Source: an uncultured Methanosarcinales archaeon
GTDB taxonomy: Archaea > Halobacteriota > Methanosarcinia > Methanotrichales > Methanotrichaceae
Assembly (NCBI GenBank): GCA_963843555.1
Contig: CAWJKV010000014.1
Span: 96,001-160,000, forward strand
Direction of reading: 5' to 3'
Length of the DNA: 64,000 nucleotides
The notes under the pieces are model-generated. The model was not told where the DNA came from and made no database searches. It saw only the letters and a program-made list of their open reading frames with translations. The stretch's first letter is position 1. Every line of letters starts with the position of its first letter. The position numbers and the translations under genes are program-made. Shown one piece after another: positions 1 through 64,000 of the stretch.

Positions 1-1694
1 TTGCAGATGTAGGTGGTAATGATTTCATTATCGCCGGTCAGGATCTTGACGTCGACGTTCAAAGCATGCAGCCGTTTCAGTGCCTCCGAGGCGGTCTCCT
101 TGGGCGGGTCGAGGAAGGCCAGGAAACCCAGCAGTATCAGATCTGATTCATCCTTGACCGAGTAAACCGGTTCGTCCTTCGCTCCCGGCATTTCTTTGTA
201 CGCCAGAGCTATTACGCGAAAGCCCTCACCGTTCAGAACGCCTGCCATCTGCCGGCTCTTGGCGTCGTGTTCGGGCGACATGCTGGCGACTTCGCCGTTG
301 ATTTCCACCCGGCTGCACTGGCTCATCACTTCATCCAGTGCGCCTTTGCAGATGAGCGTGTTCAGACCGGTCTCATCTTCGATCACCACCGACATCCTAC
401 GCCGTACAAAATCGAAGGGGATCTCGTCAATCTTGCGGTACTTTTCATTGGCTTTCAGGCGATCTTCCAGCTCCTCGTGATCGAGAATCGCCTCGTCGAG
501 CAGGTTCTTGAGCCCGGTATGGTGGTAGCTGTTCAGGTAGCCATAGTGCAGCACCTTCTCGCTGGGCTCACCCAAGACGTCAAGGTGCTTTTCCAGCACG
601 ATCTTTCCTTTGGTAATGGTCCCAGTTTTATCCGTGCACAGGACATCCATGGCACCGAAGTTTTGGATGGCGTTCAGGCGTTTGACTATCACCTTCTTGG
701 CCGACATCATGACTGCGCCCTGGGATAGATTGACAGTCACGATCATGGGCAGCATCTCAGGTGTCAGACCTACGGCCACTGCTACGGCAAAGAGGAATGC
801 TTCCGCCCAGTTGTGTTTGGTCAGTCCGTTGATCAGGAAGACGGCTGGCACCATCACCGCCATGAAGCGGATCATCAGCCAGGTGAATTGGCTGATGCCC
901 TTGTCGAAACTGGTGAGCTCACGAGGGGCCACGATACTAGCAGCCAGCGATCCAAAATAAGTCCGGTCTCCAGTGTGCACCACTACTGCGGTCGCGGATC
1001 CGCTTTCCACATTTGAGCCCAGAAAGCAGATGTTGGCAAGGTCCAGAGGGCTCTGTTCCCCGGCCGGCTGGGATGCGGCTTTTTTCTCCACAGGCAGTGA
1101 TTCGCCGGTAAGGGCCGATTGATTCAGGAAAAGGTCTTTGGCAAGCAGCAACCGCACGTCTGCTGGCACCAGATCGCCGGCAGCAAGCAAAATGATGTCG
1201 CCCGGCACCAACATCTTGAGTGGAACCTCTGATTCCTTGCCGCCCCTCACCAGTGTGGCAGTGCTGCTGACCATCGCTTTGAGCTTTTCAGCCGCATTAT
1301 CAGCACGCATCTCCTGATAAAAACGCAGCACGACACCCAGCAGCACCATCACGAAGATGACCGCTGTCGCCCGTATGTCGCCGGTGAGAAAAGAGATCAC
1401 GCCTAAAGCCGTTAGAAGAATGACCAGTGGATTCTTGACGTTACTGAGCAGACGCATGAGCCCAGACTGGCGTTTTTCTCGGGCGACCTCATTGGGGCCA
1501 TACTTTTTCAGGCGAGAATCGGCTTCCGACTGGCTCAAGCCTTCAAGGCCAGTTTCAAGATCCTGCAGGACGGTATCGTTGCTCTGACGCGACTTTTCCA
1601 GCAGCTCTGCCGAGACTTCTGCCTCTTTTTCGCTCGCTGGTTTGCCGGAAGGCTGAGGTGAGTTAGGAGTGGTCTTGGTTTTTACAGGTTCCAT
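1..1694 (-). CDS. mgtA: Magnesium-translocating P-type ATPase (3' end runs off the window)
   Basis: Minus-strand frame from ATG at 1694 contains LTGES, LVPGDII, the phosphorylation motif LCTDKTGTIT (about 612-641), FLAFLDPPKE and VKILTGD. Missing from the ORF track because it has no stop in the window. Confidence 0.88.
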   Translation of the reverse strand, partial: MEPVKTKTTPNSPQPSGKPASEKEAEVSAELLEKSRQSNDTVLQDLETGLEGLSQSEADSRLKKYGPNEVAREKRQSGLMRLLSNVKNPLVILLTALGVISFLTGDIRATAVIFVMVLLGVVLRFYQEMRADNAAEKLKAMVSSTATLVRGGKESEVPLKMLVPGDIILLAAGDLVPADVRLLLAKDLFLNQSALTGESLPVEKKAASQPAGEQSPLDLANICFLGSNVESGSATAVVVHTGDRTYFGSLAASIVAPRELTSFDKGISQFTWLMIRFMAVMVPAVFLINGLTKHNWAEAFLFAVAVAVGLTPEMLPMIVTVNLSQGAVMMSAKKVIVKRLNAIQNFGAMDVLCTDKTGTITKGKIVLEKHLDVLGEPSEKVLHYGYLNSYHHTGLKNLLDEAILDHEELEDRLKANEKYRKIDEIPFDFVRRRMSVVIEDETGLNTLICKGALDEVMSQCSRVEINGEVASMSPEHDAKSRQMAGVLNGEGFRVIALAYKEMPGAKDEPVYSVKDESDLILLGFLAFLDPPKETASEALKRLHALNVDVKILTGDNEIITTYIC

Positions 1695-1839
1695 TCTATT
1701 ATATCATCATATTGAATCGTATAAGGAATTATTGATTGATGATCCTCCAATTGACAAGAAAGATTTCATGAGAAAAATTGAGATATATGGTGCCAATTGC
1801 TTTCCATTCTGCAATCGTCATACTCTAGCCAGCATTTTT

Positions 1840-2592
1840 TTAGCCGCATCTTCCCTCTGCATCACAATCATGGTCGCAGCAATCAATATCCAGACATTTT
1901 GTGCAGCCCCCAACGGGTGGGATACAGATGTTCCTATATTCAGGATTTAATTGCACGGAATTAAATGCCTGAAGAAGCCGGGAAGAATCGGCATCAAATT
2001 GATCAAAAGGCGCATAGATTCCCAGGACATAATCGACTATGGTTCCATAACCGTACAGATCTCTAGTTTCGATTACAAAAGATCCCTGGGATGGAATGCC
2101 GTTTATAGAGAACTCGCAGCGAATCGCCTTCGCAGAAGAGGGCGCTGTGGAATAGGCAAATCCGCTTAATAAGGTAGCTATGTCTTGATTATTATAGAAA
2201 CTCGAGTCCTCGTAACTGATAATTTCCAAACCTTCAATCTTGCTCTCCCCCAGGCTGAAATCCTGAGCCATATAGTTCTCCAGGTAAGACTCGGGTGTGG
2301 TGCCGGAAGGAAGCATAAGATAGCCTTCATGTAGCCGGCTCAGGTAAACAACTCCCCGGGCTGCATTGGAGCCATCCTGGGCAGTGATGCCATTGCACTC
2401 ATTACCGGAGACAGTCCATCCCTCAGGCAGAGAAATGGTGTAATAGTTATCAGAGGAATAGTAATTATTTAAGTCTCCTCCGTCTACCTGACCGGAGCTT
2501 ATGCCCATTAACATAATCAGCAAGGGAACTAAAATTGATTGTGATGACGACGATCTCAAGGTCTTCCCCCACCTAAGAGAAAATATCAACAA
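1840..2592 (-). CDS. Secreted hypothetical protein with Cys-rich C-terminal tail
   Basis: 250-aa ORF; hydrophobic signal-like segment; YTISLPEGW motif; ends CIPPVGGCTKCLDIDCCDHDCDAEGRCG. Confidence 0.7.
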   Translation of the reverse strand: MLIFSLRWGKTLRSSSSQSILVPLLIMLMGISSGQVDGGDLNNYYSSDNYYTISLPEGWTVSGNECNGITAQDGSNAARGVVYLSRLHEGYLMLPSGTTPESYLENYMAQDFSLGESKIEGLEIISYEDSSFYNNQDIATLLSGFAYSTAPSSAKAIRCEFSINGIPSQGSFVIETRDLYGYGTIVDYVLGIYAPFDQFDADSSRLLQAFNSVQLNPEYRNICIPPVGGCTKCLDIDCCDHDCDAEGRCG

Positions 2593-2894
2593 CTTTGATA
2601 TAAATAACCATCGCAGGATGAAGGTAATGGATGGCAGAAAGAAGGAACTCGGAGACTAAGTAGAGCCGGATGGAGTTGAGCTAATTTGGGCGGTTTCATT
2701 TTATATCGACTGCCCAAGCCTGTAACCGATATGGCGAAAGCTATTCGATATTTATGCAATATGTTTTTGCACTTCATCGAGAGGGGTTCCCGGCGTTATA
2801 GAGGTAAAGTGACATGCGTATTTTTCAAATAGTATGAGATACAGTTGTTACCAATTAGGATTGGTAGAGTATTAAGATCCAAGGAGAGGATATT

Positions 2895-3344
2895 ATGGGA
2901 AAGAATAGAGTCCTTTCGATAATGCTGGCACTAATTTTGTTAACATGCTGCTCAGGAGTTCAAGGGACAGCAACTAACCTCTTAAGGCTGGAGGGATCAA
3001 GTGGCTGGACACAACAGATAACTGTTAACCAGGGAACAACGGCGTATCTCGTTGTGCTCGCAGAAAAAGAAGGAATCGGCACTCTCAATGAACTATCTCC
3101 GGATGGCCGCGTACGTAAATACAACTATTTCTTCCGGATCTATGATCGTCTGCCATACTACGCAAATGAGCCTGGGCGACACGTCCTGTCCTATACTATA
3201 GATGGTAGGAAGAGCAATCCGGTGGTAATCGATGTAGCAGGCACGAGCCAGCCAATCCCTTACCCAGTGCCATATGTTGCGTCCCCGATGGGAGCTTACC
3301 AACCTGCCGATCGAGCACCAAATTATGTGGGTGCCCATTATTGA
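2895..3344 (+). CDS. Secreted hypothetical protein (beta-rich domain shared with 14856-15849)
   Basis: GGAG/GAGG RBS, signal peptide, visible alignment to the 14.9-kb protein. Confidence 0.75.
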   Translation: MGKNRVLSIMLALILLTCCSGVQGTATNLLRLEGSSGWTQQITVNQGTTAYLVVLAEKEGIGTLNELSPDGRVRKYNYFFRIYDRLPYYANEPGRHVLSYTIDGRKSNPVVIDVAGTSQPIPYPVPYVASPMGAYQPADRAPNYVGAHY

Positions 3345-3438
3345 TACCGTCAAGTTCCAACTCAGATGATAGAGGGATAAATTGATATGGGAATACCCAA
3401 TGTATTACCATTAATCGTTATGTAAGCAGGGAGAGGTT

Positions 3439-3555
3439 ATGTTCAACTTGTTCAAGAGAGGTACGGAAACCACTGCGAAGGTGGACAAGAAGAAAGAGAA
3501 ACAAGAGGATAGAAGACAGAGAGCGCAGGCCAGAGGACAGAAACCCATAAAATAG
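3439..3555 (+). CDS. Small basic protein, 38 aa (MFNLFKRGTETTAKVDKKKEKQEDRRQRAQARGQKPIK)
   Basis: Manual translation; GGAGAGG RBS just upstream of the ATG; below the ORF-track length cutoff. Confidence 0.45.
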   Translation: MFNLFKRGTETTAKVDKKKEKQEDRRQRAQARGQKPIK

Positions 3556-3600
3556 TCGCCTGGAATTATAAAGGAACATGAATTGGTGGGAGAATAGATG

Positions 3601-3796
3601 ATCATAAGATCATAAGATCATAAGATCATAAGATCATAAGATCATAAGATCATAAGATCATAAGATCATAAGATCATAAGATCATAAGATCATAAGATCA
3701 TAAGATCATAAGATCATAAGATCATAAGATCATAAGATCATAAGATCATAAGATCATAAGATCATAAGATCATAAGATCATAAGATCATAAGATCA
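3601..3796. repeat. Perfect tandem repeat (ATCATAAG)24 plus a partial unit
   Basis: Read directly: 24 uninterrupted 8-mers at 3601-3792, then ATCA. Confidence 0.98.
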
Positions 3797-3975
3797 GCTT
3801 GCACGCGCCCGGTCATGGTTCCAATCATGGATTTACAGTCGAAGTCTTAAATTGACTTCGCCGGTTTGAACACTTAACATAGTTCTTTGGCAATCGTTTT
3901 TTATCTCCCCGCGCCTGTAGGCTTTGGCCAGAATCTTCCCACCGATACCTTTTCGCCCTTGCGCCCAAAAAAATC

Positions 3976-4641
3976 TCATCCGCACCCAATTCCAGGGAAA
4001 TATTCGTTAACCGTGTCCTGAACTTCATCCAGCCAGGCCTGTCTCTGCGAGGGGGCGCTCGTCACCACAACTGAGAACGTTTTTCTGTAGAATTCAGTGA
4101 CGCCACATAGACCAAATATGCAGTCCTCCCAGATCCTCTGCAAAGGATCTCCAAAGCTATTCCGTTCTCGCCTGGCATCAGTATTGGACGTATTGAAGAC
4201 GAGAGCCTTCCCGGCCCGGAGCCGCCCGCAGGGCACTCCTTCTCCGCTATCGCCTTCCAAAAACTCGTAGGCAACTCCCGGACGCATGACTCTGTCCACC
4301 CAACCCTTGAGGATGGCAGGCGGCATGCCCCACCAATTGGGATGAACTATTATTATTCCGTCAGCATTATGGAGCTCATGGCAGTGACTCTGGATCAGAG
4401 GACCAACAGTTGCGGATTTGGGAATCTCCTCCCAGGGAAGGATGGGGTCGAAGCCCTCCAGATAGAGGTCATGGAACGCTACTTCATAGCCATTCCCTTC
4501 CAGGGTTTCCAGGGCTTTTCCTGCAATGGCATGGTTGAAGCTTCCAGTGCAGGGGTGGGCGAGAATCAGTGAGACTTTCATTATAATCATTCCTTTTCTT
4601 ATTCTGGCCTCGGAGAGTTTAATTGATTTTGCATCTCGCAC
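3976..4641 (-). CDS. NAD(P)H-dependent oxidoreductase, flavodoxin-2 (MdaB/KefG-like) family; likely start at MKVSLILAH (about 4581)
   Basis: AHP..GSFNHA, HDLY..GFDP and PNWWGMPPAILKGWVDRV motifs. Confidence 0.9.
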   Translation of the reverse strand: MRDAKSIKLSEARIRKGMIIMKVSLILAHPCTGSFNHAIAGKALETLEGNGYEVAFHDLYLEGFDPILPWEEIPKSATVGPLIQSHCHELHNADGIIIVHPNWWGMPPAILKGWVDRVMRPGVAYEFLEGDSGEGVPCGRLRAGKALVFNTSNTDARRERNSFGDPLQRIWEDCIFGLCGVTEFYRKTFSVVVTSAPSQRQAWLDEVQDTVNEYFPGIGCG

Positions 4642-4715
4642 TATGGAAGCTATTTGAATATCAGGCTTGCTTTACTTTGGAAATCTTTATATATTTTAAA
4701 TGACTATCAACGCAT

Positions 4716-7700
4716 GTGATCGGTGATCGTATGAAGCAGAATCTGGCTATCTTCTTCGTCTGCTTAGTGTGTCTGTTCTCTTGTACCGGTCTATCATTTG
4801 GTGATGGATCTGATATAGTGAACAGCAGCAGCACTTGGCAGGATGCATCGCTGTTGAATAAAGATCCAGGGACAGATAACGCCGCAGCGGATCCCAATAG
4901 CCTTCCACCAGGCATTCCCTCCAATCTGGAAGGATCCGAATTTATCATAAACGGCACAAAATTCGATGATCTGAACGGGGACGGTTTAAGATCTAAGGAC
5001 GAAAACGGCATTCCCGGCTGGACTATAGTCCTGAAGACCGACGGCATGGATTATCTCCAAACCACCACGGACGATGAAGGAGGGTATTCTTTCCCGAACC
5101 TGTCGCCAGGGATTTATACAGTTTCAGAGATCAACCCGGCGGGATGGAACCAGACCGCTCCAGGCGGAGGCAGCTATACAATCAACCTCATTGATAAAGA
5201 TGCAATAAACTATGATTTTGGCAACCATCCGGGCCCAGTAAGATCAGCCCCGAGAACGTATCCGATTATGTCCAGAAATGCCTGGCTCATTCATTCTCAA
5301 GGGGTGAAAAGGCTGAGCGAGGCGGAAGGATATAACACTACCGACCTTAAAGCCCAGGCAAATGCCAGCTTCCCTGCATCTATGAGTCTTTTAAGCCATG
5401 TTCCCTATATTCCAGATGAAAGAGACCAGGGCGTTTGTGGCAACTGCTGGGTTTGGGGTTGCACAGTGCCAGTTGAGATTGCCAATTATTTCCAGAATAA
5501 TGTATCCGACCGTCTCTCCATCCAGTACTTTAATTCCAACTATAACGGAGGAACTGGATCCTGGGCTTGCTGCGGTGGTTGGGAAGGAATTTTTGCAAGT
5601 TTCTACAATGCACAGAAAAAGTTCATTCCCTGGTCTAACACGAATGCTAATTATCGTGATGGAAATCGCCAGTGTGGCAGCTCAACCGGCGTTCCTGCGG
5701 GATCTATTTCCACCGCTCCTAGCTATCCAATTACATCCATACAATGGCATCTCATTCCCACCAGAGGCAGCGGCATCACTCAGGATCAGGCCATCAATAA
5801 CATCAAGGCCATACTCAACCAGAACAAAGCTGTAACACTGGGCTTCTACCTGCCCGACTTCAGTCCGTTCTTTTCCTACTGGAGCAGCAATTCAGGGGTC
5901 TGGAATCCAGACTTGTACTGTGGCCAGCCTGACGGAGCATATCCAGGCGGGCACGAAGTCACGATTGTCGGCTATAATGATACAAGCCCAACCGACCATT
6001 ACTGGATTGTGTTGAACAGTTGGGGTACCAACAATGCACACCCTGACGGCACCTACAAAGTCAACATGCATATGAATTACGGCTGCACGAATAGCGGTTA
6101 TTATTCATATGACTTCGGATACTTCGATGTAGTCTTTAGTACCATAAATACAGCACCGAACAAGCCTTTAGCACCATCAGGGCCTGGTAACGGCACTACT
6201 GGGATCTCCTACATCTATGTTACGTCTGCAACTGATCCTGATGGGGATCAGGTGTTGTACACATTCGACTGGGGAGACGGAACAACTCAGTCCCAAACGA
6301 GCCTGGTCAACTCAGGATCGAATGCAAGCGCATCTCATGTCTGGAACTCAGGAGGTATGTACCAGGTCAGAGCCTTTGCTACGGACAACAAAAGTGCATC
6401 CTCAGGATGGTCCGAGGCGTTAACAGTTGCTATAAATGAGACAATCAATACTCCACCGCAAATGCCCCTGGTGCCCATTGGTCCGAATTCCGGCACAACA
6501 GAGACCGCCTACTCCTACATTACGTCTGCAACTGATCCTGATGGAGACCGGGTGTTGTACATATTCGACTGGGGAGACGGAACAACTCAGTCCCAGACGG
6601 GTTTGGTAGATTCAGGATCGAATGCAAGCGCATCTCATATCTGGGACGCGGCAGGGACCTACCAGATAAGCGCTTTCGCCATGGATAGCAGAGGTGCATC
6701 GTCTGATCGGTCGAATGCAACGGAGATCGTCATAGATGAGATGCCAAACAGACCTCCAGAAACACCCTCCGCGCCGACAGGACCCAATTCCGGAACCATA
6801 GAGACCTCCTACCTCTATGCTACGTCTGCAACGGATCCTGACGGAGACCGAATAATATACACTTTCGATTGGGGAGATGGTTCTGCAGAGTCACAGACGG
6901 GATCGGTGAACTCAGGTTCAAATGCCTATGCATCTCACAGCTGGAACGCGGCAGGAACGTATCAGTTGAAAGCATTTGCAACAGATAGCGAAGGTGCGGA
7001 CTCTGGATGGTCAGATTCAACAACTGTTATCGTAAATGAGCCGCCTAATTCGCCCCCTAATACACCATCGGCACCTTATGGAATTGCATCAGGAAAAGCA
7101 GGAAACGCTTACAGTTATGCCACATATGTATCCGATCCCAATAGCGATCAGGTGAAGTGCACATTTGACTGGGGAGATGGAACAACCTCTGAAACGGATT
7201 ATATCGCCTCAGGAACCCAGGCAACTGGATCTCACACCTGGAACAGCGGAGGAACATATCGGGTCAAAGTCATGGCAACCGATAGCAAAGATGCAAATTC
7301 GGGATGGTCGGCTGCAAAGACGGTAATCATTGCCGGGAATAGTCCTCCCAGAACACCGGCAAAACCCACAGGACTCTCTTCGGGCAAGATAGGAACCTCT
7401 TACGGCTTTGCTACATACGCAGCTGATCCGGATAGAGATCGGGTAATGTATACATTTGACTGGGGAGATGGAACAACCTCTGAAACGGGTTACGTCGCCT
7501 CTGGAGCGCGGGCTAGTGGATCACACATCTGGAGCAATGGAGGATCATATCCGGTCAAAGCCATGGCTACCGATAGCAATGGTGCAAATTCGGGATGGTC
7601 AGCTGCAAAGACGGTCGTCATAAATGCTCCACCTGATTCGCCACAAGCGCCTTCCGGCCCGGGTTCCGGCGCTCGGGGAGCATACTATACCTACACCACC

Positions 7701-7913
7701 TCGGCAACTGACCCCGATGGGAACAGGGTGAAGTGTACATTCGATTGGGGAGATGGAACAATCTCCACCACAGGTCTGGTAAACAGTGGAGCGAGCGTCA
7801 GTGCATCCCACAGATGGACCAGAGCAAAAGAGTATCAGGTCAAAGCGAAAGCTATTGATACTCAGGGTGCAATTTCAGAGTGGTCGAATTCGTTATCGGT
7901 CACGATAACCTGA
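4716..7913 (+). CDS. Secreted C1 (papain-like) cysteine peptidase with an SdrD-B-like domain and six PKD-like repeats
   Basis: Signal peptide; GTKFDDLNGDG..D..E.GIPGW (SdrD-B-like); catalytic DQGVCGNCW, GGHEVTIVGY, NSWG; six FDWGDG repeats. Confidence 0.9.
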   Translation: MIGDRMKQNLAIFFVCLVCLFSCTGLSFGDGSDIVNSSSTWQDASLLNKDPGTDNAAADPNSLPPGIPSNLEGSEFIINGTKFDDLNGDGLRSKDENGIPGWTIVLKTDGMDYLQTTTDDEGGYSFPNLSPGIYTVSEINPAGWNQTAPGGGSYTINLIDKDAINYDFGNHPGPVRSAPRTYPIMSRNAWLIHSQGVKRLSEAEGYNTTDLKAQANASFPASMSLLSHVPYIPDERDQGVCGNCWVWGCTVPVEIANYFQNNVSDRLSIQYFNSNYNGGTGSWACCGGWEGIFASFYNAQKKFIPWSNTNANYRDGNRQCGSSTGVPAGSISTAPSYPITSIQWHLIPTRGSGITQDQAINNIKAILNQNKAVTLGFYLPDFSPFFSYWSSNSGVWNPDLYCGQPDGAYPGGHEVTIVGYNDTSPTDHYWIVLNSWGTNNAHPDGTYKVNMHMNYGCTNSGYYSYDFGYFDVVFSTINTAPNKPLAPSGPGNGTTGISYIYVTSATDPDGDQVLYTFDWGDGTTQSQTSLVNSGSNASASHVWNSGGMYQVRAFATDNKSASSGWSEALTVAINETINTPPQMPLVPIGPNSGTTETAYSYITSATDPDGDRVLYIFDWGDGTTQSQTGLVDSGSNASASHIWDAAGTYQISAFAMDSRGASSDRSNATEIVIDEMPNRPPETPSAPTGPNSGTIETSYLYATSATDPDGDRIIYTFDWGDGSAESQTGSVNSGSNAYASHSWNAAGTYQLKAFATDSEGADSGWSDSTTVIVNEPPNSPPNTPSAPYGIASGKAGNAYSYATYVSDPNSDQVKCTFDWGDGTTSETDYIASGTQATGSHTWNSGGTYRVKVMATDSKDANSGWSAAKTVIIAGNSPPRTPAKPTGLSSGKIGTSYGFATYAADPDRDRVMYTFDWGDGTTSETGYVASGARASGSHIWSNGGSYPVKAMATDSNGANSGWSAAKTVVINAPPDSPQAPSGPGSGARGAYYTYTTSATDPDGNRVKCTFDWGDGTISTTGLVNSGASVSASHRWTRAKEYQVKAKAIDTQGAISEWSNSLSVTIT

Positions 7914-7948
7914 AGTGAACAGGGCAGGGAGCTGGATGAATCCGGCAG

Positions 7949-7970
7949 ACCCGGGCTCCCGGTTTTTTTT
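7949..7970 (+). terminator. Short GC hairpin plus T8 tract between convergent genes
   Basis: CCGG-GCTC-CCGG followed by TTTTTTTT, downstream of the peptidase stop. Confidence 0.5.
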
Positions 7971-10900
7971 AGCTGTCGGCCTTTGTTATCGCCAGCCATC
8001 TGGCGAGCATTTCCGCCAGTTCCTTTTGTTGGACTGGTTTGGCAATAAAATCGTTCATTCCGGCCTGAATACACTTATCTCTATCACCTCGCATGGTAAA
8101 GGCGGTCATGGCGATGATGGGAATTTTCGGGTTGAGGATCTTTGATCCTTCCCGGCGGATGCTGCGAGTCGCCTCGAAACCGTCCATCTCGGGCATCTGG
8201 CAGTCCATCAGCACCAGGTCGTAGGGAATGATCCGGAGCGCATTGATGGCTTCCTGACCATTGGCCACCACATCAGCCCGGAAGCCTATCTTTTTCAGCA
8301 TGGCCTGTGCCACTTTCTGGTTTATGGGATTATCCTCCGCCACAAGGATGCGTATTTTACGCTTGTCGGATTCGGAAATGGCAGGCACGACGGCGGAAGA
8401 GCGTTCTCTTGGTCCCTCGCCCTCAATTTCGGTGAGCGATGCGGCGTTTAAAGGCTGCTTCTCAAACACGGCAGTGAACCAGAAGGTCGATCCTTTGCCT
8501 TCTTCGCTTTCTACACCGATCCTTCCTCCCATCAATTCCGCTAGCTGTTTGGAGATGGCCAGTCCCAAACCGGTTCCTCCGTACTTGCGTGTGGTCGAGC
8601 CATCGACTTGAGTGAAGGGGGAGAAAAGAATATCCTGCCGGTCTGCAGGGATGCCTATGCCTGTGTCACTCACAGAAAACCGCAGCACAACATTTTTTTC
8701 ATCTTCACTCTCCAGCATAGCTTGAATCGTGATCTTGCCAGAAGACGTGAACTTCACCGCATTGGTTCCCAGATTGACTAAAATCTGGCGCAGCCTTCCA
8801 GGATCACCTCGCAGTAGCATTGGCACCCCGGGCAGTACCCGGCAGACCAGCTCCAGCCCTTTCTCATGAGCTCCAATGGCCAAAAAATCGAATGTATCCT
8901 TCAGCGTAGAGCCCAGGTCGAAGCTCAGGATCTCCAGCTCCAGTTTGCCGGCCTCGATCTTGGAGGAGTCCAGGATGTCGTTGACGAGGGAGAGCAGTGT
9001 CTCGCTGCTAATACGAGCCATTTGCGCATATTCACGAGCTTCTGCATTCAGGTTCATATCCATCAGCAATCCGATCATGCCGATGACGCCGTTCAAAGGG
9101 GTCCGGATCTCATGGCTCATATTAGCCAGGAATTCGCTCTTAGCAGCATTGGCCTCCCTGGCCTGCCTGGCCATCTCGTTGGCTCGTGCTGTCTGCTCCA
9201 CGAGATCATCGTTGAGCCGGTTGGCTTCGATCAGAGATTCAAGCAGCTCTTCGTCCACATGGGCTGTCTGGATGACCTGGGTGGTCATGTTGCTCAGGTT
9301 GTCAAGTTGCGCATCATCTTCGAAGGTGATAGGTCGTTTGCTGAAAAGGGCCAGGACTCCTAAGGTGTCTCCGCCTGGTGGACGCAGCTGGTAGCCGGCA
9401 AACGAAACGAGGCCGATCTCCTTTGCCCATGCGCGATTATGAACCCGGGGCTCGTTCTGCACATCATTGGTAAGGAACCTGTGTTCCTGCCCCGAAGCTA
9501 AGAGTCCGATCTTGTAGCAACCGAAAGGCACGCGCCCGTGAACCTCACCGTTAGTATGCGGATACCGCCCTGAACTCGCAATAAGTCGAAGACATTGGTC
9601 TCTATAAAGGCAGACATGCGGCCCATCCTTCACCTCCGCGTGCTTGCATCCCGTCTCGCAGAGGTCTCCGGAACCGGTGATCCAAATACGGCAAAAGTCG
9701 GCCTCGAAGATATCTACCACACCGTCGGTGATCCTCTTGAGTTTCTGCTCCAATCTGCCAGGACTCAGTAAAGTCTGCTGAAGTTGATTCAACCTTTCCT
9801 GGCGTATAAAAGATTGCTCGCGGCTTAATTCGGCCTGTTTGCGCTTGGTTATATCCAGCATTACTCCCACGATGCCTGCTATCTCGCCGGCAAAATTTTT
9901 AAAAGTTGATTTGGTGAAATGGAATTCTCGATTCTCACCGTCAGAGCATCGCACCTGCCCTTCGTACACCTGGACGCCTAACTCCCGGAATAGTTCCTGG
10001 TCCTGCTCGTAATACCTATCTGCCAGGTCAAGAGGAATCCCTTCCGGTAATTCATAAACGGATTTGCCGATGATATTCTCTTTAGGCAGGCCAACGATTT
10101 GCCTGGCAAATGCATCGTTGCAGCCCAGATATCGGCCCTGCCTATCTTTGAAGAAGATTGGGCTGGGGATTGTTTCAATCAATGTTTCCAGGAATTTCAG
10201 GTTGTTTTGTAGAACTTCCTGCTCTCGTTTGCGCTCAGATACATCGCGGATGGACTCTATGGCACCTATTCTTTCTCCCAGAACATCAAAGATCGGTCCT
10301 GCCGTTGCCCAAACGTATGCCCCTTTACCCCTACGCAATGCGGATGCAAATGTCTCTGCATAGAGAGTGTTCCCAATCCTCTTTACATATTGATAATTCG
10401 AGGCGATCTCATTATCATCTTTATCCAGGAGATCCAGCAACTGCTTCCTTCGGAAACCATAAAAAGGAACTGTGTAGGCATGGTCTCCCTGCCCGATCAT
10501 CTCGTTCCTGCAAACACCTGTCATATCCTCCATGGCCCGGTTCCAGGCGATCACCAAACCAGCTTTATCCACAGCGAATGTGGCATCGGGAAGGAAATCA
10601 ATGATATCGGCCAGGCGTTGTTCTGATTCCCGCAATGCATTTTCCGCTCGTTTGCGCTCGGTGATGTCCCGCAACTGCTCAATAATGAAAACGATCTCCC
10701 CCTTTTCATTCAATACGGGATTAGATCGGCAGTCAAGATAGGTTCCATATTCTGGCAGATACTTCTCGCTCTGTTCCAACCTCTTCGTCTTCAGCGCCTT
10801 TTCGGTTGCACATTCTTCGCAGGGAATGTTTCGCCCGATCAGTTCATAGCATCGTCGCCCATGGACCTCCTCAGGAGAAAGGTTCAAAAATTCGTATCCG

Positions 10901-12057
10901 GCGCGGTTATAACGTACTATAGTGTGGTCCATATTTTGTATTCCGATGATATCAGGTATGGAGTCGAGGGTAGCATTCAGAAGTGCTTCTGAGGAGGCAG
11001 TTTTCTCCTCCGCCCTCTTGCGCATCAGCGCCACTCCGATATGTGATGCGATTCCTTCCAGGAGTTCAACTGTATCGAGGGTGAAACGTCCTTTGCGCCG
11101 ATCATTGAACTGGATCAGACCAACAATCCTATCCACGTTCCTGATGGGCACCAGGGCCATGGAGGCATAACCTTGATGTTTGCATTGGTTGCGTGGATGA
11201 AGCCGGGGGTCCTTGTCTGGTGGGATATCCAGGAACAGTGATGAATCGTTCGTCCAGGCGCTTCCCCCGGGAGTGAAGTGCGGATTCGCCGGGTCGGTCT
11301 TGCCGGAAATTATCAGACCGCAGGTACATTCCAGACTGACATTGCCGTCTTTGTCCCGGCACACTCCGCCGTCTTTGGCACGTTCGATCAGCGTGTTTTC
11401 CGTCAGCAGAAAATCACTGGAAAAGCCTTCCTGGGCTAAATATGGAAAGTCATCCCCTTCTTGCAGACGAATGCCAACGGCATCGAACCCGGTCCGAGTC
11501 TTCAATTCGACGAGGACGCGCCGGATAGAATCCAGCAGATCTCCCGGCTCGTTCAGTATCTGCAGGACCGCCCTGCCCATTTCTCTATATGCTCCCGCCC
11601 ACTTGCGTTCGGTGATGTCAGTTGTCGTGCCAAAGGCGGCGACCCGGCCATCCGGTTGGGAATAAGCCGAACCCATGGAACGAACCCAAATCGTTGTGCC
11701 GTCAGCTTTTAGCAGACGATATTCTGCGGTCTTGTCCTTTCCAAGCACCCGTATCCCTTCGGAAAGCATCTCCTGCACGGCCGGCAAGTCATCTGGGTGA
11801 ATATATGAAAAGAATTTTTCGAAACTGTTTGCGATGGTCCCATCCGGTAAGCCAATTATCCTGTCGGCAACCGGCGAAATAAATGAGTCGACATGCTCAC
11901 CACTGGCCTCGACATCATAGCTCCAGATGATATCGGATATCATCGAAATAGCTCGTTCATACTTTGCATTGCTAGCTTGCGCTGCTTGCAAGGCTCTTTG
12001 CAGCTCTTTCTCAGCCTGGAGGTGATCGATGAGGTCATTACCCATTATTATAACCAA
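7969..12057 (-). CDS. Hybrid sensor histidine kinase/response regulator with several PAS and two GAF-like domains
   Basis: PAS ends (DITERK); H-box [22 protein letters not shown] and GGTGLGLAI boxes; receiver [26 protein letters not shown]. Confidence 0.95.
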
Positions 12058-12206
12058 ATGAATAGTCTTGATTGATAGAGCTTTGGGAAGATTTGCCAGA
12101 GCTTCAGCCTACCTATCGCTGCCCTCTGCCTGGAGCAACGGCATCCGTCTTCCAGGCTTCAACCGATTGATATTGCGCGTTTTATCGCCCTCATGCCAGA
12201 AGGCAT

Positions 12207-13796
12207 TCATAACGTTAAATCCTCAGACTTGAGCTCACCCCAGGCGTGGCTAATTCGTTCTGAGATAATAGTGGCCAGAGCCATTACTGTTAGCTGAGGG
12301 TTAACTCCGATTGCAGTTGGAAATACGCTTGCATCGCAAACGAAGAGGTTCCTGAACCCGTAGACTTTGCAGTTCGAGTCAACCACACAGATTTCAGGAT
12401 CATTCCCCATGCGATTTCCTCCTTGAGGATGGGCAGACCCCAAGAGCATCCCCTTGCGATCGTTCTTTATGACTTTAATGAGCTCTGGGATCTCATCTGG
12501 GCTCTCAAGGATCGGCTTGGCCATGTGTGGAGTCACTACCCTGGATGCGCCCAATCTGAACCACATCCTGGAGATCACCTCAACGCCCCTTGCTATGTTG
12601 TCGATCTCTTTCTGCTTGAGAGAGTAATCTACCCTGGGGAGCCCGCGTGTCTGTCAGTGTTATCTCGCCATTTGATCCATCTCTAACCAGGACGCCAGCC
12701 ATCGCATAATGATTGTACCTCATCATCAGCTCCCCATGCCGCCCTCCCGATATTGGCAAAAGCAGGGAGAGCTGCAGAGGCGGAAGGAATGTGCCTTCGA
12801 TCAGGAATCCGCCGTCCTCTACTCCATTGGTCACCCCAAAATCGTGCAAAGTATAGGTCATGGGAATGCCTTGAATTCCCTTTATCTCGAAGGGGAAGTC
12901 TCCCAGGACGAATGGAACCGGGTGGAGTGCAAGGCCTTTGCCTGCCTTTGCCTTCTGCTATTGAGCTCTTAAGAAGAAGCTCTGTCGAGGCTATGGACCC
13001 GGCAGCTATCACCACAAGGCGCGCGGTTACCCGCATCTTGTGAAGAACATTTCCGGAACTGTCCAGAAAGTCTCCATCGACCCCATCGACGGTATCACCA
13101 GAGTGCGTAATCCTTTCCGCCGAGCAGTTGCAGTAAATTTTTATGTTCGATCTGGGATTGTTCAGAGCCTTGTGAAGGTATGTGACCCTCATGTCCTGCT
13201 TTGTCTCGTAATGGCATCCCAGGTGGCACAGGCCGCACTGCATGCAACTGAAGCAGTTCCTGGAGTTGGGGTGGTGCTTGGAAAAGCCCATTAGCTCACA
13301 TCCCTTTCTGAACATGAGGCTGTTGTTACTCAGCTCGTCCTCTCTCACCCGAGTGATATGAATCTCGGAGGATACCTCGCTAAAGGCCTCATTCCATTCG
13401 TCATCGGAGATGCTCAACGCCCATATTCCTCCACTGTCTCCTGACGATATCAGGCAATTGAAAGCAGACAGCATCGTTAATGACCGTGGAACCCCCCAGG
13501 CAGGAGCCCTGAGATATGGCTATCCTGAGGTTGCTTGTGAAGTTGGCAGCGCAGTTTTTCCAGAGGAGGGGTATCATGTCCTCGTCCCTCTGGTTCATGT
13601 CCTCCCCCTCGAAGTAACCCCCGCGCTCCAGAAGCACTACCGATTTGCCGGAATCACTGAGCTTCTTTGCAATTACTGCGCCTGCAGCACCGGAACCTAT
13701 CACGCAGACATCGCAATGCTCCATCACATCTCCTTCGACCATCGAGTAGCGTTCTTTCCTGGCAGGAAGTCTCTCTACGCCGTATATCATATTCAT
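12207..13796 (-). pseudogene. GMC-family FAD oxidoreductase split by about three frameshifts (pseudogene or sequencing errors)
   Basis: Fragments in order carry VCVIGSGAAG, GSCLGGSTVIN, C..CGLCHLGC, VVIAAGSIAS, and SAHPQGG...NLFVCDASVFPTAIGVNPQLT. Confidence 0.85.
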
Positions 13797-13888
13797 TCAG
13801 AATTCTCCCTTCTGGTCAATAGGCTGCAGCGACCAATTTTGCATCGGGCAATGGGCTACGCCAGGGAAGATCTGTTGATCATCTCTAT

Positions 13889-14529
13889 CTACAAAGTCCG
13901 ATCAACAATTGGCAGGATTGGCTTGTCCCATCTTGTGATATGATGATGCTTTACCCATCTGGGGTACTGAGGGACCTGGATGGCGTCATATCCTGCGAAC
14001 CTGGCGAGACCGTCTCTGTATATAACCCAGCTGGCGATAGCTCTGGATAACACCTCGACTACGGTGCTGGCATCGCTATTCGACAGGTTCTCCGGGTCGA
14101 AAAGAACCCTGAAGGCCGAGATCATCCTGGCGAGGTTACCTCATAGAGGTCGGGTTCAAGAGCATTGGCATCTATTCGGCCCAGCTTTATCTGGAAATCC
14201 ATCCATCTGGTTGTGTTCTCCTTCTCGTGGGTAATTATCAGAACCATACCATTATGATCTGAGACTTTCAGATAGACCTCCGGGCTGCCCTCAAGCCAGT
14301 CTGCAAAGGCCTTTTCATCAAAGACTATCTCAAAGGAGCCATCTTCATCTGTCATAGCTTCGCCTAATCTGTTGTCAGGATGGAGGTAAGAGACAGGATC
14401 CTTATCGTAAGCCAGCACCTTATATCCCATGACAGGCAGATTATTTTCGTCCCTTATCCGGCCTGTTATTCTATAAGTGGACTTGGATGGCCTGGTGAGT
14501 TCGACCGGGACCTGTGAGCCATCTTTCAT
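13889..14529 (-). pseudogene. Hypothetical protein with a transthyretin/prealbumin-like N-terminal domain, frameshifted near 14125
   Basis: ITGRIRDE..PV.G.KV.AYDKD...LGEA.TD.DGSF.I.F pattern; two abutting ORFs. Confidence 0.55.
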
Positions 14530-14855
14530 AATCTTAACTGTATTTGATGGAATTTATATATGGCGGTTTGACGCCCGGCTTTCGAAAAGTATTGTACCAG
14601 GATATCGCTTGCGATAGATCAATTGAACGATGAAAAGAGAAGGAGAAGAGGAGAAGAAAAGAGAAGAAGAAGTCTGGGGTGAGAAACAAACCGGATCATA
14701 TATATATCGACCTTACATGAAGAATAAGGCTTTATCTTTATACGATGCATTTACTCAAGCGAGATCCAGGGAAGAGACTATTCGGATCTTGGTGGAAAAG
14801 ATGCGCAAAATAAATGCAAGTCATTCTATTGGTCAATAGTATATGGGTGAAGAAT

Positions 14856-15849
14856 ATGAATAAAATTTGGAGATCAATTGCTCTCATCGTATCTGTTCTC
14901 ATCATATCGTTGATGGGATGTGTCTATGCACAGAAACGGTGTTGCAATGCGGCCTGGAGAGGCAACCGCAGAGCAGCTGTATAATTATGGAATCGGCGAA
15001 GCATGGGTAGGCGGCAATCCACCGTCTGATTTCACCATATATTCTCAATATTATTCGATTTATCAAGGATCTACTCCAAAGAAGCATATTGAAGCTCCGA
15101 AGAAGAGCGATATAAAATACAAGACACCTGCTACAGTTTACTTCAGCTATCAAATGCAGGCAATGCCGTATACTCAATACCAGACTTATGCCACATACAC
15201 AGGTGGCAATTCACTGTGGATACAGGGCTCTTCCAGCTGGACTCAGTATGCCAAAGTTCCACAGGGATCAAGCCTGTCGTTGATGGCGACATCTTCAACA
15301 GGAGGTAATGGCTATCTCTACGAGATAAATCCTGATGGAAAGTTGTATAAGAATGCCTTCTACTTCTATCCAGGATATAATCAGATAGACTTCTATGCAG
15401 ATTCGGTTGGTCAGCACATACTGCTCTTCGATATTGGCAGTCAGGTCAGCAACTCAATAGTCATCGATGTTACGAGCTACTATCCGCCACCAACGTATCA
15501 GCAGCCAGTTCCCACTTATCCGCCCACTCAAACTCTACCCACTCAGGCACCGCCCACCCAGACTCCGCCCCCGGTAACAACGCCACCTCAACATATGGAG
15601 ACACGCCAGGCACAATAGTATCCCAGGGCATGCGTGGATATCAGGTATTTTTGGATGACACATATATCGGAACTGAAGGCTCCGGAGGAGATGCCTCTGG
15701 ACGGAAGGTTCAGCTTCAGCGTCGTTGGCAATCAGAACCATACCGTGAGAGTTTACGATGGCCAGTTCAATTACATCAAGACCATGTACTTCGAGAAGGG
15801 AGTCCAGAAGATAATCAATGTGGAGCCGGGAACGGCGGTCTACTACTAG
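14856..15849 (+). CDS. Secreted Pro/Thr/Gln-rich protein with a C-terminal PEGA-like domain (frameshifted)
   Basis: ATG at 14856 with a signal-like start; fragments 14920-15618, 15630- and 15634-15849 join into one protein (GYQVFLDDTYIG...HTVRV). Confidence 0.7.
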
Positions 15850-15960
15850 ATCGTCATTTTTTTTACACTCTAGCTTGAGAGATTGAGTTGAGAAGATAGG
15901 AAGACGAAGTTTCACAAGATGTGATGGGCCGGGCGCCATCAAGAGAAAGGTTTTGCAGAT

Positions 15961-16677
15961 ATGAGATTCAAGAATCTGTTCGTGGTGATTGCAGTCCTGA
16001 TTGCTCTATATGCCAGCAATGCTCACGCTATCGGGGACTCCATAGGCAAGTCGGTGGATCAACTGATCGATGAGAGCAATGGAATCCGTACCCACGATAT
16101 ATATCACCCAGAAAATCCCCAGGAAGCAAGAATGCTCTGGAGCCTGGAGCGCGGGATCAACTTCACCAGCCCTGGCAAGGTATTGGGGAGCAGCACCAGT
16201 CCCAGAGCACCTGATTTCTCTGCTGAGATAAACGAGGAAATTCAAAGCCAGAGTGCAAGCTCCACAAACGCAGCCCAAACCCCGTCTTCTCAAGAGAACA
16301 CAGCCACGCAGGTGGCATCATCACAGGCAGAATCGCAGGTTGAAGCATCGCAAGATGCAAGTGTGGCTGGGAACTGGTCTTTTCGATTGAGAGACAGCAA
16401 GAATAGGGTCATGGCTCTTTCGCTTTTCCAATCATATAATGCAGTCTATGGAACCGGGACCATTAATGATGGTGGGGATACACTCCCTGTTTCGGCTTCC
16501 GGGTCGGTCGAAGGAGACAAACTTCACCTGGATGCTACATCCTCAGGAAATGTCACCCTTTACAGGCTTGCTCTTACGACGAGCGGCAACTCTGCTTCTG
16601 GCGAATACGGGGCGTTTTCGAATGGCAGGGAGCCCTGGATCGGGCTGGCGGAGGGAGTGCGAATTGCGGCTGGGTAG
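15961..16677 (+). CDS. Secreted hypothetical protein, paralog of 22653-23504
   Basis: Signal peptide, S/Q/A-rich linker, shared C-terminal domain (V.G.W.F.L...L.Q...V.G.G.IN.G...GS..GDKL). Confidence 0.75.
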   Translation: MRFKNLFVVIAVLIALYASNAHAIGDSIGKSVDQLIDESNGIRTHDIYHPENPQEARMLWSLERGINFTSPGKVLGSSTSPRAPDFSAEINEEIQSQSASSTNAAQTPSSQENTATQVASSQAESQVEASQDASVAGNWSFRLRDSKNRVMALSLFQSYNAVYGTGTINDGGDTLPVSASGSVEGDKLHLDATSSGNVTLYRLALTTSGNSASGEYGAFSNGREPWIGLAEGVRIAAG

Positions 16678-16789
16678 TGATAATAGTGCAAAGGCCAAAA
16701 CGCTGTCGAGAAGAGCTTCCTGTTCTCAGGAGATAAGATTGCCAGAGTTGCAAAAGTCTATCAAAAAAAGAATGGGATAGAAGTCCTTT

Positions 16790-19700
16790 CTATGGGCATG
16801 GGCAAGAGACCAGGATCTTGGCAATTCCCTGATACCTTGCCTCGCAGACACCATTAGTTGCACTGTACTTGAATTGTACATATGTGCCTGTTTTAATGGT
16901 GGGCAGAGGATTGAAGACAAAAGACCCATCTTCATGAACTTCTATGGAACCATACTTGGGATCAATCGTTATCCCTCCCGGATTCAGCACTGCAGTGGCG
17001 ACAGCATCGTTCGCTAGAATTCCCTCGCTTGCCGGAACTACCTTCTGGACTCCGCACTGCCCGGAATAAAGTTCGTTCACGATAGACCAGGGGCATTTAG
17101 CCACGCGGACCGTCACCGTTGCCGGATCTGAGGGGCATTCGCCGTCGAAGGCTTTGTAGGTGAAGGTGTCTATGCCGGTGAAGCCTGTCGCAGGCTTGTA
17201 GCTGAAGGACCCGTCGGGATTCGGTGTGAGAGTGCCGTGACTTGGCCCTGCGAATTGCTCCGCAATGAGACTGTCGCCATCATCGTCTTCGTCGTTGAGA
17301 AGGATGCTGTCAGCAACACCCACGACCAGGAGCTTGCCATAGATAACACCGTACTCGTCATCTGTTGCCACTGGGCAGGCATTGTCCTCAACGCATTCCA
17401 CGTAGATGGTTACCGTTCCAACGTCCTGGCTCTCTGGAGTGCATTTACCGTCGGTCACCTTGTAGGTGAAGGTGTCATCGCCGCAGAAGTCTGCTGCAGG
17501 TGTGTAAACGAAGGACCCATCAGTGCTCAATGCAACTGTTCCGCCGTTTACGGAAGTCGTATCAAAGCTTGCTACGGTGAGAGTGTCTCCAACATTGGCA
17601 TCCTCGTCGTTATCGAGCACTCCTGTATCGACTGGTACATTCAGAGGTGTATCCTCGATGGCGTCGTACTCGTCATCTGTTGCCACCGGGCAAATGTTGT
17701 CCTCAACGCATTCCACATAGATGGTTACCTCTCCAACGTCCTGGCTCTCGCAGATGCCGTCGGTCACCTTGTAGGTGAAGGTGTCATCGCCGCAGAAGTC
17801 TGCTGCAGGCGTGTACACGAAGGACCCATCGCCGCTCAATGCAACTGTTCCGCCGTTTACGGAGGTCGCATCGAAGCTTGCTACAGTCAGAGTCGCTGAG
17901 TCCTCATCCTCGTCGTTCAACAGAACTCCGAGATCGGCAGTTACTGTCAGAGTCTGATCCTCGACAGCATCATATCCGTCATTCACTGCCACCGGGCAGT
18001 CGTTGACAGGTGTAACTGTGATGGTGACTGTTGCTTCCTCGCAATCGCCATCAACGTCGCATATCTCGTAAGTAAAGCTGTCTATGCCACTCCAGCCTGC
18101 TTCAGGCGTATAGGTGTATGTGCCGTCTGGATTGAAGACCACACCGCCGTTTGCCGGATCCGTTAACTTGGACCAGGTGTTTCCGCCGTCACCGGAGAGT
18201 ACATCGTTTCCGGTTACGCTATCGCTTACGGGTGTATCCTCGGGTGTGGTGACCTCGTCATCTTCTGCTATGGGCATCTCATCGACAGAAGTCACTGTGA
18301 TGGTGACTGTAGCTTCATCACAATCATCGTCCGCGTCGCATATCTTGTAAGTAAAGCTGTCTATGCCACTCCAGCCTGCATTAGGCGTGTAGGTGTATGT
18401 GCCGTCTGGATTGAAGACCACACCGCCGTTTGCCGGATCCGTTAACTTGGACCAGGTGTTTCCGCCGTCACCGGAGAGTACATCGTTTCCGGTTACGCTA
18501 TCGCTTACGGGTGTATCCTCGGGTGTGGTGACCTCGTCATCTTCTGCAACAGGCATCTCATCGACAGAAGTCACTGTGATGGTGACTGTAGCTTCATCAC
18601 AATCATCGTCCGCGTCGCAGATCTTGTAAGTAAAGCTGTCTATGCCACTCCAGTCTGCATTAGGCGTGTAGGTGTATGTGCCGTCTGCATTAAAGACCAA
18701 AGCTCCGTTTGCGGGATCCGTTAACTTGGACCAGGTGTTTCCGCCGTCACCGGAGAGTACATCGTTTCCGGTTACGCTATCGCTTACAGGTGTATCCTCG
18801 AGTGTTGTGACCTCGTCATCTTCTGCAACAGGCATCTCATCGACAGATGTCACTGTGATGGTGACTGTAGCTGGGTCACAATCGCCGTCGACGTCGCAGA
18901 TCTTGTAGGTAAAGCTGTCTTGGCCATTCCAGTTTGCTGCAGGCGTGTAGGTGTATGTGCCATCGGAATTAAAGACCACTGTTCCGTGTGCGGGATCTGT
19001 CAGTTTCGACCAGGTATTACCTCCGTCACCGGAGAGTACATCGTTTCCAGTAACGCTTCCGCTTACGGGAGTATCTTCATTCGTGGCTTTTGCGTCATCG
19101 TTTGCTATGGGAATATCATCTACTGATGACACTGTGATGGTAACCGTAGCTGGGTCACAATCCCCATCGACATCGCAGATCTTGTAGGTGAAGCTGTCCT
19201 GACCGTTCCAGTTTGCTGCAGGCGTGTAGGTGTATGTGCCATCGGAATTAAAGACCACTGTTCCGTGTGCGGGATCTGTCAGTTTCGACCAGGTATTGCC
19301 TCCGTCACCGGAGAGTACATCGTTTCCAGTAACGCTTCCGCTTACGGGAGTATCTTCATTCGTGGCTTTTGCGTCATCGTTTGCTATGGGAATATCATCT
19401 ACTGATGACACTGTGATGGTAACCGTAGCTGGGTCACAATCCCCATCGACATCGCAGATCTTGTAGGTGAAGCTGTCCTGACCGTTCCAGTTTGCTGCAG
19501 GCGTGTAGGTGTATGTGCCATCGGAATTAAAGACCACTGTTCCGTGTGCGGGATCTGTCAATTTGGACCAGGTATGAACGCCTTCACCGGTTTGTTGATC
19601 GTTTCCGGTTACGCTTGCGGTTACAGGTGTATCCTCGGGTGTGGTAACTGAGTCATCGTTTGCAACTGGCAGATCGTTTACGGGGGTCACTGTGACTGTT

Positions 19701-20668
19701 ACTACGGCTGGGTCGCAGCTTCCATCAACGTCGCAGATCTTGTAATTAAAGGTGTCTACGCCGCTCCAGCCTGCTCCAGGCGTGTAGGTGTATGTGCCAT
19801 CTGCAGTTATGGTCACCGTACCGTGTGCAGCGCCGCCATTTGCGCCAACCAGCGACCAGACGTTTCCGCCGTCACTGGAGGGTATATCGTTGCCTGTTGC
19901 GCTTGCGGTTACAGGTACATCTTCAGGTGTGGTGATTGCGTCGTCGTTTGCTACAGGTACACTGACGCGCACGATCTTGCCCACAAGATATCCCTCGTTA
20001 GTCAGCCCTTCTTGAGTTATGAAATCTGTCTTTAGACTGCCTGAAGGGCATACATCCTTGATACCCACGATTTGCAGGGTGTATGTGTCACTGCCGATGG
20101 TGAAGACCTGATTGGCAGGGGGGATCGCAGGCCATGATATTTTGTCCGGACACGGAACTGAGCACGGGCTATATGCGCATCTTGAACATGTCCCGCTGTT
20201 GGTTGTTTCGTCAATAGCCATATTATAAGTGAAGAAAACATCGCCTATTGACGGATTGGTGAAGTGCATTTTGACCTTCAGAGTAGCTCCACTGGCCGCA
20301 TCAGTGATCGGATAGTTGAAATGAGTAAGCTTTCCCAGGCAGAATTCCTGCCCAAAGGTGGAGCTGACAGACTGCCCATCAAAGCGCAATCCGCTCTTAT
20401 AAGTCTCTGCTGGGATGCCCCAGCGAACCTCCAGAGTGTTAATTCCTGTGACACCAGAGCCACCATTTACCGCCGTCCAGACACCAGAAGAGCTTGCCTG
20501 AACAGCCTGCCCCATGGCCGGGCCGATACTGATAGCAGCCAGAATGAATATAATGGCCACTATCATAATTCTTAAATGATTCTTTCCTCCTGTTACAGGA
20601 GCCTTTAAACGAGTGCATCTCGAATTTTCTTTTGGTCTGATTTTGTCTTTCATATCAACACACCTCAA
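16790..20668 (-). CDS. Large surface adhesin-like protein: N-terminal THxN-type domain plus about 10 cadherin/Big_9-like Ig repeats
   Basis: Signal peptide; LGKLTHFNYPI; repeated PVA.DD...T.ED...GND...HGT....DGTYTYTP...G.DSFTYKICD.DGDC units. Confidence 0.9.
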   Translation of the reverse strand: MRCVDMKDKIRPKENSRCTRLKAPVTGGKNHLRIMIVAIIFILAAISIGPAMGQAVQASSSGVWTAVNGGSGVTGINTLEVRWGIPAETYKSGLRFDGQSVSSTFGQEFCLGKLTHFNYPITDAASGATLKVKMHFTNPSIGDVFFTYNMAIDETTNSGTCSRCAYSPCSVPCPDKISWPAIPPANQVFTIGSDTYTLQIVGIKDVCPSGSLKTDFITQEGLTNEGYLVGKIVRVSVPVANDDAITTPEDVPVTASATGNDIPSSDGGNVWSLVGANGGAAHGTVTITADGTYTYTPGAGWSGVDTFNYKICDVDGSCDPAVVTVTVTPVNDLPVANDDSVTTPEDTPVTASVTGNDQQTGEGVHTWSKLTDPAHGTVVFNSDGTYTYTPAANWNGQDSFTYKICDVDGDCDPATVTITVSSVDDIPIANDDAKATNEDTPVSGSVTGNDVLSGDGGNTWSKLTDPAHGTVVFNSDGTYTYTPAANWNGQDSFTYKICDVDGDCDPATVTITVSSVDDIPIANDDAKATNEDTPVSGSVTGNDVLSGDGGNTWSKLTDPAHGTVVFNSDGTYTYTPAANWNGQDSFTYKICDVDGDCDPATVTITVTSVDEMPVAEDDEVTTLEDTPVSDSVTGNDVLSGDGGNTWSKLTDPANGALVFNADGTYTYTPNADWSGIDSFTYKICDADDDCDEATVTITVTSVDEMPVAEDDEVTTPEDTPVSDSVTGNDVLSGDGGNTWSKLTDPANGGVVFNPDGTYTYTPNAGWSGIDSFTYKICDADDDCDEATVTITVTSVDEMPIAEDDEVTTPEDTPVSDSVTGNDVLSGDGGNTWSKLTDPANGGVVFNPDGTYTYTPEAGWSGIDSFTYEICDVDGDCEEATVTITVTPVNDCPVAVNDGYDAVEDQTLTVTADLGVLLNDEDEDSATLTVASFDATSVNGGTVALSGDGSFVYTPAADFCGDDTFTYKVTDGICESQDVGEVTIYVECVEDNICPVATDDEYDAIEDTPLNVPVDTGVLDNDEDANVGDTLTVASFDTTSVNGGTVALSTDGSFVYTPAADFCGDDTFTYKVTDGKCTPESQDVGTVTIYVECVEDNACPVATDDEYGVIYGKLLVVGVADSILLNDEDDDGDSLIAEQFAGPSHGTLTPNPDGSFSYKPATGFTGIDTFTYKAFDGECPSDPATVTVRVAKCPWSIVNELYSGQCGVQKVVPASEGILANDAVATAVLNPGGITIDPKYGSIEVHEDGSFVFNPLPTIKTGTYVQFKYSATNGVCEARYQGIAKILVSCPCP
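18000..19960 (-). repeat. Intragenic 279-nt (93-aa) tandem repeats in near-identical blocks
   Basis: The 279-nt period is visible in shadow ORFs at 18114, 18393, 18672, 18951 and 19230. Confidence 0.93.
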
Positions 20669-21564
20669 AATCTCCTTGATATTTTTTTACCAATTTCCAT
20701 TATTCAAATCCTTTAATTCTAAATCTAAAATATTTCTATTTCATCACCTCTGCGGTCTTTCAGCCAACTTCAGGATTATGCCTCCATTGAGCTCAGCTAG
20801 TGCATCATCTTCCAATTCATATATAGATATCGCCAAAATTCATACATTTTGTAAGAACTTAAGATAAACATTTGTGTTAAGAGGTATAATAAATATGAAT
20901 CTTAACTCAGAATTGAATGTCTGATTCGTTTTGGTCAAACTATCTGGAATGTTCGCCGCTGTGAAAATCTATATCATCTGTATATCAAAGTACCTTAAAT
21001 CCAAAAAAGTCAGATGTTATTGGATCTGAACATTTGAGCCTTCAGATATATTATTAGAGCGATATGCAAATGTTGTCCTCGGTCCTGCATCTGAATTCCT
21101 TCAAGGGGGAATCTGCTCGCGCATTCATTGAAGAGGTTGCCGATATCTAGCAGTCCAACGATCCTTCCCGTCTGATATACCTTGAGCCGCGCTCAGGGTG
21201 GCTTCGGATGGAGGCACCACAAGAATATTGTTCTTCACCGTTCTGTTTGAATTCGTGCGTTAGCCTGGGATAGTGCACCCTATTTCTGGACCGCATTCCA
21301 TCCGTATGCGTCCACCCTGCAACACAATAGTCCTTGATATGGCAAGTCCAATCGATGTACATTATCAACAAAACGGCGTGATATCTACCCCAGCGCCCTT
21401 ATCGTTCCTGAGACAGTATTATACAACTCCATCCACTTCGCGTCCTCTCCTGGTGAATGGAGTTCTAATTCATTTAGGACCACATTCGCTAATCCTGATG
21501 TGGGCCATAATAGCGGGCAGCAGTAAGGCGATTTAAGATGAGCTTGATATATTTTGAGAGACGA

Positions 21565-22299
21565 TCAATCAATTACTATCCATCTATTTCTATTGCAGCC
21601 CAGACATAAGCCCATCTCTTTAGCCTTATCGTAGGTATCATTGGCTTCTGAGGTCTCACCAAGCAATTTGAGGGCCCTTCCTTTATTATTATAAGCAGAG
21701 ACCTCATCAGGATCGAGCTGCATGACTCTGTCAAACGCCTGTACGGCTTCCTCATAATTGCCCTGAATGGCGAGAATGACACCTTTGTTGTTCCAGGCAG
21801 CTGCATATTTTGGATCCTGCTGGATGGCTTCGTTGAACGCCTGCAAGGCATCATCATATTTGCTCATTATCTCATAAGATTTGGCCTGATTCTTAAGGGC
21901 AATTCCTTTTTTGTTCCAGGCGGAGGCATTACCAGGATCCAGCTCGAGAACCCTATCATAAGCCTTTATTGCCTCATCATATTTGCTCTGAGAATTAAGA
22001 ACCATCCCTTTATTGTTCCAGGCCGCCACATATTTTGGATTAAGCTCAATAGCTTTATCATAAGCAGCAATGGCGTCAGTATAATTCCTTTGATCAGCGA
22101 GAACAACGCCTTCATTAAACCAATCTTCGGCAGTTATTTGGCCAAATGCAGAGGTACATAATATCCAAAAAACCATCGAACCAATTGCTAATTTGATCAT
22201 TTTGATATCCCCTGGAGAACATCCCCCTGAATAATATAAGAATTTTGTGGTTCTCTCATCAGCAGATTGCCATGTGGAGAGCTGTTCGGCCAAGCTCAT
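21565..22299 (-). CDS. Secreted TPR protein
   Basis: Signal peptide after MIKLAIG; repeated AWNNKG..L...KYDEAI.AYD....L.P units. Confidence 0.9.
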   Translation of the reverse strand: MSLAEQLSTWQSADERTTKFLYYSGGCSPGDIKMIKLAIGSMVFWILCTSAFGQITAEDWFNEGVVLADQRNYTDAIAAYDKAIELNPKYVAAWNNKGMVLNSQSKYDEAIKAYDRVLELDPGNASAWNKKGIALKNQAKSYEIMSKYDDALQAFNEAIQQDPKYAAAWNNKGVILAIQGNYEEAVQAFDRVMQLDPDEVSAYNNKGRALKLLGETSEANDTYDKAKEMGLCLGCNRNRWIVID

Positions 22300-22652
22300 G
22301 CCAGTATTGAACTTGTGAATAAAAGCGAACAGACCTATTCAGGGTCTTTCCAAACTCAAAAGAAGATTAAGTTCGATGTTTCTCCCACAATTTAACCACA
22401 AAGAGCCCCTGATCCTTAGGCAGGGATCATGCCCAAAGCATGAAAAATCAGTATTCCTTAAGAGTTTTTCATGTGGAGACGCAAACGCAATCGCACATAA
22501 GACTTTGGAAAAACTGTTGGATTCCTGCGCCCAAGCGCATGAACCCAAGCAAAACAGCGATGAGCCATCTAATTGATGTTGCTAACGCATCGTCTGTAAA
22601 CTCATTATCTGCTCATAGGTTTTTGCTCAATCCATTGCACGTCGCCGAACCT

Positions 22653-23504
22653 TTACATAATGGAGCCAGAGTATGAAGAGCTGGATGATCCGCCCATGGA
22701 TCCACCGCCAGATGACATGCTGGTGGATGTTGAGGAGCTAATTCTCCCGCTTGATCCCTGAGATCCAGAAAGCTGGACAGGCATGGCGGTAGCGGCTGAC
22801 GGGTTCGTGGCTGCACTTACGCTGGGCTCAGCTACTGAGACAGCAGATTGGGGCTTGAAAACATTTGATGAGACCGAGAATGTGACCTCTCCTGACCGGC
22901 TGCTCCCATCGGTCTCATGAACAGTATACGTACCCGTAGACAAGGCGGATAATGACAGATTGAGCTCATACAGGTCCGTAGTGCCAACTGGCATCACGAC
23001 TACCCTTAGCTTATCCCCGGATATTGAGCCGTTGGCGGTGGCATTTTCTGTTTCATTGCCTCTATTTATAACTCCCCGACCCATTACCACGCCCTCCTTC
23101 TGGATCAGATAAAGTTCCATTTGCTCAGGGGCTTCGCCATTGAGATCCAAGGACCAGGTGCCGGTCACGTTTACATTATCCATAGAATTGACCGCATCTG
23201 CTTCCGTCTGAGGTGCGACTGAAAAAGACGATTTTTGGCTGTCCGGTTCATTGAGTGGATTTGATCCCGTTATCACTCCCGCATTCCTGGCTTCTTGAAG
23301 GAGCTCCTGGGACAAGGGCATGGACATGGATTCTCCCAGCTGGCTGGGACTGAGCGGGTCGCCTGCCCCTGCCGATACCAGGAAGAAAGCTATAATCGTC
23401 ATGCTAAGTAATAATTTTTGGTATATCATATCAACCTCTCCTGGATCCAACTTATGAGTGCCCATTGCTCCTGGTTGAACCTCGACCTTAGAAGCCAAGA
23501 ACAC
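22653..23504 (-). CDS. Secreted hypothetical protein with a Ser-rich tail (paralog of 15961-16677); likely start MIYQKLL
   Basis: Signal peptide, shared beta domain, S/G-rich C-terminus. Confidence 0.7.
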   Translation of the reverse strand: MFLASKVEVQPGAMGTHKLDPGEVDMIYQKLLLSMTIIAFFLVSAGAGDPLSPSQLGESMSMPLSQELLQEARNAGVITGSNPLNEPDSQKSSFSVAPQTEADAVNSMDNVNVTGTWSLDLNGEAPEQMELYLIQKEGVVMGRGVINRGNETENATANGSISGDKLRVVVMPVGTTDLYELNLSLSALSTGTYTVHETDGSSRSGEVTFSVSSNVFKPQSAVSVAEPSVSAATNPSAATAMPVQLSGSQGSSGRISSSTSTSMSSGGGSMGGSSSSSYSGSIM

Positions 23505-23730
23505 TCCCTTGTGCGTCTAATGCACAGATCCTCAGAATCCAACTATCCTCATCCTTTGTTACTATATGACGATTTCGGTTTAGCCAAATGTCGAAGCCCG
23601 GAAGCCTCTGTGACCATAGTAACTGATCAGTCCTGCATTTCTGGCATGGTCCTTGTTCTGGTTTCCGTTTCCGCTGAACGCTTTTTCGAGGTTCTTGGCC
23701 AATTCATCTCTCCGCCGGGAAGGTAGATCG

Positions 23731-24249
23731 TCACCACTTTTCACAGGCCACGATCTCTCCCAGCCTCTTGCGTGGCCTGGCAGCAGGGGTCTCCGCCGGA
23801 TAGCCCATGGTGAGCATCACAACCACCCGGATATTTTCTGGGATCCCCAGGATCTGTTTGACCTGGTCTTCATAGAAGGCTCCAATCCAGCAGCTTCCCA
23901 GGCCCAGACCAGTAGCCATCAAGCTCATGTGGTCCACAGCTATAGTCACATCAATTGGATAGCATTGCTGGCCGCAAGTCATGACGTATTCCGTCTCTGT
24001 TCCGCAGGCGGCGATGATTACCGGTGCCTGAGCTACAAATGGCTGGCCTCTGGCGGCTCTCGATAGCTCTTGCCGCTTATCTTTATCCTGGACTACGACA
24101 AACCTCCAGTCCTGGAGGTTACGGGCCGAAGGAGCCAGCCTTCCTGCTTCCAGAATACGGTTGAGTTTATCCTTTTCCACCGGGCGGTCCTGATAAGAGC
24201 GGATGCTCCTCCTTGACCTGATAGCTTCCATGATATCCACGATCGGCAC
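23731..24249 (-). CDS. Nitroreductase family protein
   Basis: RRSIRSY, AGRLAPSARNLQDWRFVVV, GLGSCWIG. Confidence 0.95.
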   Translation of the reverse strand: MPIVDIMEAIRSRRSIRSYQDRPVEKDKLNRILEAGRLAPSARNLQDWRFVVVQDKDKRQELSRAARGQPFVAQAPVIIAACGTETEYVMTCGQQCYPIDVTIAVDHMSLMATGLGLGSCWIGAFYEDQVKQILGIPENIRVVVMLTMGYPAETPAARPRKRLGEIVACEKW

Positions 24250-24641
24250 CTCACTTCTTGCTTTGGTCTCTTGATAGATATAAGCTGATTTGGCGAAGAG
24301 CCTACCTCACCTCCTCGACAGGTTGGTCAGCCATGAATGCAAATCCGCCAGCACATTTCTCCAATTGGTCCCAGTTGAGTGCTAATGGGCAGGATGCCGT
24401 TCTCAATCTCATGTTCGGGCCCTTCGAAGGGGATTGCGGACCCGCAAGATGCCGTTCTGGCCGGGTATATGATTAAGGGGGGAGAGATGAATCCAATATC
24501 TTCAATGGATTGGGAAAAGCGGAAAAGAGCCACCGAACTGCCAGAGCCAATGGCTTCTGCGAGTTATAGACCATTTTTGGAGTCGATATAAACTTGGTCA
24601 GAGCAAGAGAGAAATCGTCCACATCCAGTGTATTTTTTAAT

Positions 24642-24750
24642 ATTACCCCCGCAACTTCTTCCGGGTCCCGCGCGGTGAGACGCGCTTCTGTAACGGGGGT
24701 CCACTCCAGGCCGTGGCGGCCCCCCTAACCCCGCGTCCGCGGGGGATAAT
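24642..24750. ncRNA. Candidate structured ncRNA (GC-rich multi-stem element), family unknown
   Basis: Terminal stem ATTACCCCCGC / GCGGGGGATAAT encloses hairpins GCGCG-GTGAGA-CGCGC and GGCCG-TGG-CGGCC plus GGGGG/CCCCC; flanks are AT-rich. Confidence 0.45.
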
Positions 24751-24798
24751 CTATGAAGCTCTGCCCTTTATCCTTGAATGTTTTGAGAATGTCCCAGA

Positions 24799-24913
24799 CC
24801 GACAGCCGTAGTGAGCCTTCAGAAAACCAGAGCGCAATTTGTCAGAGGGCGAGTTACACAGGACAAGGCTTGTGACACTTCAAATGATTTCCTTACTCAT
24901 CGACGCTTGTCGG
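24799..24913 (-). ncRNA. Candidate rod-like hairpin RNA
   Basis: Nested pairings CCGACA/TGTCGG, CGT/ACG, TGAG/CTCA and, on the minus strand, AGGAAATCA/TGGTTTTCT; TTAATAAA lies about 20 nt upstream on the minus strand. Confidence 0.3.
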
Positions 24914-24930
24914 AATAGCATACCACAATC

Positions 24931-24963
24931 TTTATTAACCTGACGTTACTAACTCAAAGTTTA
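24931..24963 (+). promoter_or_regulatory. TATA box overlapped by two HSR1-like operators (TTAAC-N5-GTTAC and CTAAC-N5-GTTTA)
   Basis: TTTATTAA at 24931-24938; imperfect palindromes at 24935-24949 and 24949-24963 resemble the CTAAC-N5-GTTAG site of Archaeoglobus HSR1. Confidence 0.6.
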
Positions 24964-24976
24964 ATAACTATTCCGA

Positions 24977-25618
24977 GTGATGACATTGGATCCTGTTGAG
25001 CTCCTGGACATTCTGGGAAATGAAAATCGGAGGCGTATCCTCCAGCTTCTCTCCTTCCGTCCCTTTTACTTCAATGAGATGGCTAAAAGGCTGGATGTGG
25101 GGCCCAAGGCGGTCATCGACCATCTGGAGATGCTGGAGCGGGCCGGGCTGGTGGAATGCTATCAGGATCAGGGACGGAGAAAATACTTCCGCATAGCCCG
25201 AAAGACGATCCTTGAGGTAGCAGTCTCGCCGCACTCCTATGGTGTCCGAGCCTATCTTTCTGAAGATGCGCCAAAGGTAGAATATACCGGACCAGAAGAC
25301 GCAGGACCTATTCATGATATGAAGCTGCTCCGGGATGAGCTCACTCTCCTGGAGGATAAACGCCGCGAACTGCGCGGGCTCCTCTCTGAGATCGAGTCCC
25401 GTGAGATGGAGATCAAACAGATAGCATCCGGTGCTGCCGAGGTTTTTGCCGAAGACATGCTGGAGTCTGAGATCCTATCTGCATTGCTCTGCGGCGACGC
25501 GAAAGCCTCGGATCTGGCCATGAGGCTGGAGGTGCCGGAGATTGTAGTCCTGGACCGGCTGCAGAGATTGAAAGAGCGCGGCGCTGTGCATTTGAGAAGC
25601 CAGGAGTGGAGCATCTGA
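24977..25618 (+). CDS. ArsR-like wHTH heat-shock regulator (HSR1/Phr type)
   Basis: [19 protein letters not shown]....E....L.V..KAV..HL..LE.AGLV, coiled-coil and C-terminal HTH; directly upstream of cdc48. Confidence 0.85.
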
Positions 25619-27933
25619 CACCCCATACAGCAGTACAGAACGAGACGGAGACCGGGACCGTCCAGGATACAGAGACAAAAGAGCCTGTGCAGGATACAAA
25701 AGTACATGCTGAAGTGCATCCAGAAGTGCAAACAGAAGCGCATGCCCAGGATGCAAATGAGCTCGCCAAAGAGGATTCCCTGCAGCTTCGCGTGGCCGAG
25801 GCTTATCATAAAGATGCAGGAAAAGGCGTGGCTAGGATCGGCACGACTGCACTAGCCAGCCTGGGTGTGGAAAACGGCGGTGTGGTAGAGCTTAAAGGAA
25901 AAGACAAAGTCTATGCCATCGCCTGGCCCGGAACCCCGGATGACCCCCAGGATCTCATCAGAATCGACGGAAACACCAGAGCCAACCTGGGTTCAGGGAT
26001 TGACACAAAGGTGCAGGTCTCGCGCGCCCTGGCCAGGCCAGCCAGGAAGATAGTAGTCGCTCCCACGCGCCAGATCCGGCTCATGGGCGGGGCCCAGTAT
26101 CTGCTGCGCATGCTTCAAGGAAGGGCGGTCGTAAAGGGGGAGATGCTGCGCATAGAGATGATCAACAACAGCCTCAACCTTGCTGTGGTCAGCACACTGC
26201 CAGCCGGCCCGGTGCTCATAACTCAAGAGACCATCATCAGCATCACCAGGGAGACACTGGAAGAGCTGGAACTGCATGTAAGAGAGATCTCCTACGAGGA
26301 CATCGGCGGCCTCTCCCGGGAGATCAGGGAGATCAGGGAGATGATCGAGGTTCCCCTGCGCCATCCCGAGCTCTTCAGCCGCCTGGGCATCAACCCGCCC
26401 AGCGGAGTCCTCTTGCACGGCCCTCCGGGAACCGGCAAGACGCTCATCGCGAGAGCAGTGGCAAGCGAGACCGACGCCAACTTCATCTCCATCTCCGGTC
26501 CCGAGATCGTCTCCAAGTTCTATGGAGAGAGCGAGCAGCGGCTGCGCCAGATCTTCGAGGAAGCAGCGAAGACTGCCCCGTCCATCATCTTCATCGATGA
26601 GATCGACTCCATCGCCCCTAAACGGGAGGAGGTATCCGGCGACCTGGAAAGGCGCGTCGTGGCTCAGCTCCTGGCGCTCATGGACGGCCTCTCTTCCCGT
26701 GGAGAGGTGATAGTGATAGCCGCCACCAACCGGCCCAACGCCCTCGACCCAGCTATTCGCAGAGGCGGTCGCTTCGATCGGGAGATTGAGATCGGCATCC
26801 CTAACAAAAACGGCCGGCTGGAGGTGCTTTATGTCCATACAAGGGGCATGCCCTTGGACGAATCCCTGGACCTGAAAGAGATCGCAGATTCGACGCATGG
26901 CTTCGTGGGCGCAGACCTTTACTCTCTCTGCAAAGAGGCAGCCATGCGAACTCTGGAGAGGGCGCTGCCCGATCTGGATGTCCAGGAGGACATACCAATG
27001 CAGGTGTTGGAGGACCTCCGGGTCACAGAAGAGGACTTCAGAGCCGCTCTGAAGAAGATCGAGCCCTCTGCCATGAGAGAGGTCTTCGTCGAGGTGGCCG
27101 AGGTCCATTGGGATGAAGTGGGCGGCCTGGAGGAGGCCAAGCAGTCTCTGGTCGAGGCGGTGGAGTGGCCGCTCAAGTATCCGGAGGCCTTCGCGTCAGT
27201 AGGGGTTCGCCCGCCCCGGGGCATCCTGCTCTACGGCCTGCCGGGAACGGGCAAGACGCTTCTGGTGAGGGCTCTGGCGACAGAGAGCAATGTGAACTTC
27301 ATCAGCGTCAAGGGCCCGGAAATGCTCAGCAAATGGGTAGGCGAATCCGAGCGCGCCGTAAGAGAGATCTTTCGCAAAGCTCGCCAGGCAGCACCCGCGC
27401 TCGTCTTCTTCGATGAGATAGACTCAATAATTCCGGCCCGCGGAAGCGGCTCGGACTCAATGGTCACAGAGCGGGTGGTCAGCCAGTTCCTGACAGAGAT
27501 GGATGGGCTGGTGGAGCTCAAAGACGTGGTGATCATAGCCGCTACCAACCGGCCTGACCTGCTGGACAGCTCAATGCTCCGGCCGGGCAGATTCGATCGT
27601 TTAATTTATATTCCCATGCCGGATAAGGACGCAAGGAAAAGAATACTTGAGATTCATCTCTCTGGAATGGCGGTTTCCGAAGTCTCGCCGCAATGGCTGG
27701 CGGAGATCACTGAAGACTTCAGCGGTGCCGACCTGGAGATGCTCTGCCGGGAGGCGGGAATGCTTGCTTTGCGAGAGCATATTCGACCCGGCGTGAAAAG
27801 AGAAGAATTGATAATTGATAAAATCATGGTTACAAAGGAACATTTCCAGGAAGCTACTGTGCACATCAAGCCACATCTCTCCAAAAGCATTCTGGAAGAA
27901 TATTCAAAGATGCTCCAGGGTTTCAATGCCTAA
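25606..27933 (+). CDS. cdc48: CDC48/VCP family AAA ATPase
   Basis: Two AAA modules (GPPGTGKT and [13 protein letters not shown] and [13 protein letters not shown] and RPGRFDR) plus an N-domain. Confidence 0.97.
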
Positions 27934-28033
27934 CTTAGCAACAGAACTCCATGTGCAGAGAAATAAGAAATGGCAATAAAGAGAATGAATAAAAAATTGA
28001 TACAATTAAAGGCATCAGAGGACTACGAAGAAT

Positions 28034-30001
28034 ATGGATCCAAAGCAGCAGATATATAGTCAAGAACGACCAAAAGACAATATGAGGGCCGAAAAATTGA
28101 CTTTGGAAGACGGGTCGAAAGAGCTGCTTGGCGATATTGATTTTCAGGACACAAGCAGCATAACCGTGCCTGAGAGCCTCATTGATCAGGTGATCGGCCA
28201 GGAAGAAGCCGTTGAAGTGATCAAGAAGGCAGCGCGCCAAAGAAGGCATGTCATGCTCATCGGGTCGCCGGGAACAGGAAAATCCATGCTCGGTAAGGCC
28301 ATGAGCGAGCTTCTTCCTGTAGAGGAGCTACAGGATGTGCTGGTCTATTCCAATCCGGAGGACAACAATACCCCACGCATCCGCGTCGTGCCTGCCGGCA
28401 GGGGCAAGCAGATCGTCGATGCTCAGAAGATGGAGGCCAGAAAGAAGATCCAGACACGGAACATGTTCTTAATGCTCATAGTAATGGCTCTAATCGTTTA
28501 TGCTTACTACATGGGCCAGCTTCTCTTCGGCATCATAGCCGCAGCGCTTCTATTCATCTCCTTGCGCTACATGCTGCCCAAAGAGGATGCTATGGTTCCG
28601 AAGCTGCTGGTTGACAACAACAGCAAGAAAAAGGCGCCCTATGTCGATGCCACAGGAGCGCACGCAGGAGCCCTTCTGGGCGACGTCCGGCATGACCCCT
28701 TCCAGTCCGGTGGCCTGGAGACACCTTCTCACGAGCGAGTGGAATGCGGCGCCATTCATAAGGCCCACAAAGGCGTCCTCTTCATTGACGAGGTAAACAC
28801 CCTGCGACCGGAATCGCAGCAAAGCCTGCTCACAGCTCTGCAGGAGGGCGAGTATCCTATCACCGGCCAGAGCGAACGCAGCTCGGGTGCCCTGGTCAGA
28901 ACGGAGCCCGTGCCCTGTAACTTTATCATGATAGCAGCCGGAAATCTGGATGCTGTGCAAGGAATGCATCCGGCCTTGAGGTCGCGCATAAAAGGCTACG
29001 GGTATGAGGTCTACATGCGGGATACCATGGACGACACCCTGGAGAATAGAAATAAGCTCATCAGATTCGTGGCCCAGGAGATCGTAAGGGATGGCAAAAT
29101 ACCGCACTTTACAAGGGATGCTGTAGCTGAGATCATGCGAGAAGCCAAGAGGAGGTCCGGCAGGAAAGGCCACCTCACATTGATGCTCCGCGATCTGGGC
29201 GGTTTGATCAGAGTTTCGGGAGATGTTGCCCGGGCCGAAAGTGCAAACCTGACCGAGACGAATCACGTCCTGCAGGCCAAGAAGATGGCCCGGTCGGTGG
29301 AACAGCAGCTCGCAGACAGGTACATGGAAAGGCGCAAGGATTACAGCATGTTCCACTCCACCGGAGATGAGGTGGGAAGAGTCAACGGTCTTGCCGTTAT
29401 GGGCGACTCCGGAATAGTGCTGCCCATCATGGCCGAGGTCACCCCAGCCCAGTCCAAAGAGGAAGGGAAGATCATAGCCACGGGGAAATTGCAGGAGATC
29501 GCCAGGGAAGCAGTGACGAATGTCTCCGTGCTCATCAAGAAGTTCCTGGGAGAAGACATCACCAACAAGGATGTTCATATCCAGTTCATCGGCACCTATG
29601 AGGGAGTGGAAGGCGACAGCGCCTCTATCTCCATCGCCACGGCGGTCATATCCGCTCTGGAAGGCGTGCCTGTGAAGCAGACGGTGGCCATGACCGGCTC
29701 ACTGTCAGTGCGAGGAGACGTCATGCCTGTGGGCGGAGTGACGCAAAAGATCGAGGCCGCAGCCCTCGCAGGCATCAAGACGGTGCTGATACCCAAATCC
29801 AATATGGGAGACGTGCTGATCGATGACGCCATCAAGGGCATGATTGAGATCATCCCGGTATCCAACATCAGCGAGGTCTTTGAGTACGCCATGGGCAGTC
29901 AGAGGACCAGGCTGATCGAGAAGCTGAAGAGGTTTGCCACAGAAAAGAAGATCGGCATCATTCTGCCCGAGACCATCCCAGCTCCCATCCGGAGCGTCTG
30001 A
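28034..30001 (+). CDS. lonB: Archaeal membrane-bound ATP-dependent protease LonB
   Basis: GSPGTGKS, two TM segments inside the AAA domain, catalytic EGDSAS and PVGGVTQKIEAA. Confidence 0.97.
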   Translation: MDPKQQIYSQERPKDNMRAEKLTLEDGSKELLGDIDFQDTSSITVPESLIDQVIGQEEAVEVIKKAARQRRHVMLIGSPGTGKSMLGKAMSELLPVEELQDVLVYSNPEDNNTPRIRVVPAGRGKQIVDAQKMEARKKIQTRNMFLMLIVMALIVYAYYMGQLLFGIIAAALLFISLRYMLPKEDAMVPKLLVDNNSKKKAPYVDATGAHAGALLGDVRHDPFQSGGLETPSHERVECGAIHKAHKGVLFIDEVNTLRPESQQSLLTALQEGEYPITGQSERSSGALVRTEPVPCNFIMIAAGNLDAVQGMHPALRSRIKGYGYEVYMRDTMDDTLENRNKLIRFVAQEIVRDGKIPHFTRDAVAEIMREAKRRSGRKGHLTLMLRDLGGLIRVSGDVARAESANLTETNHVLQAKKMARSVEQQLADRYMERRKDYSMFHSTGDEVGRVNGLAVMGDSGIVLPIMAEVTPAQSKEEGKIIATGKLQEIAREAVTNVSVLIKKFLGEDITNKDVHIQFIGTYEGVEGDSASISIATAVISALEGVPVKQTVAMTGSLSVRGDVMPVGGVTQKIEAAALAGIKTVLIPKSNMGDVLIDDAIKGMIEIIPVSNISEVFEYAMGSQRTRLIEKLKRFATEKKIGIILPETIPAPIRSV

Positions 30002-30005
30002 CCAA

Positions 30006-31326
30006 ATGGCACCGGAGTTCCATGACATCCGCATTTTGCGGGGCAGCAGAACGAGGATTGTCCTGGACAATGGCAAGCTGGAAGAGATATCCCAGGCACC
30101 ATTCCAGGGGGCATCAGTGCGCGCTCTGTACGGAGGTGCCTGGGGTTTTGTTACAACCGATAGCGTAGATGGCCTGGAGGAAGAGATCGATCTGGCCAGG
30201 CGCATAGCCAGGAAGATCGACAGACAGGAGGAGCTGAGGCTGGCAGAGGCGCCAGCCGGTAAGAGCATAGCGGTGCCTGTGAAGAAAGACCCGAAAGACC
30301 TCTCTTTAGAGGAGAAGGTAGGGCTCCTCAGGGAGATTGAGGACTGCGGCAAAAGTTAAAGGCGTCTCCTCAACCCAGGCGGTCTACTCGGAGATGGAAC
30401 TGGTGTCACACTACAGCAGCTCTGAAGGCCTGGATCTGGAATCGAAGACGACCAGAATGGGCTTTATGGTCAGCGCTGTAGCCCACAGAAACGGGCTCTA
30501 CCAGACAGATGGAGAAGGCCGGGCGGGCGTGGGCGGACTCGAGCTCTTTGATCGGGAAGACCCCGTAGCTCTGGCCAGGGTAGTAGGAGAGACGGCCGTT
30601 GCACTCCTGGATGCACAGGCGCCCAGAGGTGGAACCTATCCCGTAGTCCTCGATCAGGAGCTCGCCGGCGTGTTTGTTCATGAGGCCGTGGGCCATGCCA
30701 CGGAAGGGGATATAATTTTGGAGGGGGACTCCTGTCTGGAAGGAAAGCTTGGCGAGACGATCGCGTCAGAAATGGTGACCGTAAAAGATGACCCTAGCCT
30801 GATGCTAAACGGCTATTACCCCTTTGATGATGAGGGAAGCCTGGCCCAGGAGACGGTCTTGGTCGAGAAAGGAGTACTGAGATCGTTTCTCAATACTCGC
30901 GAGACAGCCGCAAGATTGGGTGGGGTGCCGCGTAATGCGCGTGCTGAGGGCACTGACCGGCCGGTGGTGCGCATGAGCAATACCTACATTGCCAACGGGG
31001 ACTGGAAATTAGAAGAAATCCTGGAGGAGCTGGGCAGTGGAGTCTATCTGGCAGGAAGCCGGGGGGGACAGGTGAGCACCGGAGAGGGTGTCTTCCAGTT
31101 CAATGCCAAGAGCGGTTACCTGGTGGAAGATGGAGAGAAGACGAAGCTACTCCGGGACGTGTCCCTGTCCGGCAAGATCTTAGAGACTTTACTGCATGTC
31201 AAGGCTGTAGGAAATGATCTGAAATATAACAGCGGGCGCTGCGGAAAATCCGGTCAGTTAGTGCCCGTGAGCGACGGATCGCCCCATCTGCTAGTCGCCC
31301 AGGCGACAGTTGGCGGAACGGGATAA
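30006..31326 (+). CDS. tldD: TldD/PmbA family metalloprotease (one frameshift near 30345)
   Basis: GASVRAL.GGAWGF, HEAVGHATEGD, FDDEG, RMSNTYI, CGKSGQLVPVSDGSPH. Confidence 0.9.
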
Positions 31327-31352
31327 GTGTTTCAAGAGCCCTGATCTTTCAA

Positions 31353-32129
31353 TCAGACCTTTATCTGTCCTTTCAGCCAATTCCACCCCTCTCCAGCCGC
31401 TCTGTCGAGCTCTTTTTCAGCATATTCCTGAAGCTTGGGGAGTATATTCTTTTGCAGATCGTTTTTCAGATCACTTTCAGTATTGTTTTTCAGATCAGTT
31501 GGAGTACCGTTTTTCGGATCGTTTTGGGTGTCCTTTTTCGAACTTTGTTGCAGGTTCTCTTGTGGACTCTCTTGCAGATCCGGCAGTGGCCTGACCACAG
31601 AAGGGGTACCCTCTTCGGACCACCAATCCTGAGGATCGAACTCATTATTGGCTGAGTTTTCCAGCTTTGCATGCCCGGCGTCCACCAGCAAGCGGTTGAA
31701 ATTGGGCGAAACCAGCGGCTGGCCATAGAACCCCGTGAGATAGGCTACACAAATGAGGCTTCCATGAATGTCGCGACCACTGCCGCTGCCTGAAAGGTCA
31801 TCGATATCCAGGTACACCCTCTTGTTTATGAGTACCGCAAAGGTGAAATCCCTCGCCGCTGGCCCCTGGAGGGTACCAATCTCTGGAGATTTGACTTCTG
31901 CCAAACGGATGCGCTCCACGCTGTAGGTGATTCTGGGATCAGCCTTTTCAATTGTGACATCGAATGTATTACCATCCACTACATTTGTAACCGTACCATA
32001 GGCCTCGTCCTGGGAGGCTAGGGCGACGGGAATAGAGATTGCACTCAGCATCAGCAAAAACAGCAATAATAAAGGAAACAAGACTGCAGGAGTCGGTATC
32101 TTTTGAATCAACCCGGAATCGAATTGCAT
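31353..32129 (-). CDS. Secreted thermonuclease (SNase)-like protein with a repetitive C-terminal linker
   Basis: V.NVVDGNTF.V, RIRLA...SPE, D.HG.L.CV.Y, N..LV..GHA. Confidence 0.75.
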   Translation of the reverse strand: MQFDSGLIQKIPTPAVLFPLLLLFLLMLSAISIPVALASQDEAYGTVTNVVDGNTFDVTIEKADPRITYSVERIRLAEVKSPEIGTLQGPAARDFTFAVLINKRVYLDIDDLSGSGSGRDIHGSLICVAYLTGFYGQPLVSPNFNRLLVDAGHAKLENSANNEFDPQDWWSEEGTPSVVRPLPDLQESPQENLQQSSKKDTQNDPKNGTPTDLKNNTESDLKNDLQKNILPKLQEYAEKELDRAAGEGWNWLKGQIKV

Positions 32130-32522
32130 AAGTCACCTATAACCTAACATGAGACGTATATCCTCATCAGCTATTACGCTATTCATTATATCGCATCATT
32201 ACATCACTTGGATACATATTAATTTTCTTGCTATCCATGTTAATCCTTCACTCTTATTGATATCGGTTACTTGTTTCTGGGCGAGGCCAATAGACTGTGC
32301 TCAATTCAAAATCATTCGCAGATATATGGGACTTAGTAGTTGATAGATTAACCATAAATTTCTATCTTTTCAGGGGGGCAGCAGGAGGGCAAGACTGTTA
32401 CAATTCTCATCCGGGGGAATAGCTTTCACTCCGCAAATGATTATAGAGAAGAACGACTTTGACTGGTTGAATTGGGATAAATTGACCTAAACGTTGGTTT
32501 TATTGTTTAAAGACGATCGGCC

Positions 32523-32909
32523 TTATTCTTGGACTACCACTTTGACATCAAGCGATCGACTTCTTGTCCCATTCACTGCCGTTAGCGTATAGGTGGTGGT
32601 ATTGGTCGGAGTCACCAAGGTGGATCCTTTGAGCCCCACCATGCCAATCTCGGGGTCTATCTCCACCTGGCTGGCGCCGATAACGCTCCAGCTGAGGATA
32701 GAAGCTTCCCCGGGGGCCACCGCTACGGGGTTGGCATCCAAGAACTCGATTACAGGGTAAGGAGAGCCGAAGATGTTGATCGCCAGCAGTCCCCCGCCGA
32801 TAATTGCCACCAGCAATGCGAACCAGATTACGATTCCAATCGGCGTTTTCCAGAACGACTTCTGCATCTCCCAGTAGTTCATCTTTTGAGCCATCTGATC
32901 GAATGGCAT
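32523..32909 (-). CDS. Membrane-anchored hypothetical protein with an Ig/PKD-like domain
   Basis: N-terminal TM; F.ANP....GE...LSWSV.GA..V.I.P..G.V...G...VTP..TTTYTLTA. Confidence 0.7.
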   Translation of the reverse strand: MPFDQMAQKMNYWEMQKSFWKTPIGIVIWFALLVAIIGGGLLAINIFGSPYPVIEFLDANPVAVAPGEASILSWSVIGASQVEIDPEIGMVGLKGSTLVTPTNTTTYTLTAVNGTRSRSLDVKVVVQE

Positions 32910-32975
32910 GTTATACTGGTAATTATACTCTGCTCTTCCCTTTAAAAAGAGGTCTTCGATATTCCTGGTATGAAA

Positions 32976-33488
32976 TCAGGATATCTCGGTGATATATTCA
33001 CGTCGATTAATCTTGAATTGATCCGGGCATTCATCGCAGATCACATTCAGCCCTCGGATCTGCTCGCAGGTCAGGGACCCCAGACCTTCTTTCCTGTAGA
33101 TGTTCTCCAGGAGGCTGCCAATGGCGTTCGTATTCGCCCCGGCTTTGATGAGGATTTTCCTTGATTCGGGAAGAGCAAAGCCTGCATCCTTCAGTTCAAA
33201 TCCCAGTGCCATGCCCGTTTTCCAGCCGGAGGGATCAAGTGTTACATCACGAGAGAGAAGCATACGAAGAAAGCAGCCCCGCAGATTGGGGGATCTGTCC
33301 AGTTCGAACTGCTTTCTCACATTCATCTTCAGATCGTCCTCTGATACGTGCCTCTCTTCGAGGCAGGAATTGCAGAGCTTCGGCCCCAACAGCCCGGGTC
33401 CTTCCAGTGCTGCCAAAGTGGATAACCCTCCACAATTTGCGCATGCGTCACCAGAATAATGGACCCTCATCTCATCTAAGAAATCCAT
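32976..33488 (-). CDS. Hypothetical protein with three CxxC pairs
   Basis: CANC, CNSC and CDEC motifs; GAGGG RBS; start overlapped by the upstream small ORF. Confidence 0.6.
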   Translation of the reverse strand: MDFLDEMRVHYSGDACANCGGLSTLAALEGPGLLGPKLCNSCLEERHVSEDDLKMNVRKQFELDRSPNLRGCFLRMLLSRDVTLDPSGWKTGMALGFELKDAGFALPESRKILIKAGANTNAIGSLLENIYRKEGLGSLTCEQIRGLNVICDECPDQFKINRREYITEIS

Positions 33489-33649
33489 GCCACCCTCAGA
33501 AGGCGCAGTTCCATAACCCTAGTCTCCAGAGACTTCACTGTCACATTATGAACTAAGGCTTCTGCTATCAGGTCACCATATCCGTCTGCTGCTTCTTTGA
33601 GAATCCCATCCATCATTTCATCATTTATCATATCTTTAGCGAATTGCAT
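33476..33649 (-). CDS. Small hypothetical protein, 57 aa (MQFAKDMINDEMMDGILKEAADGY...)
   Basis: Manual translation; AT-rich TATA-like region upstream; its stop overlaps the start of the next ORF. Confidence 0.4.
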   Translation of the reverse strand: MQFAKDMINDEMMDGILKEAADGYGDLIAEALVHNVTVKSLETRVMELRLLRVAWIS

Positions 33650-33860
33650 CTCAACACATTTCCTTTTTAAATTTAATTATTATTTCTGTCATAAATAGTT
33701 TCGACTGCTTCCAAGGCCATGGAAGAGTTCGATAGCCAGCCCGACAAGGGCATTGAGAATCAAAAAAGTGCAGGGTTTTGGTCCCGCATCATCTGATCCG
33801 CAAGTTGCGGAAAGCTCTGGTCCTGGCTAGAACAGATCGATTAAAGAATGATCGAATCAA

Positions 33861-34055
33861 TCAGTATCTTCTGGGCGGTCTGGATGAACTGGCAGGCTTA
33901 TGCTTCTGGTAGCAATCGCTGCAGTACACTGGCCGGGATCCATCTGGCTTGAAGGGAACTTGGCATGTCTTGCCGCATTCTGAACAGGTAACGTCGTGCA
34001 TCTCTCTTGGGCCGCTGCTGAAGCCGCCTCTGTTTCCGCTTCCATATTTTTCCAT
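33861..34055 (-). CDS. CxxC-x17-CxxC zinc-ribbon protein
   Basis: REMHDVTCSECGKTCQVPFKPDGSRPVYCSDC. Confidence 0.9.
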   Translation of the reverse strand: MEKYGSGNRGGFSSGPREMHDVTCSECGKTCQVPFKPDGSRPVYCSDCYQKHKPASSSRPPRRY

Positions 34056-34188
34056 TTAAATTCACTTACCGTTTATCGATTCAAGATCGATTTATGCCAC
34101 AAAAAACATCTCAACGAATTCCCTGAATCGACGCTATTGCAACCTTGCATACAGGCCTGCACTGATCTATATACCTGTTGGTCAAAAT

Positions 34189-35159
34189 CTATTCACCGTC
34201 GTTCTTTCGCCTCAACTCAATTCCAGTCCGGTTATCTATTTTCCTTCTTCCCTCTTCCTCTCCCTCTTCCATCTTCAACAGGGCGCTTCTGCTATGCTCC
34301 AATAGTATGGAGACAATGCCTTCCGTCTCGCCCAGGCCGCGTAGCTGCACCTCAACCTCGAAACCCTCCCGCTCCAGGGTGCTCTTCCAGGACTCGGGGG
34401 CCGCTCCTGCGATATCATTTTCGGCATGCCCTCCGGCCACCAGCAGAAAGGGCAGCAGTCTGACCTTTCTCGTCCCGAGGCTCTTTAGCTCTGCCACCAT
34501 TTCAGATAGCCCTGGAAAGCCTTCAATCGTGCCCAGGAAGACGTTGCGGTGATCCTTCTCCAAAACGCGGGCCATAAGAGAGTAGAGGGCATCCGCCGGA
34601 TGGCCTGTGCCGTGGCCCGCCAGAAGCATAGCATCCTTTTGCGGGTCGAGATCGGAGAGGCTCTGCAGCTTGCCCTTCCTCTGCGCTCTCTCCTTCTCCC
34701 CAGCCGGAGCCGTTCCACAAAGCGGGCAGGACTCTGGAGACCCTGTCGGCAGTCTTCCAGGCTCGAGAGGAGAGGCAGGCCGATCTCCAGCCGTTCGAAG
34801 TCGGGCTCTGCCCCATGAACTGTAAGATCCTGCACCAGTGAAGCTAACAGGTGAAACTCAGACCCCGGCACGATCTGCAGGGATTGGATGACCACACTCC
34901 TGCATCCCGAGGAGTGCAGCTCCGCAAGCGCTTCCAGAGGGCTGGCGACGGTGATCCCCTCCTTCTCCCGCAATCTCTTTATCATGAGCCTGGAGGTGAA
35001 GGCCAGCCTGACAAGGGTGCCGGGGAACTCGAGCTCGTAGGCTTTCCGCATGCGCTCATAGGTTGCCAGGGCCCGAGTTGAAAGAGAGCCGTAGGGCGCG
35101 AGGACAATTGCGGGTTTTTTCAGGGATGGCATCCGATCAACTCCGTTGTTGCAGTTCAA
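34189..35159 (-). CDS. cbiK: Sirohydrochlorin cobaltochelatase CbiK-like (frameshifted)
   Basis: AIVLAPYGS, AFTSRLM, QSLQIVPGSEF, LAGHGTGHPA, PFLLVAGGHAENDIAG...SWKS. Confidence 0.85.
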
Positions 35160-35597
35160 TCATCAGAATAGAATCTGCTTCCGCTACTCTTCTTTTGACT
35201 TGCCCTCGAACTCCTGAAAAGTTCGCAGCGCCGGATGCCAGGACCTTTGTCTGGCCGATGATGGCGGCGATGAAGACTGCATCCAGGATCTCGTCCTCGC
35301 TCGCGCCCGCGCGCGCTGCGGCGCTCATGTGCACCTTCAGGCACTTGTCCGCGCCAGAGCTTGCGGCTGCGGCCACGGCCAGCAGCTCCGCGGTCTTGGG
35401 GTCGAGGCTTTTGGGCCGCAGGGCATAGAAGTCCTTCAGGCTGGAGAAGATCATGAACTCCGGGCGGCGGGCCATGACCTGCAGGATGAAGGGCACGGTG
35501 CCCAGCATCTGTTCGGTGTCGTCGAAGATGTCCTCCTGCAGAGAGTCGCTGATTGCTCCAGGAGGGCTTTGATGAGGTCTTTGTTTTCGGGTTTCAT
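35137..35597 (-). CDS. Carboxymuconolactone decarboxylase (CMD/AhpD-like) family protein (frameshift near the 5' end)
   Basis: LDPKTAELLAVAAAA...CLKVHM.AA..AGASEDEI; ATG at 35597 directly follows the stop of the TPR gene. Confidence 0.85.
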
Positions 35598-37050
35598 TTA
35601 ATCACGTATGCTTTCATTTTCCCATTCTTGCAGCTTTCGCCTTATCTTCTCGGCATGTGGATCTTCGATCTCTTCAAGAATTTTGAGAGCGGCTTTGGCA
35701 CAGTCAATATGCTTTCGCTCTCTGGCCAAGTTGATCTAAAGCAAGACTCATGTTCCATAGAGCGTTTCCTTCTCCTCTTCTGTCCCCGATCTCGCGGGAG
35801 AGCTTTAAGGCCTGCTCGTAGTACTCGATGGCCTTGCGGACATCGCCCAAGGTCGGCGTAGCCGCGCCCAGGTTGCCCAGGTCGGTCCCTTCACCGCCTC
35901 GGTCGCCGATCTCGCGGGCGATGGCCAGCGCCTGCTCGTAGTACTCGATGGCCTTGTGGAGCATCGCCCAGGTCGGCGTAGGCCAGCCCAGGTTGCCCAG
36001 GTTTGCACCTTCACCCCTTCTGTCCCCTATCTCGCGGGCGATGGCCAGTGCCTGCTCGTAGTACTCGATGGCCTTGCGGACATCGCCCAGGTCGGCGTAG
36101 GCATTGCCCAGGTTGCCCAGTGCATTTCCTTCACCCCTTCTGTCCCCGATCTCGCGGGCGATCGCCAGGGCCTGCTCGTAGTACTCGATGGCCTTGCGGA
36201 CATCGCCCAGGTCGGCGTAGGCATTGCCCAGGTTGCCTAAGCCATGCTCCTTCACTTCTTCTGTCCCCGATCTCGCGGGCGATGGTCAGCGCCTGCTCGT
36301 GGTACTCGATGGCCTTGCGGACATCGCCCAAGGCGTAGTAGGCATTGCCTAGATTGCCTCAGTGCGATTCCTTCGCCCCTTCGGTCACCGATCTCGCAAG
36401 CTATGGCCAGAGCCTGCTCGAAGCACTCGATGGCCTTGCATTGCTCACTTAACAAAGAATGAACTGTACCCAGCTCATTCAGGATATTTGCTCTCTCTCT
36501 CTGATCACTAATCTTCTCCAACAAGTACTCGTTAATGCTCTTGCGCCTCAGCAATTCCTCTTTGTTCTGATAGCTGAAGTCGAGTGGCATAGACAGCGCC
36601 TCTATGGCTTGATAGGCCTGCCCATGATCTTCACCTTTCAGTATGTGGTATCCGCCTCTGTACCTCCAGAAGTCGGGAGCTTGCCAGATCACATCATCCA
36701 GCGCCGCTGGAGTCATGAAGATCAGGCTCGGCACGCCTGCATCGTAAAAAAGCTCGCGAAAGTTGTTTAGAGCATCTAAAATATCTTTGCTAAGCGTCTC
36801 GGGAAGAATCCATACCAGGATCTCCTCTTCCATCGGCCTGAATGCTCCGAAGATCGGAGATGAGACAATCACCATTCTCTACCGCCACGATTCTGGCAGG
36901 AAATCGTGCCTTTATAACTTCAATTACCTTCTCTCGATAAGCAGGAGATGCGACTGTGCAGAGAATGAGGTTTCCTTTCCCCTGAGAGATCTTCAGCTCC
37001 GTGAGCAGGAGATCGATCTCATCCAGATCCTCTAGGGAGAGCGGCTCCAT
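35598..37050 (-). CDS. TPR protein with a degenerate NTPase-like N-terminal domain (several frameshifts)
   Basis: N-terminal region with LNNFRE...P.LIF....APDFWRYR and no Walker A; about seven 40-aa TPR units; reconstructed C-terminus ...EIEDPHAEKIRRKLQEWENESIRD. Confidence 0.85.
35740..36430 (-). repeat. 120-nt tandem repeats encoding near-identical TPR units
   Basis: GCCTGCTCGT(A/G)GTACTCGATGGCCTTG recurs about every 120 nt. Confidence 0.93.
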
Positions 37051-38297
37051 TTCTCCACCAGGGGAAGCAGCATGGGGTCGATCTCGCACCATCTTCCCTC
37101 TTCATCCTCGTATTCGACGGCAGTCAGGCTGAAGAGCAGCTCACGGGTCAGAACTGAATCCGGCCCTTCTTCTCTGGCCTCCTTGCAGCTGTTGATCTCC
37201 AGCAGCTTCTTCTTATGGGCCTCGGTGAGGGTTCGATCATAGGTCATTCTCAGCTTCTCAAGAGCGGAGGCGACGTCATTGTTGGATATGCGCTTCTGAC
37301 CCTTGCGAAAAGCGTTAAGCGATGCCTCTTTCATCACTTCCACCAGCTCGGAAAGCTTGCCGGTGGACACGATTGCCTGCTCCAGAACATTCTCCTCCAG
37401 GAGATCCAGCTCTATCCTCCGGGAAATTACATCCGAGTAAAACTTACGCCCTTCTATGTGCGGATCTCCGTTTCTCTTCCTTACCGGCATTTGCAGAAGG
37501 ATCACATCACCGTCGAAGGCATGCCTGACGTTCTCGTACTGGGGATGAAAGGCCAGGGGTATGGGAAATGTGTAAACCACAAAGCAGCTCGGCTCGATCA
37601 AGAGCTGATAATTCTTATAGAAAAATTCCTCCGACTGCTGTCCTCTGGTTAATTTATCCAGATCGTCAACAATGATCACCAGCTCTTTTCCCGACTTTTC
37701 TTCGATGTCTATTATGAGCCAGTTGAGCCTCTGAATGAGATCGCTGATCTTCTGATCCAGCTCCTTCCTGAGGCACTGACGGGTCGTGGCCTCCCGGCTG
37801 AGCTTGAGGATGACGATCTGACTCCAGGAGAGACCGGCTGAGCTCTGGCTGGTTACCTCCTCCTCGGTTATGCTCGTTATTCGCTTGGTGAAATCCTGGA
37901 AATCCTTCTCGATGTCGGGATGGAGAGTTATTCCTTCCACTCTGGCGATGTCGTAGACTTTGAGCGCCATGGAAACAAAGAAGTCGCGAAAATCGAAGTC
38001 GCTTAAATTAAGATCATCCCGGATGGAGTAGTTCACCACCAGAAAGCGGCTCTTATCCAGTGCCGCCTCCAGGCGGTACAGCTCTGTGCTCTTTCCAGAA
38101 CCCCGGAAGCCCAGGAACAGATATTTTTCCCTGCGGCTGGCAAGCTCAATTCGGTCTCTTAAATCCAGCATGGGTGAGACAGAGCCCGGCCGCTCGACAT
38201 AGAAATCCGCGATCTCCTGATCCTCTTTTAGCGGCTCGACGTAAAAATTGTTGTAAGCCTCTTTCAAATCCTTTGCCCTGGGCATGACATCAACCAC
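37032..38297 (-). CDS. P-loop ATPase (AAA/STAND-like), translationally coupled to the TPR gene
   Basis: FYVER, Walker A GFRGSGKST, Walker B VIIVDDLDK; 3' end overlaps the TPR start by 19 nt. Confidence 0.9.
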   Translation of the reverse strand: MVDVMPRAKDLKEAYNNFYVEPLKEDQEIADFYVERPGSVSPMLDLRDRIELASRREKYLFLGFRGSGKSTELYRLEAALDKSRFLVVNYSIRDDLNLSDFDFRDFFVSMALKVYDIARVEGITLHPDIEKDFQDFTKRITSITEEEVTSQSSAGLSWSQIVILKLSREATTRQCLRKELDQKISDLIQRLNWLIIDIEEKSGKELVIIVDDLDKLTRGQQSEEFFYKNYQLLIEPSCFVVYTFPIPLAFHPQYENVRHAFDGDVILLQMPVRKRNGDPHIEGRKFYSDVISRRIELDLLEENVLEQAIVSTGKLSELVEVMKEASLNAFRKGQKRISNNDVASALEKLRMTYDRTLTEAHKKKLLEINSCKEAREEGPDSVLTRELLFSLTAVEYEDEEGRWCEIDPMLLPLVEKWSRSP

Positions 38298-38371
38298 GAT
38301 CTCCTTTCATCGTACTAACAGATAACATTTTTGAACCATTTTGCTACTTTCACCATTTTTAGATTACATTT

Positions 38372-38963
38372 TCAGCAAACCATCTTCTCATAGCAGTCCT
38401 TGCAGACCACCTTTCCCTTGGCCGTCCTCCCCAGGATCTCCATAAAGGCCTCGCCGCACTCCTGGCATTGCAGCGAAGGATAGATGCGGGCCTTCTCGGG
38501 TGCAGGAATATCAACCTCCCTAACCGAGAGTACATCCTCGTCTTTGGCGCCTGAGAATATCCTCAATGACCTTGGACCTCAGACCTTCCATCTCCTTCTT
38601 CTCCTCCGGCCCGAGCTCGCCTCTTGCGGCCTTTTGTCGCAGGGCATCCATGCGCTTGAAGACATTGCCCTTGAAATAGATGCGCAGTGCCTTGTCATTA
38701 TCGCGAGAATAGACCGTGAACACCTGTTTTCCGTTGTCAATCAGGATCAGATTGCCTTTGCCGGCTGTGCAGCCCAGGAGTGATTGTACGGCATCCACGC
38801 TGCAGGATTTGTTCTCGGCAATGCAGACCAGTTCCTCGTCCTTCGACCTGGGGTAGTGCTCCCTCACATATTTCGCCACCCGGTAGCCCATGGCCAGGCC
38901 CGGGCATATGTGGCCGTGAAACTCAGCGGCCTTCTTGAAGTCATCATCCATTTTTGTTATCAC
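38372..38963 (-). CDS. FmdE family protein with a C-terminal zinc finger (frameshifted)
   Basis: FHGHICPGLAMGYR, ENKSCSVDAVQ..LGCTAGKGNL, C..CGE.FME...VCKDC. Confidence 0.9.
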
Positions 38964-39139
38964 CTGAAACTTATAGAGCGAAATTTCAATCTGCCTCTCT
39001 TTAGGCTGGCAGGGGATAAGTAAAGAGCGGTCGCCGGATTATTCCAGCTCTTCGCCACTTAATGCGAGCGAGGTTATGATTTCGGGCGGTGATCCAAGAT
39101 AGGTTGGAGTTCTTTATTCCAGTCTGCTAAATTTCATTA

Positions 39140-40060
39140 TCCTTGGCCCAGCATACCCGCCCTAGGAACCTCGACCGGGGTACTCATCAAGCAATAAACT
39201 GTAAGTGCCGCTGTACTTGGAATCAGTGATAACCATATAGCCTTCAGCTACCTGTATCTCATCTTCCACCGATATGGTCACAACTGTATGCCCACGATAG
39301 AAGCTGCATCTCCTGAACCTGATCTGGAACCTGGACTGGCCAGGCTCGCTTCCAGAGTCGATTTGTCTTCTGAGGATTCAAATGTGATATTTATCAGCCG
39401 ATAACTATCGTTGTTGAGCCTTAGGTTTCCCCTCAGGATCGCATCCCTTTCTCCAGCTCTCGCTTGGGATCTCACATCTTCAAGACTCAAGTTTGATGCG
39501 AGGAGATTTCTCGCTTCATCCGGGTCCACAGTCCAGATAGTCTCCACATTTAGCCTGATGGGATGGGATTCGTCGACTTTAGTCGCAATTCCTCGCCAAT
39601 TCTGGACCACGACATCGACAGTCCCGTCACCGATATCATTGGTTATCGCATGAGCATCTGCGGCAATGGCGTCACTGGAACCGTTTACGGAGTTGATATT
39701 TGCTCCACCCGGTCATGCCCATTTGCGGTGATGATGTTTCACCCATTTGCGGTGATGATGTTCCACCCATTTGCGGTGATGATGTTCCACCCATTTGCGG
39801 TGATGATGTTCCACCCATTTGCGGTGATGACGTTCCACCCATTTGCGGTGATGATGCTTCCACCCATTTGCGGTGATGATGTTCCACCCGTTTGCGGTGA
39901 TGATGTTCCACCCGCTTGCGGTGATGACGTTCCACCCATTTGCGGGTGATGTTTCACCCATATGCTGTGCTGATGAGCCTGAGCAGCTAATTACCAGTAA
40001 TAATATTGCCAGATAGAAAGAGATCAATTCCTGGCACCGTGTTCGCATCATTTCAGTCAT
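39140..40060 (-). CDS. Secreted hypothetical protein with (MGGTSSPQ)n repeats, frameshifted; 3' end approximate
   Basis: The signal peptide ends AQHMGETS, matching the repeat frame; the protein continues into the 39278-39610 fragment. Confidence 0.6.
39721..39959. repeat. Ten tandem copies of a 24-nt unit (ATTTGCGGTGATGATGTTCCACCC)
   Basis: Read directly; no spacers; two copies carry indels. Confidence 0.95.
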
Positions 40061-40156
40061 TTCACGTCCTGCCAGGTAATATAGGTTGTTATAGGGTGTC
40101 GGGGGCAATTCGCCCCTTTGACATCCTATTGGCGCTTAATATGCTATATATTTCAG

Positions 40157-40462
40157 TTAGTCTTGGCAGCTACCGTCACGGGCTCGGTCCGGGCTTGGTC
40201 ACCGTCATGGTCGCCGTCTGGATTTCAATTCTCCGGGTTTCCATGCTGGTTGCCTAGTCCGTCTTGGTCTCCATTCGGGCAGTCAGTGGTGCAGCCACAG
40301 TCCTCGCCGCAGTTTCCATTCTGTGCGATTCCATTCTGTGCTGCGATTCCATTCTGCACTGCGATTCCATTCTGTGCTCGCATTTCCATTCTGTGCTGCC
40401 AGGGCAGGAAACGCCAGAAGGCAGGCAACTAATAGAGCAGACAATATAGCTACGTACTTCAT
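40157..40462 (-). CDS. Small secreted protein with 18-nt (AAQNGI) repeats and a Cys/Asp-rich tail, probably ending RDGSCQD (frameshifted)
   Basis: GGAGG RBS; signal MKYVAILSALLVACLLAFPALA; AQNG repeats; CGEDCGCTTDC. Confidence 0.55.
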
Positions 40463-40580
40463 TTTGTACAAACCTCCAATTTGGGATGACTTAATAGCCA
40501 TCCTCAAATTACCCATAGCATCGAACGATACAAAAAACCCAAGCCGAACGAGGATTGGATTGCGGTCTCGCAGCAAACGC

Positions 40581-41675
40581 CTAAGATCGTTCTTTAGGGT
40601 TCAAAAATCGCTCTGATAATTCTATAACGTTCGTTCTGCCTTTTTCTTTTTTGGTTATTAAATTTCGCTTCTCCATCGAGGTTAAAATGCCTGAAAGAGA
40701 CGATTTGGAGATATCCATCTCATACCTGATCTCTGTCTGGGTCATCGTCCCTCCGCGCTGCAACAGACCCTTCAATATGGACTGCTCTTTATCCGTCAGC
40801 GTATCCATCACCATGGAAATCTCGCTGGTCAATTCGATGCCTCCTCTGCGCTTTTTGTCTGGCCCGGAAGCCTCTGAGGTTTCCGATATTCTTGAACTGC
40901 TTTCTGTATCTTCATTTAGGGGTATCGCCGGAGGGTTAGAATCGATGTGCTGCTCGATTGGAGCGGGCAAATCCAATTGTCTTGGGCCTGATGATGCAGG
41001 CGCGACCGCATACTTAGGATGGCTCGATGCATTCTTCAGGCTTCACAGATTCAAACCAGGATCTCTGCAGAAAGATCAGTAGGCCAGAGCATGCAACCAG
41101 TAAAAGAAACATGGCTATTGTCGGATACGAGTTTCCAACAACTGCGCCTGTGACTATATCCGCTTCTGCCCCAGGCACTTCGGCAAGCAGGAGAATATAA
41201 TCAATATTGACAGCAGGATTTGTGATATCATGCCCCTGGACTTCTGCTATGACAGATTTATTGGATGCATAAACTGATAATCAAGCCCTGAAGAGCAATT
41301 TACCCCACTCAGCTTTGCATTCAGCTGGGAGGTAGAACATGATCCTGTACTCATCATAGTCTCCCCTCCGAATTAAATCTCAGTTTCCAGTTATCTCCGG
41401 ACTTTGAGGTGAGGATATTGGTGATGGCATATAGCTGTTTGCTATCGTTCCTCATACGTATACTCTGAGGAGTTCAAAAATGCCAGGGATCCTGGATTCT
41501 CTACGTAACCATTGATCAAGCTCTTGCCTCTATCGTCGACATATACATTCAGGACGAGCTGATTCAGTTCTTGGCTATCATCCGGTCCATCCTGGCTGAA
41601 TGCAGCGCCGAGAGTGATCGAAGTGAAGAGGATAGACACTAAAATCAAACCGATCGAGAAGTCCGGCCTGTGCAT
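40581..41675 (-). CDS. Membrane-anchored protein with an extracytoplasmic N-domain and C-terminal wHTH (COG2512-like), frameshifted
   Basis: N-terminal signal/TM; C-terminal LTDKEQSILK.L...GGTMTQTEI.....ISKSSLS.IL..MEKR.LI.K...GRTNVIEL. Confidence 0.75.
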
Positions 41676-41834
41676 ATACCTATCCTATTACAGACTGCAA
41701 CTTAAACCTGATGGAGGAATACCTTCTCCGGACCCGTGTGAGATTCTGCGCCAAATCGCACTCGGGATAGCGGGAATTTTTCATGCAGCTTCGAAGCGAA
41801 ACAAAGATAGCCGCAGCCTGCCATACTTCATCTC

Positions 41835-42132
41835 ATGCAGATTGGACGCAAAGCCAAGCCCGAATCGCCGGAGGAGATGGCACTGGTGCATCACGCCCTG
41901 GAAAACCCCATTCGCAGAAAGATGATCATCCTCATGAACCAGGGAGTTTTGAGCGTGCCCGAGATCGCAAAGGCTGTGGGCGAGAGCATGCTCGACTATC
42001 ACCTGCAACCGGCTGGAGCTGGCGGGCTTGATCGAGGTGCACGAGGAGCGAATAGTGCTGACAGAAGCGGGTGTGGCCTATGGCGGCCTGGTGAAGGCGC
42101 AGAAGGAGAAGGGCGGGGCGGACAAGATATAG
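41835..42132 (+). CDS. Small ArsR-like wHTH protein (one frameshift)
   Basis: HALENPIRRKMI...LDYHL..LELAGLIEV. Confidence 0.75.
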
Positions 42133-42168
42133 TGTCTATTCACGGTCAATGAGATATGAGGTAAAGAA

Positions 42169-42909
42169 ATGGACGTCATCTTTCTCGGCACCAACGGCTG
42201 GTACGATAGCTGCACCGGCAACACCATCTGCACCCTCATCAACTCCGAAAAGTACCACATCATCCTCGATGCGGGCAACGGCATCTACAAGGCCGATCGC
42301 TACATCCATGACGATCTGCCGGTCTACCTCTTCCTCAGCCACTTCCATCTGGACCACATCGAGGGCCTGCATATCCTCAACAAGTTCCGTTTCTCGCAAG
42401 GCCTGAAGATCTTCGGCCAGAAGGGGACCAGAGCGGTATTGAATACCATTATCAACGAGCCTTTCACAGTTCCCCTGGATAAGCTGCCCTACCCTGTCGA
42501 GGTTGGCGAGCTCTCCGAAGGGCCTTACAAGATGCCCTTTGCCATGGAGTGCGAGTTTCTGGTGCATGCCTCACCTACCCTGGGATTCAGATTCGATCTG
42601 GACGGAAAGATCCTGGCCTACTGCCCGGATACAGGCGTCTGCGATAACGCCGTTCATCTGGCCCAGGATGCCGACCTGCTCATCACGGAGTGCTCCCATA
42701 AGCCCGGTGAGCAAAATCCGCAGTGGCCGCACCTCAACCCGCAGGATGCCGCCGATATCGCGCGCCGTGCCGGGGCGAAAAGGCTGGCGCTCACTCACTT
42801 CGACTCTGGGCGCTACCTCACTATTCAGGAGCGTCTGGATGCTGTGGCGACCGTCAAGGGCTTCGAGGGTATAGTAGTAGGACGCGACGGGCTGGTGCTT
42901 AATCTATAG
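42169..42909 (+). CDS. Metallo-beta-lactamase fold hydrolase, RNase Z-like
   Basis: FLGTNG, LDAGNG, SHFHLDHIEG, YCPDTG, DLLITEC, LALTHFD. Confidence 0.9.
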   Translation: MDVIFLGTNGWYDSCTGNTICTLINSEKYHIILDAGNGIYKADRYIHDDLPVYLFLSHFHLDHIEGLHILNKFRFSQGLKIFGQKGTRAVLNTIINEPFTVPLDKLPYPVEVGELSEGPYKMPFAMECEFLVHASPTLGFRFDLDGKILAYCPDTGVCDNAVHLAQDADLLITECSHKPGEQNPQWPHLNPQDAADIARRAGAKRLALTHFDSGRYLTIQERLDAVATVKGFEGIVVGRDGLVLNL

Positions 42910-43069
42910 CGTGTAAATCGAGTCGATGATGTAAAAGCATCTCGATCGTTCTCCATCAATAATGGCATGTGAGCTGTTCGGATATGCACTCAATCTGGAC
43001 TTCGTAGATGCAAAGAAAGGATAGCATCCGCGCATTCTTCCGGGGTTCCGCGAGTCGGCCTGCGGGCCG

Positions 43070-43119
43070 CGCCAACGAGCCGCTCAAGGCCGCGGCCGGC
43101 CGAGCGACGGCGGTTAAAC
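43070..43119 (+). other. Degenerate integron attC-like site
   Basis: CGCCAAC ... GTTAAAC outer boxes with an inner bulged stem GCCGCTC / GAGCGACGGC, in a GC-rich intergenic patch; only 50 bp. Confidence 0.3.
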
Positions 43120-43337
43120 TGTAGACCATCTGTATGTCCCATTGCTTAGATGAAGCCACCTCTTTTCGGATGCAAATCGAAGTTTATGATGTCAAAGCAA
43201 TTCGATTTTCATTTGCCACGTTTGAGCCCGTGTCCCGGGGTCCAGTGAGAGCATAGAAGGCCTCACTGGCAGCTTGCTACTCTTCCCAGGCTGTCGGCTC
43301 TGAGTCTCCCAGGACGCCTTCGTCTACCACTCCTTCT

Positions 43338-45183
43338 CTAACCTACCGTCACCACATTGCTCTGGCCTAGGAGCTGGTAAGCCCCTTGACCTTCACTTGT
43401 GATGTCAGAGCGGAACATCCTGAAGTCGTACCGCCCCGGCTCCGTGGGAAGCTGCCAGGTCATTCTGCCGCAGTTCTCGCTGCCAACCGACCTCTTCCCC
43501 ACAGGGAACTTGTCAGGTCTGTTTACCCCGTACATGCCGATGATACCCGTTCCTTCCGGAGGTGCTCCCCAGTAGGTTACGGTGACTGTACCTCCGGGCG
43601 CAACATGAGATGGTGAGGCTATGACTTTGTTGCCCTTCATGATTTTGACTTCCACACTGTTGCTGGTGGCCAGCCGGGTGTAACTATCGTTCTCGAAAAA
43701 CCTGAATTCATAGCTTCCAGGATCGGAAGCCTCCAGGGTCACGTGTGCCGTTCTCTTTTCCATCCAGATACTGACGGCTGGTGTAACTGTCGTCGGACGA
43801 TCCGGATTTGTACATGGCTATCCAGTCGTTCTCATAACCTGGGGCTCCTTTGTAGCTGACGGTGATCAGCTCACAGGTGTTCACCAGGGTCGGAGTTGCA
43901 TTGATGGTTGGAATGCGAACGCTGAAATTAAGAGAGACCATCTCCTCGCCACTGGTGGTATTGTACATGCGAAGATCAAAAAGCCCCTCATCGGCCGGAG
44001 CCTTTAGCATCAGCATGCCTGATGAGCCTGCCAGGTTCTGGCGGGACAGAGCCATATCCGGGCTGGCTTTGCCTCTGGGCTGATCAGTCTTCATCACTCC
44101 CACCCAGCCAGAGAAATTCTCTGGAGCGGCATACAACACATTGACGTCATGCCCGGGCAGGTAGGTTTTCTGGTCCATCTTCAGCTCTGAGCCCACCAAA
44201 CCACGGGACTTGTAACTGAGTATGGCGTCAGGAGAAGCTTTCGGCATCTCGGTCCACGTTGCGTCCGCCCGGAATGCTGTAACCAGAGTCGCAGATCCCG
44301 TCTCTGTTGCGATCATTGCAGCCCTGCTCACGGGCATCGTAGTCGCCGAAGTGGTTGCCTATCATATCGTTGTCCCACTGGTTGTAGCCATCGTCGAAGG
44401 CATTCTGAATGTTGTCCTGCAGGTTGTTCTGATAGAGAAGGTTGGCACCTGCTGATGATGAGTTCGTGCTATTCTGTCCAATGTTGTAAGGGGTCGACTG
44501 CTTGCCAGAGACGTACGCTATGGATACTCCCTTTCCCTTGCCTTTGCCTTTTGCTGTGATGCTCTCGCTTAAGTTGATGTTCGAGATGTTTATGCCCATC
44601 TTGTTCCGGGTCAGGTCGTTGGCATTGATTGTATTGCCTCGGGAGGTTACGACGGAGATACCATCCCAGTTCATGCTGGCATTGTTGCTCCCAGATCTGG
44701 TTGTCGTTGGCGTGAACCAGCAGGATTCCGCCTTTTTTGTTTTCTGTCACGATATTTGAAAAGACATTGTTTTTGTCGACGTAGTAAAGGATAATTCCGT
44801 AGTTATCATTTTCGACGGCTGTATTGTCTTTGATTGTATTTCCGTCGGAGAGCACCTTTATGCCGGCATCATTCGCATCTTTGCCAGAACCCAGTAGCCG
44901 TAAATCCCAACAGAGTTGAACCGTTGGCCGAGATGGTTATAGCGCTTCCCTTGCCGCCGGCGTCAATAATTGGATTGCCCATGCCTATGAGGGTGAGCGG
45001 TTTGGTTACATTGACGCTCTCGTGATAGGTGCCGTTTTGCACCTCAACGATTTGGCCTGGATTAGCGGCGTTTATGAACGACTGGATACTTTGTCCCGGT
45101 TTGACATAGTATGTAGTAGCATTTGCTAAACCAGAGAGCATCACTACGATAATCGCTAGAATTACCACAGTGGATTTACTCAT
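43338..45183 (-). CDS. Secreted NosD/CASH beta-helix protein with C-terminal Ig-like domains (about four frameshifts)
   Basis: SIQ..INAA.PG..V.V..GTY.ESVNV.KPLTL.G; N..GI repeats; NQWD...IGN...DY; DWIAMY..G Ig units. Confidence 0.75.
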
Positions 45184-45372
45184 CCTGGGGCTCAACCCTT
45201 TCTGCATGTTCACTGGATGGCTCAAGCAGTATAAGATGGTGATCGTTAATGAAAATGCATTATTTCCTACCAAAGCTGCTCCAGAGTTTCTCCGGCTTTT
45301 TCGGAAGCTTTTGGTAGTTTAAGGCATAGTTCAGATATATTGATTGCAGCATTGAATCTGTCAGGAATTCTG

Positions 45373-46861
45373 TCAAGTCACGCCCTTGCACAGCTCCCCG
45401 CCGCTCTCCAGATCCTCCCGGAAGAGATCCTTCTTCTTTCGCAGGCCCAGGCGCAGGGCAAGCTTACGTTTGGCATAAAATGGAGCCAGCCGCAGCGTCT
45501 CCAGGATGAACCATTTTGGATAGAGGTGCTTAACTTTATTGTACCTGAACCAATCGAGATCATAGTAGCGGGCGTTCATCTGCCAGGTGATATACTGCAC
45601 TTCTTCATCGCTTAAGTGCTTGGTTCTTAAATTGGCATGCAGACCATCGTACTTGGTGAAGTCGTTATTGGTAACAAGGCCCATCTCCTCCAGCTCGGCG
45701 CGCATCTGGGTCTTGGGATAGGGAGTGGAGATGTAGAAGATTGGCACGTCCACCCTCAGCCGTCGCGCAAGCTTGAAGTTCTCCCACATGTCCTCTTCAT
45801 CGTCATCCGGATTGCCGCCGATGAGGCCTGTGGAGACTATGATATTATTGTCATGAAGATATGAGACGGCAGTCTCAGCATCATTGGACATCTTGCCCTT
45901 GCCCAGGAATTCCAGGTTCCTCTTGTTCACGCTTTCCACACCGAGGAAGACACCGTCAAATCCCGCTTCGCCCATTTTGTCTACCAGCTGCCTGCTCGAT
46001 GCTATTCCCGAGGCGGAGGCCTGCGTCTTGTAGCGCAAGTGGGTTAGCCCGGCATCGATGATGGCCTGGCAGAGCCTCTCCAGCCGCTTGGGATCTAAGG
46101 TGATGTTGTCGTCCGGGAAGAAGATGGAGCCTGCCCCGTGTTCCTCTGCATCACTGAATATCGGCGATAACGCGATCGATCGAAAACTTGCGGAACCTGC
46201 GGCCGTACATGAGATTTATGCTGCAGAACTTGCAGCCCTGGGTGCATCCCCGGCTGGTCTCCACCGAGTCGATGGGAATGCCGAGGCTGTTGAAACCTCG
46301 GGTGAGCAGCCGAGCGTCGCGGTTGGGCATCTTGATATCTTCCACATTGAGCAGCGGTCGCGCCGGATTGTGAACCATCTTCTCCCCTTCGTGATAGGAG
46401 AGCCCCAGGATCTCCTCCGGACTCCTGCCTGCCGTCAAGGCCAGGGCAAGCTCCCGGAAGGTGGCCTCGCCCTCGCCCCGCACAATGTAGTCGATGAACG
46501 CCGCATCCGGGCTTTCGGCGATTTCTTCTGCGGCCAGAGTAGGATGATAGCCTCCAAAGACCGTCTGGGCTCCTGCATGCTTGGCTATTCTGGCCAGGGC
46601 TAAGGCCTCTTGATACTGGAAGCTCATCGCAGTTATGCCCACCAGATCGTAATCGTTGACCTTCTTCTCTACATATTCTCTGTGGTTCTTCAATCCATGG
46701 ATATCGGCCACGTGAACAGTGCACAGGTCATCCACATGGGCCGCCAGTGACGCCAGACCCAAATTGGGCAGGCGGGCTATGCGGTCAAAGTCGGGCTGCA
46801 CTACAGGAGAGGAAAGCAATAGAATCTTCATCATTCCTGATCCCGCAATCCTAGCTGTCAT
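45373..46861 (-). CDS. B12-binding radical SAM enzyme (class B methylase/HpnR-BchE-like), one frameshift near 46150; likely start 46834
   Basis: PNLGLASLAA, VGITAMS, VFGGYHPT, VRGEGE, RGCTQGCKFC, VFLGVES, TPYPKT. Confidence 0.9.
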
Positions 46862-48221
46862 TCACTTTGAGCAATCTTGGACCCTCTTTCCAGTCGAACT
46901 TGTTTGCCCTGGAGATGTAGGCCGCTACCTCTTTCACTCCCGCCAGGCCGCCAAAGTGGTAGGCATTGGACCAGACACGCGCCGAGGTGCGCAGGGGTGC
47001 ATGCCAGGGATGGACCTGTTTGAATGACCAGTCCAGAATATCCAGCATCTCATCCGGCTTGATATGGGGATGATTCCAGACCAGATGCTTTCCATCATGG
47101 TGATGATAGTCCTGGTCGAAGATGCCGTATTTCTCCTGGATCTCCGTCCACATAGGCGTCTGGGGCAGGGGAGTTATGACGCATATCTGAGTTATATCCA
47201 GTTTAAGCGCCGCCAGCTTCTTTATGTCCACGCGGAGCGATTCCTTTGTATCCTCTTCGAAGCCGACCATGTAGTAGCCAACCGTCCCCAGGCTCCGCGC
47301 TTGCAGCATGCGCAGCGTCTCTAAAATGTCTTCCGTCCCTTCTTTTTTCTTCATGTCGTCCAGGCGCTCTTGATGCAGGTTCTCTATGCCGATGGCAGCT
47401 CCCCCAAAGCCCGCGACTCTTTTTCTATCTTGCTCTCTCATATCTGCCCAATCGTCGATCTTGGTGCGCAGATAATCGGCACGGGCCATGCATCCCCAGA
47501 CCATCTGGTACTTGTCCAGGAGCTCCACAACCGCATCCGCATGGCGGCGGTTGCAGCCGAAGTTCTCATCCTCGATTAGAACCACGTTTATGCCATTCTC
47601 TTTATAGTAGGCCAAAACCCGTTCGATGCTTTTCAATGAGATTATGTTGGGCTTATTGCAGAAGACCGGGGTCTGACAGAACTTGCAGCCCACAGGGCAT
47701 CCGCGAGTGGTAAACAATACTCCGTAAATGTTCAGCTTGACATGGAATGGTGTATTGAGATATTCAATAAGCGGAGGGTGAATTATATCTTTTATCTGGC
47801 GACCGAAGTAGGGCGCCAGTTGATGCTCTGAGTATCCCACAAAGACCCTGTCAAATCTGTCCTGCACCGCTGTTGTCAAGGCGCCGTAGTTTCCTGCCCA
47901 AACCTCCTTCGTTCCAGCATTGCGTGCCGCCTCGACCATCTCCACAGCTTCGTGAGTCTCGCTCAGGTAAAAGGAGAGGCCCACCACATCCCAGCCCTCT
48001 TGCAGCTTCTTTTTGTACTCATCCCATGTGGGAAACTCCAGGATCTCAAGCTCTGGAATGTTCTGCTTCAGGAATCTCAGGCCGAAGGATTGGATGCGTG
48101 GCCAGTAGAATCGGAACCACGACCTTGTATTGGCTCCTATATAATCGTAAGGCTCAGAGCCTTTTCTGTAAACGGTTGTGAAGAGAACCCTGGGAGTCAT
48201 AAACGCCCTCTCCTGTACCAT
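46851..48221 (-). CDS. Radical SAM enzyme with a divergent B12-binding-like N-domain
   Basis: WDVVGLSFY, RGCPVGCKFC, IEDENF, IGIEN, TPLPQT. Confidence 0.9.
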   Translation of the reverse strand: MVQERAFMTPRVLFTTVYRKGSEPYDYIGANTRSWFRFYWPRIQSFGLRFLKQNIPELEILEFPTWDEYKKKLQEGWDVVGLSFYLSETHEAVEMVEAARNAGTKEVWAGNYGALTTAVQDRFDRVFVGYSEHQLAPYFGRQIKDIIHPPLIEYLNTPFHVKLNIYGVLFTTRGCPVGCKFCQTPVFCNKPNIISLKSIERVLAYYKENGINVVLIEDENFGCNRRHADAVVELLDKYQMVWGCMARADYLRTKIDDWADMREQDRKRVAGFGGAAIGIENLHQERLDDMKKKEGTEDILETLRMLQARSLGTVGYYMVGFEEDTKESLRVDIKKLAALKLDITQICVITPLPQTPMWTEIQEKYGIFDQDYHHHDGKHLVWNHPHIKPDEMLDILDWSFKQVHPWHAPLRTSARVWSNAYHFGGLAGVKEVAAYISRANKFDWKEGPRLLKVNDS

Positions 48222-48241
48222 GGAAGATTAAGCTTACGACC

Positions 48242-48550
48242 TCAAACGTATCCGTCCGGGCCGCAGTATTTACTTTCCATCTCCATTTTCTCTGCCCTAT
48301 CTTTTTCCATCGCTTCCATCTCTTTTTGCACTACATTGAAGACTTCCGACACTCCGGCATATTTTCCTGCAAACCATCCGCAGGCGAAGACCTCTGCCTT
48401 ATCTTTATCGATACCAAACTCCTCTATAAGCTCTACAATCCACTGGCCGGGAGTCTCGGACTCGGAGAATGATGCGCTGACCTTCTGAGCGACTTCATCA
48501 GCGCGTTCCTTGGTTATTCCCAGCAGCTCGTAGAGGGTCACATTCGACAT
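48242..48550 (-). CDS. Hypothetical protein (MSNVTLYELLGIT...)
   Basis: Co-oriented and tightly packed between DUF2240 and the radical SAM pair. Confidence 0.65.
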   Translation of the reverse strand: MSNVTLYELLGITKERADEVAQKVSASFSESETPGQWIVELIEEFGIDKDKAEVFACGWFAGKYAGVSEVFNVVQKEMEAMEKDRAEKMEMESKYCGPDGYV

Positions 48551-48563
48551 ACCAAAATACCTT

Positions 48564-49076
48564 TCACCAATTTTCAGGCGCTCTTGTCTTCTTAGTCCGG
48601 GCCAGAAGATTATCATAGGCTTTTGCTGCCAGGTCATTCACATCGATGCCCATCTCTCGCGCCACCAGAAGGACCACGGCATCCAGCTCTACCAGCTTTT
48701 TCAGTGAATCCTGTTTAACATTTGCCATCGCTATGACCTCTTTTCTGCTCATGCCCGTCTGGGAGGTGATGAGCCTTATTCCCTGGTCCAGTATGCCTTC
48801 TTCGGTCGTGGGTTTGAAACCCAGCGGCACATCAACTGCCTCGGCATCGAATATGGCAGAAACGCTCTCCCCTTCCATCCTGACCATACCTTCGGCTTCT
48901 GCCTCCCTCAAGAGAGCACGCACTTTTTCCGGAGAACCCCATTTCAGATCCAGGGATAGGGCAAAGATAAAGTCGCTGATCTTCAGGCTCTTCTTGCCAC
49001 GCTTCTTGAAAGGCGTGGCCACCAGAAAGGCTTTCTCGCGGTCCAAGGAAACACCTGAGAGGGAAGTCTGGTACAT
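48564..49076 (-). CDS. DUF2240 family protein
   Basis: VATPFK..G...L..SDFIFALSLDLKW.SP and VDVPLGFKP patterns of this euryarchaeal family. Confidence 0.8.
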   Translation of the reverse strand: MYQTSLSGVSLDREKAFLVATPFKKRGKKSLKISDFIFALSLDLKWGSPEKVRALLREAEAEGMVRMEGESVSAIFDAEAVDVPLGFKPTTEEGILDQGIRLITSQTGMSRKEVIAMANVKQDSLKKLVELDAVVLLVAREMGIDVNDLAAKAYDNLLARTKKTRAPENW

Positions 49077-49201
49077 AACAGATATAAACTAGCCTGTTAA
49101 AGAGTGCCCATATCTATCATTGCCAGCGGAAAGGATTTAAGCGTGGGAAAATAAGTGGATACTAACTGTACAAAAATCCGGCGCATGCCATGTGGTGTTA
49201 G

Positions 49202-50782
49202 ATGAGGTTCATATACCCGATTGTTATTCTATTCCTGCTGATCAACGCCAGCAATGCTCAGCTGGAACCAGACAAGGAAAGGTTTGACGTTGTGCTCCAT
49301 CCCGGCGACCTGGAGGAGAGGACGCTAGAAGTGACCAATGGCGGAGATTCACCTATCATTGAGATCACAAAAACTCAGGTAAGTGGTACTGCCAGAGAAT
49401 TTGTCTTTCCGGATGTGCCAGAAGGAAAGCCGCTCATGCCTCAGGATAAAGCAGAGATAAAAATCTACTTTGCCATACCTCCTGAGACCAAGCCAGGATC
49501 TTACACCGGATTTATATATTTGTTGGAAAGTGCTCCCCCTTCGCTGCCTCTGAGGATAGACTTCGACCTTGATGTCATTGGGCAGGAGAGCTACGGCATT
49601 GACATGACCATTGAAGATGCCAAGTCCGCCTCGCTTTATGCAAAAGCCGAGGAAATTGCTCAATTCGATATAGCCGTCAAAAACCTGGGTACATTCAGAG
49701 ATGTGGCATCGATCGATTCAGGACCACTGCCTGATGGCTGGAGCGTCATATTGAAGGACGGAGAAAAGACGCTTTCACTGCCCTACGATCTGCCTTTAGA
49801 CCCCGGCACAACCCATAACATGAAACTGCAGATGGAGACATTCAAGCCAGGCAAGAAAGGCAATCTGATGGTAACGGCAACATCTCTGGGCAATCGGTCT
49901 GAGAATTCCTCCATCGAAGCCGATGTCGAGTTCGGGATAGCGGTCAGGGGCTACAACACCGATATTGAGATCCCTGAGAAGATGGTAGCCAACAAGAGCT
50001 ACGAAGGCTCCTTCAGCCTCATACTTGATGTTAGAGAGAATGTAATGGTCTCGATAGCCTCGCCTCCGGAGCTGATGGTAATCCCGCTGGAGCAGATGGT
50101 AGAGGTGACTCCGAAAGATCCGGGAGTTGCCAACTTCACCCTACTTGGGTCGCTAAGCGGCGAATATCCACTCCTCTTCAAGCTTACGGATTCCCACGGC
50201 ATCCCCATGCCGGAGGAGACCACCACCATAAAAGTTGTCATGCCCCAAGGGATGGCTGTGCTGACGGGTCAGGACTTCCTCTACAGCACAGTAGCCTCCT
50301 TAGGCATTTCCGGAAATAAAACTCTGAATATTATTACGATGCCACCGGGCAAAACCAGTAAAGAATACCAGGAGAGACTGCAAGAATATTCCACGGTTTT
50401 AATCCTGGGCAACCAATCAATTGTATCCGATGATGTCGAAAAGGTTCTGGACAGTATCGAAGTCAAACGTATCGATGGAGATAGCCTTTTCGAAGAGTGC
50501 TGGCTCTTTGCAAAAGAGATTTGGCAGAATGGAACAGCCGAAGTGGTCTTAACCAGCTCCAGACCTGCCGATGTCTTCAGAGCCTACCAGGTAGCTAAAA
50601 CGGACGGTATGCCAATGATAGTTTGCGAGGGCAGTGTAACCGAGGCTTCCAATGGCGCCATAAAGGAAATGACCAAACGTAATTCTACGCTCTCCAAGGC
50701 TTTGACCGTGGGCAAGATTGGAGAGGAGTATACAAAAGCACTGCAAGATGCAGGCGTCTCGATAGAAGAGGTGACCACGTGA
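49202..50782 (+). CDS. Secreted multi-Ig protein with a C-terminal cell-wall-binding-2 (CWB2)-like region
   Basis: Signal peptide; Ig/NEW3-like units (V.N.G, LP.GWS); VLILGNQSIVS..VE..L....VKRIDG.S..E pattern. Confidence 0.75.
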   Translation: MRFIYPIVILFLLINASNAQLEPDKERFDVVLHPGDLEERTLEVTNGGDSPIIEITKTQVSGTAREFVFPDVPEGKPLMPQDKAEIKIYFAIPPETKPGSYTGFIYLLESAPPSLPLRIDFDLDVIGQESYGIDMTIEDAKSASLYAKAEEIAQFDIAVKNLGTFRDVASIDSGPLPDGWSVILKDGEKTLSLPYDLPLDPGTTHNMKLQMETFKPGKKGNLMVTATSLGNRSENSSIEADVEFGIAVRGYNTDIEIPEKMVANKSYEGSFSLILDVRENVMVSIASPPELMVIPLEQMVEVTPKDPGVANFTLLGSLSGEYPLLFKLTDSHGIPMPEETTTIKVVMPQGMAVLTGQDFLYSTVASLGISGNKTLNIITMPPGKTSKEYQERLQEYSTVLILGNQSIVSDDVEKVLDSIEVKRIDGDSLFEECWLFAKEIWQNGTAEVVLTSSRPADVFRAYQVAKTDGMPMIVCEGSVTEASNGAIKEMTKRNSTLSKALTVGKIGEEYTKALQDAGVSIEEVTT

Positions 50783-53700
50783 AGCTGCTCCCTATCTTTT
50801 TATTCATGGCAATTATGTCCAGTACTCTGCTTTCTGCAGCAGAGAATGCACCCCTGGCAAGAGGGGTAAAAGGCGAAGTAGAGGATGTGATCCTGGTTGG
50901 CGCAGACGACTGGCACGCATCTGTTGCCGCTACGCCACTGGCAATCTGGTCTGAGGATAATCAAACCAGAATTATGCCTATGCTGATCCTTCCTAAATTG
51001 GTCCAGGCCGGAGATAGAAACGGCTGGGTCGAAGAGCAGGATCTGATAAGGTATGGGGAAGCGGCAATCTTGGATACATTCAAGGCAGCAAACATCACCG
51101 CCTTAGTAATCCACGGATCTGGAGATCAGGTAAAAGCCATGGTCGAATCGGCTCACAAAGATGGTCTTAAGGTCTATATCACGGCAACTCTAGAGATCCC
51201 TGTTGTTTCTAAAACTGTTGCAGGAGAGATGGGCGCAGTGTCCGAGGCCGAGAAAACACTCATGACCGAAGCTGGCCTGACGAACTATTTACCAGATGAT
51301 TCCAGGATCGATCGAAGCTGGCTGCAAATGCCAAATCCAGATATCGGTGGCAATGCCAGCTATTTTTGTCCTGTGAATCCGGAGGTGAGAGATAGTCTTT
51401 ACAGCCAGATCGAGACGCTGATTGATGATTATAAGGCCGACGGCGTTGTCCTCTATAGATTTGGCTTCCAGGATGAGAATTACTGCTTTTGCGACGTCTG
51501 CAAGGAGAAGTTCTATCAGGACACTGGGATAGATATCACTAAGGTCAATGCCAACAGCTACAATCAGGAAAGATGGAACCAGTGGAAGCAGGATCAGCTC
51601 ATGCAGATTGTTGAATATGCACGAAATATCACCTCTGATTTGGGTCCTGTGAAGCTGGGTGTGGCTTTGGACAACCCCTTCGATCGCAGCCAGGGCTACA
51701 ATTTTGCCGAGATTTCTAAGGTTACTGACTTTTCATTGATCTCTCCCCTCCCTGCTCAGGATGTGAGCCAGGCATGCAGCCTGAGCGAGAAGCCAGTCTA
51801 TGTCAGGTTGAGCGATGACTATGTGGGCTACGTTCTCTCTACCCAAAACGTTGAGGGCGCTATACGGTATATCGAGGATCTCACCAAAGCCGGAGCCGCT
51901 GGGGTTGCTTTCGAGTATAATGTCGTTCATACACCTTTCTGGTCGGAGATCGAACCGCCATCATCGGCAGCGCGGTGGTTATTGCAGCAGGTAGGCGGAA
52001 CGACTCTGGCAGTAGGAAATGTCTCCTGGATGAGCGACTCGAAGATAAGAGCCAACAATAGCTTTGAGCTGGCTGAAAAGATAAGCCGGTACTGGAAGAG
52101 TTCACCAGGAGCCGTAATCGTAGGAGAGAACTACAGTGCGGCACTCTCGGCCGCACCAATTGCATCTTACCTGAATTGGCCAGTGCTATTTGTAGATGGA
52201 GTTCTGCCAGAAGAGACACTCAATGCATTATTGCGCCTGGGGGCCAAAGATGTAGTGACAGTGGGCCCGATCTCAAATGCTATACGGCAGAACTTGAGCC
52301 AGATGAATATTACCCTCCACGACGGAAATAGCGAATTCCTGCTCGAGCAGATGAATGAACGGGGCGAGAGCCCAACCATGGTAGTCTTGACCAACTCCCA
52401 CGATCTCTCGCTTCAGCCACCGGTGCCAAATCCGGTTGTAGAACGAACACTCATCGATGATCTCCTGGTAAGAACCGAGATAAGCCCCAGCCAAATACCC
52501 AGCGAGGAGCTGGGAGAGATCGTCAGGCTCAACATAACCCTGAGCAATGCCGGCAAAGATACGCTGAAAGGCGTGCGACTGCTGGACATCTTCCCCATGG
52601 GCAGGTTCATAAAAATGCCTCGGCAGAGCTTAGGGGAAGTGAATGTTACCGATCCCTATAGCGGGCAGCCGTCAGTTGCCACCAGCGCTTTCCTAAACGG
52701 ATCTTTGCTGCGGTGGAACATCGACAAACTTGCGCCGGGCAAGTCAGCCAGCCTGGTTGCAGAAGTGGAACTCCTGTACCCCATGGACTCAGGCTGGAAA
52801 CAGCGCCTTGACACAGGGGCCACAGCAGCTTATGAGGGATTCTCCTACAACCATACTCTGGAGAACGTGGACGACTCGCCGGTAGTCAACCTGACCTACC
52901 CCACCTGGATCTACTCGGGGAGAACGAACATCTCCTGGAACCTTGACAGGGATTCCAGTTACACCGCTCTCAATCTCTACAATCCTGACCAGCGAAATGC
53001 CCAAATCAGGATCACGGATATTGTGCCGGAAAAGCTTTATGAATTACGGGTGCAGCTTCTGACGCCCGGGAAGTGGATTTTCAATATCGAGACTGATAGC
53101 GATATAACAAAGAACTATACGATCGACGTTCGATCCAATATTGGGGTCGTTAATGTCACTGCATTCAGCCACACCAAAGTTCCCAGGCTCTCATTGGTGG
53201 CGGCTCAGGCGGCATCTGCTCGTAAGGCCATTCTGGTGGATGTGGCCCGGGACCCGCAGCAGATTGATCCCGTGAACGAGGAGCAGATATTATTGCAGAA
53301 GGTCGAGGATCTCAAGCTCAGTCCCCAATATCTGATGGTTGTGGGCGATACAGGATCACTGCCCTTCATCCCCACTGGCCTCATACAGGAGCTATCGCCT
53401 GTAGAGGAGTATGAGGTCTACAGGGATTATCAATTGAATCTAAATGATGAGAATTACAGCACAGTGGCCGTGGGCCGAATCATGGGGCTTTCCGTCTACG
53501 ATGCGTCTCAGCTCATGGCACGCACCCTCGCCTATGACCGGTTAGCTGGCGCCTGGAAGAAAAATGGATTGGTCGTATCTTCGCCGCCCCTCTCCTTTCC
53601 GCAGGCTCCTATTGGCATAAGCATACGAGAATATCTGCAGGAGGCAGGAGTCCTTGTAAAAGATCTGCGCTATGAGGAGGCCACTTATCAACAGGTCACC

Positions 53701-55143
53701 TCGCAGATGAACAACGGTCAGAATATAGTCTATTTCGATCATCATGCCGACGAGAATTCCTGGCAGCTATCGAGTTGGTCGATGATGGATTCGTACCTCA
53801 GTGGTGCTCAGGTAAAGGAGCTTACCCTGACACCTCAGACGACTACTGCATCCGCCTGTCTCTCTTCGAACCTCAAGGGACACTATCTGAATGTGACTGG
53901 CACCAGGATGTACATTCCCGGGAATCTGGAGGACTCTATAGCCCTGTCTTTCATAAGAGCAGGAGCGGTAAACTACATAGGGGATTCAGCCCTTTCCTAT
54001 ATCTTCGTGTCAGACGACTACTTCAAGAGGTTCTATCAATCGCTGATCTTTGAGAATGCCACTGTCGGTCAGGCTCAAATGGATGCGGATAATCTCTTCA
54101 GGCTTAAGTTCAAAGGGACTCGAGATCTCAAACCGGTCTCCGATTATGACGAGCCCTTACCGGCTTGGGATACTTCGATTCAAGAGATACTCAACCAGAC
54201 TGCCTACATGGATAGCATGCTGGGAGATCCCAGCTTCCGGCCGAATTTACCCAAGACACCCGCTCTTCCCTATTCCACAGATGTGTCGGTCGCCAATTCC
54301 ACTGTTCAGAACAAGAATGCTACGGATCTGCAAGAGACCACACTCAAGGCAACCATCATGCCAACGAACGAAAGTGCGACAGACTGGATATACTGGATTC
54401 AGACGGATAGTTCCAGTGGCCAGCTCAATCTCGATGCTCCACCGGCGATCATAGGAGAGGTCCTGTTACCTAATGATGCGGATAAGATCGTCGTGAAGGA
54501 GAACGGCCTATCGATCTGGCATGACGAATACTCCACTGGCGCCCAGAAAAAGGTGATGTGGCCTATCATCAGACCAAGGCTTGGCGAAGAGAGGAGTTTC
54601 CAGATTGAGTATGTACTGATTCCAGGCCAGGTTCAGCGGATCAATGTCACTGCGGGTTGGAATGCTATGGCCGTCTACCTGAATCCGAAAGATGCATCGT
54701 CAGGCAAGTATCTCAAGGACAAGCCCTACCGGAGCATATTCACCATCTCAGGTGTTGGATGGGACTTCGGCATGAAGGATGGAGGCATGCTCAATGTGAC
54801 CCGTTTCAAACCGGGAGAAGGATACCTCATCGACAGTGCTGACAACTTCACTATAGAGATCTCAGGCAAGCCTGTCGATCTGCCCTATCGCCTGGACCTG
54901 CATAAGGGATGGAATATGATTGGTCTGCCTTTGAACAAGACTGTCGATTTGGGTAATATCACGGTTAACGCCGATCATCGGAGGTACAACTATCCTGAAG
55001 CAGTTAAGAAGGGACTGGTTTCAGCATTCATCTGGAAGTATGAAGGCGAGGATTGGGTTCATCTGGGTGAGAACGAAACCCTTGCGCCCGGAATGGCCTA
55101 TCTCTTCGAGGCTACGGGAGAATCCAAGCTGGAGTTCCGCTGA
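50779..55143 (+). CDS. Large secreted multidomain protein: CWB2-like repeats, GHL10-like barrel, DUF11-like Ig, peptidase C25 (gingipain)-like domain, C-terminal GWN repeats
   Basis: CPVNPEVR...Y.ADGV...CFCDVC; GENYSAALSAAPIAS.LNWPVL; LMVVGD...LP, VGRI, FDHHA...W, SACLS, GAVNYIG, LGDPS; GTGA overlap with the upstream stop. Confidence 0.8.
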   Translation: MKLLPIFLFMAIMSSTLLSAAENAPLARGVKGEVEDVILVGADDWHASVAATPLAIWSEDNQTRIMPMLILPKLVQAGDRNGWVEEQDLIRYGEAAILDTFKAANITALVIHGSGDQVKAMVESAHKDGLKVYITATLEIPVVSKTVAGEMGAVSEAEKTLMTEAGLTNYLPDDSRIDRSWLQMPNPDIGGNASYFCPVNPEVRDSLYSQIETLIDDYKADGVVLYRFGFQDENYCFCDVCKEKFYQDTGIDITKVNANSYNQERWNQWKQDQLMQIVEYARNITSDLGPVKLGVALDNPFDRSQGYNFAEISKVTDFSLISPLPAQDVSQACSLSEKPVYVRLSDDYVGYVLSTQNVEGAIRYIEDLTKAGAAGVAFEYNVVHTPFWSEIEPPSSAARWLLQQVGGTTLAVGNVSWMSDSKIRANNSFELAEKISRYWKSSPGAVIVGENYSAALSAAPIASYLNWPVLFVDGVLPEETLNALLRLGAKDVVTVGPISNAIRQNLSQMNITLHDGNSEFLLEQMNERGESPTMVVLTNSHDLSLQPPVPNPVVERTLIDDLLVRTEISPSQIPSEELGEIVRLNITLSNAGKDTLKGVRLLDIFPMGRFIKMPRQSLGEVNVTDPYSGQPSVATSAFLNGSLLRWNIDKLAPGKSASLVAEVELLYPMDSGWKQRLDTGATAAYEGFSYNHTLENVDDSPVVNLTYPTWIYSGRTNISWNLDRDSSYTALNLYNPDQRNAQIRITDIVPEKLYELRVQLLTPGKWIFNIETDSDITKNYTIDVRSNIGVVNVTAFSHTKVPRLSLVAAQAASARKAILVDVARDPQQIDPVNEEQILLQKVEDLKLSPQYLMVVGDTGSLPFIPTGLIQELSPVEEYEVYRDYQLNLNDENYSTVAVGRIMGLSVYDASQLMARTLAYDRLAGAWKKNGLVVSSPPLSFPQAPIGISIREYLQEAGVLVKDLRYEEATYQQVTSQMNNGQNIVYFDHHADENSWQLSSWSMMDSYLSGAQVKELTLTPQTTTASACLSSNLKGHYLNVTGTRMYIPGNLEDSIALSFIRAGAVNYIGDSALSYIFVSDDYFKRFYQSLIFENATVGQAQMDADNLFRLKFKGTRDLKPVSDYDEPLPAWDTSIQEILNQTAYMDSMLGDPSFRPNLPKTPALPYSTDVSVANSTVQNKNATDLQETTLKATIMPTNESATDWIYWIQTDSSSGQLNLDAPPAIIGEVLLPNDADKIVVKENGLSIWHDEYSTGAQKKVMWPIIRPRLGEERSFQIEYVLIPGQVQRINVTAGWNAMAVYLNPKDASSGKYLKDKPYRSIFTISGVGWDFGMKDGGMLNVTRFKPGEGYLIDSADNFTIEISGKPVDLPYRLDLHKGWNMIGLPLNKTVDLGNITVNADHRRYNYPEAVKKGLVSAFIWKYEGEDWVHLGENETLAPGMAYLFEATGESKLEFR

Positions 55144-55226
55144 ACGGCATGAATCGGGGCTCCAGACCATTTTAATTTTTTCTTATTAAAAAATTCGTAT
55201 CTAATCTTTTTCGCCTAAAGTATACT

Positions 55227-56138
55227 TCATTTCCTCTTCCGGTGCAGTTCTCTCATCATCTCCCGGTGCATGGATGCCATCATATCGCCTTGCATACCGA
55301 TGAGAAATAGCTGGAAGCCCACGATGATTAAAATCGCCGTCAGGATGGTGAGGGGAATATGCTCAATGCGCCAGAAAAACCAATCCCTGGCCACAAAAAT
55401 GCCTATGAGAAAACCGGCAAGGCCGAAGAATGAGCCGATCAGGCCGAAGTAGAACATGGGATTTTCCGTCTTGGCCATACGGTAGATAGTGAGGATTATT
55501 TTGAGGCCGTCCCGGAAGGGATGCAGCTTGGTCTTGGTGCCGGTCGGCCTGGGCCGGTAGGTGATGGGCACCTCGATAATGCGCAGGCCTTTCTTTACGC
55601 TCTCAATGGTGATCTCAGACTCGATCTCAAAGCCCGGCATGGAGAGGTCCAGCAGTCGAATGCCTTCCGTGGTGAAAGCCCGGTAGCCGGAGAGTATGTC
55701 GGTGAGATGAACCCTGTATATTGTGGCAAAGAAACGATTGATCATCTTATTGCCGATCATATTGAGCCTCTTCAGTGCTCCTCCCTGGACATTGCCCAGC
55801 CGGTTGCCAACTACGTGGTCCGCCTGACCTTTAAAGACCGGGTCCAGGATGCGGCCTGCTTCGCTGGGAAGATAGGTACCGTCGCCGTCAATGAGAAGTA
55901 TATACTCCTCTTCGATCTGGGCAAAGACCTCTTTCAGGGCCTGGCCTTTGCCGGACCCCGACTGGAGGAATATGCGCGCTCCTGCCGCTTTGGCCTTCGC
56001 CACTGTCGCGTCGGTGCTGTGGCCGTCCACCACCAGAATGTTCTCGTAGCCCAAAGCTCGGAACTCCCGGATCACCGGCTCGATGGACTCCTCTTCATTC
56101 AGGGTCGGTATGAGAACGCAGATGTCTTTGTCGCTCAC
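55227..56138 (-). CDS. aglJ: GT2 glycosyltransferase, S-layer N-glycosylation AglJ type
   Basis: ICVLIPTLNE, VVDGHSTD, IDGDGTY, DILSGYRAF, KLHPFRDG and two C-terminal TMs. Confidence 0.82.
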   Translation of the reverse strand: MSDKDICVLIPTLNEEESIEPVIREFRALGYENILVVDGHSTDATVAKAKAAGARIFLQSGSGKGQALKEVFAQIEEEYILLIDGDGTYLPSEAGRILDPVFKGQADHVVGNRLGNVQGGALKRLNMIGNKMINRFFATIYRVHLTDILSGYRAFTTEGIRLLDLSMPGFEIESEITIESVKKGLRIIEVPITYRPRPTGTKTKLHPFRDGLKIILTIYRMAKTENPMFYFGLIGSFFGLAGFLIGIFVARDWFFWRIEHIPLTILTAILIIVGFQLFLIGMQGDMMASMHREMMRELHRKRK

Positions 56139-56268
56139 TTATAGATCAGCTCTGGCAATGGTTGTACATCTTATGGAATGAGGCGTATTAAATAGATTGC
56201 TTTGGCAAAATGGGGAGATTGAGATGCATGGCTCTTTATGACGTAGCATAAGTGCCATGATGCCCAGG

Positions 56269-57582
56269 TCATGTCTTCATAGCCTGGTGGATGATCTTCT
56301 TGAAGCGCTCCTCCAGCTCCGCCATATCTCCTCTTGCAGTCTCGATGTATAGCCTGAGAATCGGCTCAGTATTGCTCGGTCGAATCAGCACACTGTAGTT
56401 GTCAGTGGTGATCTTCAGACCATCCATGGTGTCGGGCTCCATGGAAGCCAACGCATCCTTCAGCCGGAGCATAACGCCTGCCGGATTCTCGTTGATGCGG
56501 ATGCTTGTCTGCTTGTAGGGGAAATCCGGTATCTCGTCTGCGAGTGCGGAGAGCTTCTCACCCTGGGATATGATCTCGCCCAAAGCCAGGCTCATGGCGA
56601 AGGGATCGTCGGAGTACTGGAACTCCGGCAAGAAGAAGTGGCCGCTTCGTTCCACTCCTAAGACGGCGGCGGAGTCTTTAACCCGGTTGGCCACGAAGAC
56701 GTCTCCCACTCTCTCTCGCTCCACCCTTATGCCATCCTTCTCAAGCTCGCGCTCCAGGATCATGGAGCAGTCAAAACCGGAGATGACCAGGTCGCCTGAC
56801 TTGTATCTGGCCCGGGCGATTATGATGGCAACCTTCTCAGGCGGCAGAACGCGGCCCATATCGTCGATGATGATTCCCCTGTCTGCATCTGGGTCGAAAC
56901 CCACCCCAAAATCGGCCTGGTTTTGTATCACTTCCTGGCAGGCTGGGCGCAAGGATTCTTCATTTGGAGCAGGGCCGCGACCAGGGAAAAGGCCATCCAT
57001 GGTACCGTTGATAACGAAAGAGTCGAAACCGAGCTTCCGGTAAGAGGAAGCCATCGTGCAGGCAGAGCCGTTGCCCATATCCAGGACAACTTTTAGAGAG
57101 CGCTTCATATTCAATTTTTCAGCTACATAATTGGCATACTTCTCGATTGCCACCAGAGGCTCATGATCGGTTTTTATGCCTGCTCCGGAGAGAAAGCCTC
57201 CTTCTCGGTAAAATTTCATTATAGAGGAATCCTGATAAAGTAGGCCGTAGCCGTCGCTGGTTCTGAATCGCACGCCGTTGTATTCTGGTGGATTATGAGA
57301 CGCGGAGATGTAGGCGGCGGCCTTAAGCTTCTCTTTCCAGGTGATATAGCTTATAATGGAAATGGGGATGATGCCGAAGCTTTGCACCTCGCAGCCCGTA
57401 GTAAGGACCCCCTCCAGAAAAGCCTCCTGCAAAGATGGGCCGCTGATCCGCGTATCCCTTCCCAAAGCGACTCTGCCTCCGCCGGCGTAGGATCCGAAGG
57501 ATTCACCAATTCGCCTGGCCAGCTCCTCTGTGAGATCGGTGCCATAGACACCTCTGACATCATATGCTCTGAATGCTGTCAC
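56269..57582 (-). CDS. Phosphomannomutase/phosphoglucomutase
   Basis: FRAYDVRG, SASHNP, DPDADR, ERSGH, RPSNTEP. Confidence 0.92.
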   Translation of the reverse strand: MTAFRAYDVRGVYGTDLTEELARRIGESFGSYAGGGRVALGRDTRISGPSLQEAFLEGVLTTGCEVQSFGIIPISIISYITWKEKLKAAAYISASHNPPEYNGVRFRTSDGYGLLYQDSSIMKFYREGGFLSGAGIKTDHEPLVAIEKYANYVAEKLNMKRSLKVVLDMGNGSACTMASSYRKLGFDSFVINGTMDGLFPGRGPAPNEESLRPACQEVIQNQADFGVGFDPDADRGIIIDDMGRVLPPEKVAIIIARARYKSGDLVISGFDCSMILERELEKDGIRVERERVGDVFVANRVKDSAAVLGVERSGHFFLPEFQYSDDPFAMSLALGEIISQGEKLSALADEIPDFPYKQTSIRINENPAGVMLRLKDALASMEPDTMDGLKITTDNYSVLIRPSNTEPILRLYIETARGDMAELEERFKKIIHQAMKT

Positions 57583-57702
57583 GAATTCCTATTGGGCCCG
57601 AGGATTTAAATTATTTTCTGCGAGGCCGAGAGGCAATAAAGCTGATCCTCAAATTTTAAATCAAAAAATTTTTTAGATTAATTTCGATAAACAATAATTT
57701 CT

Positions 57703-57981
57703 TCATTCCTGCTTCGCCAAGACGATCTCCATCGAAGACACGTTCACCGTTTTGCCTTCCTCGTTTGGGATGGCCTCTGTGCCGATGGTTATTGCCTTGA
57801 CGACAAGGTTGGGCATGAACCTGTTCCTGGTGATCTCTGCCGCGTCAACGGCGCGGGAGATGGCGCGTCCCCGGGCCTTCAAAATGACGCTGGATACTGG
57901 TTTATTGAACTGGGTCATCACTGCTAGCACATAGTTCATGACTGGTTTGTCACCGACGTATATCACTGCATTGTCATCCAT
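57703..57981 (-). CDS. albA: DNA/RNA-binding protein Alba
   Basis: [32 protein letters not shown]. Confidence 0.97.
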
Positions 57982-58020
57982 AGCTTTCGCCCCTTCCTCT
58001 TCCTTTTCTTGGACAGGTTA

Positions 58021-58792
58021 TTAACTCTTTCTCTCCAGGACAATGGCGAATGCAAAATTAGGTTTCACCGCATCTATCTTCACGCGCAGCTTCTCGCCCA
58101 GCTTTGCGCCGCGCACGATGATCGCGAAGCCTTCCACCATGGCTACACCGTCCCCGGATTTGCCCACGGAATCGATCAAAACGTCCAGCATCTCACCTTT
58201 GCGCACCGGTCCGGTGAGGAGCTTTTTGGCCACGACATAGGTCTCTGCGCTCTCCTTTCGGGAGGCCGGTGGCGAGTAGAGCATGTACGGATGAGAACTC
58301 CTTCCTGACCTCATTCAGGTAGTCCATGAACATGTCTCCCTGGAATACCTTGACCACAAAGTTGCCTCGCGGCTTGAGCAGCTTCCTGGCCATTTTGAGC
58401 GCTGATCGCGCGAGATCGACAGATATGGCGTGGTCCCTGTCCCAGGCGCCGGAAAGATTAGGCGCGGCATCACAGATCACCACATCCGCATCTCCCCCCA
58501 GCGCCTCTTTCACCAGATCCACGGTGCTCTCGGCTGTTATGTCCGCCCGAAAGGTGACAACGCCTGGGATGGGAGTTATGCCCTCCAGGTCCACCCCTAC
58601 AATCTTCCCGCCCGAGAGCTTCTCGGCCACCTGCAGCCAGCCGCCTGGTGCGGCACCCAGGTCTACGACGGAGTCGCCCCTCTTGATGACATGGTATTTC
58701 TCATTTATCTGCAGCAACTTATAGGCGGACCGGGCTCGAAAGCCCTCCTCTTTTGCCAGCCGATAGTAGTGATCTCTCTGATCTCGGGCCAT
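58021..58792 (-). CDS. rlmE: 23S rRNA 2'-O-methyltransferase RlmE/FtsJ with a C-terminal TRAM domain (one frameshift near 58285)
   Basis: RARSAYKL, DLGAAPGGW, CDAAP, KVFQG; continues as PPASRKESAETY plus TRAM in a second frame. Confidence 0.93.
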
Positions 58793-58894
58793 CTTAAGAA
58801 GAGATGCGGGTTATGGGATAAAGATTTGCCCGAAGGCTGGGCTCAACTACGGCAGCGAAGGCATTATATGCAGAGGAATGCCGTCTTGTGTTAA

Positions 58895-59200
58895 CGAGAG
58901 AGGAAGGGCGGCTGCCGCTGGCCAATTCCGGCCGGTGTGGAAAGTCCCCCCACCACTGGACACACAGACATCCCCAAAGGATGTGGGGCGAGAGCTCCGG
59001 CTCTGGCACAGAAACGAGACCGGCCAGCGTTAAAGCGATGATGCCGAGAGGCTGAGGTCGCGCTGGATGCGGATGAAACGGCGAAACCCTGTGGGTGCAA
59101 GCCAAAATAGAGCTGAAAAAATTGGACGTCCAGCCAAGCTCGGGTATGGCGCTAAGCTGAATGCCGTCTGGAACAGAAGGGGGCTTACTCTCCTCACTCG
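58895..59200 (+). ncRNA. rnpB: RNase P RNA (archaeal)
   Basis: GGAAAGTCCCCCC near the 5' end and AACAGAAGGGGGCTTA near the 3' end (P4); ACAGAAA, TGAAAC and GGGTGCAAG conserved regions; terminal P1 helix. Confidence 0.95.
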
Positions 59201-59228
59201 TGCAAAATCATATCATTTAGACTATCTT

Positions 59229-61199
59229 TCAAGCCACCAACAGTTCCTTCTCCAATCTCTTGACAGTATCCCGGAGCTGTATGGCCCTCTCAAACTCCAG
59301 CCTCTCCGCTGCTGCCATCATCTCCGCCTCCAGCTCGATAATCACATTGGGTATATCGGTCTTTGGAATATGCCTGGTGTCGGTGATCTCCACTACCTTG
59401 TCCCGGATGGGCTTTAGAATAGTGCGAGGCACTATGCCGTGCTCCTGGTTGTAGGCGGTCTGCAGAGCCCTGCGCCTTTTTGTCTTATCCATGGCTGCAA
59501 TTATGGAGCCCGTCATCCTGTCAGCATAAAGGACCACCCTGGAGTTGGCATTTCTTGAGGCCCGGCCGATGGTCTGGATCAGGCTCTTCTCATCGCGCAG
59601 AAATCCTTCTTTGTCTGCATCCAGGATGCCTATGAATCCCACCTCGGGGATATCCAGTCCCTCGCGAAGAAGGTTGATGCCTACCAGCACATCGAACTTG
59701 CCCAGCCGCAGCTCGCGAATGATCTCCGTCCTCTCCAGGGGCTGGATCTCGGAGTGCAGGTAGCGGGCCTTGATGTCGTTCCGGCTCAGGTAATCAGTCA
59801 GCTCCTCGGCCAGGCGTTTGGTAAGGGTTGTCAGAAGCGCCCTGTCGCCTTTGGCCACAACGCCTTTGATCTCCGACATAACATCTCTCACCTGCCCATC
59901 AATGGGCCGCACTTCCACCTCTGGGTCCAGCAGGCCGGTGGGGCGAATGATCTGCTCTATGGGAAGTCCTGAATGCTCCAGCTCATAGTCTCCAGGGGTG
60001 GCTGAGACGAAGATCACATTCTTCATGTACTTCTCGAATTCCGGAAATTCGAGCGGCCGGTTGTCGTAGCTGCTGGGCAGCCGGAAACCGTAGTCCACCA
60101 GGCTTTTTTTGCGGGAACGGTCGCCTTTGTACATAGCGCGAAGCTGGGGGAGCGTCTGGTGGCTCTCATCGATGATGAGCAGGAAATCCGCCGGAAAATA
60201 ATCGAGCAGGCAGTATGGTGGTTCATCGGGCTGGCGACGGTCGAAATGACGGGAATAGTTTTCGATGCCCTTGCAACTCCCGGTCTCCTGAATCATCTCC
60301 ATGTCATGCAGAGTGCGCTGTTTTAGCCGGTGGGCCTCGATCAGCCCCAGCTCGGGCAGTCTTTCCTCCAGTTCTGCCTGGATAGATTCCAAGGCCGCGG
60401 TCTGCTCCTCCTCCGGTATTACGTAATGCCTGGCCGGATAGATGAAGAAGTAGTTCAATTCTTCTAATCGCTGGCCGGTCAGTCGGTCAACCTCGGAGAT
60501 CCCCTCTACTTCATCTCCGAAGAGCTCGATCCTGATGATGTTGTTAAAGTAGCCGGGAACAAGATCTATGGTCTCACCTTTCGCCCGGAAGTGGCCTGGC
60601 GAAAGGTCCAGGTCGGAACGCTCAAAGAGTATGTCTACAAGCTTTCCCAGGATCTCTTTTCTCGATATCCTGTCTCCTACTTTCAGCTCAAAACCCATCT
60701 TCTGGAAGTTTTCGGGATTGCCCAGACCGTAGATGCAGGAGACTGATGCCACCACTATCACATCCTGGCGTGACAGCAGCGAGGCCGTTGTCGCCAGCCT
60801 CATCTGCTCGAGCTTGGGATTGATATGGGAGTCTTTCTCGATGTACTGGTCCTTGGAAGGGATATAGGACTCGGGCTGGTAGTAGTCGTAATATGAGACG
60901 AAGTACTCTACCCTGTTTTCCGGGAAGAACTCTTTGAACTCGTTATAGAGCTGGTCGGCCAGTGTCTTGTTATGGGCGATGACCAGGGTGGGCTTTTGGA
61001 GTTCCTGGATAACATTGGCCACGGTATAGGTCTTTCCGGAGCCTGTGACCCCCAGCAGAGTTTGGAACCTTTCACCGGCTTTCAGGCCGGAATTGAGCTT
61101 TTCTATGGCCTGCGGCTGGGAGCCGCATGGTTCGAAGCTGGAGACAAGATGAAACTTCTGCTCGGAGGAGATATTGGGATGCATCAGGTTTTTTGTCAT
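59229..61199 (-). CDS. uvrB: Excinuclease ABC subunit B
   Basis: GVTGSGKT, YFVSYYDYYQPE, DESH, GINLLREGLDIPEV, C-terminal UVR domain. Confidence 0.98.
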   Translation of the reverse strand: MTKNLMHPNISSEQKFHLVSSFEPCGSQPQAIEKLNSGLKAGERFQTLLGVTGSGKTYTVANVIQELQKPTLVIAHNKTLADQLYNEFKEFFPENRVEYFVSYYDYYQPESYIPSKDQYIEKDSHINPKLEQMRLATTASLLSRQDVIVVASVSCIYGLGNPENFQKMGFELKVGDRISRKEILGKLVDILFERSDLDLSPGHFRAKGETIDLVPGYFNNIIRIELFGDEVEGISEVDRLTGQRLEELNYFFIYPARHYVIPEEEQTAALESIQAELEERLPELGLIEAHRLKQRTLHDMEMIQETGSCKGIENYSRHFDRRQPDEPPYCLLDYFPADFLLIIDESHQTLPQLRAMYKGDRSRKKSLVDYGFRLPSSYDNRPLEFPEFEKYMKNVIFVSATPGDYELEHSGLPIEQIIRPTGLLDPEVEVRPIDGQVRDVMSEIKGVVAKGDRALLTTLTKRLAEELTDYLSRNDIKARYLHSEIQPLERTEIIRELRLGKFDVLVGINLLREGLDIPEVGFIGILDADKEGFLRDEKSLIQTIGRASRNANSRVVLYADRMTGSIIAAMDKTKRRRALQTAYNQEHGIVPRTILKPIRDKVVEITDTRHIPKTDIPNVIIELEAEMMAAAERLEFERAIQLRDTVKRLEKELLVA

Positions 61200-61288
61200 A
61201 GGAGGTAGAAGCAGCTAGGCCTCGTAAGGTATGAGTCTTTTGCCCTGCAAAATGCCCTGCAAAACGGCTAAATAATCCAGGGCCAAAA

Positions 61289-61957
61289 TTGTTGAAAATG
61301 GATGCAGGAGATAAAGCCGAGACCCTTTCCGTGCAGGAGCTGATGGACATTTACTCTCCAGTAAAGGGGCAGATCGAGACCCGGCTGGGGGAGTTTCGGC
61401 ATATATGGGAGGAGGCCAGCGATGAGGAGCTCTTCAGGGAGCTGGTCTTCTGCTTGCTCACCCCACAATCCAAGGCCAAGACCTGCTGGAAAGCAGTGCA
61501 ACGGCTGGACAGGAAGTGCATGATAGCCACAGGAGAGCCCTCTGAAGTTTCCGAGGAGCTGGTGGGCGTCAGATTCAACAAGCGAAAGGCGGAGTACATC
61601 TGCCGGGCTCGGTCGATGTTTTGCGAAAGATCCCTCCGGGCCACGCTCGCGGGATTCGGCTCCTCTGCAGCTGCAAGGGAATGGCTGGTGGAAAATGTCA
61701 AAGGCCTGGGTTACAAAGAAGCCAGCCATTTCTTGAGAAATATTGGCCTTGGAGAGGATCTTGCAATCCTGGACCGGCATATTCTAAAAAATCTGGCGCT
61801 TCTGGGCGTCATAGTCGAGGTTCCCAGTTCTCCAACAAAAAGGACCTACCTTGAGATCGAGAAGAAGATGGCGGCCTTCTCCAAAAAGGCAGGAATCCCT
61901 ATGGGGCAGCTTGACCTTCTACTATGGTACAAGGAAGCAGGAGAGGTGTTCAAGTAA
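61289..61957 (+). CDS. ogg: 8-oxoguanine N-glycosylase/DNA lyase
   Basis: ELVFCLLTPQS, VKGLGYKEASHFLRNIG, AILDRHIL, LDLLLWY. Confidence 0.92.
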   Translation: MLKMDAGDKAETLSVQELMDIYSPVKGQIETRLGEFRHIWEEASDEELFRELVFCLLTPQSKAKTCWKAVQRLDRKCMIATGEPSEVSEELVGVRFNKRKAEYICRARSMFCERSLRATLAGFGSSAAAREWLVENVKGLGYKEASHFLRNIGLGEDLAILDRHILKNLALLGVIVEVPSSPTKRTYLEIEKKMAAFSKKAGIPMGQLDLLLWYKEAGEVFK

Positions 61958-61995
61958 ATAGAAATACTTATAGCTCTTAGAGTCTTAGTTTAACT

Positions 61996-62367
61996 ATGAA
62001 AAATGCTATCACATGGTTTGATATCCCAACTGAGGATTTTGATCGTGCTGTGAAGTTCTATTCAGACATTCTTGGCAGAGAGATCCGTGTAGATACCTAT
62101 ATGGGACAAAAACTGGGTTTCTTCTCAATGGATGGAATGGAAGGCGTAGGCGGAGATCTGGTGCCGCCAGGGATGGGAAACAAACCTTCTGCAAACGGAA
62201 CCCGGGTCTACTTAAGTTGCGAAGGAATAATTGATGAGGTCATAGGAAGAATAGAAAAATCCGGCGGAAAGATCATTGCACCCAAATTTAAGATAGGTGA
62301 AATGGGCTGGATCGCGATGATTATGGATACGGAAGGAAATACTGTCGGGTTGCATAGTTTCAAGTGA
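61996..62367 (+). CDS. VOC/glyoxalase family protein
   Basis: WFDIPT.DFDRA.KFY..ILG, GGKI..PK, DTEGNTVGL. Confidence 0.9.
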   Translation: MKNAITWFDIPTEDFDRAVKFYSDILGREIRVDTYMGQKLGFFSMDGMEGVGGDLVPPGMGNKPSANGTRVYLSCEGIIDEVIGRIEKSGGKIIAPKFKIGEMGWIAMIMDTEGNTVGLHSFK

Positions 62368-62719
62368 CCTAATTTTTTCTGGCGGTTTATAAGATGATTA
62401 CTTCTCAATCGAATATCTCAAAGGGGAATGCATTTAGCCGGCCTATTTCCCACTTCTTTTAGTCAGACCGAAAGGTACTGATTTAAAAAGGTGGCCTTTA
62501 TTCTTCTCCATATTCAGGAGAGATTTCAACAAACCGTGAGCCTTAGATGCATATGCTTTCAAATCGTTAGAGTTGCATGTACTCTTCTTCAGCGATAATT
62601 TTGCGTCATCTATATACAAATATGTACTCTGGACCGAGGTAGTTGATTAATAAGCTTTTAATATCAAAATTTAGAAGTATCATAACTTATTTAAGCTCAA
62701 AGCCATATTAATTGAATAT

Positions 62720-62875
62720 ATGCCGAAGACGACATTGACACTCTCTGAAGCCGTAGCAAAAACTCTGAAGATTTATACGGTACAATCCAAGGGCAGCATG
62801 CATGCTCAAAGTCAGGTAGTTGAGGAGGCCCTACTAGAGTTCTTTAAGAGGCACAAGGTAAAAATCGAGGGGTAA
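62720..62875 (+). CDS. Small ribbon-helix-helix-like protein, 51 aa (MPKTTLTLSEAVAKTLKIY...SQVVEEALLEFF)
   Basis: Manual translation; alternating beta strand then two helices with S.VVEEAL; TATA-like TTATTTAA upstream. Confidence 0.6.
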   Translation: MPKTTLTLSEAVAKTLKIYTVQSKGSMHAQSQVVEEALLEFFKRHKVKIEG

Positions 62876-63002
62876 CCGCCTTTCAAGTCCCTGGATCTTC
62901 AAAATAAAGGCCGAAAGCTTCAAAATCTGGACCGCCAGGGCTAAAATTTAGGAATAGACTGCTATTGCCCCATAACGCCGGGATCCAGAAGATCCAGAAA
63001 GG

Positions 63003-63365
63003 CTATGAGCTTCGTCTTCCATCATCCTGGTGAGATATGGTTAGGTGCGTATTTATCTTCGCGTAATCCCTGGATGCATCAAATCTGTGATGGAGATAAG
63101 ATCTCCAGGAGTTGGATATCATTTTCGCCTTTTCCATGGAGAGCAATAGAAATTCACCTGTCTTAATTCGCTCAACAAAGCTCTGCTGGGATAGGATGGC
63201 AAAGACCAGGCGGCTCCGCGGCATAGGAAAATTGCAGTTTGGACAATGTGGTATTGTCTGGATATAATAAATCAAATAGAAGATGCCTAAACCACAAATG
63301 AACCCTTTCCAGGTAAAGTACGTCTTCGGCTTTACATTCTCCCGGCAACTTCCACAAAGTACCAT
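63003..63365 (-). CDS. LITAF-like zinc-ribbon membrane protein
   Basis: CGSC, a hydrophobic segment, then CPNC; GAGG RBS before MVLCGSC. Confidence 0.55.
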   Translation of the reverse strand: MVLCGSCRENVKPKTYFTWKGFICGLGIFYLIYYIQTIPHCPNCNFPMPRSRLVFAILSQQSFVERIKTGEFLLLSMEKAKMISNSWRSYLHHRFDASRDYAKINTHLTISHQDDGRRSS

Positions 63366-63813
63366 ATATCCTCGACCTAATTTTACCAATATATGCATTT
63401 GGTGTATGATGACTATTCGCTGAAGCGCACCAGGAGGGAAGATGAGGCGCTTCAGCATGGGGTTTCAAATAGCATATTACCCCATTGTTTAACAATATTG
63501 AAATATCGCTAAATGTATTTAAGATATATGACACAAATTAAGTTTTTATAGCACAAAGGGCGAACAAAAGATGCCTATCATTATTTTCAGATGTTTTTGA
63601 TACATTGATACATTTAAAAGATTGTTTTAAAATGCGAGTGTGGAGGAGAGGATAACCGGGCCCTTTCGCATTCAGAGGTCAAGCAGTAGCGCATATATCG
63701 GGAGGCATAACCATTGGCTCCGGCCATCAGCGCCCGCCCGAGCCCGGGCCATATTCCTGGCCATACCGCCCCACGCCATCTTGTTCTGCCTAAGTCTCGA
63801 GCAATGAATATTT

Positions 63814-64000
63814 TCATCGTCCTGCCATATGAACATGCTTGTGCTCTTTTTCATGGTCGTGCAGATGCTCATGCACCAGCTTGCCGTGAATATGCATATG
63901 CTCATGAATCAAATTTGAGGCCATGAGGAGCTCATAATCGCATAGTACTGTCTTGACGTTGTCATCCATTTTAACCGTATGATCCTCGCCCATGACAATG
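63814..64000 (-). CDS. C-terminus of a probable ECF/ABC metal-transport ATPase (CbiO/NikO-like) with a His-rich tail (5' end off window)
   Basis: Frame reads IVMGEDHTV...VLCDYELLMASNLIHEHMHIHGKLVHEHLHDHEKEHKHVHMAGR*. Confidence 0.6.
   Translation of the reverse strand, partial: IVMGEDHTVKMDDNVKTVLCDYELLMASNLIHEHMHIHGKLVHEHLHDHEKEHKHVHMAGR

Follow-up and report, generated by a model that had tools for sequence, protein, structure and literature searches.

The 64-kb window, i.e. the whole stretch of DNA analysed here, carries on its minus strand a pair of overlapping genes, A and B, which open reading frames and translations confirm as real and which encode an intact AAA+ ATPase and a partner with a predicted Walker-less AAA+ domain followed by an array of TPR repeats. 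In our best reading, which we consider moderately probable, the two proteins form a two-chain NLR-like switch, with B docking on the ATP site of A, and represent a candidate system of biological conflict. An ATPase joined by a partner that combines a dead ATPase with variable repeats, together with one-piece receptors at the same spot in related strains, gives the pair the look of a two-protein version of an immune receptor. Predicted folds, conservation of motifs, linkage, exchange with NB-ARC-TPR genes at one chromosomal slot, hypervariable repeats and the pattern of gene fusions form the observed basis of this reading.

The A/B locus and its parts

The features of the locus are as follows.

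37032..38297, minus strand: gene A, intact AAA+ ATPase, assigned by predicted structure to the Cdc6/Orc/TnsC/STAND clade; a long helical insert interrupts the core, which is followed by a lid and a C-terminal winged helix
38085..38111, minus strand: Walker A of gene A, GFRGSGKST (residues 63-71)
37656..37676, minus strand: Walker B of gene A, IIVDDLD (residues 208-214), followed by the conserved K215
35598..37050, minus strand: gene B, predicted Walker-less AAA+ N-domain, short linker and TPR array
36639..37050, minus strand: N-domain of gene B (~140 aa), predicted five-stranded AAA+ core without lid; fold taken from the model of the intact relative L031
36753-36770, minus strand: LNxxRE motif of the gene B N-domain
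36657-36680, minus strand: APDFWxxR motif of the gene B N-domain, its last arginine at the arginine-finger position
35762..36439, minus strand: TPR array of gene B, in units of 40 aa (120 nt)
35137..35548, minus strand: CMD-family gene, downstream flank and edge of the variable slot, outside the module
38361..38963, minus strand: FmdE-family gene, upstream flank and other edge of the variable slot, outside the module

The initial annotation had described an intact P-loop ATPase that overlaps the start of its partner, and indeed both Walker motifs lie in a single 421-aa frame, with gene B starting at ATG 37050 and overlapping the end of gene A by 19 nt. Its further descriptions of a partner N-domain that lacks Walker A but keeps other motifs (LNNFRE and APDFWRYR are present, GxxxxGK[ST] is absent) and of an array of near-identical TPRs (period 120 nt, 5.6 copies, 83% matches, 35762-36439) also hold. 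Gene A comprises 421 aa when read from GTG and 417 aa from ATG 38285, the start used by most relatives. Scanning upstream of gene A for sigma-70 promoters and terminators, with a model ill-suited to archaea, found none, and there is no RNA run among the sequencing runs listed (all shares at most 0.11). Neither the window nor the majority of loci with the pair shows an effector, which counts against the two-chain reading.

Predicted structures of the two proteins

The predicted structure of gene A (pLDDT 95.5), in which the ATPase fold begins at residue 5-11, matches Cdc6, TnsC, PAB2304 and SSO1545 with Z scores of 15-16. PAB2304 (Z 15.9, rmsd 4.6, 302 residues aligned) and SSO1545 (Z 15.2, rmsd 4.8, 303 aligned) match over the whole length. 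These comparisons support the assignment of gene A to the Cdc6/Orc/STAND clade of ATPases with a winged helix, in line with the STAND-type ATPase proposed at the outset. Close homologues measure 411-446 aa, and the protein stops after the winged helix. Among 128 homologues, G63, G66, K69 and T71 of Walker A are at least 90% conserved and G68 is invariant. The sensor-2 position, which fits the two-chain reading less well, is S316 in the clade of the window and arginine in 78 of the 128 homologues. At the level of sequence, the KAP NTPase family PF07693 reaches 13.8 bits on gene A of the window versus a cut-off of 20; with E-values no higher than 0.01 it also matches 18 of 50 homologues, the best at 2e-10. 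Gene A in the window has no match to Avs, NB-ARC or NACHT families, and a sequence search of solved structures gave no match either. Its look-alikes in the Atlas are mostly cyanobacterial.

For gene B, the suspected inactive NTPase domain is borne out by fold comparison: the N-domain has a match with Z 11.0 (rmsd 2.9, 134 aligned), all 50 of the 50 matches listed are P-loop ATPases, nearly all of them AAA+, and GxxxxGK[ST] occurs in the first 150 aa of none of 92 homologues. This supports a Walker-less AAA+ core, which in the model of L031 is followed by a low-confidence linker (141-155), one helix and then the TPRs, with winged helix and lid both absent. A sequence search of solved structures with gene B returned TPR matches only. 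Profile-profile comparison of the N-domain with gene A fell short of significance (probability 2%, E 0.023), although its register places strands of gene B on the Walker B and sensor-1 strands of gene A; we make no claim that B originated from A by duplication.

Within the TPR units, positions 3, 4, 10, 13, 14, 18 and 30 are hypervariable. Mean identity across six intact pairs is 0.89 for A, 0.83 for the B N-domain and 0.59 for the TPRs, which favours the two-chain reading. At no repeat position did pN exceed pS, a point against the two-chain reading; pS was saturated at 0.68, and of the three units that the window contributes to this repeat set, two span frameshifts.

Linkage, fusions and the Methanothrix slot

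That both families should co-occur was a prediction of the initial annotation. In a held-out test on 92 distinct loci from archaea and bacteria, gene B directly followed gene A in all 92, so the pairing is not due to chance. A further set showed the same linkage in 17 of 18 loci, 15 of them new, the single miss being a record that ends inside A. Exceptions, which weigh against the two-chain reading, are L173, which has A but no B, and L190 and second paralogues in Anaerolineales, where B is found without an A. The family comprises 1,079 clusters at 50% identity (E up to 1e-10), and no Pfam, NCBIfam or PADLOC model matches it above cut-off.

Several rearrangements favour two cooperating chains. 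P0157, a single record, fuses a B domain to A; at L178, two A genes precede one protein with two B domains; gene A homologues are fused to TIR (L178), AAA_21 (P0196) or ParA-like (P0259) domains, and that of L173 to the vWA domain of a VMAP ternary system. Scanning metagenomes with P0157 yielded no second fusion and one short unrelated match, and proteins of 785-2240 aa, screened for longer fusions of A, included none, which is weak evidence in itself. Effector fusions are confined to some distant homologues of A, and some genomes encode effectors separately (caspase, phosphoesterase-TIR). Instead of a plain TPR array, B proteins elsewhere carry WD40, NB-ARC-TPR, NACHT-FGE or TPR-cNMP sensors.

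In Methanothrix, the pair occupies a slot just before the CMD gene, which in other strains is empty, holds a deletion remnant or harbours NB-ARC-TPR receptors. NB-ARC-TPR genes are found there at L182, L190, L198 and L036 and caspase-like genes at L036, L037 and L198, some of the receptors adjoining the caspases, again as expected for the two-chain reading. TPR DNA from this slot in other Methanothrix is 75-85% identical to that of the window.

A possible partner arginine for the ATP site

The last arginine of the APDFWxxR motif (R131 in L031 numbering) is kept in 88 of 92 B homologues and in 94 of 104 pairs. An arginine at position 260 of gene A, just before a conserved phenylalanine, occurs in 5 of 128 homologues, and four of the six pairs that have it contain a B protein without its own arginine. 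Both observations favour the two-chain reading, and the pattern at B131 and A260 fits, on sequence comparison only, an arginine supplied by the partner to the ATP pocket of A. Against this stand the close kinship of the compensating cases (three of the four are cyanobacterial kin) and six pairs with arginine at neither position, two of which have lysine in B. Furthermore, position 258 of gene A is arginine in 43 of 128 homologues; among the 104 pairs it is arginine in 62, one of them the pair of the window, and A may therefore supply its own trans arginine. The notion that gene A never has a trans arginine was rejected, as R258 is common.

Discussion

We propose that B is the input chain, whose TPR array (or its WD40, NB-ARC-TPR, NACHT-FGE or TPR-cNMP counterpart) would bind a foreign or stress ligand, and that A would serve as switch and output chain. 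The dead AAA+ domain of B would dock back-to-face on the ATP site of A and supply R131 in trans, as BrxB does for BrxC, and thereby control hydrolysis by A and its oligomer state. Ligand bound to B would alter this state, and A could then signal to fused effectors (TIR, AAA_21, vWA, ParA-like) or separate ones (caspase, phosphoesterase-TIR) or, alternatively, act itself through its winged helix. What we infer from the observed features is that A and B bind each other, the part played by the arginine, a ligand, a defence function and the output in Methanothrix. More broadly, and more tentatively, the pair may define a kind of split NLR that is widespread in archaea and bacteria. Its recognition chain would complete the ATPase site of the switch chain in trans and so wire recognition to catalysis, a constant ATPase would be re-aimed by swapped sensors (TPR, WD40, whole NB-ARC/NACHT receptors, cNMP), and in the filamentous methanogen Methanothrix it would trade places with one-piece NLRs at one and the same immune locus.

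Of the split NLR-like sensor originally proposed, the ATPase fold, the Walker-less partner, the co-occurrence and the slot exchange with NB-ARC-TPR genes have stood up, whereas enrichment near defence genes is weak: some 11 of the 145 nearest neighbours have defence-type PADLOC matches, a raw count without a control set. The named neighbours are mostly housekeeping genes, which also suits a cellular signalling or localisation module, in which the ligand of B would be a protein or cyclic nucleotide of the cell itself and A would remodel a host target in division, development or transcription. In Anaerolineales the position of the pair is indeed fixed, following an MraZ-like gene at 16 loci, near LuxR two-component, ParB and extra TPR genes; the B proteins of L228 and L229 contain cNMP-binding domains; and 50,697 phage records and the viral contigs (63 pattern matches, none confirmed) held no relative, with the family on only 9-10 of 72,556 plasmids. 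We nevertheless regard a cellular role as improbable, given the hypervariable repeat face, the repeated deletion remnants, the slot exchange with NB-ARC-TPR and caspase genes and the patchy distribution of the pair (30 of 59 Methanothrix genomes, 15 of the 30 of high quality, 20 of 301 genomes in the phylum of the window, 11 of 301 and 6 of 201 in two bacterial phyla). A vertically inherited housekeeping unit is likewise at odds with this accessory occurrence in Methanothrix, even if the fixed Anaerolineales site agrees with it. It is quite improbable that A is itself the effector, i.e. a DNA-binding Orc/TnsC/BrxC-like oligomer blocking replication of invading DNA, with B not an NLR-type receptor but a protein that inhibits A by capping it or directs it to a target, in the manner of BrxB or TniQ/TnsD. 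The top structural matches of A are DNA-binding proteins (Cdc6, TnsC, Orc1/2), with BrxC among the matches listed, its helical insert holds the conserved R173 and R177, most A proteins have no fused effector, and BrxB, when bound, stops further stacking of BrxC (PMC13326643). However, Cdc6 and TnsC are equalled in Z by two archaeal STAND ATPases, PAB2304 and SSO1545, and neither a transposase nor a methylase, PglZ or helicase accompanies the pair constantly.

A separate matter, independent of these readings, concerns the window copy alone. Its gene B shows eight frame changes over ~1.45 kb (the first two being 1-nt insertions near 36842 and 36360) versus none in gene A, while the relatives L031-L034 have a single open frame of 363-523 aa. 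Probably these are assembly errors: short-read contigs show 1-2 nt indels relative to the window in the adjacent CbiK-like and CMD genes as well (34674-34747, 35234, 35549), the same genes are broken in other few-contig assemblies (L036, L039, L042, L192), and the read-through path of gene B keeps all motifs and meets no premature in-frame stop. That the family is real but this copy a decaying pseudogene, with genuine frameshifts in B and A an orphan being lost, we consider unlikely, even though the imbalance between the two genes, the genome-wide count of such breaks (more than one frame in 4 of 23 orthologous genes, 28.8 kb) and the frequent partial losses in the genus (L041, L184, L197) would agree with it.

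If true, the two-chain reading would add a receptor design in which an arginine finger couples one chain for sensing to another for ATP switching. It would also provide an NLR-like system that is small and testable and comes from archaea, a domain with hardly any work on receptors of this type. A further gain would be a link between the BrxB/BrxC mechanism of BREX and pattern-recognition receptors, and the hypervariable Methanothrix locus would offer natural alleles for a ligand search.

Comparison with known systems

Whether the pair matches an already described system has a divided answer: by HMM it matches none, but the idea of an active and an inactive STAND protein acting as a pair is not new, as nSTAND2 and BrxC/BrxB illustrate. 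We found no description of the A/B pair in the literature, where subscription papers, Leipe et al. 2004 or supplements might name it. The main risk to novelty is that the pair could be the Npun2340/2341 family of the MNS clade (Leipe et al. 2004), named in PMC8195603 and compared here by name alone; gene A resembles archaeal PH/SSO-type STAND ATPases of this clade in its whole-length matches to PAB2304 and SSO1545. The two-gene nSTAND2 system (PMC8195603; Kaur, Iyer, Burroughs, Aravind 2021) shares the gene order, with an active STAND-type gene followed in the operon by an inactive one that bears TPRs. Unlike nSTAND2, gene B has no winged helix or lid, and the scanned proteins include no GT4 or HEPN effector (none in 46 proteins at E 1e-8, nor among the Pfam marks of the 120 matches listed). 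Four intact pair loci, in G021, G015, G010 and G022, gave no match to PF20702 (nSTAND2) at E up to 1, and APDFW is absent from the searched supplement of PMC8195603 (12 of 13 files, one in part). As in the iSTAND MoxR-vWA ternary systems, where an inactive STAND-type domain was proposed as sensor in conflict systems of multicellular prokaryotes (PMC7159879), the inactive domain would sit on the sensing side, and the A homologue of L173 is fused to a VMAP-system vWA. Unlike there, the partner ATPase is Cdc6-like and not MoxR, the window locus has no vWA gene, and PF19995 (iSTAND) gave no match.

A mechanistic parallel is BREX, in which an Orc/Cdc6-clade ATPase with winged helix, BrxC, likewise works with a compact, lidless, five-stranded, Walker-less AAA+ partner. 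BrxB gives an arginine to the ATP pocket of BrxC, raising ATPase activity 2-6 fold (PMC13326643), and connects BrxC to another module (PMC13326643, PMC12839542). Unlike BrxB, gene B has no three-stranded beta-cap insert after strand 4 and is fused to variable sensors (the main text of PMC12839542 does not contain the term TPR), and gene A has 421 aa versus ~1200 aa for BrxC. PF08747 (BrxB) has no match at gene B, the true BrxB at G015:C42 being detected as a positive control, and PglX, PglZ and BrxL are absent from the 145 nearest neighbours and recurrent neighbour clusters. The matches listed for gene B in fold searches are filled by other AAA+ chains and do not include BrxB; the two may nonetheless be kin. 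The A/B family is neither nSTAND2 nor BrxC/BrxB. With the NB-ARC-TPR, NACHT and Avs receptors it shares a STAND-clade NTPase with winged helix and internally conserved, fast-diversifying TPR/WD40 repeats (10.1101/2020.01.06.895854, 10.1101/2022.07.19.500537) and, in Methanothrix, it uses the chromosomal slot of the NB-ARC-TPR receptors and has TPR units closely related to theirs. In contrast to these one-piece NLR-like receptors, gene A has no N-terminal effector domain, and NTPase and repeats reside on separate chains, which would be joined via a second, dead AAA+ domain.

Linkage of the two genes

The gene pair lies in a genome of 18 contigs (82% complete), whose closest named relatives are Methanothrix:

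37032–38297, minus strand: gene A, open frame of 421 aa
37050 (ATG) to 35598, minus strand: gene B, starting 19 nt inside gene A

An important question is whether A and B, which the initial annotation had proposed as a two-gene module, belong together beyond this locus. Loci were drawn from relatives, the phylum and a GTDB scan (best 80 of 541 confirmed stretches), and an A gene entered the count if it had a C-terminal match and was followed by 500 nt or more of sequence. The proposed co-occurrence was borne out: all 42 bacterial A genes counted are followed by a B that an archaeal B profile recognises, and all 50 archaeal ones by a B that a bacterial profile recognises. Two bacterial phylum draws gave 18 loci (three repeating earlier ones) with B after A in 17, one B match being weak (E 0.009) and the single miss ending inside A. 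Six plasmid regions were opened: a clear B domain follows A in four, a weak partial match in a fifth, and in the sixth (L173) no B follows A. B is fused to A in a single record (P0157), a Calothrix locus (L178) has two A genes followed by one protein with two B domains, and in several Anaerolineales loci a second paralogue of B is encoded separately from A. A second, distant A–B clade (~28% identity in A) is found at other sites in Methanothrix (L020, L011, L038, L039, L040, L042), and several genomes have both clades.

State of gene B in the window

The window copy of B, with a repeat array of 120-nt period (5.6 copies, 83% matches), is interrupted by eight frame changes in the assembly; in relatives, B is a single frame of 363–523 aa. 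Compared with short-read contigs of related strains, 1–2 nt indels occur in B and also in the adjoining CbiK-like and CMD genes, which favours assembly error. Since frameshifts are denser in B than across the genome (where 4 of 23 orthologous genes have more than one frame), genuine frameshifts in a decaying copy are conceivable, if rather doubtful. Several ordinary genes, which from their translations we take to be TldD-like, CbiK-like and radical SAM genes, are also broken across frames (29934–31326, 34189–35159, 44228–46861), as fits indel errors in this assembly. Small ORFs upstream of the FmdE gene contain tandem repeats of 24 nt (10.8 copies, 39718–39975) and 18 nt (4.2 copies, 40324–40399).

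Predicted folds and the arginine pattern

Gene A, described initially as an intact P-loop ATPase, indeed has the Walker motifs as quoted within its open frame. It matched no Pfam, NCBIfam or PADLOC model above cut-off (best NCBIfam score: Sll1717 family, 32 bits against a cut-off of 75), and its family comprises 2,220 clusters at E up to 0.001 and 1,079 at 1e-10, with Atlas look-alikes that are for the most part cyanobacterial. The structure model (128 sequences, pLDDT 95.5) predicts an AAA+ core, a helical insert of ~100 residues, a lid and a winged helix. It aligns best with Cdc6 (Z 16.4, rmsd 3.0, 244 aligned), TnsC (Z 16.2, rmsd 3.8, 288 aligned), PAB2304 (Z 15.9, rmsd 4.6, 302 aligned), Cdc6/Orc1 (Z 15.8) and SSO1545 (Z 15.2), with resistosomes and BrxC among lower-scoring matches. 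As modelled, this architecture is the STAND-Cdc6-Orc plan (10.1101/2022.07.19.500537). The Walker A and Walker B motifs are conserved in the family, as are R294 and G313 in the lid; the position of the likely sensor-2 Arg has Arg in 78 of 128 homologues and Ser in the window. In one protein of 1478 aa (L230:99-4532) A is the C-terminal domain, and the first 1040 residues are without Pfam match at E 0.001.

The N-domain of B gave no match in a Pfam search. Modelled on the intact relative L031 with an alignment of 92 sequences (blocks covering residues 11–140 at pLDDT 87–98), it is predicted to be a five-stranded AAA+ core without a lid, matching NSF-D2 (Z 11.0, rmsd 2.9 over 134 residues) on a par with RFC, TnsC and Cdc6. 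That this domain lacks Walker A holds for the homologues compared (0 of 92 have one), and no acidic pair is conserved in the Walker B strand. Conserved instead are LNxxRE and APDFWxxR, whose last Arg (R131, L031 numbering) ends the helix before strand 5, presumably the place of the AAA+ arginine finger, in agreement with the order of elements in the model. R131 is retained in 88 of 92 homologues and in 94 of 104 A–B pairs, with Lys in two further pairs. In A, an Arg at position 260, just before a conserved Phe, occurs in 5 of 128 homologues and in six of the 104 pairs, four of which have a B without the R131 Arg; three of these four are cyanobacterial and hence not independent. A clean division of labour over a trans Arg is disfavoured, because A has Arg at position 258 in 62 of 104 pairs, including the window, and six pairs lack Arg at both A260 and B131.

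Fusions, repeats and the variable slot

TPRs are present in 44 of 46 chosen B proteins, in two cases preceded by an NB-ARC or AAA_16 domain; of the remaining two, one has a NACHT domain and one no match at E 1e-8. Other B proteins have WD40 repeats (L174; by annotation also L175 and L178), NACHT plus FGE (3 of 120 listed matches) or cNMP-binding domains. A is fused to TIR (L178), the vWA of a MoxR-VMAP ternary system (L173), AAA_21 (P0196) or a ParA-like domain (P0259). The fusions are thus of two kinds: sensor-type domains join B, and effector or conflict-system parts join A. A 440-aa record with a B domain and a partial AI-2E transporter match (P0311) may be a chimera.

A is the most conserved part of six intact pairs, with a mean identity of 0.89, followed by the B N-domain at 0.83 and the TPRs at 0.59. 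When 65 distinct 40-aa units are compared, positions 3, 4, 10, 13, 14, 18 and 30 vary at 2.7–3.4 bits on a nearly fixed scaffold; pN comes near but never above pS, which is saturated. Reshuffling, internally conserved TPRs are known from fungal and prokaryotic NLRs (10.1101/2020.01.06.895854).

A is present in 30 of 59 Methanothrix genomes (15 of 30 high-quality ones), in 20 of 301 genomes sampled from the window's phylum and in 11 of 301 and 6 of 201 from two bacterial phyla, these being samples with some incomplete genomes. In the window, A–B occupies a variable slot between the FmdE-family and CMD-family genes. The region before CMD was surveyed in 20 of 38 CMD-positive genomes, hand-picked to span carriers and non-carriers. 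Six regions hold A–B (one with a partly deleted A) and six are empty, CMD being preceded immediately by FmdE, by its occasional neighbour or by the gene next upstream; a soil contig likewise skips window 35548–38370. Three hold an NB-ARC-TPR gene, namely L182, L190 (with B, without A) and L198 (where it follows a caspase-like gene). TPR remnants are left in two, one has an unrelated repeat protein alone and two differ in synteny. The remnant in L184 joins the first 11 residues of A to the last TPRs, and the window TPR DNA is 75–85% identical to the TPRs of the slot's NB-ARC-TPR receptors and remnants.

In L036, A, B, a caspase, an adaptor and an NB-ARC-TPR gene stand in a row. The adaptor (L036:12813-13355, GPVRQHFGDKI) and the NB-ARC-TPR N-terminus (L036:13362-14591, GPVEQQFGDRI) have a short motif in common, an arrangement that resembles amyloid signalling pairs and by that resemblance may point to one; the caspase gene is immediately upstream. 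L182 and L190 have Q/G/N-rich stretches ahead of their NB-ARC domains. A protein of ~290–350 aa with repeated WNVYCxGD units, in most copies with a signal-peptide-like start and without Pfam match at E 0.001, also recurs in the slot:

L183:2745-3812, L184:3235-4275, L190:5643-6683, L182:5014-5904, L194:5390-6247: WNVYCxGD-repeat protein, variable slot

Neighbourhood and alternative readings

Enrichment near defence genes, a check proposed in the initial annotation, is weak and speaks against a defence role: about 11 of 145 nearest neighbours gave defence-type matches, a count made without a control set. The PADLOC scan (E 1e-10) covered these 145 of 232 ORFs, mostly from archaeal loci, and its other matches are to generic TPR or enzyme models. 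In an NCBIfam scan of 60 neighbour proteins, 48 from the other loci and 12 that had also gone through PADLOC, most were housekeeping or unnamed.

Defence-type neighbour matches: caspase 2, phosphoesterase effector 2, AbiL 2, OLD/NsnB 1, mad2/mad3 3, PbeA 1

Directly after B, L083:2-3748 has a metallophosphoesterase-TIR gene and an AfsR-like NTPase-TPR gene, and a phosphoesterase-NTPase-TPR protein lies near A at L118:2553-6362. A conserved cluster in Chloroflexota, mostly Anaerolineales (L139, L150, L153, L160, L161, L166, L169, L227), contains a second stand-alone B-domain/TPR gene, a sensor kinase, a LuxR regulator, an MraZ-like gene, A, B and further TPR genes, in some cases with an Mrr-like nuclease or ParB.

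The analysis shows predicted folds, linkage, the motif pattern, slot exchange and fusions; that B binds A, what its repeats recognise, which way control runs and what the output is are inferences. In the reading that we lean towards, B would dock back-to-face on A and provide it with a trans arginine, and the ligand state of its repeats would gate the nucleotide and oligomer state of A. An endogenous signalling module seems unlikely; in its favour, and against a defence role, speak the stable position of A–B after an MraZ-like gene in 16 Anaerolineales loci, with LuxR two-component and ParB genes close by, and searches of viral sequences that found no copy; against it speak the divergent TPRs and the exchange in the slot. 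Quite unlikely, too, is that A itself is a DNA-binding effector which B caps or targets, a reading that the Cdc6 and TnsC matches of A favour.

Comparison with known systems

For B as a gate on A, BrxB offers a parallel: this Walker-less AAA+ protein gives an Arg to the ATP pocket of BrxC, stops further BrxC stacking and increases ATPase activity 2–6 fold (PMC13326643). The A–B pair fails the BrxB Pfam model (a positive control was detected) and the iSTAND model (PMC7159879; see also PMC12839542). A true BrxB (G015:C42:20047-20373, PF08747 above cut-off) occurs in a relative that also carries two A–B pairs. A preprint on ParA-like immune NTPases covers ParA fusions to STAND and ORC/CDC6 domains, and in the parts consulted the A–B pair does not figure (10.64898/2026.10.19.760177). 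Of the described systems, the nSTAND2 operon comes closest: it combines an active and an inactive STAND with TPRs and with HEPN or GT4 (PMC8195603). A–B differs in failing the nSTAND2 Pfam model and in being without a second winged helix and without an effector. No description of the pair was found in the literature searched, with the Npun2340/2341 family (Leipe et al. 2004) outside the comparison. Overall, A–B is real and widespread, a variant without a name among active-plus-inactive STAND pairs, and the signs of an NLR-like role, though good, are indirect.
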